In this document: piece by piece, positions 1-64,000 of the stretch
Numbering within the stretch: position 1 is the stretch's first letter
Layout of the letters: each line of letters starts with the position of its first letter
Assembly: GCA_020635715.1 (NCBI GenBank)
Contig: JACJZG010000007.1
Span: forward strand, 61,771 to 125,770
Origin: Flavobacteriales bacterium
Lineage (GTDB): Bacteria > Bacteroidota > Bacteroidia > Flavobacteriales_F > PHOS-HE28
Reading direction: 5' to 3'
DNA length: 64,000 nt
The notes under the pieces: generated by a model
What the model saw: only the letters and a program-made list of their open reading frames with translations
Database searches by the model: none
Told to the model about the DNA's origin: nothing
Position numbers and translations under genes: made by a program

Positions 1-30
1 TGGTCGTGCCCCCGGTACTTTCGGCCCCGA

Positions 31-1224
31 ATGCGTCTTACCGCGCTTTTCCTCTTCCTGAGCACCACCCTCTGCACCCTGGCGCAGGAGAAGGTGCTGC
101 GCATCGGCATCCTGCGTGACCGCACCTTCCGCAACGTGCTCGTGATGAGCCAGCGCGGTGTGTGCACCGTCTTTGCCGACGGGGAGCGCAAGGGCGAGAT
201 CCAGGTGAACGATGGCCTGCGGGTGGACCTGAGCGGAAAGAGCCTCGTGGCCAAGTCGCTCAACCTGTCGGTCACGGCCAAGGAGCGCATCGAGCTGGTG
301 CCGCGCATGGAGACGAGCGGCCTGCGGCTGCGGCTGCCGGAGAGCAAATTGGCGGAACGCACCTATCCGGGCGGTATCACCATCACCGTGGAGGGCAACA
401 ACCTGCGGCTCACCAACGCGGTCCCCATCGAAGCATACACGGCCGGTGTGGTGCAGGCCGAAGCGGGGAAGGAACACCGCCAGGAGTATTACAAGATGCA
501 GGCGGTGAGCTGCCGCACCTACGCGCTGTGCAACGTGCGCAAGCATGCGCCGGAAGGCTTCGAACTGTGCGATGGGGTCCATTGTCAGGTGTACCATGGC
601 GCGTGCAGGCAGGACAGCATCACCATGGCGGTGGAGGCGACGAAGGGCATGGTGATGGTGGATGCGGACATCAAGCTCATCCATGCGCTCTTCCATAGCA
701 ACTGCGGCGGCGAGACCATGAACGCCGAGGACCTCTGGAGCAAGCGCGAGCCCTACCTGCGCTCCACAGTGGATGAATACTGCAGGCAGGAGCCGCATGC
801 CACCTGGCAGCGCACCTTCACGCGCAAGGAATGGGTGGGTTACCTCGAGAAGCGCTTCAACGTGAAGAGCGCCGACCGCCAGGCGCTGGAGCCGCTGTTG
901 AACTACGAACCCACCTGCCGCGACATCTTCATGGGCAACACCACGCACCGGGTGCCGCTGAAGCACGTGCGCGAGGACCTGAAGCTGAAGTCCACCTTCT
1001 TCAGCGTGACCACCACCGGCGAACAAGTGGTGCTGAACGGTCGTGGTTTCGGGCACGGCGTGGGCCTGTGCCAGGAAGGGGCCATGCACATGGCGCGCGC
1101 TGGAAAGAACTACACGGACATCCTCAGGCACTACTACACCGATGTGCACCTGGTGGACGTGAACAGCCTGGACTTCTTCCGGGACGAGGACCCCAGCACG
1201 GGCAGTGCGGGGCCGAAGCGCTGA
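31..1224 (+). CDS. SpoIID/LytB domain-containing protein (amidase-enhancer family), signal peptide
   Basis: 397-aa ORF; N-terminal hydrophobic signal; conserved SpoIID-family motifs (…GRGFGHGVGLCQEGA…, NCGGET…); clean ORF. Confidence 0.78.
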   Translation: MRLTALFLFLSTTLCTLAQEKVLRIGILRDRTFRNVLVMSQRGVCTVFADGERKGEIQVNDGLRVDLSGKSLVAKSLNLSVTAKERIELVPRMETSGLRLRLPESKLAERTYPGGITITVEGNNLRLTNAVPIEAYTAGVVQAEAGKEHRQEYYKMQAVSCRTYALCNVRKHAPEGFELCDGVHCQVYHGACRQDSITMAVEATKGMVMVDADIKLIHALFHSNCGGETMNAEDLWSKREPYLRSTVDEYCRQEPHATWQRTFTRKEWVGYLEKRFNVKSADRQALEPLLNYEPTCRDIFMGNTTHRVPLKHVREDLKLKSTFFSVTTTGEQVVLNGRGFGHGVGLCQEGAMHMARAGKNYTDILRHYYTDVHLVDVNSLDFFRDEDPSTGSAGPKR

Positions 1225-1228
1225 GCGA

Positions 1229-2551
1229 TCACGTATCCTGCACGCGCCACCAGCCCGCCTTCTTGGGGTGCAGCAGCGCGTTGTACACGAAGGCGCCGAT
1301 GAGGCAGCCCGTGGCGATGCCCGAGAGCGCGAAGAGCAGGTTGAGGATGTTGCCACCGGCATCCAATCCGGAGGCGATGCCCGTGACGCTCATCAATCCG
1401 AATGCGCCGGGCGTTAGCAACCAGAAGCCGGGCAGGAAGGTGACGATGGCCGGCGGGCCGTGGAAGCGGAACTCGATCACCAGCGCCGCGATGGTCATGA
1501 GCGCCGCACCGAAGAACGCGGTGGAAGCCCCGTTGATGAACAGGCCGGAGAAGGTCTGTGCCATGTACGCGATGTACGCGGTGATGAGCATGAAGATGAA
1601 GGAGCGGCGCTTGCTGCTCTGGTAGATGTGCAGGCCGAGGGTGAAGACAAGCACACCGAGCCAGGGCCAGCTGGTCGCAAGCCGTTCGTCGAAGTGGGTC
1701 TGGTATTGCACGCGACCATCGCTGAAGGCCTTGAAGCCACCGATGATGCCGAAGGCCAGGAGCACCAGCCGGGTGAAGCCGGCGACCATGCGGCTGGCGC
1801 CTGAGATGATGCTGTTGTACGCCAGCTCGATCACGCTCACCGTGAGCATGGTGCCGGGCAGGAAGGTGATCAGCGGCGGGATGAGGATGCTCAACGGAGG
1901 CTCCTTCAGGCCGTACCGGTAGCCGAGCGCCACACCCGCGCTCAGCAGGAAGGACACCACCACGGGCAGCACCACCGTCCATGCGGGTCGCCGTCGCGCG
2001 GCCACCAGCATGAGGGCACAGACGAAGGCCATGAGACCGGTGATGAGCAGGCCTTTTGGAGAAGGGCGCAGCATGAGCGCCACCCCGAGCGTGGTCATCA
2101 GATAACCGCACACGTAGCCGAGGTCACCGTAATAATGTGGTGTGCGCCACATCTCTTCCAGCCGGTTGAGCCCTTCGGTCGGCGTGAGTTCGCCCTTGCG
2201 CGCGGAACGTGCGATCGTGAGCACTTCCTCGATCTGGTCGAAGCGCAGGGACGCCACGCGGTAGGCCCCATGGGTCATGTCCACCTGGTACTCCTCGCCG
2301 CGTTCCCACTTCAGGAAGAGCACCGTGGGCAGCACGAAGACCTGCACATCGGGCTCGCCGTTGGCGCGGGCGATCATCGCCAGGTCGCGTTCCACCAAGG
2401 GCACCGCATTGCCCGCGTTCAGCTCGGCCTGCCCCAGCTTGCCGAGGAAGCGGAGCAGCGTCGCGCGCTCGCGGGAGGGATCGGCGGGGGCGGGGACCAT
2501 CGCGCGAAAGTAGCTGGGGGCGGGAGCACGATCATCCGGCGGTCTCACCAA
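1229..2551 (-). CDS. threonine/serine exporter family membrane protein (ThrE-like; DUF1212 + DUF3815 architecture)
   Basis: 440-aa ORF; soluble N-terminal domain followed by ~10 predicted TM helices, typical of ThrE family; start may be an internal Met. Confidence 0.65.
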   Translation of the reverse strand: MVRPPDDRAPAPSYFRAMVPAPADPSRERATLLRFLGKLGQAELNAGNAVPLVERDLAMIARANGEPDVQVFVLPTVLFLKWERGEEYQVDMTHGAYRVASLRFDQIEEVLTIARSARKGELTPTEGLNRLEEMWRTPHYYGDLGYVCGYLMTTLGVALMLRPSPKGLLITGLMAFVCALMLVAARRRPAWTVVLPVVVSFLLSAGVALGYRYGLKEPPLSILIPPLITFLPGTMLTVSVIELAYNSIISGASRMVAGFTRLVLLAFGIIGGFKAFSDGRVQYQTHFDERLATSWPWLGVLVFTLGLHIYQSSKRRSFIFMLITAYIAYMAQTFSGLFINGASTAFFGAALMTIAALVIEFRFHGPPAIVTFLPGFWLLTPGAFGLMSVTGIASGLDAGGNILNLLFALSGIATGCLIGAFVYNALLHPKKAGWWRVQDT

Positions 2552-2691
2552 TAGCGCGACGAACGTATGGCCTTCGTGAGACAGCGGCTCTTCGGCGGAA
2601 GTGACGATCGATCTGGTAGGAACGGACTTGCGACCATGATCATGAAAGGATCATCAAGGCCCGGCATCCACCACCATCTACCTTCGCGGCC

Positions 2692-3885
2692 ATGGCACAA
2701 GCGCGCATCACCGTGAAGGACACGCAGGACCGCATTCTTCGCGGTCACCCGTGGGTCTTCGCGAACCAGATAACGGCGGAGGAAGGGGAATACGCTCCGG
2801 GCGATGTGGTGCAGGTGCTGGATGCGAAGCGTCGGCCTTTGGGTCAGGGCTACATCAACCCGGCCTCGCTCATCCGCGTGCGCATGCTTACGCCGCATCC
2901 CGAGGAGCGCGTGAACATCGCCTTCATCGCCGCGCGCATCGAGCAGGCCTGGCGCTCTCGGCAGCGGCTGGGCCTCCCAGGTTCCTGCCGTGTGGTCTTC
3001 AGCGATGCTGACTTCCTTCCCGGCCTGGTGGTGGATCGATTCGTGGATGTGACCGATGGCGGACGTTCCGTGCTATCCGTGCAATTCCTCACGTTGGGCA
3101 TGGAGCGTTGGAAGGACGTGGTGCTCGAAACGCTAGCCACCGTACTCGCCCCGGACGGCATCTACATCCGCAACGATGTGCCCATCCGGGAGAAGGAGGG
3201 TCTGGAGCAGTGGAAGGGCTTCCACGGCAAGCCGTTCAGCACCGACCTCGTGATCGAGGAGAACGGCCTCCACCTGCACGTGGATGTGGCCGGCGGGCAG
3301 AAGACGGGCCACTTCATGGACCAGGTGTTGAACCATGCGGCCATGCAGCGCATCAGCAAGGACAGGCGCGTGCTGGATTGTTTCACGCACACGGGTGGCT
3401 TCGGCCTGCATGCGGCGGCCTACGGTGCGAAGAAGGTGCTCGGGCTTGATATCAGCGAAGAGGCGGTGGTGCAGGCCACACGCAATGCTGCGGCGAACAA
3501 GCTGGATGCGTGTACCTTCAAGGTGGCCAATGTGTTCGACTACCTCACGGAGGCGAGTCGCGCGGGCAACGAATGGGACGTGATCGTGCTGGACCCACCG
3601 GCCTTCGCCAAGAGCCGCGGCGCCATAGACAACGCTTACCGCGGTTACAAGGAGATCAACCTGCGTGCCCTGAAGTGCATCCCTAGTGGCGGCCACCTGG
3701 TCACCTGCTCCTGTTCGCAGCATATGACCCCCGACCTCTTCCGTCGCATGGTCGCTGAGGCCGCACACGATGCTGGTCGTCGCCTGCGCGAGGTGCACTA
3801 CGGCACCCAGCCGCCCGACCACCCCATCCTGTGGGGCGTGCCGGAGACGCACTACCTGAAGTGTCTGATCTTGGAGGTGGTGTGA
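2692..3885 (+). CDS. class I SAM-dependent rRNA (cytosine-C5) methyltransferase, RlmI/RlmK-like, with N-terminal PUA domain
   Basis: 397 aa; N-terminal RGHPWVF… PUA-like segment, central SAM-binding motif (VLDCFTHTGGFGLHAA), DPPAFAK motif; similarity pattern to E. coli RlmI. Confidence 0.75.
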   Translation: MAQARITVKDTQDRILRGHPWVFANQITAEEGEYAPGDVVQVLDAKRRPLGQGYINPASLIRVRMLTPHPEERVNIAFIAARIEQAWRSRQRLGLPGSCRVVFSDADFLPGLVVDRFVDVTDGGRSVLSVQFLTLGMERWKDVVLETLATVLAPDGIYIRNDVPIREKEGLEQWKGFHGKPFSTDLVIEENGLHLHVDVAGGQKTGHFMDQVLNHAAMQRISKDRRVLDCFTHTGGFGLHAAAYGAKKVLGLDISEEAVVQATRNAAANKLDACTFKVANVFDYLTEASRAGNEWDVIVLDPPAFAKSRGAIDNAYRGYKEINLRALKCIPSGGHLVTCSCSQHMTPDLFRRMVAEAAHDAGRRLREVHYGTQPPDHPILWGVPETHYLKCLILEVV

Positions 3886-3936
3886 TCTGGTGGTCTGATC
3901 GGCGGAGGCGCGCTATTTTCAAGGCGGTATCCATCG

Positions 3937-6060
3937 ATGTCCCCGGCAGCGATCAACTTCTTCAGCGTCATGGCCCGCGCGCCGATGGTGCGGTTGGCCT
4001 TGCCCTTCGCCCTGGGCATCGCGGTGGAGCGTAGCGGCTGGTTCCCGCTCTGGTCCGCGCTCACGCTTCTAGTTGTCACCTCCATCCCGGTGGTGGCCAT
4101 CCTGTTGCGGCGAACGGTCTTTGAGCGGCGGTGGGTCCGTGGGGTGGCGGTCTCGAGCTGGTTCCTTGTGTTCGGGATCTGCTGGGGTGCCTTGCGCGAT
4201 CCACTTTGCCGCCCGACACATGTGGCGGTGGATGGAGCGGCGGTGGAGGAACGTGTCTTGCACATCACCGCCATCAACGGCATCAGCGAGAAGGTGGTGC
4301 GCGCCGATGCCCGGGTGGTGTCGGCGATGGTGGACGGGGAGATACGTCCGCGCACCGGGACCATCATGCTAACGCTCATGCGCCGCGAGGGTGCTGCGGA
4401 TCCGGTGGCGGGCGATGAGCTCGTGGTGCGCAGCGTGGTCGAACCGATCACGCGGGTGCCTGATCCGGGTGGCTTTGATCGTCGGTCGTGGGCCGCCTCG
4501 CGTGGGATGTATCACGAGACCTTCGCTGGCCCGGAGCAATGGGCGGTGATCGGTCACGCCTGGCGCTGGACGGACCTCTTCGAGCCGACGCGCCAACGCG
4601 TCTCGAACTGGCTTGCCGAAAGTGGTCTACCGGATCGGGAGCGCGCCCTGGTGAAAGCGCTCGTCCTCGGTCTGCGCGACGAACTGGACCATGACCAACG
4701 CGATGCCTTTGTGCGCAGCGGGACCATCCACGTACTGGCGGTCTCGGGCACGCACGTGGGCTTCATCTATGTGATGCTGCTCTTCATGACGAAGTGGTGG
4801 GGACATACGGCCCGGGCGCGTCGCATCAGGGGAGTGCTCATCCTGCTTGCACTCTGGGGATACGCGGGCCTTACCGGTGCCTGTCCGAGCGTATTGCGTG
4901 CCACCATCATGTTCAGCCTGTTCACCATCGCGGGCATGACCGAACGACAGAACGAACCCTTGAACAGCTTGTTCGCGGCGGCCTTGTTGTTGTTGGTTTG
5001 GGAGCCGCATATGCTGGTGGAGATCGGCTTCCAATTGTCCTTCCTCGCGGTGCTGGGCATCATCCTCTTCTACAAGCCGCTCTTCCGCGCGTGGATGCCG
5101 CACAATGCCATCGTCGGGCACTTGTGGTCGCTCGCCGCGCTATCACTGGCGGCACAAGCCTTCACCACACCGCTCTCACTCTACCTCTTCAATGCCTTCC
5201 CTACCTGGTTCCTGCCAGCCAACCTCATCGTGGTCACTGCGGCGGGCATAGCGGTGTACGGGGCGGTGGCACTTCTGGCCCTTTTCCGGATCCCCTTCCT
5301 TGGTCCGCTCGTGGTGTTGCTGCTCACGGTATTGTTGCGGATCGTGGATGTGGTCACGGGTTTCTTCGCCGGGTTGCCCATGGCCTATCCGTCCATACGC
5401 ACGACCTTATGGGACAGTGTATTGCTCTATGCGCTCGTCCTGCTCGTGGCGGTCGGTCTGTTGTGGCGATGGCGACCGGCCTGGCGCTATTCGGCCGTTG
5501 CCGTGCTGTTCATCCTCGCGGGCTGGGGCTATCGCGCACACCAAGCGTATGAGCGCGTCACCTTCACGGTCTACGATGATCGCCACGCCTTGCAGGCGGC
5601 CATGCGTGTGGGTCGTGACCTGATGGTGTATGCGCCGGATACCACGCAAGGGTCCGAATGGATCAGGATGAAGGTGGAACGGCATGCACGCGCCCTGGGT
5701 CTTACCCCGCGGGCGCTTTTGGGGGATGATGCTCTCCTTGGTCCAGGGGTGCGAACGGCGGCCGGCACGCTGTTCGGTGGAGGCTTGTGGTCCACATCCG
5801 GTCTCGACGTGCGCTTCCACACCAGCAACAGCCAGACTTCCGTGATCATCCCGAGCGATGTGCTCGTGTTGCACGATCTCCGCTACATCGAGCAGGAGGA
5901 CCTCGAGGTACTGACGGGAAGCAGCGGCTACATCGTCCTGGCAGGCGGTCTTCCGTGGAAGTTGCGTGCGCACGTCCGCAAGTGGTGCGTGCAACATGAC
6001 ATCCCTTGCCACGATGTGACGGAACAAGGCGCCTTCCAGTTGGAAGGGCTCCGATCCTGA
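3937..6060 (+). CDS. ComEC/Rec2 family competence/DNA internalisation membrane protein
   Basis: 707 aa; polytopic membrane N-terminus, DUF4131-like region; conserved ComEC core (…GTIHVLAVSGTHVGFIY…). Confidence 0.75.
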   Translation: MSPAAINFFSVMARAPMVRLALPFALGIAVERSGWFPLWSALTLLVVTSIPVVAILLRRTVFERRWVRGVAVSSWFLVFGICWGALRDPLCRPTHVAVDGAAVEERVLHITAINGISEKVVRADARVVSAMVDGEIRPRTGTIMLTLMRREGAADPVAGDELVVRSVVEPITRVPDPGGFDRRSWAASRGMYHETFAGPEQWAVIGHAWRWTDLFEPTRQRVSNWLAESGLPDRERALVKALVLGLRDELDHDQRDAFVRSGTIHVLAVSGTHVGFIYVMLLFMTKWWGHTARARRIRGVLILLALWGYAGLTGACPSVLRATIMFSLFTIAGMTERQNEPLNSLFAAALLLLVWEPHMLVEIGFQLSFLAVLGIILFYKPLFRAWMPHNAIVGHLWSLAALSLAAQAFTTPLSLYLFNAFPTWFLPANLIVVTAAGIAVYGAVALLALFRIPFLGPLVVLLLTVLLRIVDVVTGFFAGLPMAYPSIRTTLWDSVLLYALVLLVAVGLLWRWRPAWRYSAVAVLFILAGWGYRAHQAYERVTFTVYDDRHALQAAMRVGRDLMVYAPDTTQGSEWIRMKVERHARALGLTPRALLGDDALLGPGVRTAAGTLFGGGLWSTSGLDVRFHTSNSQTSVIIPSDVLVLHDLRYIEQEDLEVLTGSSGYIVLAGGLPWKLRAHVRKWCVQHDIPCHDVTEQGAFQLEGLRS

Positions 6061-6067
6061 GCAGGCT

Positions 6068-6931
6068 CTATAGCGCGCTCAGCGGGAAGGTCTCCTTCAG
6101 GCGCACGCCTTTCTCGGTGAGTTCCACCGTGGCGCATTGGTTCACGGGGTCATGCTCGAAGAAGAGTACGATATCCTCCTTGGCGGCCATGCTCAGGAAG
6201 TCGCGCTTCTCGGCGAGCGTGAGCAGTGGTCGGGTGTCGTAGGCCATCACCCAAGGCAGCGGAATGTGATGCACGCTCGGTAGAAGGTCCGCCATGAAGG
6301 CCACGGTGCGGCCCTTGTATTGCATCATCGGGACCATCATGGCATCGGTATGACCATTCACCACGAACACGTCCATGGCGGGGAGGGCACCGTGCAGGAA
6401 CACGTTCTCCTCAGCGCTACGACGTCCGATGTCCACGAACTTCAATTGCCCGCTCTCCTGGATCGGCAGGATGTTCTCGCTGAGGAAGCTCGCCTTCTCA
6501 CGGGCGTTCGGCTTGGTGGCCCACTTCCAGTGGTGCTCGTTGCTCCAATAGGTGGCGTTCTTGAAGGCGGGCGCGAAGCCATCGCCCTGGCGCACGATGC
6601 TGCCACCGCAATGGTCGAAGTGCAGGTGGGTGAGGAAGACATCGGTCACGGCATCGCGGGAGAAGCCGGCCTTCTTCAACGAGCCATCGAGGCTGTCGTC
6701 ACCGTGCAGATCGTAATGGCCGAAGAACTTCGCATCCTGCTTGTCGCCGATCCCGTTATCGATCAGGATCAGCCGGTCACCGTCCTCCACGAGCAGGCAG
6801 CGCATGGCCCAGGTGCAGAGGTTGTTGGCATCGGGCGGATGGTTCTTGCTCCACAGCGTCTTGGGCACCACGCCGAACATGGCACCGCCATCGAGCTTGA
6901 AGAAACCGGTATCGATCACGTGCAGTCGCAT
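6068..6931 (-). CDS. MBL-fold metallo-hydrolase
   Basis: HxHxDH motif (THLHFDHCGG), additional His/Asp ligands; the start was chosen at the internal Met (MRLHVIDTGF) because the upstream extension looks out of character. Confidence 0.75.
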   Translation of the reverse strand: MRLHVIDTGFFKLDGGAMFGVVPKTLWSKNHPPDANNLCTWAMRCLLVEDGDRLILIDNGIGDKQDAKFFGHYDLHGDDSLDGSLKKAGFSRDAVTDVFLTHLHFDHCGGSIVRQGDGFAPAFKNATYWSNEHHWKWATKPNAREKASFLSENILPIQESGQLKFVDIGRRSAEENVFLHGALPAMDVFVVNGHTDAMMVPMMQYKGRTVAFMADLLPSVHHIPLPWVMAYDTRPLLTLAEKRDFLSMAAKEDIVLFFEHDPVNQCATVELTEKGVRLKETFPLSAL

Positions 6932-7109
6932 GGGGCGAAGTTCGAAGATCCCTGAGGAAAGGGCTCCATCCACCCAGGCTGCCCACGATCGACCGTTGAT
7001 CCATTGTGCCCGGTGGCGCGGATGGATCAATGATCACCGAAGAGCTTTGCGGCGTTCATGTCCACAACCTGTCCCGTTGGGCGGGATGCCCACATGGACA
7101 CATGCCCAC

Positions 7110-8474
7110 ATGTCGTCACAAGTCCATTTCATCGCGATCGGTGGCAGCGCCATGCACAACCTGGCCATCGCACTGCACCAGCAGGGCTTCGATGTCACCG
7201 GTAGCGACGATGAGATCTTCGAGCCGAGCCGCAGTCGATTGGAGCGCCTGGGCCTTCTGCCGGACAAGCTCGGTTGGGATCCGCTCCGTATCCACAAGGG
7301 GCTGAGCGCCGTGATCCTCGGCATGCATGCACGTCTGGACAATCCCGAGTTGAAGCGCGCACAGGAACTGGGCATACCCGTGTTCAGCTATCCCTCGTAC
7401 TTCCACGAGCGCACCAGACACAAGACCCGCGTGGTGATCGGCGGCAGTCATGGCAAGACCACCATCACCAGCATGATCGTGCATGTCCTGCGCCATGTCG
7501 GGGTGGACTTCGACTACCTCGTGGGCGCACAGCTCGATGGTTTCGACTGCATGGTGAAGCTCGGCGACAAGAGCACGGTGGCCATCATCGAGGGTGACGA
7601 GTACCTCGCCTCCGCCCTGGAACCCGTACCGAAGTTCCACCTGTACAAGCCGGACATCGCATTGATCAGTGGGATCGCCTGGGACCACATCAACGTCTTC
7701 AAGACCTTCGAGAGCTACGTGGACCAGTTCCGCCTCTTCATCGAGGCCATCGAGCCCGGTGGCAAGCTGGTCTACTGCAGGGAGGATGAGGTGGTGCGCG
7801 GCATCGCGGAGGAAAAGGGCGTGACCGCGCAACGTCTTGGTTACGGTACTCCGAAGCACCGCATCGTGGACGGGACCACCATCCTGGAGACGCACCTGGG
7901 CAATGTGCCATTGCAGGTCTTCGGTCAGCATAACCTGCAGAACATGGAAGGCGCGCGTCATGTCTGCCACCTGCTGGGCATCGGCGACGCGGACTTCAAT
8001 GCGGCCATCGCGACCTTCCATGGAGCAGCGAAGCGCCTGGAGCGCATCGGAGGTGATGCGCATCGCATGGTCTTCAAGGACTTCGCGCATTCACCCAGTA
8101 AGTTGAAGGCGACCGTCCAGGCCGTGCGCGAACAGTTCCCGGACCGTCAGCTCGTGGCCTGCATGGAGCTGCACACCTACAGCAGCCTCAGCGAGGAGTT
8201 CCTGGACCAATACGCGGGGTGCATGGATGCGGCGGATCGCGCCATCGTCTTCTACGACCCGCACGCGGTGCAGCTGAAACGCCTGCCACCCATTCCGCCG
8301 GAACGCATCCAACGGGCCTTCGCCCGAAAGGATGTGCAGGTCCTGAACGATCCCATCGCCGTGATCGGCGCGGTGCGCGAGGGGAGGGAGGAGGAGGCCG
8401 TGCTGCTCATGATGAGCAGCGGCAACTTCGGCGGGCTGGACCTTCAGGCCTTGAGCGAGGCGTTCATCGCCTGA
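7110..8474 (+). CDS. mpl: UDP-N-acetylmuramate:L-alanyl-gamma-D-glutamyl-meso-diaminopimelate ligase (peptidoglycan recycling, Mur ligase family)
   Basis: Mur-ligase N-terminal Rossmann (IAIGGSAMHNLAIAL…GSD); P-loop GGSHGKTTITSM; EGDEY motif; C-terminal FKDFAHSPSKL and LMMSSGNFGG typical of Mpl; the start was set at the internal ATG (MSSQVHFIAIGG) because the upstream extension of the ORF is arginine-rich junk. Confidence 0.8.
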   Translation: MSSQVHFIAIGGSAMHNLAIALHQQGFDVTGSDDEIFEPSRSRLERLGLLPDKLGWDPLRIHKGLSAVILGMHARLDNPELKRAQELGIPVFSYPSYFHERTRHKTRVVIGGSHGKTTITSMIVHVLRHVGVDFDYLVGAQLDGFDCMVKLGDKSTVAIIEGDEYLASALEPVPKFHLYKPDIALISGIAWDHINVFKTFESYVDQFRLFIEAIEPGGKLVYCREDEVVRGIAEEKGVTAQRLGYGTPKHRIVDGTTILETHLGNVPLQVFGQHNLQNMEGARHVCHLLGIGDADFNAAIATFHGAAKRLERIGGDAHRMVFKDFAHSPSKLKATVQAVREQFPDRQLVACMELHTYSSLSEEFLDQYAGCMDAADRAIVFYDPHAVQLKRLPPIPPERIQRAFARKDVQVLNDPIAVIGAVREGREEEAVLLMMSSGNFGGLDLQALSEAFIA

Positions 8475-8940
8475 GCTTCCGCAGCACCTTATGGTGCAGC
8501 ATGCCAATGGCCAATGCGTTGAATCCACCCGCGATCAGCAGCGTGAAGAAGGTCATGCTGGCATAGTTGAACGGCGTGAAGAACTTCTCCATGCGCGGTC
8601 GGATCACCTCCTCGGGCTGGCCATCGGCGGTACCTCGCGCCACGAGTTCCTCCACGCGCAGGTGGAAATGATCAGGCTCCACCCACCGGTAGTAGGCGAG
8701 CAGGAAGAGACTGAAGAGCAGTGCGTACACGGCGGCGCTCTTGAAGCCTTCACGCATCAGGTCCGGGAAGGAGGTCGATGGATCCCCCGTGATCATTCCT
8801 TGTCCGGTGAAGAACACGATGGTCACCAGGGCCAGGAAGTGTACGAGCATGAACTCCGTGCCTTCCGGCGGTCGCCCGAGCTTGAAGAGCAACACGCGAA
8901 GAGCCATGACGCTGATGACACCGAGGAGGGCGAGTCTCAT
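8464..8940 (-). CDS. hypothetical membrane protein (DUF4199-like)
   Basis: 158-aa ORF with 4 predicted TM segments; no catalytic motifs. Confidence 0.45.
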   Translation of the reverse strand: MRLALLGVISVMALRVLLFKLGRPPEGTEFMLVHFLALVTIVFFTGQGMITGDPSTSFPDLMREGFKSAAVYALLFSLFLLAYYRWVEPDHFHLRVEELVARGTADGQPEEVIRPRMEKFFTPFNYASMTFFTLLIAGGFNALAIGMLHHKVLRKLRR

Positions 8941-9105
8941 ATTAGCGACGAGTTTCCTTTCGAGCTGATGCGAGGTTCGAACCGATCTTTTGACATGGAC
9001 GATGCGAGTAGCCAGTAGCCAGTTCGCAGTTGACGGTTCCCTGCCATCAAGTTGAGAAGTATGGTGTCACAAAAAAGAAGGCTGTTCGATGCCAAAATGA
9101 TGCGG

Positions 9106-9513
9106 TCAAGGGCTTTTTCTCCGTTCAATTGCGCCGTACTTTCCAGGGTCGGTGATCATATCGGCGAGCAGTTTGCCTACCTCTTCTGATAGCTTTCGGA
9201 TCGGTAGGATGTCTTGTTCCACTAGGTATTCACAGGCAATGGCATGATCGAGCCAGACTTGAGTTTCTGAGTTCTCTCCGTCAGCATCGACCATTTTGGC
9301 TATGAATGACAGTGGATAGCGTCTCTTCCGATATCCTTCAGCGATCTGAGCCGTCACAGACCGTGATGAGCGTCTGATCTGATCCGTCAAGGAGTAGGTC
9401 TCTTCCTTCGGAAAGCGTTTGGAGATCCGGAATACCAAAGCCGAGATCTCAAAGGCCTTCTGATAGACGATCAAGTCCTTGAAACCAGCCATTCGCCGCT
9501 TGATTGAGAACAC
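9106..9513 (-). CDS. four-helix-bundle protein (family usually encoded in 23S rRNA intervening sequences)
   Basis: 135 aa; characteristic motifs [11 protein letters not shown]…, [19 protein letters not shown]…, QVWLDHA of the four-helix-bundle / S23 ribosomal-like family. Confidence 0.75.
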
Positions 9514-9530
9514 AGGTTAACTGTCCACCG

Positions 9531-9680
<150 letters not shown>

Positions 9681-9692
9681 AACTACTCAGAA

Positions 9693-11543
9693 CTACCCGT
9701 TCATACTCACCAGGAACTCCTCATTGCTCTTCGTTCCTTCCATGTGCTTCTTCACGAACTCCATGGCTTCCACGCTGTTCATGTCGGCCAGGTGCTTGCG
9801 CAGGATCCAGGTGCGTTGGAGCACATCCTTGTGATGCAGGAGATCATCGCGACGGGTGCCGCTGCTGAGGATGTCGATGGCAGGGAAGATGCGGCGGTTG
9901 CTGATCTTCCGGTCGAGCTGCAGTTCCATGTTGCCCGTTCCCTTGAACTCCTCGAAGATCACCTCGTCCATCTTGCTGCCCGTATCCACGAGGGCCGTGG
10001 CCAGGATGGTGAGCGATCCACCGTTCTCGATCTTCCGAGCCGCACCGAAGAACCGCTTCGGTTTCTGCAGGGCGTTGGCGTCCACACCACCGCTGAGGAT
10101 CTTGCCGCTCGCAGGCTGCACGGTGTTGTAGGCGCGCGCCAGACGCGTGATGCTGTCCAGCAGGATCACCACGTCGTGCCCGCACTCGGTGAGGGCCTTC
10201 GCCTTCTCCAAGACGATGCCGGCCACCTGTACGTGCCGTGATGCGGGCTCGTCGAAGGTGCTGGCGATGACCTCCGCGTTCACGCTGCGGGCCATGTCCG
10301 TCACTTCCTCCGGACGTTCATCGATCAGTAGGACGATCAGGTAGACCTCCGGGTGGTTGGCAGCGATCGCGTTGGCCACGTCCTTCAAGAGCACGGTCTT
10401 ACCGGTCTTCGGCTGTGCCACGATCAGGCCGCGCTGTCCCTTGCCGATGGGGGAGAAGAGGTCCAGCACCCGCATGCTGATGTTGGTGTCCTTGCCCGCC
10501 AGGTTGAACTTCTCGTCCGGGAAGAGCGGTGTGAGGAACTTGAAGGGCACCCGGTCACGCACCCATTCCGGATCACGGCCGTTGATCACATCCACCTTCA
10601 CCAACGGGAAGTACTTGTCGCCTTCGCGCGGCGGGCGCACATAGCCGTGCACGGTGTCGCCGAGCTTCAGGCCATACTGTTTGATCTGCTGCTGGCTCAC
10701 GAACACATCATCCGGCGAGGCCAGGTAGTTGTAATCGCTGCTGCGCAGGAAGCCATAACCCTCGGGCATCACCTCCAGCACGCCCTCGGTCTCCACGAAG
10801 GCATCGAAGCTCAGCTGTTCGCGCTGCTGCTGTTGCTGCTGGCGTTGGTCGTTCCGCTGGTCGTTGCGTTGCTGGTCGCGCTGTTGATCGCGGTCCTGCC
10901 GCTCGTTCCGCTGGTCCTGGTTGCGGTCGTTGCGCTGATCGCGGCGGTCGTTCTGGTGGCGCTCGCGACGGTCGTTGTCATGGCGTTGGTCACGCTCATT
11001 GCGTTGGTCACGGTCGTTGCGTTGATCGCGATCCTGGCGCTGACCGCGGTCATGCCGCTGGTCCTGGGGCCGGTCATCCCGTTGCTGATCGCGGTTCCGG
11101 TTCTGATCGGCAGGGATGCGTTCGCGACGGCCACGTTCCTGCTGGCGATCACCTCTCTGTGCGGGCTGTTCAGCTGCTGCGGGAGTGCTCGGCTTCTCCG
11201 GCTCGGCGCCGTTCTCCTCCTCCTCTTCGTCGTCATCCTCCTCACCGTTCTCGTCATCCTCGTCCAGGTCATCGTCATCCTCGTCCTCATCCGGTGCTGG
11301 TGGCTCGGGGTCTTCCACGGGAACCACCTCATCGGACGTGGCCAGTGCGGTCAACGCGGCATCATCACCCACGAAGTCCGGGCCGATGGACTTGGGCTTG
11401 TCACCCTTGGCGCCCTGTGCCTCGAGGATCTTGGTGATCAGGTCGACCTTCTTCAGGGACTCGGCCTTCTTCAGTTTCAGCTCGCGGGCGATCTCCTTCA
11501 ATTCGGAGAGCTTCATGCCGCTGAGTGCGGTCTGGTCGTACAT
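9693..11543 (-). CDS. rho: transcription termination factor Rho with long low-complexity (R/D/Q/N/E-rich) N-terminal insertion domain
   Basis: 616 aa; C-terminal ~420 aa is canonical Rho (CSD RNA-binding, Walker [18 protein letters not shown] loops); N-terminal [12 protein letters not shown]… followed by an acidic stretch and a (DQRNDR)n-like segment. Confidence 0.9.
10800..11110. repeat. imperfect in-frame DNA repeats inside rho encoding the (Q/R/N/D/E)-rich low-complexity insertion
   Basis: repeated cgctggtcgttgcg / gttgatcgcg units on the plus strand; the antisense 423-aa ORF here is a mirror artefact. Confidence 0.7.
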
Positions 11544-11766
11544 GCGACGATCGGATATGGTTGGGGATGGACCGCTTGGGTCCGGTGGAAAGCCCGTTCG
11601 GGGCTTCAGTGTTCAGAACAGTAGGAAAACGGTTCGAAGGGAGGGGGACCGACCATTGGTCTTCGGGGTGAACCCCGGGTCCCGGCAATGCGGTGCAATA
11701 ATACGGCCTTCCGGTCAAAATGCAAAGTGCCCGGGGTTAGCTTCGCACCCGCTAGAAAGAGCGAAC

Positions 11767-12243
11767 ATGTGGCAGCGTAAACAGACGATCTACCTGGTGC
11801 TGGCGGCACTGATGGCCCTGGCCACCTGGTCCTTCCCAGTGGTGAGTTATGAGCATTCCGGCGAGCCCTTCTTCTTCCGCACCACTGGCTTCTTCAACGC
11901 GGAAGGGACCGAGGTTGTTGATGTGGAAATGAAGCTGCCGTTCAGCATCCTGCTCACGGTGATCGGTGTAGCTCTGTTGGGTTGCATCCTGCTCTACAAG
12001 AACCGTTCTCGACAGATGCGCTTCGTAAGGGGTACCTACATTGTCACGCTCGCAATCATCGCCTTCCTCTTCATCACGGACAACAGTTTGCAGAGCTATC
12101 TCGGCCGCAACGGAGGGCTTGTTTCATCCACCTACGGTGCCGGCTTCTACCTTCCGCTGGGGACGCTCATCCTCTCCTTCCTGGCGGAGCGCGCCATCCG
12201 GGCTGACGAGGCCCTGGTGCGCAGTACGGACCGATTGCGTTAG
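11767..12243 (+). CDS. hypothetical membrane protein (DUF4293-like)
   Basis: 158 aa from the internal ATG (MWQRKQTIYLVLAALMALATW…); 4 TM segments; the upstream extension of the ORF is low-complexity Ser-rich junk antisense to rho. Confidence 0.5.
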   Translation: MWQRKQTIYLVLAALMALATWSFPVVSYEHSGEPFFFRTTGFFNAEGTEVVDVEMKLPFSILLTVIGVALLGCILLYKNRSRQMRFVRGTYIVTLAIIAFLFITDNSLQSYLGRNGGLVSSTYGAGFYLPLGTLILSFLAERAIRADEALVRSTDRLR

Positions 12244-13010
12244 CCCTTCGCCACCGCGGCCTTGAACTTCGCGATCGCCTCGCGGGTGAAGTCGCTCAGC
12301 ACGAGCCGCCCGCTGATCTTGGCCCGTTCGATCAGGAGTTCGTCCCAATCCTCGGTGCCTTTCCACATCACGGCCTTCAGCTCGGCCATGGCCTCGGGGC
12401 TGTAGGCGGCCAGTTCCTTGGTGTGCGCCTCGATCCGGGCATCCAATGCTTCGAGGGTGGGGAAGGTCTCGGCGTACATGCCACGGGCAACGCACCAGTC
12501 CGCCTCACGACGCAGGGCGGGAGAGGCGCTCAACAAGCCGAAGGTGCCGGTGCCCACCTTGCGTTCCACCGCCGGGCCCACCACGAATGGACCGATGCCG
12601 ATGGCAAGCTCGCTCAGGCGCGCGCTGGCCTTCTCGTGCGCGTAGGCGATGTCCACCGCACAGGCCAGGCCGACACCACCACCCACCGTGTGCGCATGGA
12701 TGCGCCCGATCACCAGCACGGGCACCTTGCGGATGGCATTGATCACGTGGGCGAAGCCACTGAAGAACGCCAGGCCGGTCGTCGCGTCATCGATGGAAAC
12801 GAGCTCATCGAAGCTCGCACCGGCGCAGAAGGCCTTCTCCCCATCGCTCCGAAGCACGATCACACGCACCGATGGGTCCTTGCCGCAAGCCGTGATCGCA
12901 TCGGCCATGCCGCGCAGGATGTGCCCGGGCAAACTGTTGCTCTTCGGGTGGTGGAAGGTCACCGTGGCGATCCCGTCCTGGATCCGGTGATTCACGTAGC
13001 CATCGCTCAT
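12240..13010 (-). CDS. enoyl-CoA hydratase/isomerase (crotonase) family protein
   Basis: 256 aa; crotonase fold motifs (…VIVLRSDGEKAFCAGASFDEL…, GGGVGLACAVDIAYA…). Confidence 0.8.
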   Translation of the reverse strand: MSDGYVNHRIQDGIATVTFHHPKSNSLPGHILRGMADAITACGKDPSVRVIVLRSDGEKAFCAGASFDELVSIDDATTGLAFFSGFAHVINAIRKVPVLVIGRIHAHTVGGGVGLACAVDIAYAHEKASARLSELAIGIGPFVVGPAVERKVGTGTFGLLSASPALRREADWCVARGMYAETFPTLEALDARIEAHTKELAAYSPEAMAELKAVMWKGTEDWDELLIERAKISGRLVLSDFTREAIAKFKAAVAKG

Positions 13011-13103
13011 GGTCTGTCGTCGCTTGGGTGGACAAAGTTCGGCCCTGACGGGTGACCGATGTACCTTGTGACGTCAGAAACGTGAACTCGAAAAACCAGA
13101 AGC

Positions 13104-13535
13104 ATGTTCGATCAGATCCTCAAGACCCTTCAGCAACAGGCCGTTCCACAGCTCATGAACCAGTTCGGGCTGGACGAGAAGCAGGCCGGTGGTTCGGTCA
13201 AAGCCGCCGCAGACAGTGTGAAGGAGGCGGTGGCCGGTGACAATGTCTTCGGCCTTGACGATGCGTTGAGCCTCTTCAGCAGCGGTGCCAACTCCAAGGG
13301 CGCCGATGGATTGATGGAGAAGATCGGCGGGTTGTTGCAGAACAAGCTGACCGGGCAGATCGGATTGGAAAGCAGCAAGGCGAGCGGCGTGTCGGGCATG
13401 TTGCTGCCCTTGATCACCGACCTGGTGAGCCGCCATGTGGGTGGGGACGCGAAGAATCTGCAGTCATTACTCGGCGGCGAAGGTCTGGCCGGTGCCGCGA
13501 AGGGCTTGCTGGGGAACCTGTTCAAGCGCGGATAG
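13104..13535 (+). CDS. hypothetical Gly/Leu-rich protein (DUF937-like)
   Basis: 143-aa clean ORF, good codon usage; no recognisable catalytic motif. Confidence 0.4.
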   Translation: MFDQILKTLQQQAVPQLMNQFGLDEKQAGGSVKAAADSVKEAVAGDNVFGLDDALSLFSSGANSKGADGLMEKIGGLLQNKLTGQIGLESSKASGVSGMLLPLITDLVSRHVGGDAKNLQSLLGGEGLAGAAKGLLGNLFKRG

Positions 13536-13640
13536 TCGCAGCGATCATGAACGGCCGCCCGATCCGCGCTGGATCCGGCGGCCGTTCTCATATCCGCGAA
13601 GCTATCTTCCCTGCGGATCAATAATTCCGTTCTCCCATCC

Positions 13641-14726
13641 ATGTCGCGCATTCTTCTGATCGCCTCGGGCCTTGCCGTACTGCTCTCTGCTTGCAATGTG
13701 AACCGGATCGCGGAGAAGCGCGCGCAGCGGGCCTTCGAGGAGACCGGCCTCGAGGCACGCACCTTCACCGATGAGAAAGGGCCGCACTTCGCTTATGCCA
13801 GCAAGGGCCTGGGCAACGGAAGCAAGCCCCGGTTGATGCTGGTGCACGGGATCACGAGCAGTCATGCGATGTGGGCCGGCAACCTGGCGGTGCTCTCGGA
13901 ACACTTCGACCTGATCGTGCCGGACCTCATCGGTCATGGCCGGAGCACCGACCAGTGGAGCGGCTCCAGTGTGGACCGCCAGGTGGAACACCTCGCACTC
14001 CTGCTGGACAGCCTGGGTGTGCGGGAACCGATCCACGTGGTCGGCAACTCGTACGGTGGAGCCATCAGCGCCAACTTCGCGGAGCAGCAGCCGCACCGGA
14101 CACGAACGCTGGTGATCTACGATGGACCGGCCAGTGACTATACGAGCGCCATGGCCGATAGTGTGGCCCGGAGCCGCGGTGCAACGGATATCGCCGACCT
14201 GTTCACCCCGGAGGATCCGGACGAGATGTATCGCCTGCTGGCCACCTCATTGTACGAACCGCCCAAGGTGCCCGGCTTCGCGCGCAAGCAGCTCTTCAGG
14301 AAGTTCAATGCACATCAACCTGTCTACCTCGGATTGTTGAAGGACCTGCTGAAGAACGAGGATCGCTATGCCACCAAGCACTACCTCTGGACCATGCCGG
14401 TGTTTGTGCTCTGGGGCGAGGGCGACCGGTTGATCCCCTTGTCGGTGGGCGAGGGTATCGCGGCACGCAATGGCCTTCCAGCGGATCACCTCATCGTTGT
14501 GCCGAAGGCTGGTCATGTGGCCAGCATCGAACAGAAGGATGTGTTCGAGGGACACCTGCTCCGCATACTGAAGGAGCCCCCCTGTGAGGATCCCACCCGG
14601 AAGAGCGAAGGGCATTGTACGATGGAGTTTGATCCGTTCTGTGGTTGCGATGGCAGGACCTACCCGAACAAGTGTGCCGCCTGGCGTGCCGGGGTGCAGG
14701 TGGTGGCGCGGGGTTCATGCCCTTGA
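13641..14726 (+). CDS. alpha/beta-fold hydrolase lipoprotein with C-terminal Kazal-type (serine-protease-inhibitor-like) domain
   Basis: lipoprotein signal (…LAVLLSAC); HGxxS oxyanion-hole region, nucleophile elbow GNSYGG, catalytic His near C-term of the hydrolase domain; C-terminal Cys-rich module CTMEFDPFCGCDGRTYPNKCAAWRAGVQVVARGSC matches the Kazal pattern. Confidence 0.7.
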   Translation: MSRILLIASGLAVLLSACNVNRIAEKRAQRAFEETGLEARTFTDEKGPHFAYASKGLGNGSKPRLMLVHGITSSHAMWAGNLAVLSEHFDLIVPDLIGHGRSTDQWSGSSVDRQVEHLALLLDSLGVREPIHVVGNSYGGAISANFAEQQPHRTRTLVIYDGPASDYTSAMADSVARSRGATDIADLFTPEDPDEMYRLLATSLYEPPKVPGFARKQLFRKFNAHQPVYLGLLKDLLKNEDRYATKHYLWTMPVFVLWGEGDRLIPLSVGEGIAARNGLPADHLIVVPKAGHVASIEQKDVFEGHLLRILKEPPCEDPTRKSEGHCTMEFDPFCGCDGRTYPNKCAAWRAGVQVVARGSCP

Positions 14727-14952
14727 ACACGATGTGATCAACGATCGATCGTTGGATCCCGCGTCGCGCAAGGAAAGCGCCACGTAGGTCACAAGACGGC
14801 ATTGGTCGGGCGCTCCGAGGTGATCATCTATTCCTTGGAACTCCGGCGGCACACGCACCGTTCTTTGCGGCAGTGATCGGTAAGGCATGGCCGGAACCCC
14901 ATGCTCCCGATCCAGGAACACCACATATCGGCCTGATTCCATCTACCTGCAC

Positions 14953-15435
14953 ATGGAAAGGAAGAACCTGCTCCCGCCCGCGCTGCTGGACCAGCTGCGC
15001 CGCCACCTCTACGAACTGTACTTCATCCATCGACGGCTGCCGGTGGTGTTGCAACGTGCCGTGGTGGCCACGCGCACCCAGCGCTGGGGTGCCTTCTTCC
15101 GCGAGCAGGTGATGGGTGTGCAGGTGCAGCGTGCCGAGCTGGACCGGTTGATCGCAGGCTGGGGAGAACGCCTGCGCCCCTGCGCCTGCGCCGAGGTGGA
15201 CGATCTGCTGAATGAGATACACCACGCATTGGCCGCGCGCCATGAAGAGGCACGGATGGAGGATCGTGTGCACGAAGTGTTCCTGGTGCTGTGCAAGGTG
15301 GTGCTCGCCCGCCTGGAGGAGGGGGTGGATCTGGCGCGTCGGTTGGGCGACAACGACCTTGCCGAGCACCTCACCTCGCTCTTCGCTGGGGAAAGCGACC
15401 GGCAACGCGCCATGCCGGAGATGCGCGCGGCCTGA
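14953..15435 (+). CDS. hypothetical protein
   Basis: 160 aa from the internal Met (MERKNLLPPALL…); helical, Arg/Leu-rich; no motif recognised. Confidence 0.35.
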   Translation: MERKNLLPPALLDQLRRHLYELYFIHRRLPVVLQRAVVATRTQRWGAFFREQVMGVQVQRAELDRLIAGWGERLRPCACAEVDDLLNEIHHALAARHEEARMEDRVHEVFLVLCKVVLARLEEGVDLARRLGDNDLAEHLTSLFAGESDRQRAMPEMRAA

Positions 15436-15463
15436 GGAGGTCAGCGATCGGCTTCACGCACCA

Positions 15464-16192
15464 TCACTCGGTCGATGGGGCTGCGACCACCTTGTAGCGG
15501 ATGGACACATCGGTAAGGACGGCGTCGCTGCCCGCGGTGCGTGCGTCACGCATGGGAGCGAAAGAGGTCCAGGACGTATCGGCCTCCGACGGTCGTGCGG
15601 GCAGGGTGATGTCCGCCGCCAACCAGGTATCGTTCAGGATGTGGAAGCTGGCGACGCGACCAAAGGCGCGGCTACGCAGCGGGGCGATGGCCGTGACCAA
15701 CAGATGATCCGGCTCCTCGCGGAACTGACCACGATCGATCTCCGCATAATGGTTGTCCTTCGGTCCGGCATACACGCTAAGGCGAATGCCATTGGGTTCC
15801 AACGCTTCCGCGGGCAGGCGATGGCGGGGTACGCGCACCTCGAACTTCAGCAGTAGCTCTTGTCCGTTGATCCGCGGCGGGCGGGGCAGTGACACCAGGC
15901 TGAGGCCCGCGATCAACAGCAAGGCCAGTTGGGCCAGGAGGATCGACAAGCCAGCCGCCTTCCAGAACTGGCCCCATTCGGTGGCGTGAACGAGCTTGCT
16001 CCCGAGCAGGCCGAAGAGGAAACCACCAATGAACCCGGCCGGGATCAGCACGAAACCGATGAGCATGCCGCGTCCGCCCTCGAAGTCGCTGACGCCATGC
16101 ATGCGGGTGACCTTGTCCGTGACCGGTGCGGTGATGATGGCCGTGATCACGGCGGTGAGCAGTGCGACGACCAAGGCGACCTTCCAGGACAT
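15464..16192 (-). CDS. hypothetical membrane protein
   Basis: 242 aa; N-terminal TM helix plus Gly-rich TM hairpin (GFIGGFLFGLLGSKL), then extracytoplasmic domain. Confidence 0.45.
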   Translation of the reverse strand: MSWKVALVVALLTAVITAIITAPVTDKVTRMHGVSDFEGGRGMLIGFVLIPAGFIGGFLFGLLGSKLVHATEWGQFWKAAGLSILLAQLALLLIAGLSLVSLPRPPRINGQELLLKFEVRVPRHRLPAEALEPNGIRLSVYAGPKDNHYAEIDRGQFREEPDHLLVTAIAPLRSRAFGRVASFHILNDTWLAADITLPARPSEADTSWTSFAPMRDARTAGSDAVLTDVSIRYKVVAAPSTE

Positions 16193-16284
16193 GGTATGGG
16201 GGTGTGCTGGTGAAGATCGGCATCTTCGGTGAACGGATGCTTGCCGCCACGGATCATCTTTGAACCACCAACCCTCACGGCACC

Positions 16285-17637
16285 ATGGAGCAGGCGCGCG
16301 TCACCATCACCCAGGAAGGACGATCGGGCAGCGTCATTTATGAAGAAGCGGGGCAGCGCATCAGCGGTTGGTGGGAGTTCGGTGGAGGCGATGTGATCAC
16401 CATCGTGAGCATGGGTGATCGTTCCCAATGGGACAAGGACCATCCCTGGGCTGTGGAAAGAAGAGGGGCCATCCTGCGCACGGTCGCCGATGAGGTGATC
16501 CGCCAGAAGGCGTCGGGTTGTACCGCCGAGATCGAAGAGGAGGATGGGTGCATCACGATCCGCCAACGCCGTGGTGTTCCGCCTTCCGCACCCAAGCCCG
16601 CTGGACCCACCGCTTGGTACGGCCGCTATCGGGATCTCAAGATGAAGCTGGCCCTGGCCGTCGGTGCGGTAGCGCTCATCTTCGGGGGCGTGATCTGGTT
16701 GAAGGATACCTTCCTGGTGATCGATCCAGGACCAGGAACACCGCTGGGCGATGCGGTGCGGACCGATGCGCACATCGCCATCCTCCTGCAGACGCTGGAG
16801 GCGTATACACCCTCGCTCCACCGCGACCATTCCAAGGATCGTTACGCCATCAGCGCACTGCTCGTTCCCTTGGATGGCTCGTCCCCGAAGAAGGTCTTGA
16901 TCAAGGAAGGCCTGGAGGGCAACTCCTTCTCACTGGCCGAGCTGCTCGGGAGTGACGGGCGAACGCTCTGGTTCGATGTCAATGGAACGGGTGGAGTGGA
17001 CCTTTCGAGCTACGACGTGGTGCCGGGTGCACCGGGTGATCTCCGCAGGCTGCAAGGCGGTCGTGCGCTTCCGTTCCAACCCCGGATCGAGGCGCAGCTG
17101 GCGGCCGGCTTCTACTTGGATGAAGGCACCTGGCTCGGTTTGCTTTCCGCCATGGAGGTGGAAAAGGAATACGCAGCCGGCAAGTGGGTGCGACCGATCG
17201 CAAGTGTGAACGAGGGCGTGCATCCACGGCGCTTGCATCGGGGCAGGATGGGGAATGAGGCGGCTACGGGAAGCCGTCGGATCAGCGCCATGGACCCCAT
17301 CGGTGCGGAGGAGTTCCTCGGCGCGGCCTTCCTTCGGATGGATGAGCGATCGGAACCGATACGCCTTTCCGATCCAACTGGTGCCTTGATGATCTACACC
17401 TCTGAGCCGGGTATGAAAGGCACCTTGATGCTGGCCCGTGTGGATGCGCGCGGTGAATTGGTGTGGCGCGTGGATACGGCCATTGATCGGTTCAAATTGC
17501 AGCAGATCCTGCCTGGTGAGAAGGTCTCTGCGTTCCTGGGCACACGCCTGCCGGTACCTGGCAAGGTGAGCGAGCCGATCCTGGTGCTTGTGGACCATGC
17601 CAGCGGCAAGGCGGTGACACACTCGCTCTGGCGCTGA
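16285..17637 (+). CDS. hypothetical single-pass membrane protein (cytoplasmic N-domain ~110 aa, one TM, large extracytoplasmic domain)
   Basis: 450-aa clean ORF; TM helix LALAVGAVALIFGGVIWL. Confidence 0.5.
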   Translation: MEQARVTITQEGRSGSVIYEEAGQRISGWWEFGGGDVITIVSMGDRSQWDKDHPWAVERRGAILRTVADEVIRQKASGCTAEIEEEDGCITIRQRRGVPPSAPKPAGPTAWYGRYRDLKMKLALAVGAVALIFGGVIWLKDTFLVIDPGPGTPLGDAVRTDAHIAILLQTLEAYTPSLHRDHSKDRYAISALLVPLDGSSPKKVLIKEGLEGNSFSLAELLGSDGRTLWFDVNGTGGVDLSSYDVVPGAPGDLRRLQGGRALPFQPRIEAQLAAGFYLDEGTWLGLLSAMEVEKEYAAGKWVRPIASVNEGVHPRRLHRGRMGNEAATGSRRISAMDPIGAEEFLGAAFLRMDERSEPIRLSDPTGALMIYTSEPGMKGTLMLARVDARGELVWRVDTAIDRFKLQQILPGEKVSAFLGTRLPVPGKVSEPILVLVDHASGKAVTHSLWR

Positions 17638-17645
17638 GCACCGGC

Positions 17646-17933
17646 TCACACCAGCTGACCGATCACGGCATCGATCCGGTCCTTCAGTGCTTCACACGCC
17701 CTGATCGTATCACCATGCAGTTCATCCCGCGGGGTCAGGGTATTCTCGCGCAATGCATCCACCGCATCGCGCAATTCCGCGCACCGTGGATCGGTCGCGA
17801 TGCCCCGTTCCATCATCCGGTCGATCTCGTCGATCAGGCCGCCATCTACGTGGCCATGGCGCAGTTCCGTCTGCAACATGAGCGTGGTGCGTTGTAATAG
17901 GCGCAGGTCGCGGATGAGTTCGGTATCGGTCAT
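17646..17933 (-). CDS. hypothetical small protein
   Basis: 95-aa ORF in short gap between flanking genes; helical, no motif. Confidence 0.3.
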   Translation of the reverse strand: MTDTELIRDLRLLQRTTLMLQTELRHGHVDGGLIDEIDRMMERGIATDPRCAELRDAVDALRENTLTPRDELHGDTIRACEALKDRIDAVIGQLV

Positions 17934-17984
17934 GATCGCCGCAAAGATGTGCGACCGTATCGGCTTGGCGGATAGGTTCGCGGT

Positions 17985-19223
17985 GTGGAGACATTGATCC
18001 GTGCCTGGCGGTATTACCTCGATTCGTTCCGTGGCTTCGGTCCCGGGATCTGGTTGCTCACGCTCATCACCTTCGTGAACCGCGCGGGGACCATGGTGGT
18101 GCCCTTCCTCAGCCTCTACCTCACCAAGGACATGGGCCTCACCCTGGAGCAGGTGGGATGGATCATGAGCTGCTTCGGTGCGGGTTCCATTGTTGGGTCG
18201 TGGCTGGGGGGGCGGCTCACCGACCGCATCGGCTTCTACGAGGTGATGGTCGGATCGCTGCTCACCTCAGGGCTCGCTTTCCTTGCCTTGCAATACGTGC
18301 GCGGTGCGGTGCCGTTCGGGTTGGCTGTGTTCGGGCTGATGGTCCTGTCCGATGGGTTCAGGCCGGCCATGTTCGTGGCGATCCGGCAATATGCGCGGCC
18401 GGAGAACCGTACGCGTGCGGTCACGCTCATCCGTCTGGCGATCAATCTGGGCTTCAGCCTGGGGCCGGCGATCGGCGGGTTGATCATCACCAGCTGGGGT
18501 TATGCCGGACTGTTCTGGGTGGATGGCATCACCTGTTTGCTGGCGATGGCCATGTTGGTGCGCTGGCTGCCGCGCAAGGAGGCTGGCGCCGGCGAGCCCC
18601 CCGCAGCGCACGCGGCCAAGGCTTCCCCGTACACCGACAGGCCCTACCTCTTCTTCCTTTTCCTGGTGGCGCTCATCAGCATCCCCTTCCTCCAATACTT
18701 CAGCACGGTGCCCTTGTTCTACAGTGCAGTGCACGGCTTGAGCGAGGAATACATCGGGCTGATGCTCGGCGCCAATGGGCTCCTCATCTTCCTGGTGGAG
18801 ATGCCACTGGTGAAGGGGTGCGAAGATGGCCGTGTGCCGCTCTTCCGCATCCTGCGCGGGAGCGTCCTGTTGTTCGTTTTGAGCTTCGTGGTGCTCGTGA
18901 CCGCACCGCACGTGGCCTTGCTCTGGGTAGGTATCGTGTTGATGACCTTCGGGGAGATGCTCAACTTTCCCTTCATGAACCGGTTCGCCTACGAGCGGTC
19001 CGAGCGCGGTGCACCCGGAGCCTACATGGCCTTGTTCACGATGTCCTGGAGCGTGGCGCACATCATCGGCCACACGCTCGGGCTCCACCTTGTGGCCAGC
19101 GTGGGATACACCACCACCTGGTGGTTCTTCACCGCGTTGCTGGTGGTGGCGTTGGGCGGGCTGCTGATCCTCGAAAGGATGATGGGTCCTGCACGATCGG
19201 TGCCGCCAGCGAGCGGGAAGTGA
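17985..19223 (+). CDS. MFS transporter
   Basis: 412 aa; 12 TM helices; MFS signature loop (GRLTDRIGFY) between TM2-3. Confidence 0.8.
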   Translation: METLIRAWRYYLDSFRGFGPGIWLLTLITFVNRAGTMVVPFLSLYLTKDMGLTLEQVGWIMSCFGAGSIVGSWLGGRLTDRIGFYEVMVGSLLTSGLAFLALQYVRGAVPFGLAVFGLMVLSDGFRPAMFVAIRQYARPENRTRAVTLIRLAINLGFSLGPAIGGLIITSWGYAGLFWVDGITCLLAMAMLVRWLPRKEAGAGEPPAAHAAKASPYTDRPYLFFLFLVALISIPFLQYFSTVPLFYSAVHGLSEEYIGLMLGANGLLIFLVEMPLVKGCEDGRVPLFRILRGSVLLFVLSFVVLVTAPHVALLWVGIVLMTFGEMLNFPFMNRFAYERSERGAPGAYMALFTMSWSVAHIIGHTLGLHLVASVGYTTTWWFFTALLVVALGGLLILERMMGPARSVPPASGK

Positions 19224-19228
19224 CCGAC

Positions 19229-19480
19229 CTAGTTCTCGGTGCGGTCGTAAGCCGGCTTCACCCGCAGGATCGTGTTCTCGAGCTTCACACCGTCGAGCTT
19301 GTTAATGGCCTTCACGGCTTCGCGCTCGTTCTTCATCTCCACGAATCCGAAGCCGCGGCTCTCGCCGGTCACGCGATCGGTCACGATGCGTGCCTTGTCA
19401 ACCTGGCCGAAATGGCCGAATAGCAGTTCCAGATGAAGGTCGGTGATGGCATGGGTCAGTCGCCCCACGAATATGTTCAT
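19229..19480 (-). CDS. RNA-binding protein (single RRM domain)
   Basis: RNP2 (MNIFVGRL) and RNP1 (RGFGFVEM) motifs; the start was set at the internal Met, the upstream extension is junk. Confidence 0.8.
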   Translation of the reverse strand: MNIFVGRLTHAITDLHLELLFGHFGQVDKARIVTDRVTGESRGFGFVEMKNEREAVKAINKLDGVKLENTILRVKPAYDRTEN

Positions 19481-20291
19481 GCGTGCAGGGGTTAAGGGTG
19501 ATAAGATGTTAGTCGCGCTGACCGGAGCGGCCGGACCAAATGGCCCCAAGAGCACGTTGAGCAATGTCCGGGCGCAAGTTACGAAATATTTCGGGAAGCC
19601 GCGCCGATCCTCATGTTCCAGATGATGGTGTAATGCGGCGCGCGGATGCGATCACCTGCTCCGTACGATCGCTCAACAACGCGCGGCAGGAGCGAGCATC
19701 ACGTCACTTCCATGCACCGTGGTATCCCTCGTGCACGAAGCGCGCACCATCGAAGCGGAAAAGGCTGCCACTGGAACCACACCACAAGATCCCATTCCGT
19801 GCCTGCGTCATTCCCTGCGATCGGTGCTCACGCGCGTCTCCTCCGCCCAGTGGTGTTGGAATGAGGTGCCATCATGACGAGCCAGGCCCGTGCTCTCATG
19901 TCCAGCGGACCAGCACCGCTCATCGGCGTCTTCGGTAATACTGCTCACCCCATGGCCGCCTTTTCCATCCGCCGGACTGAGAAAGGCCTGACGACCGCAA
20001 GCTTGGTGTGCAACACCCTTGTCCATGGTTCCGGATCAGAGTCCTCAACGGCTGTCGGTGAAGGTGGTGATGACATATTGGGCGATGGGGTCGTCGGTGC
20101 GCACATCCTTCGCGGGATCGTGCTGGGCATGGCACGCGGTGCACAAGGAGGGGGCGATCACCCAGCCCTGTGGATAGGCTTTCATCTCATGCAGCGTAGG
20201 TGCTTGGTGAGCGACCTGGGGAGCCTTCACCCGGGAGGAACGGCCGAACAGATCTGCTCGCCCTGCCCCGGTGGTTCCGGCAAGAGCCGCC

Positions 20292-21293
20292 TTAGCGGGT
20301 GCTCCATTGCAGCAGCAGTTCGAAGGTGCGCCGGCCGTTGACGGCTCGATCCTTTGCACCCATGGACCATCCGTAGGTCATGCCGAAGGATAGCCTGCCG
20401 TAGTCGATGATGCCGTTCACGAGGACCGCATCGAGGTATTTGTAGCCGAGCCCCGCCTTAAAGCCGAAGAGTGGAGGTCCACCTTCTTCACGCACGCTGT
20501 TGAGCAGGTGTTTGCCTGCGTATAGGTTGATCCGACCGGTGTGGAAAGGGCCTTGCAGGTGCCCGATGAGCTCGCCGGAGAATGAACCGTTCTCCCATAG
20601 CCGGTGATGTATTTCGCTCAGCACATAGGCCGTGGCGCGCATGGGTACCGGTTCCATGCGTTGTCCCGCTTCGCGCAGCAGCAGGCGGCCCAGGTGATCG
20701 GCGGCAAGACCGGCGGTCAGGATATCGGGCTCACGGCGCCGTGGACTTTCGGCTGCGCGTTTCAGGGTGAAGGAGACGCCGGCTCGAGCTTCCACCCAGC
20801 TGCTGGCGTCGGAGGACCATGCTTCCTGGGATGGTAAGGATGCGTCGTAACGAAGACCGTCGTACTGACTCCCCCACGCGCCGTCAACGGTATTCAACGT
20901 GGCATTCACCAAGGCGGCGGCCAACCCTGCAGCGACGTATGAGCGTTCGCCACTGCGCAGGTGGATCGCGGTGCGGATCGCCGCATGCGAGCGCTGCCAG
21001 CCGGAGGCTGGTGACCGATCGACCGCTGCATCGAGGCCGGCGCCGATCCATTTGTCCACCTTCTTTCTGCGGTTCCGAAGGCAGAGGTCCACGTTGAGGA
21101 GTTCGTTGCGCCAGGCGCCTGGCACCTGCAGCCATTGGTCCTGGTGGATGAGGGCCGCGTTCACCGCTGCCGATGCACCTGTTCGCGAGGGGTCCAGGAT
21201 GGACGGGATCCGCGGTGCGTAGGACCGGTCGGCGTCCTGTGCCAGCAACGAGGCTGCCAGCACGAGGCAGGAAAGGGATGTGAGGCTTCTCAT
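20292..21293 (-). CDS. type IX secretion system membrane protein, PorP/SprF family
   Basis: 333 aa; signal peptide; beta-barrel-like alternating pattern; sits immediately downstream of (4-bp overlap with) a large type-B-CTD protein, the canonical PorP/SprF partner arrangement. Confidence 0.65.
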   Translation of the reverse strand: MRSLTSLSCLVLAASLLAQDADRSYAPRIPSILDPSRTGASAAVNAALIHQDQWLQVPGAWRNELLNVDLCLRNRRKKVDKWIGAGLDAAVDRSPASGWQRSHAAIRTAIHLRSGERSYVAAGLAAALVNATLNTVDGAWGSQYDGLRYDASLPSQEAWSSDASSWVEARAGVSFTLKRAAESPRRREPDILTAGLAADHLGRLLLREAGQRMEPVPMRATAYVLSEIHHRLWENGSFSGELIGHLQGPFHTGRINLYAGKHLLNSVREEGGPPLFGFKAGLGYKYLDAVLVNGIIDYGRLSFGMTYGWSMGAKDRAVNGRRTFELLLQWSTR

Positions 21294-24200
21294 CGCCGCA
21301 GGAGTATGGTTCCTGTACGCTCGATGGGATCGCCGAAGGAGCGTTCAGCGGATAGGGTGAACACGTAAGGGCCGGAGGGAAGTGGAGCGCCCTTAGCGGT
21401 GCCATCCCAGCATGCATCCGCCTCGGAGCCGTGGAAGACCAGGCCACCCCAACGGTCGTAGATCCGCAGATCAAGGCGGGTCACACACCCACCGAGCAGG
21501 CAGAGCCCCTCGTTCAGCCCATCGCCGTTCGGTGAGAAGATGTCTGGCAGGAAGGCTTCACCACAGGGTCGAACGCCTGGTTCCTGGAAGATGGGTTTCG
21601 GAAGCACCACCACACTATCCGCGCTCGTGCATCCCAACGTGCTGGTCACGGTGACGACGTAGGTGGTGGTGTCCAGGGGTTCGCACCAGGTGCTTGATGC
21701 GGTCGGATCCTCGAGCCAGATGGTGGGTTGCCAGCTGTACGTTGCTGCGCTGTCGGCAGGGATCACCGTGCAGATGAGCAGGGCGGGACCATCCTCCGTG
21801 CCAAGCGTGTCGGCGATGATGATCGCTTGAACGCTCCCACTGTCGGCGATCAGGACCGGATGCTCCTCCAAACAGCCCGCGCTATCCTGTACCGATAGGA
21901 CATGAAGACCGGGCGCAAGTTCGTTCACCATGCTGGTGAAGGATGAGTCGGGCAGCCAGAGATAGGTCAGGGTCGAGGGATCGACACTTCCAAAGGCTTG
22001 TGCGGTCCCGTTGGGTTGGCCGCAGGTCGCCGTAGTGGTGCCGATGCTGTCCACCAGTGCGCTAGGCATGATGATCACCAGGGTGTCGGTCCGCTGACAG
22101 CCCAGCGTGTCCGTCAAGGTGACGGCATAGGGGCCTTCAGCAAGCCCGCTGATGCTGCTTCCTTCGAGATCAGGATCCTCCCAGCTGATCTGAAGCGCTT
22201 GCACAAGGCTGTCGATCAATTCGATGGCGCCATCGTTCATGCCGTGGCAGGAAATGTCCTGTACCGACCAGTTGGCCGCGGGGATGGGAACCACGGCGAT
22301 GCTGTCGGTGAGCGGAACGACGCAGGCACCCTCGGTGGCGGTGATGCCGATACCATGGATGCCGGGGGATAGTGGTGCCGGGAGGACGATGTTGGTGCCT
22401 TCATACAGGGAGTCTCCCAGAAGCCAGGAGAACGTGGTGGCACCGAGTCCATCCACCATGAAGCCCGAACCGGCACACACCGTATCCGGGATGGTGACCG
22501 TTGGGTCGGGAGGGATGTGCACGTTCACATCCACGAACCGGCAGGTGGAGGCGCTGTTGGCGTATTCCGCTCGCACGAAGAGTCGGAACGAAGCGGTAGG
22601 CCAGAGGGTGATGGTGTCACCGGAGGTGATGTAATGCTCGGGCACACCACATTCATTCGAGTACCAGCGCCAGCTCGCACCGGTGCCCAAGGCTCCACCG
22701 TAGGTGACCATGGTGATGGGATCGCCCAGGCATACATCAATGAAGGGTGGGGGTGGGGGTGGGGTCGTTCCACCACCACCGCCACCACCATTACCGCCAC
22801 CGCCACTGCCACCACCGCCCCATCCACCGATCCCGATCGGCGGTGTCGATTCCTTGAGGTCCAGCCGGGCTGAACATCCATCCACCCCTCCACCTGGTTG
22901 CATTTGATGGCCAAGCAACGAGAAGCCCGATCCGGAATCGGTGATCCCGCCGATGTGAACGTGGGTCCTTCCAAAGACCGCCATGGCCAGCGCCTCTTCC
23001 TCTCCATCCCCGCCGAGATAGCGCGACCACTCCACCGCACGCGTGGAGTCGAACCGCAGGATGATCATGTCCGAAGTACCAATGGGCTGGCCAACAGGGC
23101 CGCTATCCTCGATGGTCAGCTCGTCCGATCGTGCGGTCCCACTGATGTACCAGCGTCCATCGATATCCGATGCAACGGCATGGAACGAGTCGAAGTCCGC
23201 ACCGCCGAACAGGGTGCCCCAGCTGATGGCGAGCGTGCTGTCAAGGACGGTGAAGAAACCATCAGCCTCACCTGCGTTCAGGGGTTGGAAGGAGGTGGTG
23301 TCAGTGTGCAATTGCTCCGACCACGTGGTCCCACAGATGGCGGGGACGCCGCGTTGCACGGCAATGTCATGGGCAATGTCATCCTCAGGCCCGCCGTGAT
23401 AGGTGCCTTCGACGATGAGGAGCATGGTATCCACCTTCATCACGAAGGCATCGAGGCCGCCTTGCAAAGTCGGTGTTCCGGCGTTGATCATGGCGATGTT
23501 CGTGGTGCTGTTGGTGTTCCCGACGAAGACGGTGCCCGTGCTGTCACCGTTCGCCATGGCCACGATCTCGTCATCCCCTTCACCCCCGATGAAAGTGGCG
23601 GCCACCAAGGAATCCGTGCCGGCGAAGAGGAGCAGCAGCCCGTCGATGCCCTGGGTGTAGGACTGGGCGCTGGGGGTGAGGCCGCTCAGGCTGCCGGGGC
23701 CATTGGTCGTGCCACCGATGAGCAGGCGACCGTGCACGTCCATGGCGGCGCTTCGGGCGATCTCGTTCTCCGCAGTGCCGAAATAGCTTGCACTGCGCAG
23801 GGTCCCGTTGCTGCCGAAATGAGCGAGGAAGACATCCGAACCGCCTCCGTGCACTCCCTGGAAGGCGAGCGTGTCCGTGGCGATGCTGTCGGTGGAGGTG
23901 GTGTTCCCGATCAGGTAGATGCTGTCGGTGGCCGCCACCACCACTTCAACGGCCTCATCATCACCACCACCACCGAAGAAGGTGCACCACAGCATGGAGC
24001 CGTGCGAGCCGATCTTTGCGAGGAAGGCATCAGATGCACCTCCACCGTAGCTGTTTTGATGAATGACCACGCTGTTCGCGGTGGTGTCATTACTGAGGAG
24101 CAGGCCCTCTGTCGTGCGACCGGCCACGTAAATGTTGCCGGCCAGATCCGTGGCCATGGAGAGCACGGCATCAGCTCCGGAACCACCATGGTAGCTCGCC

Positions 24201-24331
24201 CACTTCCTTACCGCCGAACCATCCTGTGCATACGAGGCATGGGAGATCAGTAACAGGGTTGAAAGGACCAGGATGTTGATGCACGGGTCGTTGGATGAGC
24301 GACGAATAGACCGGATATCGATGGGATCCAT
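21290..24331 (-). CDS. large secreted repeat protein: SBBP-type beta-propeller repeats, poly-Gly/Pro linker, gliding-motility-associated / T9SS type B C-terminal sorting domain
   Basis: 1013 aa; signal peptide; repeated …GGxxxDxxxxIxxDxxGNIYVAG.T… propeller blades; linker GGWGGGGSGGGGNGGGGGGGTTPPPPPP; C-terminal …FSPNGDGLNE…YDRWGGLVFH…DGT.KG.PLPSGPYVF… matches the type B CTD. Confidence 0.8.
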   Translation of the reverse strand: MDPIDIRSIRRSSNDPCINILVLSTLLLISHASYAQDGSAVRKWASYHGGSGADAVLSMATDLAGNIYVAGRTTEGLLLSNDTTANSVVIHQNSYGGGASDAFLAKIGSHGSMLWCTFFGGGGDDEAVEVVVAATDSIYLIGNTTSTDSIATDTLAFQGVHGGGSDVFLAHFGSNGTLRSASYFGTAENEIARSAAMDVHGRLLIGGTTNGPGSLSGLTPSAQSYTQGIDGLLLLFAGTDSLVAATFIGGEGDDEIVAMANGDSTGTVFVGNTNSTTNIAMINAGTPTLQGGLDAFVMKVDTMLLIVEGTYHGGPEDDIAHDIAVQRGVPAICGTTWSEQLHTDTTSFQPLNAGEADGFFTVLDSTLAISWGTLFGGADFDSFHAVASDIDGRWYISGTARSDELTIEDSGPVGQPIGTSDMIILRFDSTRAVEWSRYLGGDGEEEALAMAVFGRTHVHIGGITDSGSGFSLLGHQMQPGGGVDGCSARLDLKESTPPIGIGGWGGGGSGGGGNGGGGGGGTTPPPPPPFIDVCLGDPITMVTYGGALGTGASWRWYSNECGVPEHYITSGDTITLWPTASFRLFVRAEYANSASTCRFVDVNVHIPPDPTVTIPDTVCAGSGFMVDGLGATTFSWLLGDSLYEGTNIVLPAPLSPGIHGIGITATEGACVVPLTDSIAVVPIPAANWSVQDISCHGMNDGAIELIDSLVQALQISWEDPDLEGSSISGLAEGPYAVTLTDTLGCQRTDTLVIIMPSALVDSIGTTTATCGQPNGTAQAFGSVDPSTLTYLWLPDSSFTSMVNELAPGLHVLSVQDSAGCLEEHPVLIADSGSVQAIIIADTLGTEDGPALLICTVIPADSAATYSWQPTIWLEDPTASSTWCEPLDTTTYVVTVTSTLGCTSADSVVVLPKPIFQEPGVRPCGEAFLPDIFSPNGDGLNEGLCLLGGCVTRLDLRIYDRWGGLVFHGSEADACWDGTAKGAPLPSGPYVFTLSAERSFGDPIERTGTILLRR

Positions 24332-24629
24332 GGCAGAATGGTTTCCATCGAATGTGTGGTGATCCGTACGGAATTGGACCGTGATGAACAGTTACGGTCC
24401 TTTTGTCGCGAGGAACGGTCCCCTGGTGCGCTCTTTCACCGGGTACGTGCCGTTGCCACCTATTTGAGCGAATGGCCGTGAATGCGTTCAGCGCAGCGTG
24501 GAACGGTCTATCTCATTGATCCGGTGATCCCGCATGGAAGGCTTCAGCGTTCCTTGGCGTGGTATGGCATCATCGCCGGACACCGGGCCCGATCCACCGG
24601 TGATCACATCTCCGCGAAGGGAGCAGGCG

Positions 24630-26183
24630 TCATTTCCGTATGAACCGTGCGGTCCGCACGTCGCCATTGACCGACCGCAGTTCCAGCAGATAGGAGCCTG
24701 TCCCGAGCGGCGTGGTGTCCATTTGGCGGATACCGCCTGCGGACCAGGTGCCGCTGAGCACGGCGCGTGCGTGCATGTCCAGCACCCGGAAGTTCCACTT
24801 TCCTTGAAGGTCCGTGAGGTCCACGTTCACCTGTTCACGTTCCCGCACCTGCGTGGGCCAGCATTTCAGCCCGGTAGGGGATGCCATGGTCGGTAGGCCA
24901 GCAACCACGCCGGTGTTGTAGCGGGCCAGGGCGAAGGTGTTGTTGCCGCGGCCGCACGCCACCACCTTGCCGTCGGCTTGCAGCACCAGCGCATAGGCAA
25001 TGGAAATGCCAGCTCCGAAGGGTGTGACCACCGGTCCTGCGTTGTCCGGTTCGCCATCGGTGAACGAAGGATCCAATGATCCATCCGCATTCAGCCTTGC
25101 CAGACAGAAGCTGCTGGTCGAGCCCCCCCACCCACCGATCACATACCTGCCATCGGGTTGGCGCACCATACCATACATGAAGTCATACGCACCGAGCTCT
25201 TGACTTATGAAGCCATCGCCATCCAGGCTCGGGTCCGGTGTTCCATCCGCCAGCAAGCGCATCAGGAAGGCATCCGGTGCGAATGATCCACCCACGAAGC
25301 CCGTGGAAGTGATGCGCCCGTCCGGTTCGAGCACCAGGGCATTCGCCTCAGCGAAGCTCGGGTATTGCACGTCCCGGATCACGAACCCACCATCGCCGAA
25401 GGCCACATCAGGATCACCGTTGGGGAGGATACGGGCCACAAGCAAAGCCGCATTGCCTGACGCTCCGGAGCCGCTGGCCGATCCGCACACGACCAAGCGC
25501 CCATCCGGCTGAATGACCATCGCATTGGCCACATTGTTGTTCGCCGTGGGCAGGAAGGTGGCATGGCCGTTGGTGCCGAAGCTGTCGTCGGGTGTTCCAT
25601 CGGCGTGCAGGGCGATGAACATGAGGTGGGGGATCGATCCGACGAACTGTGAGCCGGTGAGCACGATGCCACCGTCCGGCCGCAACACCATGGCGCGCGG
25701 TGAAACATCACCACCGGGAATCGAGTGGGTGACATATCCCGCGGACCCAAAGTCGGGATCGGGGGTGCCATCATCAAGGAACTGCAGAACGATCGCATTC
25801 CCATCTTCCGCTCCAGCAGCGGCACCAGCCATCAGAATGCGCCCATCTGGCCTTACCGCCAGCGCTTGGATACCCCCGCCTTGATCAAGGTCCACCCGGA
25901 CGAGACCACCTTCGCCAAAGGATGGATCGAGATCACCATTGGCCAGGTACATGGCGAGGACGGGGTCGTAGTTCGCGCCCGTTAGGGTGTGACCTGCGGC
26001 CAGCAACCTCCCGTCCGGCAATTGAATGATCGCGGTCGCTTCAGCCGAGGAGGTCTGTAGGTCGGTCGTGAGGGTGCCGCCATTCCCGAAGCTGGTATCC
26101 AGGGTTCCCGGTTGGGAGAAAGCCTGAGCACAGAGCAGCGTTAGGAGCGGGAGGATCGATCGTTCCATGGATGTGGACATCAA
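24630..26183 (-). CDS. delta-60 repeat domain protein with T9SS type A C-terminal sorting domain
   Basis: 517 aa; signal peptide; multiple D(T/P)SFG(N/D)GG… delta-60 repeats; C-terminal ~80 aa CTD-like. Confidence 0.72.
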   Translation of the reverse strand: MMSTSMERSILPLLTLLCAQAFSQPGTLDTSFGNGGTLTTDLQTSSAEATAIIQLPDGRLLAAGHTLTGANYDPVLAMYLANGDLDPSFGEGGLVRVDLDQGGGIQALAVRPDGRILMAGAAAGAEDGNAIVLQFLDDGTPDPDFGSAGYVTHSIPGGDVSPRAMVLRPDGGIVLTGSQFVGSIPHLMFIALHADGTPDDSFGTNGHATFLPTANNNVANAMVIQPDGRLVVCGSASGSGASGNAALLVARILPNGDPDVAFGDGGFVIRDVQYPSFAEANALVLEPDGRITSTGFVGGSFAPDAFLMRLLADGTPDPSLDGDGFISQELGAYDFMYGMVRQPDGRYVIGGWGGSTSSFCLARLNADGSLDPSFTDGEPDNAGPVVTPFGAGISIAYALVLQADGKVVACGRGNNTFALARYNTGVVAGLPTMASPTGLKCWPTQVREREQVNVDLTDLQGKWNFRVLDMHARAVLSGTWSAGGIRQMDTTPLGTGSYLLELRSVNGDVRTARFIRK

Positions 26184-26185
26184 GG

Positions 26186-26998
26186 TCAGTCTTTCGTGAA
26201 ACGCAGGACCTTGCGCAGGCCTTCAGCAGTGGTGATCTCCAGGAGGTAGCTGCCCTTCGCCAGACGTTCCACCGGAATGGATGGCATGCCACCTCCGTTG
26301 AGGCGATGGCTGGCGATCATGCGGCCGAGTTCGTCCAAGACCCTGGCTTGCACACCGCTCGGTACCGCACGAAGGTCGATGCGCGCGAAGTCGGTGGCCA
26401 CAGAAGGGTGGACCGACACGCCACTGAGCATCTTCGCTTCCTCGATCCCCACCAAGGAACCAATGGTGTAGGTGATGTCGTCCAGGGAAATGTAGTTGAG
26501 GGTATTGCCGTAGGTGATGGTGAGGGTCTGAAGTGCCGCGCCTTGGAGCGCGCTGCCGTTCATCGCGATGGTCGCCCAATCGAGCCCGGTGTTCCCCGTC
26601 GGTGTGACGGTGAAGGTGTGTGAGACGTTCCCACCCGGGCCGGTGCCTGACAAGGTCAAGGTCCCTACAGCATAGGTGTCGCCATCGGTCCCGCTTGTCC
26701 AAACCTTCAGGCTTTGCAGGGTGAAGGTCTTGAGCACGTCCTGCAGCACGATCTGCGAAGCAGGCATGTTGTCGTTCCCTTCGAGTATGCCGGTATCGAT
26801 GAACCAATCGCTTCCTCCAGCGCCATAGGTATCGAAGTTGGTGATACGGAGGTCGGAGGTGAGCAGGAACGTCTCCCCCGTAGGACCGTTGAAGGTGGTG
26901 GCCCCATCGGCATAACCCGCCTCGAAGCCCTCGGTGGTCTGGCTGAGCAGCGGAGATGTGGAAAGGGTGATGGCGAGCAGGAGTATCGGTAGGCGCAT
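26186..26998 (-). CDS. secreted protein with T9SS type A C-terminal sorting domain
   Basis: 270 aa; signal peptide; C-terminus …VHPSVATDFARIDL…GSYLLEITTAEG…LRFTKD typical of Por-secretion CTD. Confidence 0.62.
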   Translation of the reverse strand: MRLPILLLAITLSTSPLLSQTTEGFEAGYADGATTFNGPTGETFLLTSDLRITNFDTYGAGGSDWFIDTGILEGNDNMPASQIVLQDVLKTFTLQSLKVWTSGTDGDTYAVGTLTLSGTGPGGNVSHTFTVTPTGNTGLDWATIAMNGSALQGAALQTLTITYGNTLNYISLDDITYTIGSLVGIEEAKMLSGVSVHPSVATDFARIDLRAVPSGVQARVLDELGRMIASHRLNGGGMPSIPVERLAKGSYLLEITTAEGLRKVLRFTKD

Positions 26999-27397
26999 GG
27001 GAATGGTGTTGATAGTGGGGTGAGGGTTGCTTGTCCTACTTGTGCGTTCGGCCTGGAGGGTGCCCAGTGTCCTTCGCTCCCGTGCTCATCGGGGATCGTG
27101 TCCCGATGTGAACGATCGCGGAATATTAAAGAACGGTGGTTCAATTTAGAGTGCCTCGAAGAACCTCGTTCCGCCTGCGTTCAGGGCCGGAGTGGGTGAT
27201 GGTGGTCACGTGCTCGAATAAGTCCATACTTCGTTGCTCTTCAGTCGGATACTATGTTCCAGTGTCCGCACATAGGAGCGCCTTGTCTGGGCGCATGACA
27301 GCGGCGTGCGCCATCCGTTCGAGCTTCTTCAAGGTATCATATGATGAGAACGGAGGGAGGGTTGAACCTTTGCCCGGCCTCATGTGTACCGCTCGTC

Positions 27398-28168
27398 ATG
27401 CGCTCATGCCTCCAGCTGATCCTCGTGGTCCATGCCCTTGCCGTGCATGCCACGAGCACCATCCATGTATCGGGCCGCATCGTCAACTGGCAGGAGCCCT
27501 ATCCCGGCATGGGGCTATCTGTGATAGGCATCCGATCCGAGGGCTGGCTGCAACCGAACGCCGCACCGGATCCGGCCACCGGCCATTTCAGCGGCACCCT
27601 GCCCTGCGGTCCGTTGCGCAATGCGCATGGTCGTTGGGTGGACATCGAGTTCTACGCATTCACCGACAACGGGCCGGGAAGGCGGAGCATGTTCATTCGC
27701 GTTCCATATGCGAAGGAGATCGACCTGGGCGAGGTCATCTGGCGGCCCACACACTATCGGTTGACGCCACTTGGTCTGGTGATCGATACTGGCGTTCCGC
27801 GTGACACGGTGATCGGAGAGCCCTTCGGCACCTATCTGCTCCTGCGCCCCATGAATCCCGAGCCGGGTGAGCGGATGGAGCTCGTGTTCGGATACATCAG
27901 CAGTGGAGAACCTCGCGTCGTATCCCATGGCATCGCCTCGAAGGACTTGGGCACCTATCTGGTGAACTTCAACTTCGCCCTGCGGACCGATACGGAGGTA
28001 TTCACCGAGAGTTGGAACGAGGAGGTGAGCCCGTTCGACCTTGGACCGCTGGCCGGCGGGCGCTATCGCCTCAGGCAGTCACCCTCACACGTGGAACACC
28101 TGCGCGACATCGACTTCCTGTTGAACGAGGATCTTTGGATCACCGTAGCACAACGTCAGGAACCATGA
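27398..28168 (+). CDS. hypothetical secreted protein
   Basis: start chosen at MRSCLQLILVVHALAVHA (signal peptide); no motif. Confidence 0.4.
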   Translation: MRSCLQLILVVHALAVHATSTIHVSGRIVNWQEPYPGMGLSVIGIRSEGWLQPNAAPDPATGHFSGTLPCGPLRNAHGRWVDIEFYAFTDNGPGRRSMFIRVPYAKEIDLGEVIWRPTHYRLTPLGLVIDTGVPRDTVIGEPFGTYLLLRPMNPEPGERMELVFGYISSGEPRVVSHGIASKDLGTYLVNFNFALRTDTEVFTESWNEEVSPFDLGPLAGGRYRLRQSPSHVEHLRDIDFLLNEDLWITVAQRQEP

Positions 28169-28851
28169 AGGTCATGATGGCATTGCTGATGCTTCCGCTG
28201 TTATCATGCGGACAGGAAAGGGCCAGCTATCAGGTAGGATGTGACGGTGTGCCTGGTTCTTTCCTGATCCATGTGGACGATGTATTGAACGACAGTACCG
28301 ATCTTTTCCAGGGCGCCTATCCACCGGCCACTCCGCTCACGTGTGAGTTGCTTGTCATGCTGGAGGAGGAACTGAAGGACGACAGTGCGCGGTATTGTTT
28401 CGACCTGCTTGCACGGAAACATTGGATGACGGACCCGCATGCCTGGGTGACCCACGCGTATATCGAAAGGCATCACAACTTCCCGCTCGCCATGGCCGCG
28501 ACCGCGCACTGGAATGAGGATCATCGCATACGCGGTCTGCGCGAATTGCAGGAATACCGACGGATCCGACCGATGGTCTGTGCGACAAAGGAGCACTACG
28601 CACGTCTGGAAACACAGGATCACGCAGCGGTCCGTTACTTGATAACCGTTCTGGAGACCACGCCGATGTTCATTTCTGGCAGCGAGAACGCGACCATCCA
28701 CCAGACCTACCTCCGCACGGTGATGGAGACCCTGGACCTGTTCACCGGCCAACAGCACATGATCGGCCAGGACCGGTTGGTGGGTATTCATCGCAGCGAG
28801 GAAGCGATACAGCAGGCGGTGATCGATTGGCACGGATGGCTCGACGAATGA
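28165..28851 (+). CDS. hypothetical lipoprotein
   Basis: start at MKVMMALLMLPLLSC (lipobox); 4-bp overlap with upstream gene. Confidence 0.42.
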   Translation: MKVMMALLMLPLLSCGQERASYQVGCDGVPGSFLIHVDDVLNDSTDLFQGAYPPATPLTCELLVMLEEELKDDSARYCFDLLARKHWMTDPHAWVTHAYIERHHNFPLAMAATAHWNEDHRIRGLRELQEYRRIRPMVCATKEHYARLETQDHAAVRYLITVLETTPMFISGSENATIHQTYLRTVMETLDLFTGQQHMIGQDRLVGIHRSEEAIQQAVIDWHGWLDE

Positions 28852-29342
28852 AAGCCTTGTTCCTCATCGGTGTGCTTCTTCCGGCCAGCCTGTTGGCTCA
28901 GGATGCGACCACCTTCCGCAAGGCGATCGAGAGCGGGAAGGTGGAACGACTGGATCGTTGGATGAAGCGGACCATCCATGACCAGTGTAAAGGTCACCTC
29001 GTCATCAACGGATCTTCGACCTACATCACCCACCAAGCCACCTACGACACCATCGTCGCTTTCGTACGCCAGCAGCCAGGGGTGATCGATGCTGCTTGGG
29101 ACCGTTGTGTCGCGAAGGCGGCGATCTGGCCTGGCCATAGCGTGGTCGGTATCATGTGCCAGATGGGAGGGCGGACCGTGGAGCGTTGTTGGAGGGTACA
29201 GGAAGGCAGGCTCGGCACGATAAGGCTCGGGCGCTGGCGACCACGCATTCGGAAGCCGCGGGAAGAGCTCCGCTACATAGGTGCGCAGGAGTGCACCGGT
29301 TTCGTGGCCGAGCAGCGCAAGCTGTGCGAAGCGAAGGAATGA
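28848..29342 (+). CDS. hypothetical secreted Cys-containing protein
   Basis: start at MKALFLIGVLLPASLLAQ signal; three co-oriented small secreted proteins in a row. Confidence 0.38.
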   Translation: MKALFLIGVLLPASLLAQDATTFRKAIESGKVERLDRWMKRTIHDQCKGHLVINGSSTYITHQATYDTIVAFVRQQPGVIDAAWDRCVAKAAIWPGHSVVGIMCQMGGRTVERCWRVQEGRLGTIRLGRWRPRIRKPREELRYIGAQECTGFVAEQRKLCEAKE

Positions 29343-29387
29343 GGCTGCAACCGCGCGAGCGGATCCGGTCGCTCGATCCCGGGCCGA

Positions 29388-30176
29388 TCACTGCCGCTCG
29401 AACACCAGGTGCAGGTAGTCGCCGTCCTTATGCGCGTGCTGATCACGGATGGTTGTCCATTGTCCGGATGTGATATCCGCGGAGAGCGCGTCCAGGCCAC
29501 GTTCCAGTTCGTCGGTCGTTGCGAACAGTGCGAAGGAGGAGATGCCCTTGCGGAACTCCGGGTCGAGGTAGGCTGATGGACGATGCTTGCGGGCGAACAG
29601 GAACAGGTCCTGAAGGTCGGGCCGAACCGAATACGGGATGCGCTCCTTCAGCACCAGTCCGGAACCCGCGGCCCCGGTGATGATCCGTTCCTCGGCGGGG
29701 AGGCACGCGGCGCTCCGTGCGATCATCCGCGGGAAATAATGGCGCAGCCAGTACGCTCCGGTTTGTTCGGGAGCGGAAGTGAACACGACGAACCTGGAGC
29801 CTGGCTGCAGGATCCTGCCGCATTCGGACAGACCACGCTCCAGGTCCGTCCAATGGTGCAGGGTGAGCGTGGCCGTGGCCGCCTGGAAGGAATGATCGGC
29901 GAAGGGGATCGCTTCCGCCCGACCCGTTACCCAGTTCACATCGGTCCGTTTGGCGCGTGCCTCGGTCAACATCCGTTCCGATGGGTCCAGACCGGTCAAC
30001 CGCAGGCCACGCTCCGCCAGGAAATGGGTGTAATTACCGGTGCCGCAGCCGATATCGATCACGGAGGCGCCAGCAGGTGCGTTCAGCAGGTCGAACAACC
30101 GTTGGGCCAGGAAGGGATCAGCCGCGCGTGTGGCATCATACCCGGTGCCAATGCGGTCATAGGTGGTCGTGGACAT
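29388..30176 (-). CDS. class I SAM-dependent methyltransferase
   Basis: motif I VIDIGCGTGNYT; 262 aa. Confidence 0.75.
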   Translation of the reverse strand: MSTTTYDRIGTGYDATRAADPFLAQRLFDLLNAPAGASVIDIGCGTGNYTHFLAERGLRLTGLDPSERMLTEARAKRTDVNWVTGRAEAIPFADHSFQAATATLTLHHWTDLERGLSECGRILQPGSRFVVFTSAPEQTGAYWLRHYFPRMIARSAACLPAEERIITGAAGSGLVLKERIPYSVRPDLQDLFLFARKHRPSAYLDPEFRKGISSFALFATTDELERGLDALSADITSGQWTTIRDQHAHKDGDYLHLVFERQ

Positions 30177-30233
30177 CGCACAAAGGTGATCCTGTCCGTT
30201 CGTTCCGCGTCATCTACTTTCGGCGACAACATC

Positions 30234-30629
30234 ATGCGCCACCTGCTCGCCATCCTCATCGCCACCGTCTGGATCTCCATCCACGAGTTCGTCCGGAACC
30301 AGCTGGTGCTCGCGGATCATTGGGCGGATCACTATACGGCGATGGGCCTCGCCTTTCCCAGTGCACCGGTGAATGGCGCGGTGTGGGGCATCTGGGCGCT
30401 GGTCCTGGTCATCGCCATCCATTTCCTCGCGCGACGGGGCGGGCTGTTGGAGACCGCGGCCATCGCGTGGATCATGGGCTTCGTGCTGATGTGGCTCGTC
30501 ATCGGGAACATGGGTGTGCTACCCTTATGCATCCTTCCCGTGGCTGTGCCATGGAGCATGGTGGAGGTCATTGGCGCGGTGTACATCGTTCAGAAGTTCC
30601 GTTCGCGCGTTCCGTCCCGCCAGGCCTGA
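30234..30629 (+). CDS. hypothetical small membrane protein
   Basis: 131 aa from the internal Met MRHLLAILIATVWI…; 4 TM helices. Confidence 0.42.
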   Translation: MRHLLAILIATVWISIHEFVRNQLVLADHWADHYTAMGLAFPSAPVNGAVWGIWALVLVIAIHFLARRGGLLETAAIAWIMGFVLMWLVIGNMGVLPLCILPVAVPWSMVEVIGAVYIVQKFRSRVPSRQA

Positions 30630-30728
30630 CGAAGGTTCGAGAGCGGCCATCGTGTCCGGCCCAGGCGCTGACCGACGCATGCCTGTCTTCCCGCCGCCGG
30701 TTATATTCGAACCACACAACCACCACAC

Positions 30729-31286
30729 ATGATCGCCCTGCTCGTCCTCCTCGGTCTGCTTGTCCTTCTGGCTTTCTACGCCATCGGCATCTACAACAAG
30801 CTGGTGAAGCTGAAAAACCTCGTGGCCGAAGCCTGGAGCGGGATCGATGTTCAATTGAAGAAGCGGTACGACCTCATCCCGAACCTGGTGGAGACGGTGA
30901 AGGGCTATGCCGCGCACGAGAAGGAGACCTTTGAGAACGTGACCCGCGCGCGTGCCGCCGCACAACAAGCGAGCACGGTGGAAGGCCAGCAGGCGGCGGA
31001 GAACAAGTTGAGCGGCGCGCTGATGAACCTGATCGCGGTGGCCGAGCGTTATCCCGAACTGAAGGCGAACACGAACTTCCTGGAACTGCAGAACACGCTG
31101 GCCATGGTGGAGGGCGACATCGAGAAGTCGCGCCGCTACTACAACGGCAATGTGCGCGAACAGAACACACTGATCGAGACCTTCCCGAGCAACCTCGTCG
31201 CGAACATGTTCGGCTTCGCGAAGAGCGCCTTCTTCGAACTGGAGAACAAGGCGGAGAAGGAGACGCCCAAGGTCACCTTCAGCTGA
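30729..31286 (+). CDS. LemA family protein
   Basis: 185 aa; N-terminal TM then conserved LemA sequence (…YNKLV.L.N.V..AWS.IDVQLKRR.DLIPNLV…). Confidence 0.85.
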   Translation: MIALLVLLGLLVLLAFYAIGIYNKLVKLKNLVAEAWSGIDVQLKKRYDLIPNLVETVKGYAAHEKETFENVTRARAAAQQASTVEGQQAAENKLSGALMNLIAVAERYPELKANTNFLELQNTLAMVEGDIEKSRRYYNGNVREQNTLIETFPSNLVANMFGFAKSAFFELENKAEKETPKVTFS

Positions 31287-32998
31287 TGCGCCGCGCGCTG
31301 CTGTTGCTGGCGGTCTTGGGCGTCGGATACGCGCAGGGCCAGAGCGAGAAGATCAACGCGTTCCACACCGATCTCACCGTTGCGGCCGATGGGCGGCTCA
31401 CCATCACCGAGGAGATCAACATCCACGCGGAAGGGAACGAGTTCAAACGCGGCATCGTGCGCAGGTTGCCACGCCTGTTCACGGACAACAAGGGGAGGCA
31501 GCACCGGGTGAGCTACGACTTCACCCAGGTGCTCGTGTTCGGCGCACCATCACCGCATCACACCGCCACCGAAGGCGATGACTTCGTGCTGTACGTGGGT
31601 TCAGAGGGCAACTTTCTGGAGCCGGGCGACTACCCGTACACGATCACCTATACCACCCAGGGTCAGCTGGGCTTCTTCGCGGACTTCGACGAGATCTATT
31701 GGAACGTGAACGGCAACGGATGGGCCTTCGACATCGACAGCCTATCCGCGCTCGTCCACCTGCCGCCCGGTGCCGAGGTGAAGCAGACCACGTGTTACAC
31801 CGGTGCCTACGGAAGCACCGAGCACGATTGCGGCGCGACCGTCCTCGATCCGCGCACCGTTCGCTTCACCGCACGGGCCATGGGCTATTACGAAGGGCTT
31901 ACGGTGGCTGTCGGCTTCCAGAAGGGTGTGGTGGCTGAACCGCCGCCACCGACCTTTTGGGAGGAGAACGCCGTTCCATTGACGGGTGGCGGCATCACGG
32001 GCCTGCTGCTGCTGTACTACTTCATCACCTGGTTCCGCTTCGGCCGCGACCCCGACCGGCCCACGGTGATCCCGCTCTTCGAGCCGCCGAACGGCATTTC
32101 ACCCGCTTCGGCGGCCATGGTGATGAAGGGAGGTTTCGACAACGACCAGATCACCCCGGCCATGATCTCGCTCGCGGTGAAGGGCCACATCCGCATTGAG
32201 GAGAGGACGGATGCGGTCCTGTTCGGCCTGGTGAAGTCAAGGACCTACACCATTGTGAAGACCATGAACGGTTCGGGTCTGCCGCGCGAGGAGCAGGAGC
32301 TGCTGAACCGCATGTTCGTTGGTGGCAGGAAGACGTGCGTGATCGATGGGACTTACGATCCGAGCATGAAGCTCCTGGCGAGCGAATTCCGCGCGACCCT
32401 GCGCGGGCAATGGCACGACTTCCTGACCAAGGGGGACAATGGCCGGTTCTGGTGGCTCCCGATGCTCCTGGTGGCCGCCTGTTTGATCACCTTGATCGTA
32501 CTGCACAACAAGTACCTGGGTGGAGAGGATATCGTGTACATCGGCGCATTCATCGCGGTGAACGTGGTCCTGTTCATCCTGTACACATACTTGATCAAGC
32601 GGCCGAGCGAGGCGAAGCAGGCGCTCCGCTCGAAGCTGCTCGGCTTCAAGATGTACCTGGGTGCGGCCGAGGAAAAGCAGTTGCAGCACTTCAACCCACC
32701 GACGATGACGCCCGAGGTCTTCGAGAAGTACCTGCCCTATGCCATCGCGTTCAAGGTGGAGAAGATCTGGGGCGAGCGATTCCAGGCCATGATCAGCAGC
32801 GCGCTGGTGGAACCCGACTACAAGCCCGGTTGGTACAGCGGGAACATAGGCCACTTCGGGTCCTTCTCCAGCAGCATGTCGTCATCGCTGAGCAGCAGCG
32901 TGAGTTCAAGCAGCACCCCACCGAGCAGCAGCGGTGGCTCGGGCGGTGGTGGATCGTCGGGCGGCGGTGGCGGCGGAGGGGGCGGAGGCGGCTGGTAG
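31286..32998 (+). CDS. DUF2207 domain membrane protein with Ser/Gly-rich C-terminal tail (LemA partner)
   Basis: 570 aa; signal peptide, beta-rich ectodomain, TM helices, C-terminal SSSMSSSLSSS…GGSGGGGSSGGGGGGGGGGGW; start overlaps the LemA stop (ATGA). Confidence 0.72.
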   Translation: MRRALLLLAVLGVGYAQGQSEKINAFHTDLTVAADGRLTITEEINIHAEGNEFKRGIVRRLPRLFTDNKGRQHRVSYDFTQVLVFGAPSPHHTATEGDDFVLYVGSEGNFLEPGDYPYTITYTTQGQLGFFADFDEIYWNVNGNGWAFDIDSLSALVHLPPGAEVKQTTCYTGAYGSTEHDCGATVLDPRTVRFTARAMGYYEGLTVAVGFQKGVVAEPPPPTFWEENAVPLTGGGITGLLLLYYFITWFRFGRDPDRPTVIPLFEPPNGISPASAAMVMKGGFDNDQITPAMISLAVKGHIRIEERTDAVLFGLVKSRTYTIVKTMNGSGLPREEQELLNRMFVGGRKTCVIDGTYDPSMKLLASEFRATLRGQWHDFLTKGDNGRFWWLPMLLVAACLITLIVLHNKYLGGEDIVYIGAFIAVNVVLFILYTYLIKRPSEAKQALRSKLLGFKMYLGAAEEKQLQHFNPPTMTPEVFEKYLPYAIAFKVEKIWGERFQAMISSALVEPDYKPGWYSGNIGHFGSFSSSMSSSLSSSVSSSSTPPSSSGGSGGGGSSGGGGGGGGGGGW

Positions 32999-33122
32999 CA
33001 GTTGAGCATCCCTGAGCTCCAGGCAGCGCTTCCTTGAACGGAGTATTGCGACCTGTCGCTGATGCACCATGCAGCCCACACGCACATCATCGCCAGTAGA
33101 TCCGTCATGAATACCTGCTTCG

Positions 33123-33518
33123 TCAGGCGAAAAGTCCGCGTGCCTTCGCCATCAACCAGGGTGCGAGGAAGGTGATCACCGGTACGAGGACCCAGATGCG
33201 GCCTTGCGATGGATCGTAGTCCAAGAGCAACTCGCTCCACGTCTTCTTGAAGAGGAAATGCCCGGCACCGAACTCGAAGCCAAGGGTCATGACCAACCAG
33301 AGCGAGCCGATGGTGATCGCCTTGCCTTCATCCGGCGGGCCCAGCCAACGGATGGTGGTCCACGTGGTCAGTAGAATGAGCGCGCAGAGCATCAAGGTGC
33401 TGATGGCGAGCCCCACAGTGAGGCCGGTACGTGGGATGATCCATTCCACACGGAGCGTTCCGTTCAGTATCGCCAGCACCATCAACAGGAACCAGATGAC
33501 CACGGCTTTCCACCACAT
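33123..33518 (-). CDS. hypothetical small membrane protein
   Basis: 131 aa from MWWKAVVIWFLLMVLAIL…; 4 TM helices; the longer 355-aa ORF upstream extension is antisense junk over the dehydrogenase gene. Confidence 0.38.
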   Translation of the reverse strand: MWWKAVVIWFLLMVLAILNGTLRVEWIIPRTGLTVGLAISTLMLCALILLTTWTTIRWLGPPDEGKAITIGSLWLVMTLGFEFGAGHFLFKKTWSELLLDYDPSQGRIWVLVPVITFLAPWLMAKARGLFA

Positions 33519-33710
33519 GGATGGGTGTTTCCCGCAAGATGAGCAACGATGAAGGAACGGACCATGCGTTCCATCAATCGTCCAGCTGTGCTCGTCCAAC
33601 GTTCGGTTGTTGCAGGGATTGGTGGAACAATAGGACCGCGGCTTGCGGTTCTCATCGTTCTTACCCAACGTCAACGGATCAAGCGCTTCCGCTCCGGGAC
33701 CTTTGCCACC

Positions 33711-34685
33711 ATGAAGAACCAGTTGATGACCGCGGCGGTGTACAGTCGCTACGGAAGCCCTGAGGTGATCTCCATCGCACAGGTGGTCAAGCCCGAACCC
33801 AAGCCGAACGAGGTCCTCATTCGCATCCACGCCACCACCGTTACCTCCGGCGATGTGCGCATGCGGAAGGCGGACCCTTTCCTCATTCGTTTCTTCTCCG
33901 GTCTCTTCACTCCCAAGGCGCCGATCCTCGGCCACGAGCTGGCCGGGGTAGTGGAGGCTGTGGGGGAGACGGTCACCAGGTTCAAGGTGGGTGATCGCGT
34001 CTTTGGAAGCACCGGCATGCGCTCCGGAACACATGCCGAGTACATCTGCGTGGCTGAGGACGCCGCCATCGCTCATACTCCGGACAGCCTGGCGCACGGG
34101 GAGGCGGCCACACTGGCGGTCGGTGCGCTCACGGCCCTGCACTTCATCCATGCGGCGGCGCTCCAACGCGGTGAGCACATCCTCATCCACGGCGCTTCAG
34201 GCAGTATCGGAAGTGCTGCCGTGCAGCTGGCCACGGCCATGGGCGCTACGGTCACCGCTGTCTGCAGCACCGCCAATGTGGAGCTCATGCGCACGCTCGG
34301 TGCTGATCATGTGATCGACCACACGAAGCAGGACTTCACAAAGAGCGATCACACGTATGATGTCATATTCAGCACCGTGGGTCGCACCAGCTATGCGGCG
34401 TCAAAGCACCGGCTTGTGGACAAAGGCCGCTACGTCACCAGCGCTGCCGCAGGATCGGACTATCGGCACATGCTCACCAGCAAATTGTTCGGTGGCCACA
34501 AGGTCATTGGCGGTGTGTCGAACGCGGGTGCGTCGGGCATCGCGCGGATCCGGGAGCTGGTGAACGCCGGCAGGCTGAAGGCCGTGATCGACCGCCATTT
34601 CACGCTGAAGAGCATCGCGGAAGCGCACCGCTACGTGGACCAGGGCCACAAGCGCGGCAACGTGGTGATCGATGTGGCTGCCTGA
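33711..34685 (+). CDS. NAD(P)-dependent zinc-type alcohol dehydrogenase / quinone oxidoreductase family protein
   Basis: MDR superfamily: GHELAGVVEAVG, Rossmann GASGSIGSAAVQLA; the start was set at the internal Met (MKNQLMTAAVY). Confidence 0.8.
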   Translation: MKNQLMTAAVYSRYGSPEVISIAQVVKPEPKPNEVLIRIHATTVTSGDVRMRKADPFLIRFFSGLFTPKAPILGHELAGVVEAVGETVTRFKVGDRVFGSTGMRSGTHAEYICVAEDAAIAHTPDSLAHGEAATLAVGALTALHFIHAAALQRGEHILIHGASGSIGSAAVQLATAMGATVTAVCSTANVELMRTLGADHVIDHTKQDFTKSDHTYDVIFSTVGRTSYAASKHRLVDKGRYVTSAAAGSDYRHMLTSKLFGGHKVIGGVSNAGASGIARIRELVNAGRLKAVIDRHFTLKSIAEAHRYVDQGHKRGNVVIDVAA

Positions 34686-34721
34686 ACTTCGCCCAAGCAC
34701 TTGTGCGGGCATCCTGCCCGG

Positions 34722-35195
34722 TCATGCCGCGCGGGACGGCTTCGTCAAGCCCAGGATCAAGGCCAATGCCAGGGCCATGATCACCACCAGGCGGATCAGG
34801 CTCAGGAATTCCCAGGTACCAGCACGCGCCTGCAGGTCGGGATCGATGGTATCGGCGTAGGGGGTACCGGTGATCGCCATCAACTCCGGTACGAAGTAGG
34901 TGAAGGTCGCGATCATCACCACCACGTATCCGACCAGGTTGAAGAGCACATGACCGCGGCGTGGTCCCTTCCAGCTTGACCAGAGCGTGATGAGGATGAG
35001 CACCAACGTGACGGGATGGATCGCCTCCCAGAACGCGGCCGGGTTAATGCCGTATGGACCTTGGTACATGGCGAGTGATGCCGGCGGACCAGCGCTCCAA
35101 CGGGGGATCACGGCTGCATGTTCGTATACCGCACCTCCGACCACAATGGCAAAGGCGAGCGCTGCGAGTGCATGGATGATGTCTTTGATGTTCAT
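34722..35195 (-). CDS. DUF1772 (anthrone-oxygenase-like) membrane protein
   Basis: 157 aa; 4 TM; conserved layout of the DUF1772 family. Confidence 0.55.
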   Translation of the reverse strand: MNIKDIIHALAALAFAIVVGGAVYEHAAVIPRWSAGPPASLAMYQGPYGINPAAFWEAIHPVTLVLILITLWSSWKGPRRGHVLFNLVGYVVVMIATFTYFVPELMAITGTPYADTIDPDLQARAGTWEFLSLIRLVVIMALALALILGLTKPSRAA

Positions 35196-35264
35196 GGTCT
35201 GGGGATCAGGTGGGACGATGAGTAAAGGGAAGTACGATCGGTCACCTTCCGGAAGGAAGGAGGA

Positions 35265-35822
35265 TCAACGTGCCGCCTCCTTCGCCAGGATCCGCTTTCG
35301 GATGCGGCTCAAGGATTCGGGCGTGACACCGAGGTAGCTGGCCAGCAGGTATTGGGGCACGCGCTGCAGCAGTTCCGGACGTTGCTCCAGGAGGTCCAGG
35401 TAGCGTTGTTCCGGGGACTTGGTAATGAAGCTCGCGAACTTCTCCTGGTGCGCGCCGAAGTCGCTCTCCACCGCCACCCGGCAGCTGCTCTCCAGGTTGG
35501 GGTACTTCCCGAACAATTCCCGCTCGGCCGCATAGCTCCACACCACGAGCGTACAGTCCTCCACACAGGCCAGATAGTGGTTGGCCGGCACTTGGTTGAT
35601 GAAGCTGTACAGGGAAGCCACCGCCTGTCCTTCGGTGTAGAACTCGGTCGTGCGCAGGTCGCCGTCCACATCGTAGTACATGTGTACGCAACCATCGATG
35701 CAGAACCACGCCTCGGTGGCCACATCGCCGGCCTTCAGCAGTACGGTGCCTTTCGGGAAATGACGGATCGGCACCAATCGGTCCATGTCCCGCGCCTCCT
35801 CTGGCGAGAGTAGTGCCGACAT
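35265..35822 (-). CDS. Crp/Fnr family transcriptional regulator
   Basis: cNMP-binding beta-roll (FPKGTVLLKAGDVATEAWFCIDGCV) and C-terminal HTH (RVPQYLLASYLGVTPESLSRIRKR); the start was set at the internal Met, the upstream extension is atypical. Confidence 0.7.
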   Translation of the reverse strand: MSALLSPEEARDMDRLVPIRHFPKGTVLLKAGDVATEAWFCIDGCVHMYYDVDGDLRTTEFYTEGQAVASLYSFINQVPANHYLACVEDCTLVVWSYAAERELFGKYPNLESSCRVAVESDFGAHQEKFASFITKSPEQRYLDLLEQRPELLQRVPQYLLASYLGVTPESLSRIRKRILAKEAAR

Positions 35823-36051
35823 GCCTGGAAGTTGGGAGGGCTTCAGGTCCATGGCGAGGTGGTGAAGGAACAAGGTACGGAACCCGGGTTGGACGATTGC
35901 TCTATCGAACATGCTTGCCGCATGGGAGGTCGATAGGAGGGGAGCCCTGTTCCTCCTCTCGAACATGGCACGGTAGCGTCGTCCAGGCGCTGCGTAGAGC
36001 ATGACCTTCTGCAAGAGCGACGGACGACCTGACCTAGGATCACGCAAACCG

Positions 36052-36705
36052 CTACTCGCCATTGATCCGAACGCGGATCACCTGTTCCGAGGTGATGGCG
36101 AAAGCACGTTCACCTGGACCCGGGCGTATGAGGTGCGTTCCGGTGAATCCCCCGAAAGCGGGCAGGACAGCACCCCTTGCACCGAACCAGAAGCAGGGCA
36201 GGCTTATTGCCTGGCGTCCCTTCCCGCTCAGGCGCACGGCTGGATGTACATGACCCGCCATACCGTAGAGGTCGGTAGTGGATGTGGGATGATGCGTGAA
36301 GAGGAAGGGTCCTTCATTGCGGAATGCCATGGTCGCGATCCCTGCGCGCTGATACAGGTCCGGGTGAAGCACATCATGGTTGCCCGTGACCAGGCTGAAA
36401 CCGACATCCCCGTGGTTCGAACGGAAGGCGATGAAGTCCTCCCACACCTTGTTGTAACTGCTATGGAAGAGATCGCCGAGCATCAGGATCTCATGGGGAC
36501 GTGTTCGCTTGATGAGGGCATCCAGTCGGTCCAGGTTCCGTTGCTCCAGCCCGGCAGGCGCTGCGATACCCGCGCTCCTGAAATGCGCCGCCTTGCCCAG
36601 ATGAAGGTCGGAGAGGATGAGCATGCGCCGCCTTGACCAATACACCGCCCGTTCGACGAGCAGCTGCAAGCGTTCGCCGCGGACCTGTACCAGGCACGTG
36701 TTCAT
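36052..36705 (-). CDS. pdeM: ligase-associated DNA damage response endonuclease PdeM (metallophosphoesterase)
   Basis: LILSDLHLGK…, GDLFHS…, GNHD… phosphoesterase motifs; 4-bp overlap (ATGA) with the helicase stop; position as last gene of the Lhr-core/LigC cluster. Confidence 0.8.
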   Translation of the reverse strand: MNTCLVQVRGERLQLLVERAVYWSRRRMLILSDLHLGKAAHFRSAGIAAPAGLEQRNLDRLDALIKRTRPHEILMLGDLFHSSYNKVWEDFIAFRSNHGDVGFSLVTGNHDVLHPDLYQRAGIATMAFRNEGPFLFTHHPTSTTDLYGMAGHVHPAVRLSGKGRQAISLPCFWFGARGAVLPAFGGFTGTHLIRPGPGERAFAITSEQVIRVRINGE

Positions 36706-39164
36706 GCGAGTTGAGCGCTCATACGTTGGATCCGCTCCTCCAACTTCTCGGAGCTGAGCTTCTCGCGCAGCCGGTCAACCAGGATGGGGAAGCAGAACGG
36801 CGTGACGGTGGCGCAGTCCATGATCACCGGACGCTGCTGATGGATCCGCTGCAGCGCCGTTCGAAGGCGCGCCTCCTCCACCTGGAAGGTCATCACCTCT
36901 TCATGCGCCTGCATCAACAGCAGGTTGCCCGGATCCATTTCCCTGAACACCTCGAAGAAGAGCTGCGCGCTCGATTGCAGATGGCGCACGGGATGGGCCT
37001 TGCTCTTGAACCCCTTGAACACGAGGCCCGCGACCTGGGCGATCTCGCGAAAGCGGCGCCGTGCCATCTCCGTGGCATTGAGGCTCGCTTCGATGTCGGC
37101 GCGCAGATAGGCCGTGCTGAAGAGGTCGCTGTCGAAGGCCGCTCAATGGGGATCGCGCGACCGCTCAGAAGCTCGAAACCGTAGTCGTTCATGGCGATGC
37201 TGAAGCGCCATCGGCGTGAGCAGTCCGATGCGATAGGCGAGCAAGGCGGTTATGCCCTCGTGCACGGCACGACCTTCGAACGGATAGAGGAACACGTGGT
37301 AGCCTTCGCGGGTCCGCAGCTTCTCCACGAGCAACTCGTCACTCCGGGGAATATGCGAACGCTCGCGTTGCTTCTCCAGCAAGGGGGCGAGCGCGCGCAG
37401 TTCAGGTTCGCGCCGATCGTCTTCCGCGGCTTGTTGCACCACCTCCCGAAGCACGGCGCTCATCTGCGAACTCAGCGGCATCCGACCGCCCATCCAGCTG
37501 GGCACGCGGCCCTTCGTCACCTCGCTCTTGCGCACCAGCGCCTCCATGTTGTGCACCGACAAGAACTCCAGGTTGCGCCCCGCGAACCAGAACACGTCGC
37601 CACGCTTCAAACGACTGATGAAGGACTCCTCCAGCGAGCCGATGTAGCCGCCACTGATGTACTTGACCCGGATGGCGGTATCGCTGGTGATGGTACCGAT
37701 GGAGAGGCGGTGACGCAGGGCGATCCTGCGGTCGTTCACCACATACCTGCCATCCTCCACCTCCACTTTGCGGAATTCATCATAGGCCAGCAAGGAAGGC
37801 CCCCCGGTGGTGATGAAGCCCAGCACCCAGTTCCATTCATCCGGCGTGATGGACCGGAAGCTGAAGGTGCCGCGCACTTCCTTCAACACTTCCTCCTGCC
37901 GGAATCCATCGCCTACGGCCAGCGTCACGAGGTACTGGCACAACACGTCGAACGAACGCGTGTATGGTATGCGCTGCTCCACTCTTCGAGCGGCGACAGC
38001 GTGGCGCAAGGCCACTCCTTCCAGCAGTTCCATGGCATGCGTCGGCACGAAATGGATGCGGCTCACGGCGCGGGGCTGGTGACCGCTGCGACCGGCTCGC
38101 TGGATGAAGCGCGCCACGTTCTTCGGCCCGCCCACTTGCACAACGTTCGAGACCGGGCGGAAATCGACGCCGAGGTCGAGGCTGCTGGTGCAGATCACCG
38201 CGCGCAGGCGATGCTCATGCAGCGCGGTCTCGGTCCAGTCGCGCAGCTCGCGGCTCAGCGAACCATGGTGCAGCGCGATGAGACCGCTTAGTTCCGGATC
38301 CACATCGAGCATGCGCTGGTACCAGCGTTCGGCGAAGGACCTGGTGTTGGTGAAGATCAGGGTGCTCTCGCCCTGGTGCAGCAAGGGCATCACCTGTTCC
38401 ACGGCGCGTACCCCGGCATGACCGGCCCAGGGGAAGGTGCGGATATCCGGTGGCAGCACCGTGCGCACCTCGATGCGCTTCCGTACATCGCCACGGATGA
38501 TCATGCGGTGGTCCGACCCTGCCTCTTCGCCCAGCAGCACGTCCAGCGCCTCCTCCAGGTTGCCGATGGTCGCACTGATGCCCCAGGTGCGCATGCCCGG
38601 CGCCAGCGAACGCATGCGCGACAGGGCCAGTTCCATCTGCACGGCGCGCTTGCTCCCGAGCAGCTCATGCCACTCATCCACCACCACGCAGCGCAGGCGC
38701 TCGAACAAGGCCGCACCACCCTTCTGCGAGAGCAGGACGTGCAGGCTCTCCGGCGTGGTAATGAGGATCTCGGGCATCGCCTTCTTCTGCTTCGTGCGCT
38801 CGTTCGCGCTGGTATCGCCGGTGCGCACGCCTACCGTCCAGTCGAGCCCGAGGCCAGCGATGGCCTGCCAGGCACTGAGCTCGATCTCCTTGGTGAGCGC
38901 GCGGATGGGGGCGATCCAGATCGCGCGCAGCCCGCGCTTCGCCTTCGTGCCATCGCCCTCCCGAAGCGCTTCAAGCAGGATCGGGACGAGCAACGCATAG
39001 GTCTTGCCCATGCCCGTGGGCGCGGTGAGCAGACCCTGCGCGCCTTGCAGATAGGCCTTCCAGGCGTCGCGCTGGAAGATCTGCGGCTTCCAACCCTGCG
39101 TGGCGAACCAGCGCGTGGCCGTTGTGAGCAGCGTGCGGTCAGCGGGCGCCTTGGCCATGGGCAT
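36702..39164 (-). pseudogene. ligase-associated DNA damage response DEXH-box helicase (Lhr-core-like), reading frame interrupted: in-frame TGA at 37143-37145 plus a nearby +1/-1 frame excursion (could be sequencing error)
   Basis: N-terminal RecA domains with GMGKT Walker A, DEWH box, …; reading frame A ends HRHERLRFRASERSRDPH*; the conserved NDYGFELLS helicase motif is in another frame (37192-37165); frame A resumes after the stop with the conserved C-terminal domain (…EMARRRFREIAQVAGLVFKGF…). Confidence 0.78.
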
Positions 39165-40740
39165 GGAGTAATTCCTGGAGGTCCTCCAAGGTGTTGGCGT
39201 CGCGGATATCCTTGTCGGTGCGCCAACGGAGTATGCGCGGGAAACGCAGGGCCACGCCGCTCTTATGCCGCGGACTGCGACCGATGCCCTCGAAGCCGAT
39301 CTCGAACACATGCATCGGGGTGACGCTGCGCACGGGCCCGAACTTCTCCTTGGTATGCTGCTTCACGTAGGCATCCACCTTCCGCATCTCCTCATCGGTA
39401 AGGCCGCTGTAGGCCTTCGCGAAAGGCACCAGCTCCTCGCCCTTCCACACGGCGAACGTGAAGTCGGTGAAGAGGTCGGCGCGACGGCCATGCCCGCGCT
39501 GGGCGTAGAGCAATACGCCATCGATGCTGAGCGGATCCACCTTCCACTTCCACCAATCGCCACGCTTGCGTCCGACACGATACACGGACTCGCGACGCTT
39601 GAGCATGATGCCCTCGCTGTGCATTTCCCGCGAGCGCTCGCGTTCTTCAGCCAGATCCTCCCAGGTCGCGAAGCGCACCTCTGGAGAAAGGCGCAGCCTA
39701 TTCTGCTTGGCCTGTTCCACGATCGCTTCCAATGCCTTTCGACGCTCTTGCATCGGCCGCTCCCGTTGATCTGCGCCATCCTGCTCCAAGAGATCGTAGG
39801 CCACGAAGACCACCGGCGCTTCCTTGAGCGCGCGCGCCGAAACGCTGGTGCGCCCGATGCGGGTCTGCAAGACCTGGAAGGGTAACGGGTGGTCATCACG
39901 CCATGGAAGCAGCTCGCCATCGAGCACGGTGCCGTCAGGAAGGGCGTCGCGCAGCACGTGCAGCTCGGGATACTTGTCCGTGACGAGTTCCTCGCCGCGC
40001 GTCCAGAGGTAGAGTTCGCCACCGCGAACGATCAACTGCCCACGGATGCCGTCCCATTTGTGCTCGGCCATCCAGTCGGCCGGATCCCCGAGGTCCGCAG
40101 GAGGCATGTCGAGCGCATGCGCCAGGCAGAACGGATAGGGTCGTGATGCGGCAGCGGCGCTTTCCTCCACATGTACGAGGTCGTGGAAAGGGATGGTCGC
40201 CGGGTCCCAATCGCCCATGAGCTGGTGGGCCAGCTGGTCCTCGGGCACGCCGGTATGCCGGCTCAGCGCGCGCACCATCAGTTTCTGGGAAACGCCGATG
40301 CGGAAGCCCCCGGTGATGAGCTTGTTGAAGATGAAGCGCCCCGTGCGGTCCAGCTCACGCCATTTCCCGGTGACACGCGCACGCCGTTCCTCCTCGCTCA
40401 GGCCCTTCAAGGCTTTCACCAGCTCGATGTGTTCGGTGAGCGTGCCGCTGTTCCCCTGCTTGTTACCTGGGACGATCAACGAGATCGCCTCGCTCAGATC
40501 ACCGACGATGTGGTAACTCTCCTCGAAGAGCCAGTCCGGCACGCCTGCTTCCTGCGCCGCCCAGGTACGTAGCTCGTTGGTGCGCAGCGAACGCCGGGGC
40601 CTGCGGTGGCTCAGCAGCGCGATGGTCCACACCTTGTCGCTTTCGGGCGCCACGGCGAAATAGTCGGTGAGCGCCTGCACCTTCTCGTTGGTGCTGTTGG
40701 TCGCGTCCATCCGCGTGATCAGGTCGGCGAACTGCTGCAT
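39139..40740 (-). CDS. ATP-dependent DNA ligase (LigC-type, ligase-associated DNA damage response cluster)
   Basis: 533 aa; adenylation domain with …KWDGIR… (KxDG motif I), OB domain; stop overlaps exonuclease start (ATGA). Confidence 0.85.
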   Translation of the reverse strand: MQQFADLITRMDATNSTNEKVQALTDYFAVAPESDKVWTIALLSHRRPRRSLRTNELRTWAAQEAGVPDWLFEESYHIVGDLSEAISLIVPGNKQGNSGTLTEHIELVKALKGLSEEERRARVTGKWRELDRTGRFIFNKLITGGFRIGVSQKLMVRALSRHTGVPEDQLAHQLMGDWDPATIPFHDLVHVEESAAAASRPYPFCLAHALDMPPADLGDPADWMAEHKWDGIRGQLIVRGGELYLWTRGEELVTDKYPELHVLRDALPDGTVLDGELLPWRDDHPLPFQVLQTRIGRTSVSARALKEAPVVFVAYDLLEQDGADQRERPMQERRKALEAIVEQAKQNRLRLSPEVRFATWEDLAEERERSREMHSEGIMLKRRESVYRVGRKRGDWWKWKVDPLSIDGVLLYAQRGHGRRADLFTDFTFAVWKGEELVPFAKAYSGLTDEEMRKVDAYVKQHTKEKFGPVRSVTPMHVFEIGFEGIGRSPRHKSGVALRFPRILRWRTDKDIRDANTLEDLQELLHAHGQGAR

Positions 40741-41759
40741 CAGGCGGTGCTTTCCTCATCCGTAGCGGCCAGTACCTCCTCACCCTTGAAGGCCGTCTTC
40801 TCCGTGTGCGACGCGATGCCCTGCTCATTCAACCACCGGCTGAATAGGTCGGTGTACCCATGTGTAGTGATCACGCGCTCGGCGCCCGAGGCGCGCACCG
40901 CGGCGTTCAGCCCGGGCCAGTCGGCATGGTCGCTCAGGGCGAAGCCGCGGTCCACGGCGCTGCGCCTGCGCCATCCGCGCACCTGCATCCAGCCGCTGGC
41001 GATGCCCGAGCTGTAGGGCCGAAGCTTGTTGGCCCACGGCGTGTCCACCGCGCTGCCCGGCGCGATCACGAGCGCGCCTTTGATCAAGGCGGGGTCCGTC
41101 TCCCGTGTCAAAGGGATGGTCTCGGGCAGTTCGATCCCTGCCTCCCGGATCGCGGCATTGCAGCCTTCCACGGCACCGTGGGTGAGGATGGGGCCGATGC
41201 TGGTGTCCACGTTGGCCATGATGCGCTGGGCCTTGCCCAGGGAATAAGCGGAGAGGACCGTGCATATGCCTTCGCTCGCATTGGCCCGCCACCATGCGTT
41301 GATCTCCTCGAAGATGACCGCCTGCGGCTGCCAGATATACACCGGCACCCCGAAGGTGCATTCGGTGATGAAGGTGTTGCACCGCACCGCTTCGAAGGGT
41401 GGTGTGAGGCCATCGTTCTCCACTTTGTAGTCCCCGCTCGCCACCCACACCTCGCCGCGATGCTCCACGCGCACCTGGGCCGAGCCGATGACATGCCCCG
41501 CCGGGTGCAGGCTGAAGGTGACGCCGTTGATCACGCGCCGCTCGCCGTACGGAATGCCTTCCACCGCGATGCCGGAACCCAATCGGTGACGAAGCAGCGG
41601 CGCGCTGTGCTCGTGACAGAGGTAGCTGCCCATGCCCGGCCGCGCGTGATCGCTGTGCGCGTGCGTGATGATGGCGCGCTGCACAGGACGCCAGGGGTCG
41701 ATGTACACATCGGCCGCCGCGCAATGCATGCCTCGGTCGGTGAAGGTGATCAATGGCAT
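40740..41759 (-). CDS. ligase-associated DNA damage response exonuclease (MBL / beta-CASP fold)
   Basis: AIITHAHSDHARPG (HxHxDH), conserved MPLITFTDRG N-terminus of this family; start chosen at MPLITF (MDM three codons upstream also possible). Confidence 0.8.
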   Translation of the reverse strand: MPLITFTDRGMHCAAADVYIDPWRPVQRAIITHAHSDHARPGMGSYLCHEHSAPLLRHRLGSGIAVEGIPYGERRVINGVTFSLHPAGHVIGSAQVRVEHRGEVWVASGDYKVENDGLTPPFEAVRCNTFITECTFGVPVYIWQPQAVIFEEINAWWRANASEGICTVLSAYSLGKAQRIMANVDTSIGPILTHGAVEGCNAAIREAGIELPETIPLTRETDPALIKGALVIAPGSAVDTPWANKLRPYSSGIASGWMQVRGWRRRSAVDRGFALSDHADWPGLNAAVRASGAERVITTHGYTDLFSRWLNEQGIASHTEKTAFKGEEVLAATDEESTA

Positions 41760-42139
41760 GTCCATGCAACAACTCAGGGAGAACGAAGTTCGTGCCGCTT
41801 GCACTGAGCACCCCAGTCGACCTCCGGAACGGCGTCGTGGGGTGGGGCTTCCACGATCGAGATGAAGCTGATGCCCAAGGCCATTCTACTTCGACCCGCT
41901 GCGCCACCTCGGATGGTATCCAAGGAGGCAGGCTCATTGCGCCGGTTCGACCCTATTGCACCTCGGTTGGGCACTTGGACGGAAGATACCTACCGGACCG
42001 GGTTGGTGGCATCGGTCGCCACTACCGCCGTGGCAGCAGCCTTGGGCAATGCGCAGAACAGTTCGGCGGTCTCGGACATCAACCGCGTCAGCCACCTCCT
42101 TAAGGGCTAAAAGGAAGCGGGAACCCCCACCTTTGCATC

Positions 42140-43048
42140 ATGAAGGCCTTTTCCCTCGACGCGTTCTACGAGCAAGTGATGCCACCCAGCAGCGCCAGCG
42201 CCAACGACGCCGACCTGCCGCAGTTCCAGGTGTACAGCGCGGCGGAGCTGGCGGCGGCCAAGCAGGACAAGCCACCGATGACCTACAACCGCAGGGCCTA
42301 TTACAAGGTGAGCCTGATCGAGGGCCGCAACCGCGTGGAGTACGCCGACAAGGTGATCGACGTGGAGGACCGTGCCTTGCTCTTCGCCACGCCGAAAGTG
42401 CCCTACCGCTACACGCAGCAGGGCGGCACGCAGGCGGGGCACTTCTGCATCTTCACCCACGAGTTTCTCTTCCAGAACGGACGCGGCATCACCCCGGATA
42501 GCCTGCCCTTCCTTCAACCCGGCGCCTTCCCCGTGCTGCAGGTATCAGCGGAGGAAGCGGCAGAGGTGCGCGCCATTTTTGAGAAGATGCACCGCGAGCA
42601 GGGCTCGGACTATGCCTACAAGGAGGATCTGCTGCGCAACCACGTGATGGAGCTGGTCCATTGGGGGCAGAAGCTGCATCCGGTGGCGGCCACGCCGGTG
42701 GTGCACAGCGCCGCCGACCGCGTGACCACGCTCTTCCACGAGCTGCTCGACCGCCAGTTCCCCATCGAGGATCGCCACCAGCCGCTGGCCCTGCGCACGC
42801 CGGCCGAGTACGCCGCCCGCCTGGCCATCCAGGTGAACCACTTGAACAAGGTGCTGAACGAGACGACAGGCCGCAGCACCAGCGAACTCATCAGTGCGCG
42901 CGTGTTGCAGGAGGCGCGCATCCTGCTGAAGCGTAGCGATTGGAACATCTCGGAGATCGCGCATGCGCTCGGCTTCCAGGAGGTCTCGCACTTCAGCAAC
43001 TTTTTCAAGAAGCACACGTCCGTTTCTCCCTCGGCCTACCGCGCCTGA
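42140..43048 (+). CDS. AraC family transcriptional regulator
   Basis: C-terminal double HTH (…SEIAHALGFQEVSHFSNFFKKHTSVSPSAYRA). Confidence 0.75.
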   Translation: MKAFSLDAFYEQVMPPSSASANDADLPQFQVYSAAELAAAKQDKPPMTYNRRAYYKVSLIEGRNRVEYADKVIDVEDRALLFATPKVPYRYTQQGGTQAGHFCIFTHEFLFQNGRGITPDSLPFLQPGAFPVLQVSAEEAAEVRAIFEKMHREQGSDYAYKEDLLRNHVMELVHWGQKLHPVAATPVVHSAADRVTTLFHELLDRQFPIEDRHQPLALRTPAEYAARLAIQVNHLNKVLNETTGRSTSELISARVLQEARILLKRSDWNISEIAHALGFQEVSHFSNFFKKHTSVSPSAYRA

Positions 43049-43229
43049 GGGTCCTGTGCGGTCCGTGCAACGAACGGATCGATTCACGCAAGCCGCTGCC
43101 GCAAGGCTCCCGGTACGTTCGCAGCCGCTAACAGGGCACTGCGCCGAACGCGCGTCTCCTGTGGCAGTCGCGGGAAGGTCCCGCAGCGGCAACCGGACCG
43201 GCCGATCACGGTCCAATGAACACGTGATC

Positions 43230-43985
43230 ATGAAACTCACTGGCAATACCATTCTCATCACCGGCGGTACCAGCGGCATCGGCCAGGCGCTCGCCGAGCA
43301 ATTCCATCAACGCGGCAATACGGTCATCATCGCCGGTCGGCGGCAGGCCGAGCTGGACCGCATCACAGCCGCGCACCCGGGCATGCAGGGCATCCAGGTG
43401 GACCTGACCGATGCCGAGGCCATCAACGCCTTCGCCGCGCGCATCCGCAACGAGTTCCCCGCATTGAATGCGCTGGTGAACAATGCCGGCATCATGGTGG
43501 CGGAGGACCATGTGAACGGCAGCGATGCCATGGCCATCGCCGAGCGCACCATCCAGACCAACATCACGAGCGTGCTGCAGCTCACCGCCTCGCTGCTGCC
43601 CAGCTTGATGAAGCAGCCCGCCGCCACCCTCATGGCCACCACCAGCGGCCTGGCCTTCGTGCCGCGTGCGCAATACCCGTCCTATTGCGGCAGCAAGGCC
43701 TTCCTGCACTCCTGGCTGCAGAGCCTGCGCCAGCAACTGCGCGGCACCAGCGTGCAGGTGCTCGAACTCGCCCCGCCCTATGTGCAGACCGAGCTCACCG
43801 GCGCGCATCAGGCCACCGACCCGCATGCCATGCCCTTGGCCGACTACATCGCCGAGGTGATGCAATTGCTCGCCGTGCCGGAGCCGCCGAACGGCGAGGT
43901 GCTGGTGGAACGTGTGAAGCTGCTGCGCGATGCCGAGCGGAAGGGAGAATACGAAAAGGTGTTCGGTTTCCTGAATGCGGATTGA
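43230..43985 (+). CDS. SDR family oxidoreductase
   Basis: TGGTSGIGQALA Rossmann, NNAG, YxxxK (YCGSK) catalytic motif; internal start MKLTGNTILI. Confidence 0.8.
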   Translation: MKLTGNTILITGGTSGIGQALAEQFHQRGNTVIIAGRRQAELDRITAAHPGMQGIQVDLTDAEAINAFAARIRNEFPALNALVNNAGIMVAEDHVNGSDAMAIAERTIQTNITSVLQLTASLLPSLMKQPAATLMATTSGLAFVPRAQYPSYCGSKAFLHSWLQSLRQQLRGTSVQVLELAPPYVQTELTGAHQATDPHAMPLADYIAEVMQLLAVPEPPNGEVLVERVKLLRDAERKGEYEKVFGFLNAD

Positions 43986-44092
43986 GCAGGAGTTATCGGT
44001 TGCGACGGGATAGCTGAGGGAAGCTCGTACGGCGCTTTACGCCGTCGGCCGATCAAGCGCAATTCCGAACAAGCGCTAGGTTCGCTGGCAGC

Positions 44093-44731
44093 ATGTACGA
44101 CCTCCCCCACCACAAGGCGCTCGACGAGCAGGACACCAAGGACCTCATCGCGCGCTATCCCTTCGCCTTCTTCACCGGCTGCGATGCGCAGAACAGGCCC
44201 GTTGCCACGCAGATCCCCGTTTTCATCGAGGAGCACGAGGGCCGGCGGATCCTGCGCGGGCACATCATGAAGCACACGGACCACCACAAGGCCTTCCTGC
44301 ACAACCCGAACGTGCTGGTGGTCTTCACCGGCCATCATAGCTACGTGAGCGGCACCTGGTACAGCAACCCACACACCCCCAGCACCTGGAATTACATGAG
44401 CGTTCACGTCCGCGGCGTTGTACGCTTCCTGGACGATGCCGCGCTGGCGGATGCGCTGCGCACCATCACCCTGCATTTCGAGCACAACGATCCCCGCTCC
44501 ACAACCGTCTACGACAACATCCCCCCGGAATTCCTGCAACGCGTCATGGGCGCTATCGTAGCTTTTGAAGTGGAAGTGCAGGAGATCAAGACCGTCTTTA
44601 AGCTGAGCCAGGACCGCGACCAGAAGAGCTACCGCAACATCATGGCCAAGCTGAAGGAGCAAGGCGAGAGCGGGCAGGTGATCGCGGCTGAGATGGCGAA
44701 GCGGGAGAAGAACGTGTTCCCGGAGGCTTAG
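44093..44731 (+). CDS. FMN-binding negative transcriptional regulator, PaiB family
   Basis: 212 aa; PaiB-like conserved N-terminus (…RYPFAFF…) and split-barrel pattern. Confidence 0.7.
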   Translation: MYDLPHHKALDEQDTKDLIARYPFAFFTGCDAQNRPVATQIPVFIEEHEGRRILRGHIMKHTDHHKAFLHNPNVLVVFTGHHSYVSGTWYSNPHTPSTWNYMSVHVRGVVRFLDDAALADALRTITLHFEHNDPRSTTVYDNIPPEFLQRVMGAIVAFEVEVQEIKTVFKLSQDRDQKSYRNIMAKLKEQGESGQVIAAEMAKREKNVFPEA

Positions 44732-44764
44732 GTCGGTTCAGCGGCACCGCTGCCCGTTTGGTCG

Positions 44765-45160
44765 CTACGCCCCTGCTCCTGGGATGTCCTCCACCAGCAC
44801 CGCGTTCCCCGCTTTGTCGAAGTAGGTGCAGGTCATCGCGCGGGTATCCACCACCCAGCGCTCGACACCGGCCGCGCGCGTGTCGCTGCAGAACGTCGCA
44901 TAGTCCGAGCCGCCTTGCTGATGGTGCTTGAGGCGGGCCATGAAATGGTCGAGGTCCAAGCGGTCGGCGATGGGCTGCACCGCATGGCCGGGCGGCGAGC
45001 TGAGGCGCTGGTCCGCACCCTCGTAGTCGGTATGGCCATCGGTGAGCCAGGTGGTGTAACGGTGCACGCCCAGCTGGATGAAAGTCTGGATGAGGGCGGG
45101 GAAATCGGCGCCGCTCTTCACGCGGCTGCGCGCTTCGGCGAGTTGCTCAAGGGTGAACAT
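44765..45160 (-). CDS. DUF1398 family protein
   Basis: 131 aa; conserved N-terminus MFTLEQ…A….VKSGADFPALIQ…LGV..Y. Confidence 0.6.
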   Translation of the reverse strand: MFTLEQLAEARSRVKSGADFPALIQTFIQLGVHRYTTWLTDGHTDYEGADQRLSSPPGHAVQPIADRLDLDHFMARLKHHQQGGSDYATFCSDTRAAGVERWVVDTRAMTCTYFDKAGNAVLVEDIPGAGA

Positions 45161-45313
45161 GGTCGTTTCGTGCTGGGCAGCAAAGCAAGGTCAGCACCCT
45201 GGCTTCCGCCTTGAAAAAATGCGGCTACTCCGTTGGCAGATGTCGACCGAAAGCCGACCCGTTCGTTCTTCCACCTTTTCCTTGGATGAAAAGGTGGAAG
45301 GACATTATCCAGC

Positions 45314-45541
45314 TCATTGTCGGCGTTGGGAGCCACGAGCGTAGAGCGAATTAATCCCCCGGAGGTCCGAAGCAGCGTTGCGGTGCATCACCGCTGAACG
45401 CCGGAACTGTTTCATGAAATGCGCCTGATCGTAGTGGCCCGCGTCCAACGCGTTACCGTGCAAGGCCATACCGCTCACATGCGCGTTGAGCAGCTGCCGC
45501 ATGCACACGATGCCTGCGTACCGCTTAGCCGTTACAGTCAC
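45314..45541 (-). pseudogene. remnant of an AraC-family regulator (C-terminal HTH only)
   Basis: 75-aa ORF carrying only the second AraC HTH (…LDAGHYDQAHFMKQFRR…); no upstream in-frame N-terminal domain. Confidence 0.35.
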
Positions 45542-45858
45542 CGCCTTGCGGAAACGCCGCTCTCAGGGACTGCAGATAGCGTGCTCCGCGAGTTGCTCGA
45601 TGCCAAAGCCGCCCCTGCCCGTGGATGAGCGCCAATGCATCCACCATTAGCGCATCGCGCTCATCGGCGGTGCCGTCATCGCGCCGTGCGCCTGCTGCCC
45701 AAACTGTTGCCCCACTTCCCCAAGCCGCTTCTCCTTGTTCGTGCAGCATCGTCCATCTCACCAAGCGCACCGGGGGCTTCGCGTGCATCAGACCCGGCTG
45801 GTGCGTGATCTGCGGCCAAGGGCTTGTCGCCGAAGAAGGCGATATCAAAAACCATTGA

Positions 45859-46422
45859 ATGATGAACGAATTGAAAGGAAAGAAGGTGGCCATCCTCGCC
45901 ACCGACGGATACGAGGACAGTGAACTGCGCGCGCCCAAGGAAGCGCTCGAGACGGCCGGCGCCCACGCCGTGGTGGTCTCCCTGGTCAGTGGCGAGATCC
46001 GCGGCTGGAAGGATAAGGACTGGCACCACAGCACACCGGTGGATGTCGTCGTGAAGGAGACCAGTGCCAACGATTACGACGCGCTGGTGCTACCCGGCGG
46101 GGTCATCAACCCCGACCTGCTGCGGCGCGATGCCGATGCGGTCCGCTTCGTGAAGGACTTCTTCGCGCAGAAGAAGCCGGTGGCCGCCATCTGCCATGGA
46201 CCCTGGATGCTCGTGGAGGCCGATGTGCTCAAGGGCCGCAAGGTGACCAGCTTCAAGAGCATCCGGAAGGATGTGGAGAACGCCGGCGCGCAATGGGTCG
46301 ATGAGGAAGTGGTGGTGGACGAAGGGCTGGTGACCAGCCGCAGCCCCAAGGACCTGCCGGCCTTCACCAATAAGCTCATCGAAGAGGTGCGGGAAGGCAA
46401 GCACGCGGAACAGCACGTCTGA
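45859..46422 (+). CDS. DJ-1/PfpI family protein (type 1 glutamine amidotransferase-like intracellular protease)
   Basis: nucleophile elbow AICHGPW, LPGG motif. Confidence 0.8.
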   Translation: MMNELKGKKVAILATDGYEDSELRAPKEALETAGAHAVVVSLVSGEIRGWKDKDWHHSTPVDVVVKETSANDYDALVLPGGVINPDLLRRDADAVRFVKDFFAQKKPVAAICHGPWMLVEADVLKGRKVTSFKSIRKDVENAGAQWVDEEVVVDEGLVTSRSPKDLPAFTNKLIEEVREGKHAEQHV

Positions 46423-46650
46423 TCAGGCTGTCGCCTGGCATCACGCGCATCGAGCTGCCAGCAACCCACCAGCACCCCACCATTATTATGCAGGGCCGTG
46501 CGCCGTGCTCGCAACGCCATCTGCAGACCTCCGCAGGGTCTCCCGAGGAACGAGGGGACCCTGCGGCCTCGTAGCCGCAACCTCCATATCCATCGCAGCT
46601 CGTTGCCCCATGGACATCAAGATACAGTTCGTGTGCAAGACAAGCGCACC

Positions 46651-47235
46651 CTACCACCGCAGCACCTCACCCTCCGGGGCCTCGGCCAGGGCAATGACAT
46701 ACACCTCCCGCGACGCTTCCCTCACCTCCAGGAGTGCGGCCACCCACTTCGCGCCCTCAGCGCCGGGTACTCGCAGCACCACCACCGGCCGCTCAGGGTC
46801 CAAGGACGGCTGGTTGGGCTCCCCGATCGCCGTACCATAAGGCCACGCGATCACCTGCACCTCGGTATCGGTCCATTGGTAGCGTGAGGGCATGAGGTCG
46901 TTCTCGCGACCCAGGACCGGCAGGGTGTCGTGCCGTGCGAATCGCGTGGGTTCGCCGGGTCCCGAGCCGTCCACCACGCGCAGGAAGGTCGTGCCGTTCA
47001 CCCCACGGAGCGCACGACCGCACCATCCATAGCTGCTTGGCACATCATCCGTGCCCACCTCCGTGCCCACGAGTTCGAGATCGAACACCCCGTCGCTGCT
47101 CAGGTCGTATGAGGTGTTGGGCGGCATGCCGCAGGGTGGGTTGAACGGAAAGGGGATAGGGCCCGGCTGGGCCATCACCCTTGCGCCGACCAGGCAGGAG
47201 AATAAAACGACTACGTGCTTGATCTGCAGATTCAT
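46651..47235 (-). CDS. hypothetical secreted protein
   Basis: start at MNLQIKHVVVLFSCLVGARVMAQ signal peptide. Confidence 0.38.
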   Translation of the reverse strand: MNLQIKHVVVLFSCLVGARVMAQPGPIPFPFNPPCGMPPNTSYDLSSDGVFDLELVGTEVGTDDVPSSYGWCGRALRGVNGTTFLRVVDGSGPGEPTRFARHDTLPVLGRENDLMPSRYQWTDTEVQVIAWPYGTAIGEPNQPSLDPERPVVVLRVPGAEGAKWVAALLEVREASREVYVIALAEAPEGEVLRW

Positions 47236-47462
47236 GCTGGGCGGTACACGCTGGTGGTCGTTGGGTTCATCGTGGTGCACAAGCCCGGTGCTGCGTTGAG
47301 GGGTACGGGTTCGTCAACGCAGCGTGCCAAAGCCGCCTTACTCGCAATGTTCCTGAGGATCTCTGGCACCATGCGCGGAGGCCCGGTGATCGCGCATCCG
47401 CAGCCGCGAGGGTAGCAACACGGTGCGCCTTGGCACCATGCACTTCAACGGACGTCCTCCCA

Positions 47463-49087
47463 CTACTCGATCCGCCTGCCCTCAGCAGGTCCGCCTTGCG
47501 TGAAGGTGAGCCGTTGCAAGCTGCCATCCGCTTCGGGATGGAATTCGATCGTGGCATCCACCACTTTTAGGAAGAACTTGTGGGGTGCTTCGCCGAACAC
47601 CTCCACCTCCGCCTGGCGCGGCGGCTGGAGGAAGAAGCGATCGCCCTCGGCGCGGAAGCTCAGGATGAAGTCCGGCATCAGCTCGTACTTGCCGACGTAG
47701 GCCTGCAATGTGGCGTTGTCGAGCGGGATGGCCACATGGGCGGCGGGCAGGGGCTTGCTGCTGCGCACGAGCAGCTCATCGCGTCCCCGCGTCAGGAAGC
47801 GGGCGCCGCTCACCCGGCCGTTGGTGCGGTGGAAGGTGAGCGTGGTCACATCCCCGGCAAAGAGGAAACGGTCGTCGCCGAGGTAGTGCAGGTCCATCTT
47901 GCGGGAGCCCTGGCGCTGGGAGTGCAGGCCGCCCGCATCGGCGGTGATGTAGCGTTCCACGCTGTCGGCGGACACGTATACGCCGGTGTATTCCGCAGCG
48001 GCCTCGGCGGAGAGCGGCAGCACCGTACCACCGTAGGGCTTGCCCAAGGCGATGGCAGCGAGCTTCGGGGCCAGGTAGCTCGCATCGCTGCTCTCGCGGT
48101 TCACCAGCACCGCCACGTAGATGTCCTCCTCGGGCAGGTAGAGGCTGTTGCTCACGAAGCCGTCTATGCCGCCGCTGTGCTCGATCGTGCGGCTGCCCTG
48201 CACGTTCTGGAATCCCCAGCCGTAGCCATACTCCTCCGTGCTTCCATCCGGGAAGCGCTGGCCTACATGGGCCTTGGCCAGCATGGCCGCGGATACCTGC
48301 TTGCCCGCGAACACGCTCGTGTTCCACTTCCAGAGGTCGCGCACCGTGCTGCGGATGCATCCGGCCGCACGGGGCCAGGTGAGGCTAATGGGCGGTGCAG
48401 GCTCCCATCCACTTTCGCTACGGGTGTAGCCGATGGCTTCCGCAGGTAGGGCGGGACCCGTGATGGCCGCGCTGCTCTGCGTCATGCCGGCCGGCTTGAA
48501 CAGGTACTCTCCGCATACGCCGTCCAGGACAGGCCGGATGCGCGTTCGACGATCGCGGTGAGCAGCAGGTAGCCACTGTTGCTGTAGCTGAATCGAGTAC
48601 CCGGTTCGAATTCCAGGTGCAGGTCCGCGAACAGGGCGATGATCTCCGTCAACTCGATGTCCTTCGCATACGCTTCAGGTTGGTAGAGGGGCAGATCGGT
48701 GAAACTGGGAATGCCGGAGCTATGCGTCAACAGGTGCGTGATGGTGATCGGCTTCTCCTTCCGGGGGAAGTCCACGTACTTCTGGATCTCGTCGTCCAGC
48801 TGGAGTTTCCCTTGTTCGGCGAGCTGCATGATGGCCACCGCCGCGAACTGCTTGCTCACACTGCCGATGCGGAACTGGTCCTCCGCCGTGAGCGCTTCAC
48901 CCTTCGCCATGTCGGCCATGCCGATGGCCCCTTCGTACAGCACCGTGCCGCCTTTGCTCACGATAGCCGCGCCCCCGGGCGCATCCGCCGTGAAGTGTTC
49001 CTTCATGGCCGCCTCGAAATCGGCCGGGGTCTGGGCGTGTGTGCTTGCCAGGAGGGCGAGCGCGGAAAGGAGGGAAGGGATGCGCAT
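47463..49087 (-). pseudogene. beta-lactamase-family serine hydrolase with extra C-terminal domain, split by a single frameshift near 48485-48545 (two ORFs 49087-48482 and 48485-47463)
   Basis: upstream ORF has signal peptide, SxxK (SVSKQ) and YSN motifs; downstream ORF continues the family sequence (…EYLFKPAGMTQSS…, HSGG); the two are in different frames with continuous homology across the junction. Confidence 0.7.
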
Positions 49088-49293
49088 GGTGGGTGCTTCT
49101 GAATGCCGAATGTGACGCCTGCGGAAGCCGATGCGTTACAGTTTGGGATGAGCGGTCGCATGACCTGTCGAGCGCGGTGGCGCTAGCGGGGGCTTGGGTG
49201 AGGCAGTGGACCAGTGGTCCGTGGGACTGGTCGCAGGGTCGTCAAAGACTGGAGACCACGGATCGCAGATCCGCGGCAGCGGGGGTACGAGCC

Positions 49294-49653
49294 TCAGCCC
49301 GCCTTGCGGTAGCGCTGGGCCATTTCCATGCTGAGTTCCACCATTTGCTGTGGGGAGAGGGTGCTCATGATGGCCTGAAGGTCCGGTAGCTCGGCATCTG
49401 GCTTTTGGAGGAATGCGAGGTGGTCGGTCCCGGGCAGGACGGTATTGGCATCCGGGGTGTAGGCGAGAAGGTCGTGCGGCTGGCAGTGGAGGATGCGGCA
49501 GAGCTTCTCCAAGTGCCGGAGGCTGACGGTGCGGGGCTTGCCGTTGGTGAGGCGGTAGGCAGTGTGGTGCGTGAAGCCGTTGGCGGTGAGGAAGGCGTAG
49601 GGCTTGGTGATGGCCTTGACCTTCATGACGCGTTGCACATCGAGCGTGATCAT
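49294..49653 (-). CDS. helix-turn-helix (XRE-like) domain transcriptional regulator
   Basis: …VSLRHLEKLCRILHCQPHDLL… HTH pattern; 119 aa. Confidence 0.55.
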   Translation of the reverse strand: MITLDVQRVMKVKAITKPYAFLTANGFTHHTAYRLTNGKPRTVSLRHLEKLCRILHCQPHDLLAYTPDANTVLPGTDHLAFLQKPDAELPDLQAIMSTLSPQQMVELSMEMAQRYRKAG

Positions 49654-50249
49654 GAGCGGGGCTTTGCTGGGTTGATCGGCACCGTTGTACGGGGATCGGA
49701 ATTGAAGTGTTGCGTATTAGACTCGAGCTGTTCTTGGGTTCACTTCATCTCCCCGGCAATGGATCGGGGCATCCACGGATCGTGACCATGCTGATGAGGC
49801 TGGGAGGCCTGGGTACGTGGCTTGTGCTCTTCCTGAGGCGTACCGGAGGTGGTTGATCCGACGTTTGGAGCGGTGCTGAGGCGGATAGAAGCTTCGGTGT
49901 TCCCGAATGCAGGAATAGTGATGCGTTCTGGAATGAGGCGCCCGGCGGAAGGAGGTTCGGGCTCCTGGGTTAGAGGCTTCAGGCGAATGAGGCCAGTGGT
50001 TAAGGGGTTCGAGGTAAAGGGGCGAAGAGGTGTCTTGGCTATTGGAGAACGGACTGATCAGGTGGCTTTGGCCAGGGGTTCAATGGCCAGCGGCTGGGCT
50101 AATGGTGGCCGGAGGCCAAGGGGTTCGTGGCTTGGTGGTCAGCTATGGAAGCGTGACTGGCGCACTTGGCCTATTGATCCACAGGCTGGAGCAGCAAAGG
50201 TTCACTGTCCGCATTGCCGCAGCAGCACACCATCGTGCCTCCAACACAT

Positions 50250-51317
50250 TCACTTCCCCCAGACCTCCACGAGCCGGTCGATATCCGCCGTGCTGTTATA
50301 GAAGTGGATGCCCACCCGGATGCCCTTGCCGCGGAAAGCCACCTTCACGCCGTGCTCCTCCAAGCGCTTCACCTGCGTTTCGTCACCCTGGAGGAGCAGA
50401 ATGCCCGAACGCCGATCGGCATCACGACCATGCAACACGACGATACCCGCTTCATCGAAACGATCGATGGCATGGTCGCACAAGGCGTTCACGTGTGCTG
50501 CGATGCGCTGCGGACCGATGGCGGCGATGCGCTCCAGCGCGTCCTGCAGGCGCACCAGGGACACCGGGTCGCGGTGACCGGCGTTGAGCAGGGCGACCGG
50601 ATCCACGCCGTTACGCTCCTTCAGCTCCGCACGCACGGCTTCGCTGAGGTGGATGAAGCCATTGCCGAAACCGGCCAGGGGCCACTTGTAGCCACTGCCG
50701 CCGACGATGTCGATGCCCGCGGCGCGGAGATCCCAGGGCACGGCGCACCACGACTGCGTGATGTCCACCAAGGACCAGGCGCCGAGCGCCCGGCAGTGGG
50801 CGGCCAGGGCGGGCACATCGATGCGGAAGCCCGATAACCACTGCACCTCGCTGATGGCGACCAATTGCGGCCGTTCGCGTTCCATGGTCTCCCGGACCCT
50901 GTCGAGGGAGATGGTGCCATCCGCTTCCAGCGGCACCACCACGCGCTGGAAGCCCGGCAGGGCGAAGGGTGCATGCAATGTGGGATAGTCCTGCTCGATC
51001 AGGAGCACCTTGGTTCGATGGGCCAGCAAGGGTGCCAGCTGCGCCAGCCCTACGGTGAAACCCTGCACCAGCGCCGTGCCCTCCACGGTGCCGCCGATGC
51101 TCGCCGCCACGGTACGCGCCACCTCCGCGTTTATACCGAAGATCCATTGGAACAGACGCGCGCTGCCCTCGCGCATCAAGCATTGGTGCTCCGCGTGCGC
51201 GGCCTGCACGGTGCTCTCCGCCATCAGCCCCATGGAGGAGGTGTCCAAGTAGCAGCGTTCCTGCAGGGCGGGGTAGGCGGAGCGGAGGGTGGCGTGGTCG
51301 GAGAGGGTGTTGGGCAT
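50250..51317 (-). CDS. aminotransferase class V-fold PLP-dependent enzyme (cysteine-desulfurase-like)
   Basis: 355 aa; fold-type I pattern with GGSGYKW PLP-lysine region. Confidence 0.7.
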   Translation of the reverse strand: MPNTLSDHATLRSAYPALQERCYLDTSSMGLMAESTVQAAHAEHQCLMREGSARLFQWIFGINAEVARTVAASIGGTVEGTALVQGFTVGLAQLAPLLAHRTKVLLIEQDYPTLHAPFALPGFQRVVVPLEADGTISLDRVRETMERERPQLVAISEVQWLSGFRIDVPALAAHCRALGAWSLVDITQSWCAVPWDLRAAGIDIVGGSGYKWPLAGFGNGFIHLSEAVRAELKERNGVDPVALLNAGHRDPVSLVRLQDALERIAAIGPQRIAAHVNALCDHAIDRFDEAGIVVLHGRDADRRSGILLLQGDETQVKRLEEHGVKVAFRGKGIRVGIHFYNSTADIDRLVEVWGK

Positions 51318-51429
51318 GGCGCGAAGGTCGGATGTTCGGGATGAGCCTATGCCGGGCCAGAACGCAGGGTCCCCGAGGACGGGAGATCCTGCGGAGGTTA
51401 AAGACTATATTCCCACACTCAGAAGGCGC

Positions 51430-52518
51430 ATGGCATATTTCGACAACGCCAACATCGATGAAGAGGAGCGCAGAAACCACGCGTTCCAAGCAGTATGTGC
51501 AGTTCGCGAAGGTGTTAGTCTTGCGCGCAACGCCGGTCAGTCAATAACCTATGATCAGGCCTTCGATTTTATATATGAGATTAATCCGACCGCCCACGCT
51601 GGCATCATTCAGCTCTTGCTGCATCGGAACGACAATGACCTAGCACGCCGATTCAAAGAAACCGCACAGCTACTGTCCACGCCAGACAGGGTCGTGAATC
51701 CGGTGGACCTGATCAATGAGGAAATCTTGAAGCAACAGGCTATCATTAAAGACAAGAAGGATAAGGCCCAGCACACGATATCTTACATCAATCGACTCAT
51801 TGCCGCCCGAGACTACTTCGAACCGAGTGAGTTTCAATCAGAGAACCGAATTCTCAACCATGACATGTTTCTCCGTCAAAGGGCTGATGTTGTTCATCAG
51901 CTGTACAGCCATGATCACTATCAAGATTATGCGCTAGATAATCACCAGGTACTTAGGATGCGATTACTTCATCCGGACAAGGCAGAGGATATCCTAGGGG
52001 TGGACTTGATTTATGAGATTCACGATTTGAGCAAGATGAAGGTTCGATTTGTGCATCTTCAGTACAAGATGTGGGATGGTAAGGAACTCTATTTCTCGTC
52101 TTCAAAGAGTTTACGGAGCCAACTTGAAAAGATGGACTCGTGCCTCTGCAAGGCTGGTCACTGCTCTGACGCCAGCGGGCGTAAGTCGAATGACAGTTTT
52201 CGATTTCCTTTCTGTGCAGGATTCCTTCGTCCGACTAGCAAAATTCAGGATGCGAACAGCAAATTGGTGACCTCGGGCATTCATGTGCCGGCGTGTTTGG
52301 CAAACCGCTTGGCACAGACGTCCGTCAAGATTGACAAACCAGGAATTGCGCAGAGCTACATCAGTCATCACGTATTCGAAGAGGCATTCAACACGAACAT
52401 TCTCGGTTCGAAATGGATTGACCTCGATGATCTAAAGAAATTCTATGAGGACAAGGGCATTCTGAGTTACACTGATCGCATACGGATACACGCACAGCAA
52501 TTTGACCTCAGTTCTTGA
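51430..52518 (+). CDS. hypothetical protein, low-GC (~45%), candidate PD-(D/E)xK-like nuclease-fold protein with a Cys cluster (possible defence/abortive-infection gene)
   Basis: 362 aa from MAYFDNANI…; AT-rich codon usage unlike the rest of the window; …GVDLIYEIHDLSKMKVRFVHLQYKMW… resembles a D…(E/Q)xK nuclease core; CLCKAGHC…FPFCAGF Cys-rich segment. Confidence 0.5.
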   Translation: MAYFDNANIDEEERRNHAFQAVCAVREGVSLARNAGQSITYDQAFDFIYEINPTAHAGIIQLLLHRNDNDLARRFKETAQLLSTPDRVVNPVDLINEEILKQQAIIKDKKDKAQHTISYINRLIAARDYFEPSEFQSENRILNHDMFLRQRADVVHQLYSHDHYQDYALDNHQVLRMRLLHPDKAEDILGVDLIYEIHDLSKMKVRFVHLQYKMWDGKELYFSSSKSLRSQLEKMDSCLCKAGHCSDASGRKSNDSFRFPFCAGFLRPTSKIQDANSKLVTSGIHVPACLANRLAQTSVKIDKPGIAQSYISHHVFEEAFNTNILGSKWIDLDDLKKFYEDKGILSYTDRIRIHAQQFDLSS

Positions 52519-52654
52519 GATGCATTGTGAATCTGCATGCGCGATTGTAGCGGAAAGCCCACTGGCTGCTAATCCAGCCGAAGTCTTGTAGAGAAAAGCG
52601 CGACGGTGAGTCTCCTAGCCACCGGCACGCCCAGACATTCACGAAGCAAGTGTT

Positions 52655-52735
52655 CTACGACTGATCGAGCTTCTTCACCATCGTCAAGATCGCCGCCAAC
52701 GCCACGGTCTCGCTTCTCATTGATCACCGCGCTGT
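52655..52735 (-). repeat. degenerate copy of paaZ 3'-terminal segment (type II subfamily; 2-nt deletion and mutated stop region)
   Basis: …cttcaccatcgtcaagatcgccgccaacgccacggtctcg-cttctcattgatcac… aligns to copies at 54162 and 56446. Confidence 0.7.
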
Positions 52736-53040
52736 AATCCCTTGTTCACGCTATTCAGCGAATCAATTGTGACGACGTAGCCGCTCATGATGCTGCGCAG
52801 GACCTTCGCTTCCATCATGGCTTTATCCAGATCGTAAGTTCCGCGGTTCAAGGCGGCTCGTAATGAATCGATCTGAGCGCGTTGCACGTTCATCTCGAAC
52901 GCGATCTGCTCATTCTCTACTGACAGTGCGTTGTACTGCTCGAGCATGGAACCCAGCAGGTGCTTGAGGGAGTCGCAGTTGGATTGTGCGCTCAAGGTGG
53001 TGGAGCAGAGGAGGAGGAAAGGTAGAAGGAGGGGACGCAT
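52717..53040 (-). CDS. hypothetical secreted coiled-coil protein
   Basis: start at MRPLLLPFLLLCSTTLSAQ signal; lower GC. Confidence 0.4.
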   Translation of the reverse strand: MRPLLLPFLLLCSTTLSAQSNCDSLKHLLGSMLEQYNALSVENEQIAFEMNVQRAQIDSLRAALNRGTYDLDKAMMEAKVLRSIMSGYVVTIDSLNSVNKGLQRGDQ

Positions 53041-53121
53041 GGATGTCTTTGTCTTAGCTGCGGTGGTTGTAAAGATCTGGACAACGCTATGGTCTCGTGG
53101 TCGCATACTTCTCTTTCTCCT

Positions 53122-53685
53122 TCACACGGCAGCGATCGCCAGTCGCCACCCTTCCCGTGTCTCGTGGGCGTAGAGATGGAGGGCGATATCGCTCCCGCAG
53201 CCCATGCCGAAGTCGCGTGCGAAGAAGGCAAGGAACCCTTGCGAGGGGAGGAAGCGTCGGTGGTCGGTATCGGCGATCATGGTCTTGAGCGCCGGGGTAA
53301 AGAGGAAGTCGTACCGCTCCAGGGCATTGGCGGCGGTCATTTCGGTACCGCGGTGTTCGGCTTCGTGCTGCGCGAAGTAGGCGGTATCGCAGGTCACGGA
53401 GAAGTTCCACTCGTGAACGAGGAGTTGATGGATGGGATAGTCAAGCATGGCCACGACCTCGGTCCGGCGGTCGGCCAGCACGGCATGCTGAAAGCGTTGC
53501 CAGAACTGCGCGAGGGCGACGCTGTCGATCGGGATCTCTTCGCAACCGCCCTGGAAGGGAAGTTGCTCTTCCGGCAATGGGGTCTCTTCCAGCGCCGGGT
53601 TCGTACAGGCCAGTGTGAGGCAACTGATGATCAGGGAAAGGAGTAGCGCAGTGCGCAGCTTGGTCCGTCGTGCACAGCTTTCCAT
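53122..53685 (-). CDS. hypothetical lipoprotein
   Basis: lipobox LIISCLTLAC; lower GC. Confidence 0.42.
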   Translation of the reverse strand: MESCARRTKLRTALLLSLIISCLTLACTNPALEETPLPEEQLPFQGGCEEIPIDSVALAQFWQRFQHAVLADRRTEVVAMLDYPIHQLLVHEWNFSVTCDTAYFAQHEAEHRGTEMTAANALERYDFLFTPALKTMIADTDHRRFLPSQGFLAFFARDFGMGCGSDIALHLYAHETREGWRLAIAAV

Positions 53686-54128
53686 CAGTAAGTCGTATGC
53701 CAGTTGATGAAGTGGTTCCTCAGATCCTTCAACATCGCTCGCGTATAGATATCGTAGAGCTTCCCATTCGAGCTGAAGTAGGCAACGACCACCACGAAGG
53801 ACTTCGTGTAGATGAACTCATAGGTGGACCGGTCGTCGGGCGGGAAGAAGGCCTCCACGCTATCGGATACCGCCTTGTTGAAGAAATGGAGGCTCACGCC
53901 TTCGTTGTCCCCATCCTCCCGCGCCGTTAAGGGAGTGAAGAGATGGGCCGTGTATGCCTTCGTGCGTTTGCCGCCGATGGGGAACTCATGTACGCCCCAG
54001 TCACTGACCGTCCAGTCATTCGACAGTTCGTAGTCGAGTTGGGCAAGGCGTGCTCGTTGCTCACTATTCAGCTGTGCATGGAGGGTCGTTGCTAACCTTA
54101 GAAAGCCGATCAGAATGAGACATCGCAT
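53685..54128 (-). CDS. hypothetical secreted protein
   Basis: signal MRCLILIGFLRLATTLHAQ; lower GC (~45%). Confidence 0.42.
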   Translation of the reverse strand: MRCLILIGFLRLATTLHAQLNSEQRARLAQLDYELSNDWTVSDWGVHEFPIGGKRTKAYTAHLFTPLTAREDGDNEGVSLHFFNKAVSDSVEAFFPPDDRSTYEFIYTKSFVVVVAYFSSNGKLYDIYTRAMLKDLRNHFINWHTTY

Positions 54129-54161
54129 GCTCTTTGAACGCGACGGGAAAGACTGGATTGT

Positions 54162-54295
54162 TCAGTTCTGATCGATCCTCTTCACCATCGTCAAGATCGT
54201 CGCCAAGGCCACGGTCTCGCCGGTCTCATCGATCACAGCCTGTCCCGCCTTAGCGGAATTCACCAGCCACTTCACGATGCCTTTGTTACATGCGT
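54162..54295 (-). repeat. copy of paaZ 3'-terminal segment (encodes …GIVKWLV…VIDETGETVALATILTMVKRIDQN*), forming the end of a 62-aa ORF
   Basis: nucleotide and peptide identity to the paaZ C-terminus. Confidence 0.8.
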
Positions 54296-54778
54296 GTCCC
54301 CAAAAGCACTCCTTACATTGTCCGTGTCGCCCCAAAGTCGGCTTGCGCACCAGCTCGCAAGAAGGAGGGCGACGAGGTTAAGCCCTACGAATGAATCCAT
54401 GGGCTGTTGCCAGCTCACAAGAAAGGCGGACAGGCTGAACTTGAACTGCACGATGAGCGGTTCTTTCAACGGAACACCGACAACTAATGCAAGACCCGAA
54501 AAGAACTTGTAGGTGAAGACCTGGTCCACGGAGAAGGTGAAGACCTGGGTGAGTTGGATCAGGAATGCAAGGCGGAGAAATGCACCGGACCGCGCCTTCA
54601 AGCCCACGTATCCGCAATAGGCGGAAAGAAGGAAGAATAGAAATGCTGCGAAACAGACAAGCAGTTCCTCCGTCGAGAGCTCATTGCCCTGCAGCACCAT
54701 GATAATGACCAAGGCGCAGCCGAGGACCCCGCCAGCCAAATGATAGTAGGCCAGAAGTCTTGCTTGCGCCGGTTTCAT
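54272..54778 (-). CDS. hypothetical membrane protein (5-6 TM)
   Basis: 168-aa hydrophobic ORF. Confidence 0.42.
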   Translation of the reverse strand: MKPAQARLLAYYHLAGGVLGCALVIIMVLQGNELSTEELLVCFAAFLFFLLSAYCGYVGLKARSGAFLRLAFLIQLTQVFTFSVDQVFTYKFFSGLALVVGVPLKEPLIVQFKFSLSAFLVSWQQPMDSFVGLNLVALLLASWCASRLWGDTDNVRSAFGDTHVTKAS

Positions 54779-54784
54779 TTAGTC

Positions 54785-54925
54785 AGGTTGCTCAATTATC
54801 AACTTCATTCGGCTGGATCGTCGCCAGCATCGCCTTCGCGTAGCCGCTGCGGCGGAGCAAGGCGCCACGGTCTCGCCGGTCTCATCGACCACGTCCAAGA
54901 AGACTTCGAAGCATACGGTTCCATG
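54785..54925 (-). repeat. diverged copy of paaZ 3'-terminal segment with ~35-nt insertion
   Basis: …gcgccacggtctcgccggtctcatcgaccacgtcc… encoding …VFLDVVDETGETVA…. Confidence 0.7.
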
Positions 54926-54942
54926 TCTATTGGGGCGATGGG

Positions 54943-55206
54943 TTAATTGATCAGGTGCCATATGACAGCGAACGGCAGCACTAAGAAGAGAGCGAACCAC
55001 AACTCGATGTGGAGCTTGCGGGCGGGATTCTTCGGGAAGAACCGAAGGAGTAGAAGGCCATAGATCGTGTACAACGCTAGGAACCCCAGGCACAGCAGGA
55101 GTGCATGTCCTGAGAACATCGTATCTCCTGCGTTGTCGGCCGCAACGATCAGCATGCCGATCACCGCAGGGTTGATGGCAACCAATGCGTATGACCTCCA
55201 CTTCAT
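54943..55206 (-). CDS. hypothetical small membrane protein (3 TM)
   Basis: 87-aa hydrophobic ORF. Confidence 0.4.
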   Translation of the reverse strand: MKWRSYALVAINPAVIGMLIVAADNAGDTMFSGHALLLCLGFLALYTIYGLLLLRFFPKNPARKLHIELWFALFLVLPFAVIWHLIN

Positions 55207-55218
55207 CGCAATACGAGG

Positions 55219-55695
55219 TCAGTTCTGATCCAGTTTCTTGACCATCGTAAGAATGGTTGCCAACGCAACCGTTTCCCCCGTTTCATCCACCACATCCACC
55301 AACCACTTCACGATCCCCCGCGCCACATCCGCGCCCTTGGGTGAGTCGGCGGTCTTCGGCCGTTTCTTCCGCCCTCGCCAAAGCGCTTCGGCGGACGAAG
55401 CCTGATCGAGCTTCTCGCGGCAGGTGAACTTCACCTGCCCCGGGTCAAGCTCGGGGTGACAGGTGGAGCCGGGGTAGATGGGTCCCGCTGAGGCGGGATT
55501 TCGCTGCCGCTCAACTTGCGAGCGGCATTCCTCGATGCCGTAGTTGAGGAGCACCGGGCTTTTTGGCGGGGCCACGCCCTTTGGCAGGCTGAGGGTGTGG
55601 CCAGCGGTACGGCTGGGCACGACGGCTGTTCGCGGAACGTGATAAGCTTGCGCCGGGCCATGACCCAGGGCGAAGCGGGGCGCGTTCATGCTCAT
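55219..55695 (-). pseudogene. partial duplicate of the paaZ 3' end (~380 nt; MaoC hot-dog C-terminal region with indels), read-through ORF of 158 aa
   Basis: …PPKSPVLLNYGIEECR…IYPGST…VKFTCREKLDQ…KRPKTADSPKGADVARGIVKWLVDVVDETGETVALATILTMVKKLDQN aligns to PaaZ residues ~575-688 with three insertions; ~90% nt identity over the last 200 nt. Confidence 0.75.
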
Positions 55696-56042
55696 CGGAC
55701 CGTGATGCCATTACGGTCCAACTCGATCAAGCCCCCGTCTTTAAGCGCTTCGCACATCAGGTCGAGGTAGTTCATGATGAGGAGGATCAGCTCGGAGTTC
55801 CGGATGTTGCCTGTACCCACATACACCAACCGCTTCGGTTCTCCCTTCACCTCGTAAGCAGCGATGAAATCGGCATCCTTGGTCACGACCACCGCCCCTT
55901 CGCGGTCGGCGTGTGCGATGATGGCCTGGTCCGTGGTGAGATGCCCTTGCGGCAACTCTGAAGCATGAAGGGCGTGATGGCCGCGCTTCTTGAACGCCGT
56001 GGCCAGCTGATGCGGCAGCTGGGTGTCCACCAGCCAGTTCAC
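55692..56042 (-). CDS. DUF5615 family PIN-like toxin-like protein
   Basis: 116 aa; conserved MNWLVDTQLP… N-terminus; paired with upstream DUF433 gene (4-bp overlap). Confidence 0.62.
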   Translation of the reverse strand: MNWLVDTQLPHQLATAFKKRGHHALHASELPQGHLTTDQAIIAHADREGAVVVTKDADFIAAYEVKGEPKRLVYVGTGNIRNSELILLIMNYLDLMCEALKDGGLIELDRNGITVR

Positions 56043-56281
56043 TGCGCCGCGCGGTGGATGGATTTCACCTCGGTGACCTTGGCTGCGAATGCCAGGCAGG
56101 CCAGGAAGTCATCCTTCTCCAATTCGGGATGGTCGCGCATGATATCCTCGGTGCTCATGCCACTGGCCATCAGCTCCAACACGTTCTGAACTGGCCAGCG
56201 CATGCCGCGCACCACAGCCTTGCCGTGGCAGATGTTCGGATCGGTGGTAATGCGGGAAAGAAGGTCGACAGGACTGCTCAT
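56039..56281 (-). CDS. DUF433 domain protein (antitoxin-like partner of DUF5615)
   Basis: 80 aa; …ITTDPNICHGKAVVRGMRWPV… DUF433 core. Confidence 0.62.
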   Translation of the reverse strand: MSSPVDLLSRITTDPNICHGKAVVRGMRWPVQNVLELMASGMSTEDIMRDHPELEKDDFLACLAFAAKVTEVKSIHRAAQ

Positions 56282-56291
56282 GCTATCAAAG

Positions 56292-56441
56292 TTAGGTGGT
56301 CTTCGGCCTTGCGGCGCTCAGCACTTCGGTCAAGGACCTTCGCTTGAGCTTGCCGGTACGGATGCGCTCCACTTGCACCAAAGCCTTTGCGAGCTTGCTG
56401 CGTAGTTCCTGAACTTGCCGTTGGTGCCTCGTATGCACCAT
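56292..56441 (-). CDS. hypothetical basic 49-aa protein, first gene of the DUF433/DUF5615 unit
   Basis: MVHTRHQRQVQELRSKLAKALVQVERIRTGKLKRRSLTEVLSAARPKTT; 10-nt spacing to DUF433 start; not in supplied ORF track (under 60 aa). Confidence 0.25.
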   Translation of the reverse strand: MVHTRHQRQVQELRSKLAKALVQVERIRTGKLKRRSLTEVLSAARPKTT

Positions 56442-56445
56442 GTGT

Positions 56446-56538
56446 TCAGTTCTGATCAAGCTTCTTTAAAATCGTGAGGATAGTGGCCAGTGCCACGGTC
56501 TCGCCCGTTTCATCCACCACGTCCACCACGTACTTCAT
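56446..56538 (-). repeat. copy of paaZ 3'-terminal segment forming a 30-aa mini-ORF (MKYVVDVVDETGETVALATILTILKKLDQN*)
   Basis: nucleotide and peptide identity to paaZ C-terminus. Confidence 0.8.
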
Positions 56539-56539
56539 T

Positions 56540-56998
56540 TCAGATCGCTAGTTCAGGCACAAAGCCTGTGAGGACTTCCTTCACAGTCCCGGAACGCTTC
56601 TCTACGGTGAATCCATCTGCCAGTACTTCAAGCATGTCATCATGGAAGCAGAGGATGTAGTGCTTCACAGAAGCCCATCGCGTTGGGTCGTATCGGTCAT
56701 GCACGCTGTGGACCTTCTGCAGTTCCTTCAGCCAAGCTGAATTCTCCACCTCGTGAGCGCTGTAGGGATCAAGGCCCTTCCCATAAAGTGGGTGCCCGGA
56801 TAGGATCTCATCGTTGATCCCGCTGAACCGATGAGCCCGATCGCGATGGAAGGTAACAACGCCAACGCTTTCCTCTTCTTCAAGGGCAACGTTGTACAAA
56901 AGGGTCAAACCTCTATCGCTGGCAAGAACCACCGGGCAAGTTGCACCCGCGCTCCATTTCGGCTCCCAAGCAATGACACGCGCCCGCTCCATGATCAA
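56540..56998 (-). CDS. hypothetical protein (152 aa), start overlapping paaZ stop by 4 bp
   Basis: clean ORF, no motif recognised. Confidence 0.45.
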   Translation of the reverse strand: MIMERARVIAWEPKWSAGATCPVVLASDRGLTLLYNVALEEEESVGVVTFHRDRAHRFSGINDEILSGHPLYGKGLDPYSAHEVENSAWLKELQKVHSVHDRYDPTRWASVKHYILCFHDDMLEVLADGFTVEKRSGTVKEVLTGFVPELAI

Positions 56999-59061
56999 TT
57001 CTGATCCAGCTTCTTCACCATGGTGAGGATAGTGGCCAAGGCAACCGTTTCCCCAGTTTCATCAACCACATCCACCAGCCACTTCACGATCCCCCGCGCC
57101 ACATCCGCACCCTTCGGTGAGTCGGCGGTCTTCGGCCGTTTCTCCTGGTCCAGCTTCTCCCTGCACGTGAACTTCACCTTGATCGTTGATCCCGGGTACA
57201 CCGGCTTCAAGAAGCGGCACTCCTCGATGCCGTAGTTGAGGAGCACCGGGCCCTTCGGTGGATCCACGAAGAGGCCCGCCGCCCGGCTGAGGATGAAGTA
57301 GCCATGCGCCACGCGACCGGTGAAGGGCGTGCCGTCCAAGGCGTTCTCATCCATGTGCGCATAGAAGCGGTCGCCGCTCAGCGCGGCGAAGTCCTCGATG
57401 TTCTGCAGCGTCACCAGGTGGGTCTCACTGATCAGCGTGTCGCCGATGTTCAGCTCTTCGAAGTGCAGCTGGAAGGGATGCTTCTCGGTGATGTGGTAGG
57501 TGGCGCCCTGCTGGTATTGCTGGGTGAGGGCGGTGATCATGCTGGGGTGGCCCTGGATGGCGGTGCGCTGCAGGTAGTGCATCACGCCGCGCTTGCCGCC
57601 CATCTCTTCGCCGCCGCCCGCGCGACCGGGCCCTCCGTGTACCAATGTGGCCAACGGACTGCCGTGGCCGGTGTTCTCCTTGGCCATGTCGCGGTTGAGC
57701 ACCAGCATGCGGCCGTGGTGGCTGGCCGCGCCCCAGACGAATTGTTGCGCGTACTTGTCGTTGTGCGTGGCGATGGTTGCCACGAGCGAGCCCTTGCCGA
57801 GCTTGCTGAGCGCCACGGCATCGTCGAGGTCCTTGTAGGGCATCAAGGTGCTCACCGGACCGAAGGCCTCCACGTTGTGGCTCACCTGGTTCTTCCAGGG
57901 ATCGTTGTTGTAGAGCAGGATGGGGCTCATGAAGGCACCCTTCGCCGCGTCGGCACCGGTCACGTTCACGCTGTCCGGATCGCCGAAGACCACTTGCGAA
58001 CCTTTCAGCAGTTCGCCGAGCGCGCGCTTCACTTCCTCGCGCTGCGTCTTCCCCGCCAGCGCGCCCATGCGTACACCTTCCGCACGCGGGTCGCCGATCA
58101 CGGTGCTGCCGAGGCGCTTGCCCAGGGCGATCTGCACATCCTCCAGCACGTTCTCGGGCACCATGATGCGCCGCGCGCCGGTGCAGCGTTGGCCGCACTT
58201 GAGCGTGATCTCGCGCGTGACCTCCTTGATGAAGAGGTCGAACTCCTCGGTGCCCGGCACGGCGTCGGGGCCGAGCACGATGGCGTTGAGGCTGTCGGCC
58301 TCCATGTTGAAGGGCACGCTCTCGTCCACGATGCGTGGGTGGCGCTTGAGCATGCGGCCCGTGCTGGCGCTGCCGGTGAAGGTGACCACGTCCTGCTGCA
58401 TCACGTGGTCCAGCAGCCCATCGGCGCTGCCGCAGATGAGCTGGATGGCGCCCTCGGGCACGATGCCGCTGGCCACGATGTCCTTCACCATGGCCTCGGT
58501 GAGGTAGCTGGTGACGGTGGCGGGCTTCACCACGGCGGGCACGCCGGCCATCCAGTTCACCGCCACCTTCTCCAGCATGCCCCAGATGGGGAAGTTGAAG
58601 GCGTTGATGTGCACGGCCACGCCCTCCTTGGGCACCATGATGTGGTGACCGATGAAGGTGCCGTTCTTGCTGGTCTTGATGGCCTCGCCGTCCACATAGA
58701 AGGGCATGTTGCCCAGCGTGCGGCGCAGGCTCGCGTTGGCGAAGAGGTTGCCGATGCCGCCCTCGATGTCCACCCAGCTATCGGGCTTGGTGGCGCCGGT
58801 CTTGTAGCTGATCTGGTAGTACTTGTCCTTGCGCTCCATCAGGTGGAGGGCGAGGGCCTTGAGCATGCGGCCCCGCTCGGGGAAGGTCATTTTACGCAGG
58901 GGTGGGCCGCCCACCTCACGGCCGTACTTCAGCATCGCGCCGAAGTCGAGTCCGCCGGAGGAGGTGGTGGCGATCAGTTCGCCGGTGGAGGCGTCAACGA
59001 GTTCCGCTTGCTTGCCTGAACCGGCCACCCATTGGCCAGCGATGTAGTTCTTCAGTTGCAT
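56995..59061 (-). CDS. paaZ: bifunctional aldehyde dehydrogenase / enoyl-CoA hydratase (MaoC hot-dog) PaaZ
   Basis: 688 aa; N-terminal ALDH fold; C-terminal MaoC hot-dog (…GDTLISETHLV…, terminal β-strands RGIVKWLVDVVDETGETVALATILTMVKK). Confidence 0.85.
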   Translation of the reverse strand: MQLKNYIAGQWVAGSGKQAELVDASTGELIATTSSGGLDFGAMLKYGREVGGPPLRKMTFPERGRMLKALALHLMERKDKYYQISYKTGATKPDSWVDIEGGIGNLFANASLRRTLGNMPFYVDGEAIKTSKNGTFIGHHIMVPKEGVAVHINAFNFPIWGMLEKVAVNWMAGVPAVVKPATVTSYLTEAMVKDIVASGIVPEGAIQLICGSADGLLDHVMQQDVVTFTGSASTGRMLKRHPRIVDESVPFNMEADSLNAIVLGPDAVPGTEEFDLFIKEVTREITLKCGQRCTGARRIMVPENVLEDVQIALGKRLGSTVIGDPRAEGVRMGALAGKTQREEVKRALGELLKGSQVVFGDPDSVNVTGADAAKGAFMSPILLYNNDPWKNQVSHNVEAFGPVSTLMPYKDLDDAVALSKLGKGSLVATIATHNDKYAQQFVWGAASHHGRMLVLNRDMAKENTGHGSPLATLVHGGPGRAGGGEEMGGKRGVMHYLQRTAIQGHPSMITALTQQYQQGATYHITEKHPFQLHFEELNIGDTLISETHLVTLQNIEDFAALSGDRFYAHMDENALDGTPFTGRVAHGYFILSRAAGLFVDPPKGPVLLNYGIEECRFLKPVYPGSTIKVKFTCREKLDQEKRPKTADSPKGADVARGIVKWLVDVVDETGETVALATILTMVKKLDQN

Positions 59062-59149
59062 GGGAGCGAAGTTCGGGAGGAAAGGCTATCCGCCGATGGC
59101 GCAGATGACACAGATGAATGCCAAGCTGTTCTGAGCTATCTGTGACATC

Positions 59150-59350
59150 GGCGCCATCTGTGGATGAATGGCATTTAGGCGTGTCGGCTCGTCCATCGGC
59201 TCGCTCAGGATGCCGCCTAAGTCGAGGCCGCCTGTAACGGTGGTGTTGATGAACTCGCCGGTGAAGGCGTCGTGGAGTTCGGCGTGGGAGCCGATGCCTT
59301 TGGCCCAGGAACCGGCGATATGATCCTCCAACTGCACGCGTCCCTTGCCG
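59150..59350 (-). repeat. diverged (~70% nt) duplicate of the paaZ 5' end (first ~50 codons) lying ~120 bp upstream of paaZ
   Basis: translation VQLEDHIAGSWAKGIGSHAELHDAFTGEFINTTVTGGLDLGGIL aligns to PaaZ MQLKNYIAGQWVAGSGKQAELVDASTGELIATTSSGGLDFGAML. Confidence 0.7.
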
Positions 59351-59404
59351 GATAGTCGGGAGGATCGAAGTTCGGCCCGGGTGACGGTAACTTCCTGACC
59401 TCCA

Positions 59405-60646
59405 TCACGGCACATACACCCGCCCTTGGTAGCGCCTTCCATCATCCGTGAGCAATTCCCAAAGCAAGGCTCCGCCGGGGCAGCCGAACCGCGACACGGA
59501 ACCCGTGATCCGCGTGGAACGCAGCAGCCTTCCGGAGAGGTCGTGGAGCGTGAAGAGGCCGGCGGAGGAAGGCGCCACGACCTCGAGCATGCCGGGAGCC
59601 ACGGAGCGTATTGCTGCAACACGATCCTCGACTTCCGCGATGCCCACACCGCTGACATGCCAGACCACCTGCGTCCAACTCCACGTATCGGTGAAGCCAC
59701 AGAGGTCGGTGTAGGTATGTGTGAATTCGTAGGATCCGGGTTCGAGCGCGAAGACGGGCTGCTGTGCGGTGCTGCTCTGCCCGTTGGAGCAGGTCCAAAG
59801 ATGCTGGCCCTCGCCCGGATGGAAGAGGGTGAGGGTGCTGGGTGGTGCCAGATCGGAACCGCTGATGTGCGCGCTCATGCCGGGCGATCCGAAGAGGCGC
59901 CACGTATCGGCACTGTCCAGCACAGCGGAACTGGCGATGGTCTGCAGGGCCGTTGCGACCTCTTGTTCCAAGGCGCTGGTGAACGGGGCACCCGAACAGG
60001 AGCTTTGGAAGATGGTCGTGTAGAAGACGCAGGCGGCCAGGTAGGTGCCGGCAGGGGTGGGGTGGCTGCCATCGGCTTCGTACAGGTCGATATCGGGTCG
60101 TTCCGTACGGACCCGTTGCCAGGCCGCACCCACGGCGGCCGCGCGCCCGAAGTTCTCCTCGGTCATGAGCAGATAGCGTTCGCGCAGGAGGTCCTGCATG
60201 CCTTGGTAGGTGCATACCGGCGGCCAGGTCGGGCATTGCTGCTCGTCCCCGTTCTCGCGCCCCCAGGTCATGTAGAAGACAGGAAGGGTGCATTCGTGGT
60301 TCAGCTTGATCAAGTCCACCAAGGCCCGCGCGGCACCGAGGCAGCTGGCGAGCGCCGTGTTGCTCGGATGGACGGAGGGGATCTGGCTTTGCTCCTGCAA
60401 CACCACCACATCCCAGGGTCGTGCATTGATCGCGTTGAGGGTGGGGCCGTACTCCCGATGCTGCTCCAACCGGAACCCACCGGGCGCGGAAAGGTCCACC
60501 TCCACCGTGTCACCGAGCGAGAGCGCCAGGAGCCTGAACGTGTTGGGCAGGTCGTTCTGGGTGGTGTAGCTGTTGCCGATGAAGAGTACGCTGGTGTGCG
60601 CTGGCAGGAAGGCGGGAAGCAGGATGAAGACCGGGATCAGCCGCAT
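59405..60646 (-). CDS. SGNH/GDSL-type hydrolase family protein with T9SS C-terminal sorting domain
   Basis: signal peptide; block I VLFIGNSYT; …DVVVLQEQS…; C-terminal ~80-aa CTD-like region. Confidence 0.6.
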   Translation of the reverse strand: MRLIPVFILLPAFLPAHTSVLFIGNSYTTQNDLPNTFRLLALSLGDTVEVDLSAPGGFRLEQHREYGPTLNAINARPWDVVVLQEQSQIPSVHPSNTALASCLGAARALVDLIKLNHECTLPVFYMTWGRENGDEQQCPTWPPVCTYQGMQDLLRERYLLMTEENFGRAAAVGAAWQRVRTERPDIDLYEADGSHPTPAGTYLAACVFYTTIFQSSCSGAPFTSALEQEVATALQTIASSAVLDSADTWRLFGSPGMSAHISGSDLAPPSTLTLFHPGEGQHLWTCSNGQSSTAQQPVFALEPGSYEFTHTYTDLCGFTDTWSWTQVVWHVSGVGIAEVEDRVAAIRSVAPGMLEVVAPSSAGLFTLHDLSGRLLRSTRITGSVSRFGCPGGALLWELLTDDGRRYQGRVYVP

Positions 60647-60783
60647 GCCGTCAAGGTATTGGTGCGTTCGCGGGCACCATCACTGCTGGTGGTCGTTGGT
60701 TCATTCGGTGAGGGTTGGTGTCGTTCTCCCCATGACCCGAACACTCCTTCAGCAGCCTACCTTCGATGGAGAACCAGCATACC

Positions 60784-62256
60784 ATGAAGCATATCAACGC
60801 TCTTCTCCTCGCGCTTCTACTTTCCAACGCGGCCCACGCGCAGACCGGCAACTACAGCCTCAACGCCAGCAGCGCCCTCAAGGTGGTGAACGTCGGTCCG
60901 GATGATGAGATGCTCGTGGTGGAGCGCCGCTTCGGTTTCGACAGTGCCTACGTGGAACTGCTGCATGCCGACGCCGACTGGACCTCCACAGCGCTGGCCT
61001 CCTACCGCTTCAACGCGGGGCTCTATTTCCTCTTCGATGCGGCGCGGCTCACATTGGGCACGCTCGTATCGGGACTCTTTCCCACACCGGGTGCATCATC
61101 GCTGCTTCTGCTGAACGACGACGGAAGCATCGCCTGGTCGAAGACGATCAGCGGCATGGAGGGTTCGCAGCGCCGCTTTCCCAAGCTCTTCGCGGAAGGT
61201 GATGACTTCGTGGCCTATTCCAATACGGATGGCTTCTTCTCGGATCTGTTCTATCGTTTGGAAGGCGATGCGGGCGGAACGACCTGGAGCGCGATGGAGA
61301 TCAGCACCAACGACGACGCGCCTCAACGGATCTACGAGGGCGTGGCCACAGGTACGGCGGGCGAGCACATCCTGGTGGGTGCGCGTACCGCTTTCGGTGA
61401 GGCGCAGATCCTCATAACCCGCATCAACAGCAGCGGCGTGGTGTGGATGAAGCAGTACGACCTGAACAGCCCGGAGACGCAGTTCGAGGAAGCCGTGGAC
61501 GCCATCAAGTTGAGCAACGGCGACTTCGCATGCGTGATGACCGCGCGAGAGACGGCCACCACCACCGCCGCCTTCGTCATGCGTTTCATGAACGATGGCA
61601 CGCCCGTGTGGACCACCAAGCTCAGCGAGGGTTCCGGGCTCTTCGGTTCGGCACTGACAGAGTTGTCCGATGGCAGCATCCTGGTGGCGGCATCTGCAGC
61701 GACGCAGCCGCGGGTGATCAGATTGGCAGCGAACGGTGAGCTGATGTGGGCCACGGCCTGCACCACCTGCTTCGGCGGTCTTGGTTCCTTCGTACGCACC
61801 GGCACCGGAGCGCTGATCGGTCACAACGGCGGCACCATTTTCGAATTCACTGAGGAGGGCATCGCATGCGACTTCACTACCACCAATGCGGTGAGCGCTG
61901 CACCCTATGCACCGGTGGTCACCGCGCTTGTTGCCAGCTCGACGCCGGTCACGCTCACCGCTGGCGATGTGCCCATGTTCACCCGTGTGCCGGTGAACGC
62001 GCTCACGCAGGGATGTGTGCTCAGCAGTGTACAGGAACGGGCGGGCACCACCGACCTTCAGGCCTGGCCAACGCCCACGCGGGACATCGTGCGGCTCGCC
62101 GGTGTGGGTAGTGGCGAACCCTTTGTGCTGCGTGCCATGGATGGCCGCACGATCAGCACCGGCAGCTATCGCGATGGCATCGACCTGCGCGACCTGCCGT
62201 CGGGCATGTACGTGGTGGAGATGTTGAAGAGCAGCGCGAGGGTGATGCGGGAGTAG
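60784..62256 (+). CDS. secreted protein with T9SS type A C-terminal sorting domain
   Basis: signal MKHINALLLALLLSNAAHAQ; C-terminal …AWPTPTRDIVRL…GMYVVEM…. Confidence 0.62.
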   Translation: MKHINALLLALLLSNAAHAQTGNYSLNASSALKVVNVGPDDEMLVVERRFGFDSAYVELLHADADWTSTALASYRFNAGLYFLFDAARLTLGTLVSGLFPTPGASSLLLLNDDGSIAWSKTISGMEGSQRRFPKLFAEGDDFVAYSNTDGFFSDLFYRLEGDAGGTTWSAMEISTNDDAPQRIYEGVATGTAGEHILVGARTAFGEAQILITRINSSGVVWMKQYDLNSPETQFEEAVDAIKLSNGDFACVMTARETATTTAAFVMRFMNDGTPVWTTKLSEGSGLFGSALTELSDGSILVAASAATQPRVIRLAANGELMWATACTTCFGGLGSFVRTGTGALIGHNGGTIFEFTEEGIACDFTTTNAVSAAPYAPVVTALVASSTPVTLTAGDVPMFTRVPVNALTQGCVLSSVQERAGTTDLQAWPTPTRDIVRLAGVGSGEPFVLRAMDGRTISTGSYRDGIDLRDLPSGMYVVEMLKSSARVMRE

Positions 62257-62304
62257 GGTGGGTGGCGCTGCTTGTCCCCCTATAGCCGGCCAAGAGCAGC
62301 CCCG

Positions 62305-63666
62305 TCACGGCAGTTGCTCGGTTCGCGTCGCGGTCGGCACCACGCCGCCGATCGTTTGCAGGATGATGTCGCGGTCGTTGTTGGTGCCAGTATACATGAT
62401 GGCCCCATCGAGGTTCACGTCGCGTGCATCATAGACGTTGCCGACCACGTTGGTGGGCACAGCGCCGCCAATACCTTGGAGGACCAGGTCGCGATCGTTC
62501 CCGTCACCGGCGTACTTCACCTGGCCATTGAAGGTGGCGTCGCCTGGCCACAGGCAGTGTACGCTGCCCACCTGCATCCGCGCCGTTGTTCCGTATATCG
62601 GAAGTGATCCGTTCCGAAGATCCACGGTCAGGGTGGAGTACAGGTCCTTGTTCAACCATTGAGGCGCGGCGGTCATCACGCCGAGGTGGTTGCGATGGCG
62701 GATCGCGATATGATAGAGGTCGGGGGGGAGTGGAGCTGTCAGGAAGGTGGATCCGTTCACGCCGACCACATCGCCATCGCGTTGGAGGAGGAATGGAGCT
62801 GAATACAGCACCGTTCCGGGTGAGGTCGCTGACCGCAGTTCGACCACGACCCAGTCCACGATCGCGTTGACACCGGTGGTATTGAGCACGTCCTGCGTGG
62901 TGCTGAGGGCGGTCGGGGAGCCGGTGTACAGATAGCCCAAGGCCGTGTAGGGCTCGGGTGAGCGGCAGCAGGTTCGCTGCACGGAGGTCATCGCGCATGG
63001 GTGCGAGGGCAAAGCACCGCCAAGGCCGCCTTTAAATGGAACTGTTGACCGCAGGTGGAGGAGCTTGCGGTACCGCCGGAGGACGTTGCACAATAGACCA
63101 CGTTCGATCCCCCCAGCAACCTGAGGACGTGTTCGGGGTGTACAGGATGACGGAATAGTCGTATCCGGTCGCGAGTGGTGTGTCGAAGCGCCAAAAGCCA
63201 TTGGCGAGCTGGCTCCATCCGTTCGGGAAGACACCGCTCAGGTAAAGGCCGTCCCGATCGATGGCATATTCCAGTCCGCTGCCGCATGGGTCCGGATTCC
63301 CCGGACTGCCGATGATGTCGAATGTACCCCTCCAGAACAGCGTACCCATTGTCGGTGGACAGGCTTGTCGAACCAGACCTCCGCTGAATAGGCCACATAA
63401 TGGTTGAAGCAGGCAGTGGTCGTTGCTATGCATCCCAGCTCATCGGTCACCATCACATCGACCGGGCTGTCCATCAGTGGTAAAGTGGGCAAGTAGGTGG
63501 AGAACGTCCCTTGTGCGAAGCTCTGGGCGTTGAGAACAACACCGTTCGAGCCGGTGAACGTGAGTTGATAGGGGAACACCGCCTGTGAGGTCGATCGTGA
63601 CGAAGGGGCGTTCGGCCCGCATTGGTTCGTCATCGATGGAAACGATCGACATTGGGAGTGCGCCAC
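62305..63666 (-). pseudogene. fragmented gene for a secreted repeat protein with Asp-rich (D-x-N-x-D-G) Ca-binding-like repeats; coding sense passes through three frames (at least two frameshifts), start not identifiable
   Basis: protein-like segments in three overlapping frames (63238-63666, 63032-63433, 62305-63000). Confidence 0.35.
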
Positions 63667-63850
63667 CAGTGGCAGCGATCCGACGAGCAGATTGAAGGTG
63701 GTCCTTTCATGTTGAAGTGGACATTACGCAAGTACCGCCATGGTTCAGACGTATCTCTTCCAAAAGGTTGTCGAACTTGAACGGCTGACTTCGATGACCA
63801 TCATCAGCGCCTCTTCCGAAAGGAAAGATACCTTGTTCATCGGTATCGAA

Positions 63851-64000
63851 TGCCGCATGGATGGATGAACTGAAGACTTGGTTCCTGCAGCCGGCGCTCG
63901 TCCGTCTGGCTGAGCTCGCCGCGCTATTCGTGGTGGTATGGCTGCTCGTGCGCCTGCTCAAGACACAGGTGAACCGGCGCGCGGCGGACAGCGACACCCG
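63851..64000 (+). CDS. 5' end of a membrane protein gene (possibly mechanosensitive-channel-like), truncated by window edge
   Basis: MDELKTWFLQPALVRLAELAALFVVVWLLVRLLK…; only 50 codons visible. Confidence 0.2.

Follow-up and report, generated by a model that had tools for sequence, protein, structure and literature searches.

Behind paaZ in this Flavobacteriales genome lies an array of small gene cassettes, each of which was acquired as a non-native paaZ end with its cargo genes directly behind it. The resident end of the gene was not replaced but displaced outward, where it survives as a truncated fragment. Repeated events have produced the order paaZ, cargo, fragment, cargo, fragment and so on, up to a native fragment and the native downstream sequence, and a mirror-image version of the process is seen at the paaZ 5′ end. 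As a description of this history, successive insertions that each bring a replacement paaZ end are very probable. For the underlying mechanism, we give an even chance to one that is independent of a recombinase and based on homology to paaZ.

Structure of the paaZ 3′ array

The window, as the whole 64-kb stretch of DNA analysed is called here, holds an intact paaZ whose product (residues 1–688) is 83–92% identical to those of the closest relatives (L001–L012) and 75% identical to that of L013. An ortholog of this protein carries the Pfam domains Aldedh and MaoC_dehydratas, and on Saprospira plasmids the corresponding gene bears the annotation paaZ. With the last 140 residues of PaaZ as the query, tblastn located five more co-oriented copies downstream of the gene, as the original prediction had proposed (Table 1). 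The weak copies 3 and 5 match the paaZ ends of relatives at the nucleotide level with 89–93% identity (E 1e-8 to 2e-18), and the copies are true homologs of the paaZ 3′ end in both nucleotide and protein sequence. The proposal that each copy encodes the paaZ terminus holds as regards homology, but not in full, as only LDVVDETGETVA is intact in the decayed copy 3, copy 5 keeps only ETVALAAILTMVKKLDQS*, and copy 2 has three small insertions. These insertions are hairpin-like (~55481–55521, ~55434–55462 and ~55367–55401), and the upstream part of fragment 2 is degenerate. The changed codons of fragment 1 comprise 11 synonymous and 2 non-synonymous ones, and fragment 3 is 89–93% identical to relatives over 36–41 nt, its tail stopping just short of the next ORF.

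Table 1 Features of the paaZ region, with tblastn matches to the last 140 residues of PaaZ
Feature	Position	Strand	tblastn match (E value)	Description
paaZ	56995..59061	-		intact, 688 aa, aldehyde dehydrogenase and MaoC hydratase
Displaced paaZ 5′ fragment	59206..59337	-		first 44 codons, 57% amino-acid identity, E 3e-10
Replacement end of functional paaZ	56995..57143	-		foreign-looking; GC3 and identity drop
Cassette 1 cargo	56540..56992	-		150-aa ORF, function unknown, begins 2 nt past paaZ stop codon
Fragment 1	56446..56538	-	56449-56547 (1e-10)	final 93 nt of paaZ including stop, MKYVVDVVDETGETVALATILTILKKLDQN*
Cassette 2 cargo	55692..56441	-		49-aa ORF, DUF433 (80 aa), DUF5615/PIN-like (116 aa)
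Fragment 2 (long copy)	55219..55610	-	55222-55575 (8e-42)	last 149 nt 91% identical to functional end, amino acids 100%
Cassette 3 cargo	54943..55206	-		87-aa hydrophobic ORF
Fragment 3 (decayed)	54790..54900	-	54863-54898 (0.58 taken alone)	LDVVDETGETVA intact, then 35-nt insert and degenerate tail (by eye)
Cassette 4 cargo	54272..54778	-		168-aa hydrophobic ORF
Fragment 4	54162..54290	-	54165-54284 (5e-11)	KGIVKWLV..IDETGETVALATILTMVKRIDQN*; in-frame hairpin insert ~54237-54260, CCGCTAAGGCGG
Cassette 5 cargo	52717..54128	-		three ORFs (147, 187, 129 aa), signal-peptide-like N termini; overlapping or 15 nt apart
Fragment 5	52655..52727	-	52658-52711 (0.002)	native (ancestral) paaZ end, ETVALAAILTMVKKLDQS*, high-GC3 allele
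Native sequence downstream of paaZ	52491..52609			conserved element, two hairpins
Low-GC ORF, 409 aa	51289..52518	+		~47% GC; beyond array and convergent with it; variable region, not cassette

The ORFs between the copies are those originally listed, namely 150/152 aa; 49 aa with DUF433 and DUF5615/PIN-like; 87 aa; 168 aa; and 147, 187 and 129 aa. The protein of cassette 1 is identical to P0001 in an NCBI Flavobacteriales MAG. DUF433 (E 8e-23) and DUF5615/PIN-like (DUF5615, E 3e-19) in cassette 2 have overlapping reading frames and form a putative toxin–antitoxin pair. Family searches gave no match for the 87-aa ORF of cassette 3, and the 168-aa protein of cassette 4 is found identical in seven independent contigs. 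A precomputed DUF8429 match exists for a protein identical to the 129-aa product of cassette 5, which our own family scan of the window did not reproduce. The cargo genes appear to lack promoters of their own and share one orientation, with intervals of −4 to +33 nt separating successive reading frames. Their transcription therefore probably begins at the paaZ promoter, and each would be translated by coupling to the frame before it. Terminator-like sites inside the array do not exceed chance. The GC content of the cargo is ~53–57% versus 64%, its genes differ from genome to genome, and it starts 0–33 nt past the stop among more than 12 distinct cassettes, in units of 0.05–1.5 kb.

Since 14 independent JGI, ENA and Logan contigs (L201–L214) span the junctions at 99–100% identity, the array is not an assembly artefact. 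Within positions 50000–60500, a repeat search extended a single other interspersed direct repeat beyond ~35 nt, a paaZ 5′-end copy that lies upstream of the gene. Besides the paaZ 3′ families, a scan of the whole window for repeats of at least 40 nt returned tandem or low-complexity repeats only. When the window and ~20 kb surrounding paaZ in every relative are taken together, such interspersed repeats occur almost exclusively at the paaZ ends, with a few exceptions (L002, L005, L006 and L012). The region beyond the array, which the original prediction did not mention, is hypervariable and rich in defence genes; its 409-aa ORF has no family in Pfam, NCBIfam or PADLOC.

Native and replacement ends of paaZ

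The outermost fragment shares 93% identity with the sole paaZ end of L002, which has no array, and with the outermost fragment of L003. Together with positions 52491–52604, it aligns to an uninterrupted stretch of paaZ end and following sequence in genomes that lack an array (L012, L002 and L004), where this segment sits directly behind paaZ. Judged from these alignments, the outermost fragment is the native paaZ end, contiguous with native downstream sequence, and the DNA between the copies was inserted, as had been claimed. The downstream element is conserved in L008–L012, and its hairpins differ by paired changes in the alignment (by eye). Positions 52533–52609 of the plus strand give a weak match to Flavo-1 RNA (27 bits, below the gathering score of 42), and the relatives give no Flavo-1 match at the gathering score.

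The paaZ end now in use, in turn, appears to be foreign, with GC3 of 0.60–0.72 as against ~0.9 over the remainder of the gene. GC3 of the window paaZ is 0.70 in the final 150 nt versus 0.82–1.00 upstream, and identity to relatives falls at ~−65 from the stop. In the last 150 nt, GC3 is 0.60–0.82 in all nine array-bearing genomes and 0.84–0.92 in all four array-less ones. Compared with L002, identity drops in L003 and L013 from 94–99% to 73% at ~−105, and L001 switches at ~−295. GC3 and these switch points within the gene bear out the proposal that each insertion supplied a replacement 3′ end; with the native end outermost, the picture of tandem accretion into a gene's 3′ end is right in general terms. 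The replacement ends combine a clade-internal amino-acid signature with low GC3, a combination more suggestive of a long history on mobile cassettes than of capture from the chromosome of a neighbour.

Arrays in related genomes and at the 5′ end

Within one clade of uncultured, high-GC Flavobacteriales, no fewer than 15 related genomes or contigs have the same architecture, and none of ~180 more distant paaZ loci has such an array; this recurrence lay outside the original prediction. The DUF433/DUF5615 pair is also found in the paaZ arrays of L010 (75.7% at the nucleotide level), L144 and L011, and homologs of the cassette 1 gene in those of L215, L216 and L218. A HicAB-like unit occupies the second rank in L007, the third in L009 and the first in L010. 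Comparison of the locus across relatives reveals both array-less loci and different cassette orders, and recurring cargo is again flanked by paaZ fragments, with no relative found to carry the same ORFs without the repeats. In the strain variant L203, other cargo precedes fragment 1 and the exchange point lies within the fragment. The L008 array contains a duplicated 623-nt unit (94% identity), and cargo-less units occur in L001, L003 and L013 and as the 5′ fragment of the window.

This 5′ fragment directly abuts the upstream region of functional paaZ and therefore represents a 5′ unit without cargo. Comparable 5′ fragments are found in L003, L004, L006, L008, L010, L011 and L013, and the 5′ arrays, which the original prediction had not noted, include a copy of the promoter region. 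L004 has two 5′ and zero 3′ fragments, whereas the window has one and five, respectively; the two gene ends are affected independently of each other.

Mechanism of cassette insertion

Codon changes in the fragments (183 synonymous versus 21 non-synonymous) show that they evolved as coding paaZ ends. They carry the clade-specific motif VDV[VF]DETG; other Bacteroidota have VDVYDETG. Among 26 distinct fragments, none of the 26 third-codon positions is constant, unchanged runs reach 2 nt at most, and there is no recombination core at the DNA level. Fragment starts range from ~−57 to ~−360 relative to the paaZ stop, and the L011 repeat consists of the last ~20 nt of paaZ, a spacer and the downstream element (197 nt, 91%). 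The variable boundaries and switch points, together with the short invariant run, speak against site-specific integration as first proposed. Some starts are shared despite different cargo, at ~−93 in L001, L003, L013, L203 and window fragment 1, and at ~−264 in the window, L006, L007 and L144. In L003 and L013, the switch point (~−105) nearly matches the start of the displaced fragment (~−93), as a single reciprocal crossover would give. Decaying fragments include window fragment 3 and outer fragments of L156, L215 and L216. Rank in the array does not predict decay (rho −0.04), and strict insertion next to paaZ is therefore without support.

In agreement with the original prediction, no integrase, transposase or IS family was found among the ~50 plausible genes of the window. 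Further copies were found in relatives; no adjacent recombinase was found within ~10 kb on each side of paaZ at 214 loci. No recombinase is present among the 25 Pfam families listed, of 54 in all, for 92 ORFs downstream of paaZ in relatives, and phmmer with XerD and Hin probes (limited sensitivity) returned nothing in the 3530 ORFs of all loci. Viral contigs, phages and plasmids yielded no paaZ-end copies. The window encodes a ComEC homolog, which is weak support for natural competence.

Insertion may rely on homology to paaZ rather than on a dedicated site-specific recombinase. On one side, the incoming DNA would recombine within the paaZ end; on the other, the joint would fall at differing points inside that end or shortly past it. 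The DNA could enter by homology-facilitated illegitimate recombination, or by one crossover with a circle that bears a segment of the paaZ end; either would duplicate the stretch between the two joints. Established fragments would act as portable homology, through which homologous recombination between strains could swap, add, duplicate and delete cassettes. The precise cargo start after the stop codon is not predicted by illegitimate joining and fits better with a dedicated cassette mechanism, and the shared fragment starts with different cargo also count against a recombinase-independent mechanism.

A site-specific recombinase encoded elsewhere in the genome is a possible but rather doubtful alternative. 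The cassettes would then be miniature integrative elements or decayed cis-mobilizable-like remnants, with attB in the paaZ 3′ end, an attP that mimics the gene end, and a second enzyme or site for the 5′ end. A replacement end with a displaced native end is the classic attL/attR picture, and the low-GC3, clade-specific replacement ends resemble long-term passengers of mobile DNA. The recurrent starts, the rough agreement of switch point and fragment start in L003 and L013, the precise cargo start, and the junction at ~−150 between degenerate hairpin-bearing and intact parts of the long fragment, alike in the window and L010, point the same way. These features must be set against the negative searches of the window, of the 214 loci and of viral contigs, phages and plasmids, the lack of a conserved nucleotide core, and the wide variation of fragment starts and switch points. 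The targeting of both paaZ ends, an L011 repeat that runs beyond the stop codon into the downstream element, and an L203 exchange point unlike other junctions are also difficult to reconcile with such an enzyme. In an integron-like system, the paaZ end would take the role of attI, and the fragments, folded as single strands, would be the attC sites of an IntI-type integrase; this reading is extremely improbable and largely refuted. The compact, promoterless, co-oriented cassettes of the array, rich in toxin–antitoxin pairs and small unknowns, and the lack of terminator-like sites above chance, do recall sedentary chromosomal integrons. However, neither IntI nor another tyrosine recombinase is nearby, the fragments are homologous coding sequence under protein constraint, and 5′-end arrays with a promoter-region copy exist. 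Folding of the fragments as single-stranded DNA gave no hairpin common to them (8 of 10 folds with z between −1.2 and +1.6), which leaves the attC analogy without support as a mechanism; the GGTTGCGTTGGCAACC palindrome, which the original prediction singled out for a test of attC-like folding, arose by chance from the codons used in a single copy.

The fragments might instead be working parts, short translated ORFs or reused C-terminal domains kept in place by selection, a reading that we consider improbable. Most are open reading frames with very low non-synonymous change, their start codons lie on or right next to the stop before them (ATGA 55692–55695, TGAAATG 56536–56542), most small insertions are multiples of 3 nt, and translation to the fragment's stop could drive re-initiation on the next cargo gene. 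Yet the truncation points are many, from 18 to ~120 codons, several fragments are clearly decaying, and the 35-nt insert of fragment 3 breaks the frame. The amino-acid sequence also follows the host's own PaaZ variant and not the cassette, and 18–30 residues of a hot-dog fold are unlikely to fold independently. Purely local tandem duplication of the paaZ region, followed by deletion and decay without horizontal input, is highly improbable and cannot be the full account. Such duplication does clearly play a part, with the 623-nt unit of L008 as an example, and the cargo-less units agree with it. In contrast, copies in the same genome differ by 13–27% at synonymous sites and in GC3, the cargo is of lower GC and varies between genomes, and the same cargo holds different ranks in different genomes.

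Comparison with known systems

In tandem accretion at the 3′ end of a gene or tRNA, elements carry a replacement gene end, and repeated events give arrays of partial gene copies. Integrase-less units exist, such as cis-mobilizable elements and the cargo-only satellites described with tycheposons, and the systems as a whole use a defined core site and include one or more members with an integrase. The paaZ arrays share the replacement end, the partial copies and the integrase-less units, but a core site and an integrase-bearing member were not found at the loci searched, and the units (0.05–1.5 kb) start within 33 nt of the stop. Like chromosomal integron arrays, they line up compact, promoterless, co-oriented cassettes behind a single promoter, with many toxin–antitoxin pairs or unknowns, but they lack IntI and an attC fold, and their repeats are homologous coding sequence.

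Effector–immunity clusters of the Vibrio cholerae T6SS and rhs C-terminal displacement have a conserved anchor that each new module adjoins, while older material shifts outward and retains gene-end remnants, and no integrase is present (Kirchberger et al. 2017, PMC5361080). Arrays in these clusters are proposed to grow by homology-facilitated illegitimate recombination and to spread as a whole by ordinary homologous recombination (PMC5361080). The paaZ arrays have the same anchor, outward shift, remnants and absence of an integrase. Unlike in those clusters, however, the anchoring stretch is terminal coding sequence from a metabolic gene of housekeeping type, regenerated intact each time, both gene ends are used, there is no polymorphic toxin domain, and the cargo consists of unrelated small genes (toxin–antitoxin pairs, small secreted or membrane proteins) rather than cognate immunity genes. 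Restriction-modification units inserted with long target duplication are small selfish units between direct repeats of variable length above 30 bp, with a single-copy target in insert-free genomes (Furuta, Abe and Kobayashi 2010, PMC2853133). They lack mobility genes, their mechanism is unknown, and in some cases the target includes part of a gene's 3′ end (PMC2853133). The paaZ units resemble them in size, in their long repeats of variable length and in the lack of mobility genes. In contrast, restriction-modification repeats are near-identical, a true duplication of recipient sequence, whereas the inner paaZ copy is usually a diverged foreign allele (73–91% identity), and the paaZ units are iterated into arrays at both ends of one gene across a clade. 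In this clade, paaZ is an isolated conserved gene with a hypervariable accessory region on either side, and both of its ends serve as landing pads.

The paaZ array in the window

The paaZ gene, which encodes an aldehyde dehydrogenase with a MaoC hydratase, is followed in the window by a series of small co-oriented open reading frames (cargo) separated by partial copies of its own 3′ end, termed fragments 1-5. The original prediction had placed five further co-oriented copies downstream of the gene, and these were recovered by tblastn with the last 140 PaaZ residues as query and, separately, by a repeat finder. The two shortest copies are weak when taken alone, and show 89-93% nucleotide identity to the paaZ ends of relatives. 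The reading frames found between the copies agree with those first described. A DUF433 protein and a DUF5615/PIN-like protein probably form a toxin-antitoxin pair; the other cargo in the window matched no family in Pfam, NCBIfam or PADLOC. The 150-aa cargo corresponds to H6592_06585 of an NCBI Flavobacteriales MAG, and an exact-protein look-up of the window's PaaZ returned no identical record.

The junctions of this array are reproduced at 99-100% identity in 14 contigs of unrelated assemblies (JGI, ENA, Logan), so its structure is real. Identical runs between the fragments extend for just 8-30 nt, and the array should therefore be fairly stable against deletion. When direct repeats of at least 40 nt were sought across all 64 kb of the window, the paaZ 3′ families were recovered and otherwise only tandem or low-complexity repeats. 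The window also contains a heptamer (ACTGCCT/ACTGCCC) in about 30 tandem copies.

Fragments also occur upstream of paaZ. These consist of approximately 100-130 nt preceding the start codon together with the first 27-67 codons, with co-oriented cargo genes between them, and are present in the related loci L003, L004 (two), L006, L008 (four), L010, L011 and L013 as well as in the window. A genome's count of 5′ fragments bears no relation to its count of 3′ fragments, indicating that the two sides of paaZ grow independently.

Coordinates of features in the window and in related sequences (L-numbers denote paaZ loci or contigs)
Feature	Sequence	Positions	Strand	Remarks
paaZ	window	56995-59061	minus	688 aa
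Copies of paaZ 3′ end	window	56449-56547, 55222-55575, 54863-54898, 54165-54284, 52658-52711	same strand as paaZ	tblastn
5′ fragment	window	59206-59337		one copy
Hairpin inserts	window	55481-55521, 55434-55462, 55367-55401, 54237-54260, ~54828-54862		
Hairpin inserts	relatives	L003 10163, L010 13626, L156 525, L171 343, L216 7884		
Native downstream element	window	52491-52609		
Native downstream element	relatives	L008 14885-15040; L011 5120-5250, 6080-6210; L012 12040-12200		
49-aa ORF	window	56292-56441		
72-aa antitoxin-like protein	relatives	L009 12153-12371, L010 14086-14304		
Reverse-transcriptase genes	L215	6684-9942		RVT_1; 664, 425 aa
409-aa ORF	window	51289-52518	plus	
Heptamer tract	window	9485-9708		
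Annotated paaZ	Saprospira plasmids (PLSDB)	NZ_CP110855.1 9112-9211, NZ_CP116809.1 49548-49643		53 kb

Distribution across the clade

Eighty species-representative paaZ loci were compared, of which the 13 closest (L001-L013) form two groups. All 13 belong to uncultured Flavobacteriales, mostly from activated sludge, with PaaZ identities to the window of 82-92% for L001-L012 and 75% for L013. Extra downstream 3′ fragments, one to five in each, are found in 8 of these 13 loci, with short 3′-end remnants in L011, and in none of the 67 more distant ones. A metagenome scan of 120 further loci returned arrays in five (L101, L144, L154, L156, L171), two of which (L144, L154) retain a full paaZ end that assigns them to the array clade; the remaining 115 carry a single copy and no array. 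Homologs of the 150-aa cargo led to three more arrays of 3-5 fragments each (L215, L216/L217, L218-L223), while a distant homolog in another phylum-level context (L224) has an ordinary gene neighbourhood and was uninformative. The array pattern is confined to one clade. Within it, empty sites (L002, L004, L005, L012) exist alongside filled ones (window, L001, L003, L006-L010, L013), and self-BLAST of the loci detected almost only paaZ-end repeats, with a few others in L002, L005, L006 and L012.

Native and imported gene ends

Two nucleotide versions of the paaZ end exist. The version with high GC at third codon positions (GC3) reads GAGACCGTGGCG..GATCTTGACGATGGTGAAGAAG..CAGTCGTAG; it is the sole end in array-less L002, L004 and L005, and the outermost fragment in the window, L001, L003, L008, L009, L010 and L013. 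The window's outermost fragment continues into 52491-52604, whose counterpart lies directly behind paaZ in L012 and is conserved in L008-L011. Over the last 150 nt of the end in use, GC3 is 0.60-0.82 in array-bearing loci versus 0.84-0.92 in array-less ones, with disjoint ranges, and approximately 0.9 in the rest of paaZ. L003 and L013 are 94-99% identical to L002 up to about position -105 (counted from the paaZ stop) and 73% identical thereafter; the switch lies near -295 in L001 and near -65 in the window. This GC3 contrast and these switches in identity indicate that the functional paaZ ends in imported sequence and that its original end has been displaced.

Between fragments and the functional end of the same genome, 183 changed codons are synonymous and 21 non-synonymous, which argues that the divergence arose while the sequences served as paaZ ends. 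The clade signature VDV[VF]DETG is present in every fragment, whereas all other Bacteroidota PaaZ in the set read VDVYDETG, nearly all from genes far lower in GC3; the imported ends therefore originate inside the clade. Despite this clade-internal signature, their GC3 is below that of every full-length clade gene.

Behind paaZ, the native sequence forms a conserved element, approximately 120 nt long, that contains two hairpins and two occurrences of the motif GCTTTCCGCTGCAA. Judged by eye, its hairpins differ between genomes by paired changes; a duplicate of the element is present in L011, and a partial one in L008. The region's sole Rfam match, to Flavo-1 and below threshold, falls within the element on the strand opposite paaZ (27 bits versus a gathering score of 42; E 0.027), and seven relatives gave no Rfam match at the gathering score.

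Junctions and cassette movement

Fragments start between about -57 and -360, with clusters near -93 and -264, and switch points span -65 to -295. In all cassettes examined, cargo starts 0-33 nt past the fragment stop codon. Units lacking cargo occur in L001, L003 and L013, where the stop is followed by 40-48 nt and then by a 93-nt native fragment. The repeat unit of L011 comprises the last ~20 nt of paaZ, a spacer and the downstream element (197 nt, 91%), and copies of it flank the same DUF433/DUF5615 pair as the window cassette. The variable junction positions are compatible with an illegitimate microhomology joint at the far side of new segments.

Cassettes recur at different ranks. A HicAB-like unit follows the second fragment in L007 and the third in L009, whereas in L010 it comes after the functional gene itself. 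The DUF433/DUF5615 unit is found in the window, L010 (75.7% nucleotide identity), L144 and L011. The strain variant L203 carries an LprI-like cargo in place of the window's 150-aa cargo, and the two sequences turn identical within fragment 1, between GAGACCGTGGC and ATCCTCACG; the exchange is a crossover inside fragment 1. In L207, the fragment behind the toxin-antitoxin pair is 190 nt shorter, and L008 holds an internal 623-nt duplication of one unit. The window's 49-aa reading frame is similar to the C-terminal half of an antitoxin-like protein of 72 aa, which in L009 and L010 forms a pair with a RelE/ParE-like toxin of 114 aa, and L010 carries two truncated HicB copies; such partial genes indicate that cassettes are mosaics of earlier cassettes. 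An age gradient is visible in L156 and L216. Along the arrays overall the gradient is not significant (Spearman rho -0.04, p 0.83), and the claim that new units always enter beside paaZ was dropped.

Hairpin inserts of 18-36 nt occupy at least six different positions within displaced paaZ fragments, one of them a 5′ fragment. Their types include TCCCGC-NNNN-GCGGGAC and CACCCCGAGCTTGACCCGGGG, and an identical 24-nt insert stands after a GAT at each of two paaZ positions. The length of most inserts is divisible by 3, leaving the frame open. A genome-wide repeat family was rejected, as the inserts are near-absent outside paaZ fragments in approximately 350 kb of clade DNA. These inserts may have colonised intercistronic DNA in the manner of REP elements, or they may belong to the mechanism itself.

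Beyond the arrays, the sequence is hypervariable and resembles a defence island, with frequent defence-type genes (restriction-modification, NACHT, paired reverse transcriptases, RelA/SpoT). Two adjoining reverse-transcriptase genes lie just past the array in L215, and the corresponding position in L216 encodes NACHT/NA-iREase2 and RelA_SpoT proteins. In the window, a 409-aa reading frame sits in a stretch of 47% GC (genome ~64%); it matched nothing in Pfam, NCBIfam or PADLOC. By eye, its GVD...LQYK motif recalls PD-(D/E)xK nucleases, and it may be a defence gene of this variable region.

Mechanism of insertion

The arrays very probably record successive insertions into the gene ends, in which every new arrival supplied a replacement end and pushed the previous one outward. 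The tandem accretion first proposed is thereby upheld: as with integrative elements of the ICE, IME or CIME type, direct repeats (attL/attR) flank each unit and the element supplies the replacement gene end. Its site-specific component is not supported. Among 26 distinct intact fragments, 26 of 26 third-codon positions vary and the longest invariant run is 2 nt, so that a DNA-level core such as a site-specific recombinase needs is absent; the variable starts and switch points likewise show no fixed crossover core. An integron-type mechanism is effectively excluded. An IntI tyrosine recombinase, which together with attI and Pc adjoins the array of an integron, was found neither among about 50 window genes nor, with a XerD probe, in 3530 reading frames of all loci, and the fragments are homologous in sequence, whereas attC sites are conserved in structure rather than sequence. 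The attC-like hairpins that had been suggested were not borne out: single-stranded folds of the five fragments on both strands gave z between -1.2 and +1.6 in 8 of 10 cases, and the only significant fold, in fragment 2, is owed to a palindrome private to that fragment.

Homology-anchored, recombinase-independent insertion is the reading we favour, with about an even chance of being correct. Under it, cassettes would spread and be shuffled through homologous recombination within fragments. Essentially this insertion process has been suggested to operate at T6SS effector-immunity arrays and rhs loci (PMC5361080), which share with the paaZ arrays a conserved anchor, an old gene end kept farther out and an active copy whose anchor allele is foreign. 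A related process, 'insertion with long target duplication' (PMC2853133), likewise involves direct repeats of more than 30 bp, present once at the empty site of a related genome, and lacks mobility genes. Unlike its repeats, those described here are not near-identical, inner and outer copies being 73-91% identical with differing GC3; L011 (197 nt at 91%) comes nearest. A plasmid-borne paaZ would lend itself to integration at the chromosomal copy by a single crossover. BLAST against plasmids matched only the paaZ gene itself, on two Saprospira plasmids; the array had no BLAST match in phages, and a pattern search for the conserved end gave 0 hits in viral contigs. The window also encodes a ComEC-type competence protein (PF03772, E 8.5e-60; ORF set 31-29339), so at least one prerequisite of natural transformation, the DNA-uptake channel, is present in the organism.

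The main rival, a recombinase provided in trans that acts on cassettes bearing a gene-end mimic, is rather unlikely in our assessment. The precise beginning of cargo after the stop codon, the recurrence of fragment starts and the low GC3 of the replacement ends speak for it. The reported lack of an integrase, transposase or IS family was confirmed among about 50 plausible window genes (including no Phage_integrase), and no integrase was found within approximately 10 kb of paaZ in 214 loci or in the 64-kb window. For 92 reading frames downstream of the relatives' paaZ, the best 25 of 54 Pfam families include type I restriction-modification, Dcm, Mrr and MazG-like with HNH, and no integrase, transposase or IS family. 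Approximate XerD and Hin probe sequences, of limited sensitivity, gave 0 phmmer matches in 3530 reading frames of all loci. No tRNA or tmRNA that might serve as insertion target is present in the window. A terminator and promoter scan gave nothing above chance; its promoter model is in any case unsuited to Bacteroidota.

We consider it unlikely that the arrays represent a dedicated cassette system lacking a cis-encoded integrase, in which units mimic gene ends and the hairpin inserts are functional. Small mobile units would then imitate, at the protein level, one or the other end of a single host gene, and as each carries this mimic, insertion would always regenerate the gene. Promoterless cargo (toxin-antitoxin, small secreted and membrane proteins) would be expressed through the gene's transcription and translational coupling, and the hairpin inserts would be recombination or expression machinery rather than mere colonisers.

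Among known systems, precedents exist singly for gene-end replacement, displaced remnants, integrase-less units and compact promoterless cassettes. A limited literature search returned no account of iterated arrays at both ends of a single metabolic gene, clade-wide and with toxin-antitoxin and small-protein cargo.

Implications

In most accessory-gene hotspots of bacteria no mobile-element machinery can be recognised, and the route of gene entry is an open question. At paaZ the scars are unusually legible, since a dated, truncated gene-end copy marks every event; the events lie on both sides of one gene and recur in many related uncultured genomes, with strain-level variants in public activated-sludge metagenomes. 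The insertion mechanism is therefore directly testable with long-read data, the candidates being homology-anchored illegitimate joining, single-crossover circles and an unknown recombinase in trans. If a conserved gene's own ends do suffice to build integron-like arrays carrying toxin-antitoxin pairs and further small genes, many integrase-less hotspots may share the process, and gene ends would be replaceable repeatedly by foreign alleles with function kept.

Follow-up and report, generated by a model that had tools for sequence, protein, structure and literature searches.

Small gene cassettes separated by copies of the paaZ 3' end in a Flavobacteriales clade: a probable insertion hotspot

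The 3' end of a gene can serve as a landing place for foreign DNA. Tandem island accretion at a tRNA/tmRNA 3' end is described for the ssrA islands of Dehalococcoides (PMC3146451), and in the tycheposons of Prochlorococcus newer arrivals adjoin the gene, older ones are pushed outward and partial tRNAs are scattered between (bioRxiv 10.1101/2020.12.28.424599). ICE/CIME accretion in Streptococcus thermophilus has been reviewed (PMC5704250). In accretion of the tycheposon and ICE/CIME kind, as in the paaZ arrays described here, the target is kept intact by sequence borne on the element, partial target 3' ends separate successive insertions, newer units lie next to the gene and integrase-less remnants persist. 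The accretion site in S. thermophilus is the 3' end of fda. Chromosomal (sedentary) integrons resemble the paaZ arrays in their small, co-oriented, mostly promoter-less cassettes of ORFans and toxin-antitoxin pairs, and in the fixed platform adjoining them; in both, cassettes seem to enter proximally. The rhs/cdiA polymorphic-toxin genes have orphan C-terminal modules downstream, and there, too, pieces of the upstream gene recur with small genes behind each of them; recombination between the gene and such a piece can rearrange the locus. The minimal mobile elements of Neisseria are hotspots flanked by core genes and exchanged by transformation and homologous recombination (PMC3787668); they share with the paaZ arrays a change of gene content without an element recombinase, through flank homology and with variable crossovers.

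The window, meaning the whole 64-kb stretch of DNA that was analysed, comes from a MAG of an uncultured member of the Flavobacteriales. It contains paaZ, a gene of phenylacetate degradation (Pfam matches Aldedh, 8.8e-51, and MaoC_dehydratas, 5.4e-22), with a DUF4886 protein, a DUF5122 protein and an aminotransferase as neighbours; a search of genome contigs recovered 595 paaZ relatives. Downstream of the resident gene, five extra copies of its 3' end lie on the minus strand, where chance would give 0, and these spare ends of about 30 last codons separate a series of small cassettes. We propose, at a probability of roughly 0.6, that the paaZ 3' end is an insertion hotspot in one high-GC Flavobacteriales clade, built by serial, tail-anchored insertion of cassettes, with homologous recombination as the likeliest motor. 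The features, in window coordinates, are as follows.

56995..59061, minus strand: resident paaZ, 688 aa, reading open up to its stop; aldehyde dehydrogenase and MaoC hot-dog domains
56995..57057, minus strand: imported replacement end of paaZ in 'type I' wording, last ~20 codons and stop
56540..56992, minus strand: cassette 1, a 150-aa ORFan with its ATG 2 nt past the paaZ stop; GC3 0.60
56446..56538, minus strand: tail copy 1 (c56446), 30 codons and stop, beginning exactly at codon -30 as ATG; mosaic
56292..56441, minus strand: C-terminal half of a Phd-like antitoxin gene, a remnant joined directly to tail copy 1; tblastn
55692..56281, minus strand: cassette 2, toxin-antitoxin, with DUF433 antitoxin (56039-56281) and DUF5615/PIN-like toxin (55692-56042)
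55219..55695, minus strand: long paaZ 3' fragment, ~150 codons, interrupted by three insertions and closing with tail copy 2
55219..55311, minus strand: tail copy 2 (c55219), type I wording, the end of the long paaZ fragment
54943..55206, minus strand: cassette 3, an 87-aa predicted membrane ORFan; GC3-weighted ORF call
54785..54900, minus strand: tail copy 3 (c54785), decayed; VVDETGETVA, an insertion of ~34 nt after ETVA and a degenerate rest
54272..54778, minus strand: cassette 4, a 168-aa hydrophobic ORFan
54162..54284, minus strand: tail copy 4 (c54162), type II wording; at 54237-54260 a GC-rich hairpin is inserted in frame (stem TCCCGC/GCGGAA)
52717..54128, minus strand: cassette(s) 5, three ORFans (53685-54128, 53122-53685, 52717-53106) with signal-peptide-like N-termini
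52655..52727, minus strand: distal tail copy 5 (c52655), the displaced native paaZ end, ending in QS and stop like single-copy relatives
52530..52654, minus strand: native paaZ downstream flank (GGCGTGCC ... GGGCTTTCCGCTACAATCGC), motif at 52549-52560, now 4.3 kb from paaZ

A preliminary description of this DNA had recorded six paaZ 3'-end segments, and all six are present where it placed them on the minus strand: a degenerate pattern for ETVALA(T/A)ILT finds 5 sites in the window and 0 in shuffles, and the copy at 54785 keeps only VVDETGETVA. Every intact paaZ fragment terminates in the same ...ATILTMVKKLDQ(N/S) peptide and stop. In three of the five extra tails the peptide is still encoded and, in line with the synonymous divergence noticed before, most differences from paaZ are silent (synonymous to non-synonymous codons 10:2, 10:0 and 11:2); among the intact copies codon differences number 10-13 synonymous versus 0-2 non-synonymous. 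Across 48 distinct intact orphan tails the variation is held by third codon positions (entropy 1.32, versus 0.57 at first and 0.46 at second positions), and nearest-neighbour analysis places the closest relative of every window tail in another genome. The synonymous bias, the third-position entropy, the foreign relatives and the sharing of cassettes together indicate that each tail was once a working paaZ end and that DNA moved in. That the paaZ end was duplicated in tandem on the spot and then drifted, with no outside DNA, would fit the frameshifts and insertions in two copies and the decay of half of the orphan tails across loci. However, it is highly improbable given the synonymous excess among the intact copies and the location of each tail's closest relative, and between the copies lie unrelated ORFans, lower in GC3, that other genomes have at other ranks. 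The earlier view that the copies are no recent local duplications is thus upheld; the copies at 54785 and 52655 are decayed in addition.

The copies had also been divided into two subfamilies, and this holds in part. A motif, GAGACCGTGGC / ...GGTCTCATCGA, is common to the copies at 56446, 54785 and 54162, which are 88-91% identical to one another and 76% to the resident end and the copy at 55219. The latter is close to the resident end, as had been noted: the long copy matches 56995-57143 at 91% over 149 nt, and the last 66 nt at 85%, all 10 codon differences there being synonymous. The division does not hold in full, since c56446 is a mosaic: its 5' half has type II wording and continues into GCCACTATCCTCAC, identical to the resident end, and its last 66 nt match the resident end at 80%, c54162 at 79% and c55219 at 77%. 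The statement that the type II copies encode one peptide is true of 56446 and 54162, which encode ETGETVALATIL, but not of 54785, with its insertion, nor of 52655, the 5' part of which has decayed through a 2-nt deletion that shifts the frame ahead of ETVALAAIL; this copy also has a T-to-A change.

The direction of import is the point at which our reading departs from the preliminary description, which took type I (the resident end and the copy at 55219) as native and type II as brought by mobile DNA from other strains. Its proposed search for relatives with a type II 3' end was productive: seven single-copy loci (L002, L004, L005, L012, L097, L101 and L104; L numbers denote related loci) carry this wording at 85-93% identity. 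In GC3 the type II wording (0.86-0.91) is on a par with the paaZ body (0.91), and it fits host codon usage (GC3 ~0.9). At 52655, the distal type II copy remains contiguous with the native flank, which comes immediately after the stop of paaZ in the single-copy loci L004, L012 and L002 and behind the last tail in L003, L008 and L010; the closest relatives of this copy are the resident ends of L002, L005 and L103 and the distal tails of L001 and L003. The clade wording, the host GC3 and the native flank point to the last ~20 paaZ codons, together with the copy at 55219, as the imported piece. In fact, the identity of paaZ to its relatives drops from 87-93% to 67-80% solely in the last 60 nt, where GC3 is 0.64; the GC3 change-point is 25 codons before the stop, and the resident end is closest (91%) to orphan tail #1 of L006 and L089. 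Across loci, the last 22 codons of array proximal tails have a GC3 of 0.65, against 0.79 in single-copy genes (Mann-Whitney p=0.005) and 0.80 in distal tails (Wilcoxon p=0.0015), p-values that are indicative only, as the loci share phylogeny and are not independent. On this comparison of sequences, type II wording is native to the clade and the type I end now on paaZ is imported.

The opposite polarity has some observations on its side. The window cassette genes are lower in GC3, and the type II copies lie between them. Additionally, c54162 is not simply the genome's own old end: its 18-nt, hairpin-containing, in-frame insertion (NSAKAGQA replacing DV) has a counterpart (DPAKAGQVV) in L122, L146, L149 and L162, and both such insertions and its KRIDQN ending occur in other lineages; its closest relatives are the single-copy resident ends of L097, L101 and L104 (90%). 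Against the relatives' wording, the host codon usage, the contiguous native flank and the confined departure of the resident end, we consider that polarity very unlikely. From its insertion and ending, c54162, and with it c54785, may have arrived with cassettes from close relatives, being native-like in wording and yet not their own genome's end.

The cassettes themselves begin 2-34 nt past the tail stops. No match was found in Pfam, NCBIfam or PADLOC for the ORFans of cassettes 1 and 4 or for the three of cassette 5. Cassette 1 has a homologue in L162, 71% identical and likewise placed between paaZ tails within a paaZ array. The toxin-antitoxin pair of cassette 2 (Pfam matches 8.2e-23 and 3.1e-19) is also present, now here and now there in the order, in 13-17 further arrays, and with it, at 56294, stands the sole Bacteroidetes -7 box (TAACTTTG) of the window array; long paaZ fragments come after this toxin-antitoxin cassette in L010 and other loci as well. 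The Phd-like remnant corresponds to 72-aa genes that are intact in L009 (12153-12371) and L010 (14087-14303), where a RelE-like ORF comes next in both cases. Cassette 3 lies directly behind the resident paaZ end in L084 (80.5% over 507 nt), and homologues of o147 and o129 of cassette 5 occupy separate units in L139 (85% and 73% nt identity).

Arrays of this kind are present in 8 of the 13 closest MAGs and in 0 of 67 more distant ones, with 2-8 tails each, and in 32 of 80 metagenome contigs; 93 orphan tails were counted across related loci. The median unit is 616 nt, and 127 of 147 array ORFs share the orientation of paaZ. Contents are toxin-antitoxin pairs and ORFans, in relatives also restriction or defence systems, and the same cassettes occupy differing ranks in different genomes. 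Proximal tails are intact in 85% of cases, orphan tails in 50-56%. Cassette genes are 75-85% identical in nucleotides between genomes, no closer than paaZ itself, so their sharing may in part reflect vertical descent with rearrangement rather than recent transfer. An assembler that chained strain variants of the paaZ end could in principle create such a pattern, as the window is MAG-derived and repeats of ~93 nt are near assembler k-mer sizes. This is scarcely credible, however: unique genes separate the repeats, the junctions recur in independent contigs (L126, 99.7% over 1457 nt of the window array; L161, with an identical o152 between the same two tails), and the architecture is also present in Nanopore-based long-read MAGs (tig... 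contigs L007-L010).

How would such an array grow? The incoming DNA would consist of a paaZ 3' fragment with its stop, one or a few co-oriented genes, and another piece of paaZ tail. Spliced into the resident paaZ end, its fragment would become the new working end, so that the enzyme stays intact, while the former end would be displaced downstream and decay; repeats of the process would build the array. The oldest piece in the window would then be the native end with its flank, now distal (52530-52727), and the newest import the end now on paaZ (56995-57057). The tails would also recombine among themselves, giving mosaics, deletions and shuffling. The motor would be ordinary RecA-type recombination, with the left crossover anywhere in the shared paaZ 3' homology and the right one in a tail. 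The sequences themselves show the layout of the array, its polarity, its recurrence among relatives, the spread of crossover points and one indel between tails; the recombination enzyme and the route of DNA entry into the cell we infer, and cassettes would presumably be expressed through read-through from paaZ. Growth by homologous recombination is probable because crossovers are spread over positions 24 to ~100 codons ahead of the stop. In resident genes, low-GC3 wording reaches upstream for 24-25 codons in the window, L084 and L130, for 36-48 in L003, L006 and L095, and for 89-102 in L001, L087, L106 and L132. Recombination of this type is supported by the c56446 mosaic and by the pair L136 and L143: at 98.8% identity, they are told apart by an indel of 2 kb comprising four units, with its junction within a tail, near the stop. 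A homology model requires a separate founding event for the first tail duplication.

The orphan tails have boundaries of their own. Twenty-seven of the 93 start at the same codon (-30, (G/A)TGAAGTGG) behind at least 10 unrelated upstream sequences, a precision that one would sooner expect from a site-specific cut than from homology exchange, with secondary peaks at about -22 and at -87 to -90. GC-rich hairpins are confined to arrays, often exactly at the codon -30 junction, and are not accounted for by homology. The boundaries, at which the first base varies (A/G/C), and the hairpins suit a trans-acting recombinase of the tyrosine, serine or another family, encoded elsewhere in the genome, that would insert integrase-less, cis-mobilisable islets or integron-like cassettes, in circular form and perhaps guided by the hairpins, at a paaZ codon -30 core (N/TGAAGTGG). 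Co-orientation, units of ~0.6 kb, toxin-antitoxin cassettes, numerous ORFans and the seeming entry of new units on the gene-proximal side are integron-like traits that such accretion would also explain. Nevertheless, heuristic motif scans of the 64-kb window and of 160 related loci (10 kb each side) gave no real tyrosine- or serine-recombinase signature. Among 20 large downstream ORFs a Pfam subset found no recombinase, only restriction/defence and housekeeping families, and the clustering of 187 array ORFs gave no recurrent enzyme-like family besides toxin-antitoxin pairs. The left import limits vary in resident genes, the L136/L143 junction is near the stop and not at -30, and the wobble positions of the putative core vary (GTCAAATGG vs GTGAAGTGG), leaving no strictly identical overlap. 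The tails have no Rfam match and no attC-like fold (both DNA strands folded, z-scores -1.8 to +0.3 for 10 of 11 segments). Site-specific accretion is thus a tentative possibility, on the unlikely side, and under homologous recombination the codon -30 boundary would be inherited from few founder junctions.

Set beside the known systems, the arrays share the hallmarks of gene-3'-end accretion: their units are flanked by direct repeats of the target 3' end (five tails in the window, 93 orphan tails), and paaZ is restored by incoming sequence, with the original end and flank displaced distally. They differ in that heuristic scans (10 kb each side) found no integrase in any of ~40 arrays, in their mostly single small genes (median 0.6 kb) instead of islands of several kb, in their seemingly variable crossover points in the target gene, and in a target that is a protein-coding tail of 30 to ~100 codons, so that the repeat evolves under coding constraint. 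Unlike in integrons, the platform is a metabolic gene, no intI was found next to the window array, and the repeat is a coding gene end without significant single-strand fold, not an imperfect-palindrome attC. From the Neisseria elements they differ in that both homology arms come from one gene end, so each exchange leaves a duplicated tail and cassettes accumulate serially rather than replace one another. In contrast to rhs/cdiA modules, the tails have the same terminal peptide and stop with no variable C-terminal domain, and PaaZ is a metabolic enzyme.

A cassette-capture platform not described before is a more doubtful thought, in which the coding 3' end of paaZ would act as both attI and attC, a putative trans enzyme would cut at codon -30 (N/TGAAGTGG) and the array-only GC-rich hairpins would be its signals; if true, it would give the Flavobacteriales a counterpart of the integron, one without an intI relative. 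On the reading that we prefer, serial insertion probably driven by homologous recombination, the paaZ arrays would represent island accretion at the 3' end of a gene in a variant form, one that works with small cassettes and coding-tail repeats.

In the window, paaZ is followed downstream, toward lower coordinates, by five further copies of its own 3' end, every one on the same strand as the gene. Such copies are here called tails and are named after the position of their stop codon. The structure is a cassette hotspot anchored on paaZ tails, an array in which small genes, the cassettes, lie between serial tails. The degenerate pattern ETVALA(T/A)ILT gives five matches in the window and none in 100 shuffles. 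No further tail-type array was found elsewhere in the 64 kb, and scanning this stretch for Rfam families and tRNAs returned no match. The nearest relatives of this paaZ come from uncultured high-GC Flavobacteriales MAGs, chiefly of activated sludge and freshwater.

Table. paaZ, its tails and the cassettes of the window
56995-59061, minus: paaZ, 688 aa, aldehyde-dehydrogenase and MaoC domains
c56446, stop at 56446, minus: exactly 30 paaZ codons and the stop
c55219, stop at 55219, minus: about 150 paaZ codons with three insertions; 91% identity with the resident end across 149 nt
c54785, stop at 54785, minus: VVDETGETVA retained, then an insertion of about 34 nt
c54162, stop at 54162, minus: in-frame 18-nt insertion holding a small hairpin
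c52655, stop at 52655, minus: 5' part with a 2-nt deletion
Cassette beginning 2 nt past the paaZ stop, co-oriented: 150-aa ORFan
Between tails, co-oriented: truncated Phd-like antitoxin
Between tails, co-oriented: DUF433/DUF5615 (PIN-like) toxin-antitoxin pair
Between tails, co-oriented: 87-aa and 168-aa hydrophobic ORFans
Between tails, co-oriented: three ORFans with signal-peptide-like N-termini

Table. Other features of the window
9530-9684: tandem heptamer GCCTACT, 22 copies, 92% matches
47463-49087, minus: beta-lactamase-family gene in two ORFs overlapping by 4 nt (N-terminal 201 aa; C-terminal with DUF3471, 340 aa), a frameshifted pseudogene or sequencing error
49660-50250, between an HTH_26 gene and an aminotransferase gene: roughly 600 nt lacking a convincing ORF, with strong G-over-C skew (+0.295)
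59088-59165, directly upstream of the start of paaZ: inverted repeat of 28 nt with a 22-nt spacer and 86% complementarity, a possible operator or regulatory site

The cassette ORFs of the window have a GC3 of 0.60-0.78, against 0.80-0.90 in the surrounding genes. They gave no match in NCBIfam or PADLOC, and one -7 box was found in the window array. The 87-aa cassette gene opens with ATGAAGTGG, which was considered as a crossover core and rejected, as the homologue in the related locus L084 has the same start; ATGAAGTGG is probably just that gene's own beginning.

Related paaZ loci, numbered from L001 and drawn from genomes, MAGs and metagenome contigs, carry the same kind of array. Of the best 80 genome loci, the 13 closest (75-92% protein identity) include 8 with arrays and the 67 more distant include none; in a scan of metagenomes, 32 of 80 contigs carried 2-8 tails. 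Tails are spaced 38 nt to 7.8 kb apart (median 616 nt), and 127 of 147 array ORFs are co-oriented with paaZ. The DUF433/DUF5615 pair, present in 13-17 loci, and a Phd/RelE-like pair dominate the cargo; the other array cargo consists of ORFans, with 25 of 53 ORF clusters singletons. L083 holds a 7.8-kb tail-flanked unit with two C5 methyltransferases and McrBC-like partners. The toxin-antitoxin unit, second in rank in the window, comes first in three loci (L010, L081 and L106) and third in another (L087). In L084 the leading cassette is the 87-aa one, in L162 a homologue of the window cassette ORF o152 is fifth, and homologues of two others, o147 and o129, form separate units in L139. An assembly artefact is ruled out, because two independent contigs of other data sets, L126 (99.7%) and L161, reproduce parts of the window array. 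A frameshifted tail variant, with ATCTTGCGATCACGGAAG replacing ATCTTGACGATGGTGAAGAAG, is common to orphan tails (those not on paaZ) of several genomes (L008 12708-12751, 13243-13287 and 14319-14389; L081 7144-7236; L084 1101-1166; L139 2671-2721), and therefore a non-functional tail has spread or persisted across lineages.

The preliminary description had sorted the six paaZ ends into two subfamilies, a type I wording (resident end and c55219) and a type II wording encoding the same peptide, and had taken type II to be the imported one. This was borne out in part. The divergence is indeed synonymous: over the last 22 codons, intact copies and the resident end differ synonymously at 10-11 codons and non-synonymously at 0-2. 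The grouping holds for resident end and c55219 (85% identity) and for c54162 and c52655 (79%), but c56446 is intermediate (80% to the resident end, 79% to c54162, 77% to c55219) and mosaic, with type II wording followed by GCCACTATCCTCAC in common with the resident end. The view that the copies are imported DNA and not local duplicates is supported. The polarity, in turn, is reversed: four independent lines indicate that type II is native.

Single-copy relatives provide the first line, as the best match of L002, L004, L005 and L012 is c54162 or c52655 (86-93%), and L097, L101 and L104 have 90% identity to c54162. The second is codon usage, GC3 being 0.91 in the paaZ body, 0.86-0.91 in type II tails and 0.59-0.64 in the resident end, c56446 and c55219. 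Averaged over the clade, the final 22 codons have a GC3 of 0.65 in array-bearing genes versus 0.79 in single-copy genes (Mann-Whitney p=0.005) and 0.80 in distal tails, those far downstream in the same arrays (Wilcoxon p=0.0015), p-values that are indicative only, the loci being phylogenetically non-independent. Third, the flank past c52655 (GGCGTGCC ... GGGCTTTCCGCTACAATCGC, 52530-52654) is the sequence that comes directly after the stop of paaZ in the single-copy loci L004, L012 and L002; in L003, L008 and L010 it comes after the final tail. Fourth, the window paaZ has 87-93% identity to its relatives until about 60 nt before the stop and 67-80% thereafter, with a change-point in GC3 at 25 codons before the stop. 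By these four lines the array lies within the original gene end, the distal copy now represents the native end, and the last ~20 codons on paaZ were imported from elsewhere. For annotation, the wording presently joined to a gene is not necessarily its ancestral end.

The flank at 52530-52654 and its homologues in L003, L004, L008, L010 and L012 contain two GC-rich units, GGGGTCGCGCTTTCCGCTGCAAGTCC ... GGGCTTTCCGCTGCAATCGC, and the conserved flank has no Rfam match. Past the native flank, relatives carry restriction or defence systems. By Pfam, the one in L008 is McrBC-like, with an EVE-domain protein beside an AAA_5 ATPase; those assigned by eye on translations are a type I restriction-modification system in L001, a C5-methyltransferase system in L003 and Mrr in L006. 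In the window, the native flank is separated from the aminotransferase gene by a 362-aa low-GC ORF (51430-52518, plus strand; about 0.50-0.56 vs 0.62) for which Pfam, NCBIfam and PADLOC gave no match, and this region looks like a second insertion point.

Regex scans of the window and 160 loci for tyrosine and serine recombinase signatures gave nothing real, and Pfam found no recombinase among 20 large ORFs beside arrays. Clustering of array ORFs yielded no recurrent enzyme-like family, only toxin-antitoxin families and paaZ fragments. The tail peptide had no match in viral contigs and a phage collection, and in a plasmid collection its matches were limited to three Saprospira plasmids bearing an ordinary full-length paaZ. 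Homologous recombination is suggested by three observations, namely a variable import limit, mosaic tails and an indel junction inside a tail. The upstream limit of imported wording lies at 24-25 codons in the window, L084 and L130, at 36-48 in L003, L006 and L095, and at 89-102 in L001, L087, L106 and L132. An array pair of 98.8% identity differs by a four-unit, 2-kb indel whose junction is inside a tail, close to the stop. We infer from these data that a linear donor (paaZ fragment, stop, cassette, tail) would recombine into a naive gene through an ordinary double crossover, with the left exchange at any point of the shared paaZ sequence and the right exchange in the tail. The predicted product is a foreign end near paaZ with a variable left limit, and the predicted orphan takes its 5' boundary from the donor and keeps its 3' part and flank native, both as seen. 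The composition of c52655 fits, with 5' codons (GTG ATC.AT GAG) of c54162 type and a native end (QS*) and flank.

The homology model leaves two features unaccounted for. Exactly at codon -30, 30 codons before the paaZ stop, begin 27 of 93 orphan tails, beside at least 10 unrelated upstream sequences; 41 of 93 are long and 25 of 93 shorter or decayed, and the 5' boundaries peak at -31 and at -87 to -90. GC-rich small hairpins, e.g. AGCCTGCCCCGGGCCCCGACCCGGG and TCCCGCTAAGGCGGGA, occur at the -30 junction or inserted within orphan paaZ fragments, often in frame and always with GTG directly after, and none was found elsewhere in about 1.8 Mb of related loci or in the window. One is present in one and absent from the other of two 98.8%-identical arrays. 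The motif CCCCGGG-N3-8-CCCGGGG has 20 matches in 14 loci, all within arrays, with none in flanks or in the 64-kb window. Because of these junctions and array-confined hairpins, a site-specific enzyme acting in trans stays the main rival, considered unlikely.

Table. Hairpin sites, among others
Window 54237-54260
L003 12672-12691
L136 2597-2615 and 4645-4663
L156 833-852, 2129-2148 and 3885-3904

At least six orphan tails have ATG in place of the native GTG as first codon at the -30 boundary (window 56538; L088 1227; L008 14795; L149 3385; L133 5902; L162 7866). This ATG often overlaps or abuts the stop of the preceding ORF, and the L162 tail was annotated by the gene caller as a 37-aa gene. 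It may reflect translational coupling via a tail mini-ORF, or just a junction inside the codon.

Among known systems, the closest behaviour is that of integrative elements accreting in tandem at the 3' ends of tRNA, tmRNA or other genes, as in ssrA islands (PMC3146451) and CIMEs (PMC5704250). In tycheposons, arrivals displace older elements outward and partial target copies persist (bioRxiv 10.1101/2020.12.28.424599). Integrative-element accretion has an integrase, however, which was looked for and not found at the paaZ arrays, and so the locus is not filed under that family. Chromosomal integrons are alike in cassette size, orientation, toxin-antitoxin content and promoter scarcity, but they have intI and attC and the paaZ array has neither; attC-like folding of the tails was rejected for lack of significant structure. 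Minimal mobile elements (PMC3787668), driven by homology, resemble the arrays in the likely motor. In the literature we found nothing that describes paaZ as an integration site.

The locus illustrates that the end of a single metabolic gene can come to serve a whole clade as a landing pad for defence systems, ORFans and toxin-antitoxin modules, apparently with no element-encoded integrase at work. Series of gene-end pseudocopies can flag such pads in genome mining. If a dedicated enzyme exists, it would represent a new recombination system; if homology alone is the motor, the arrays would represent a simple, overlooked route to integron-like organization.
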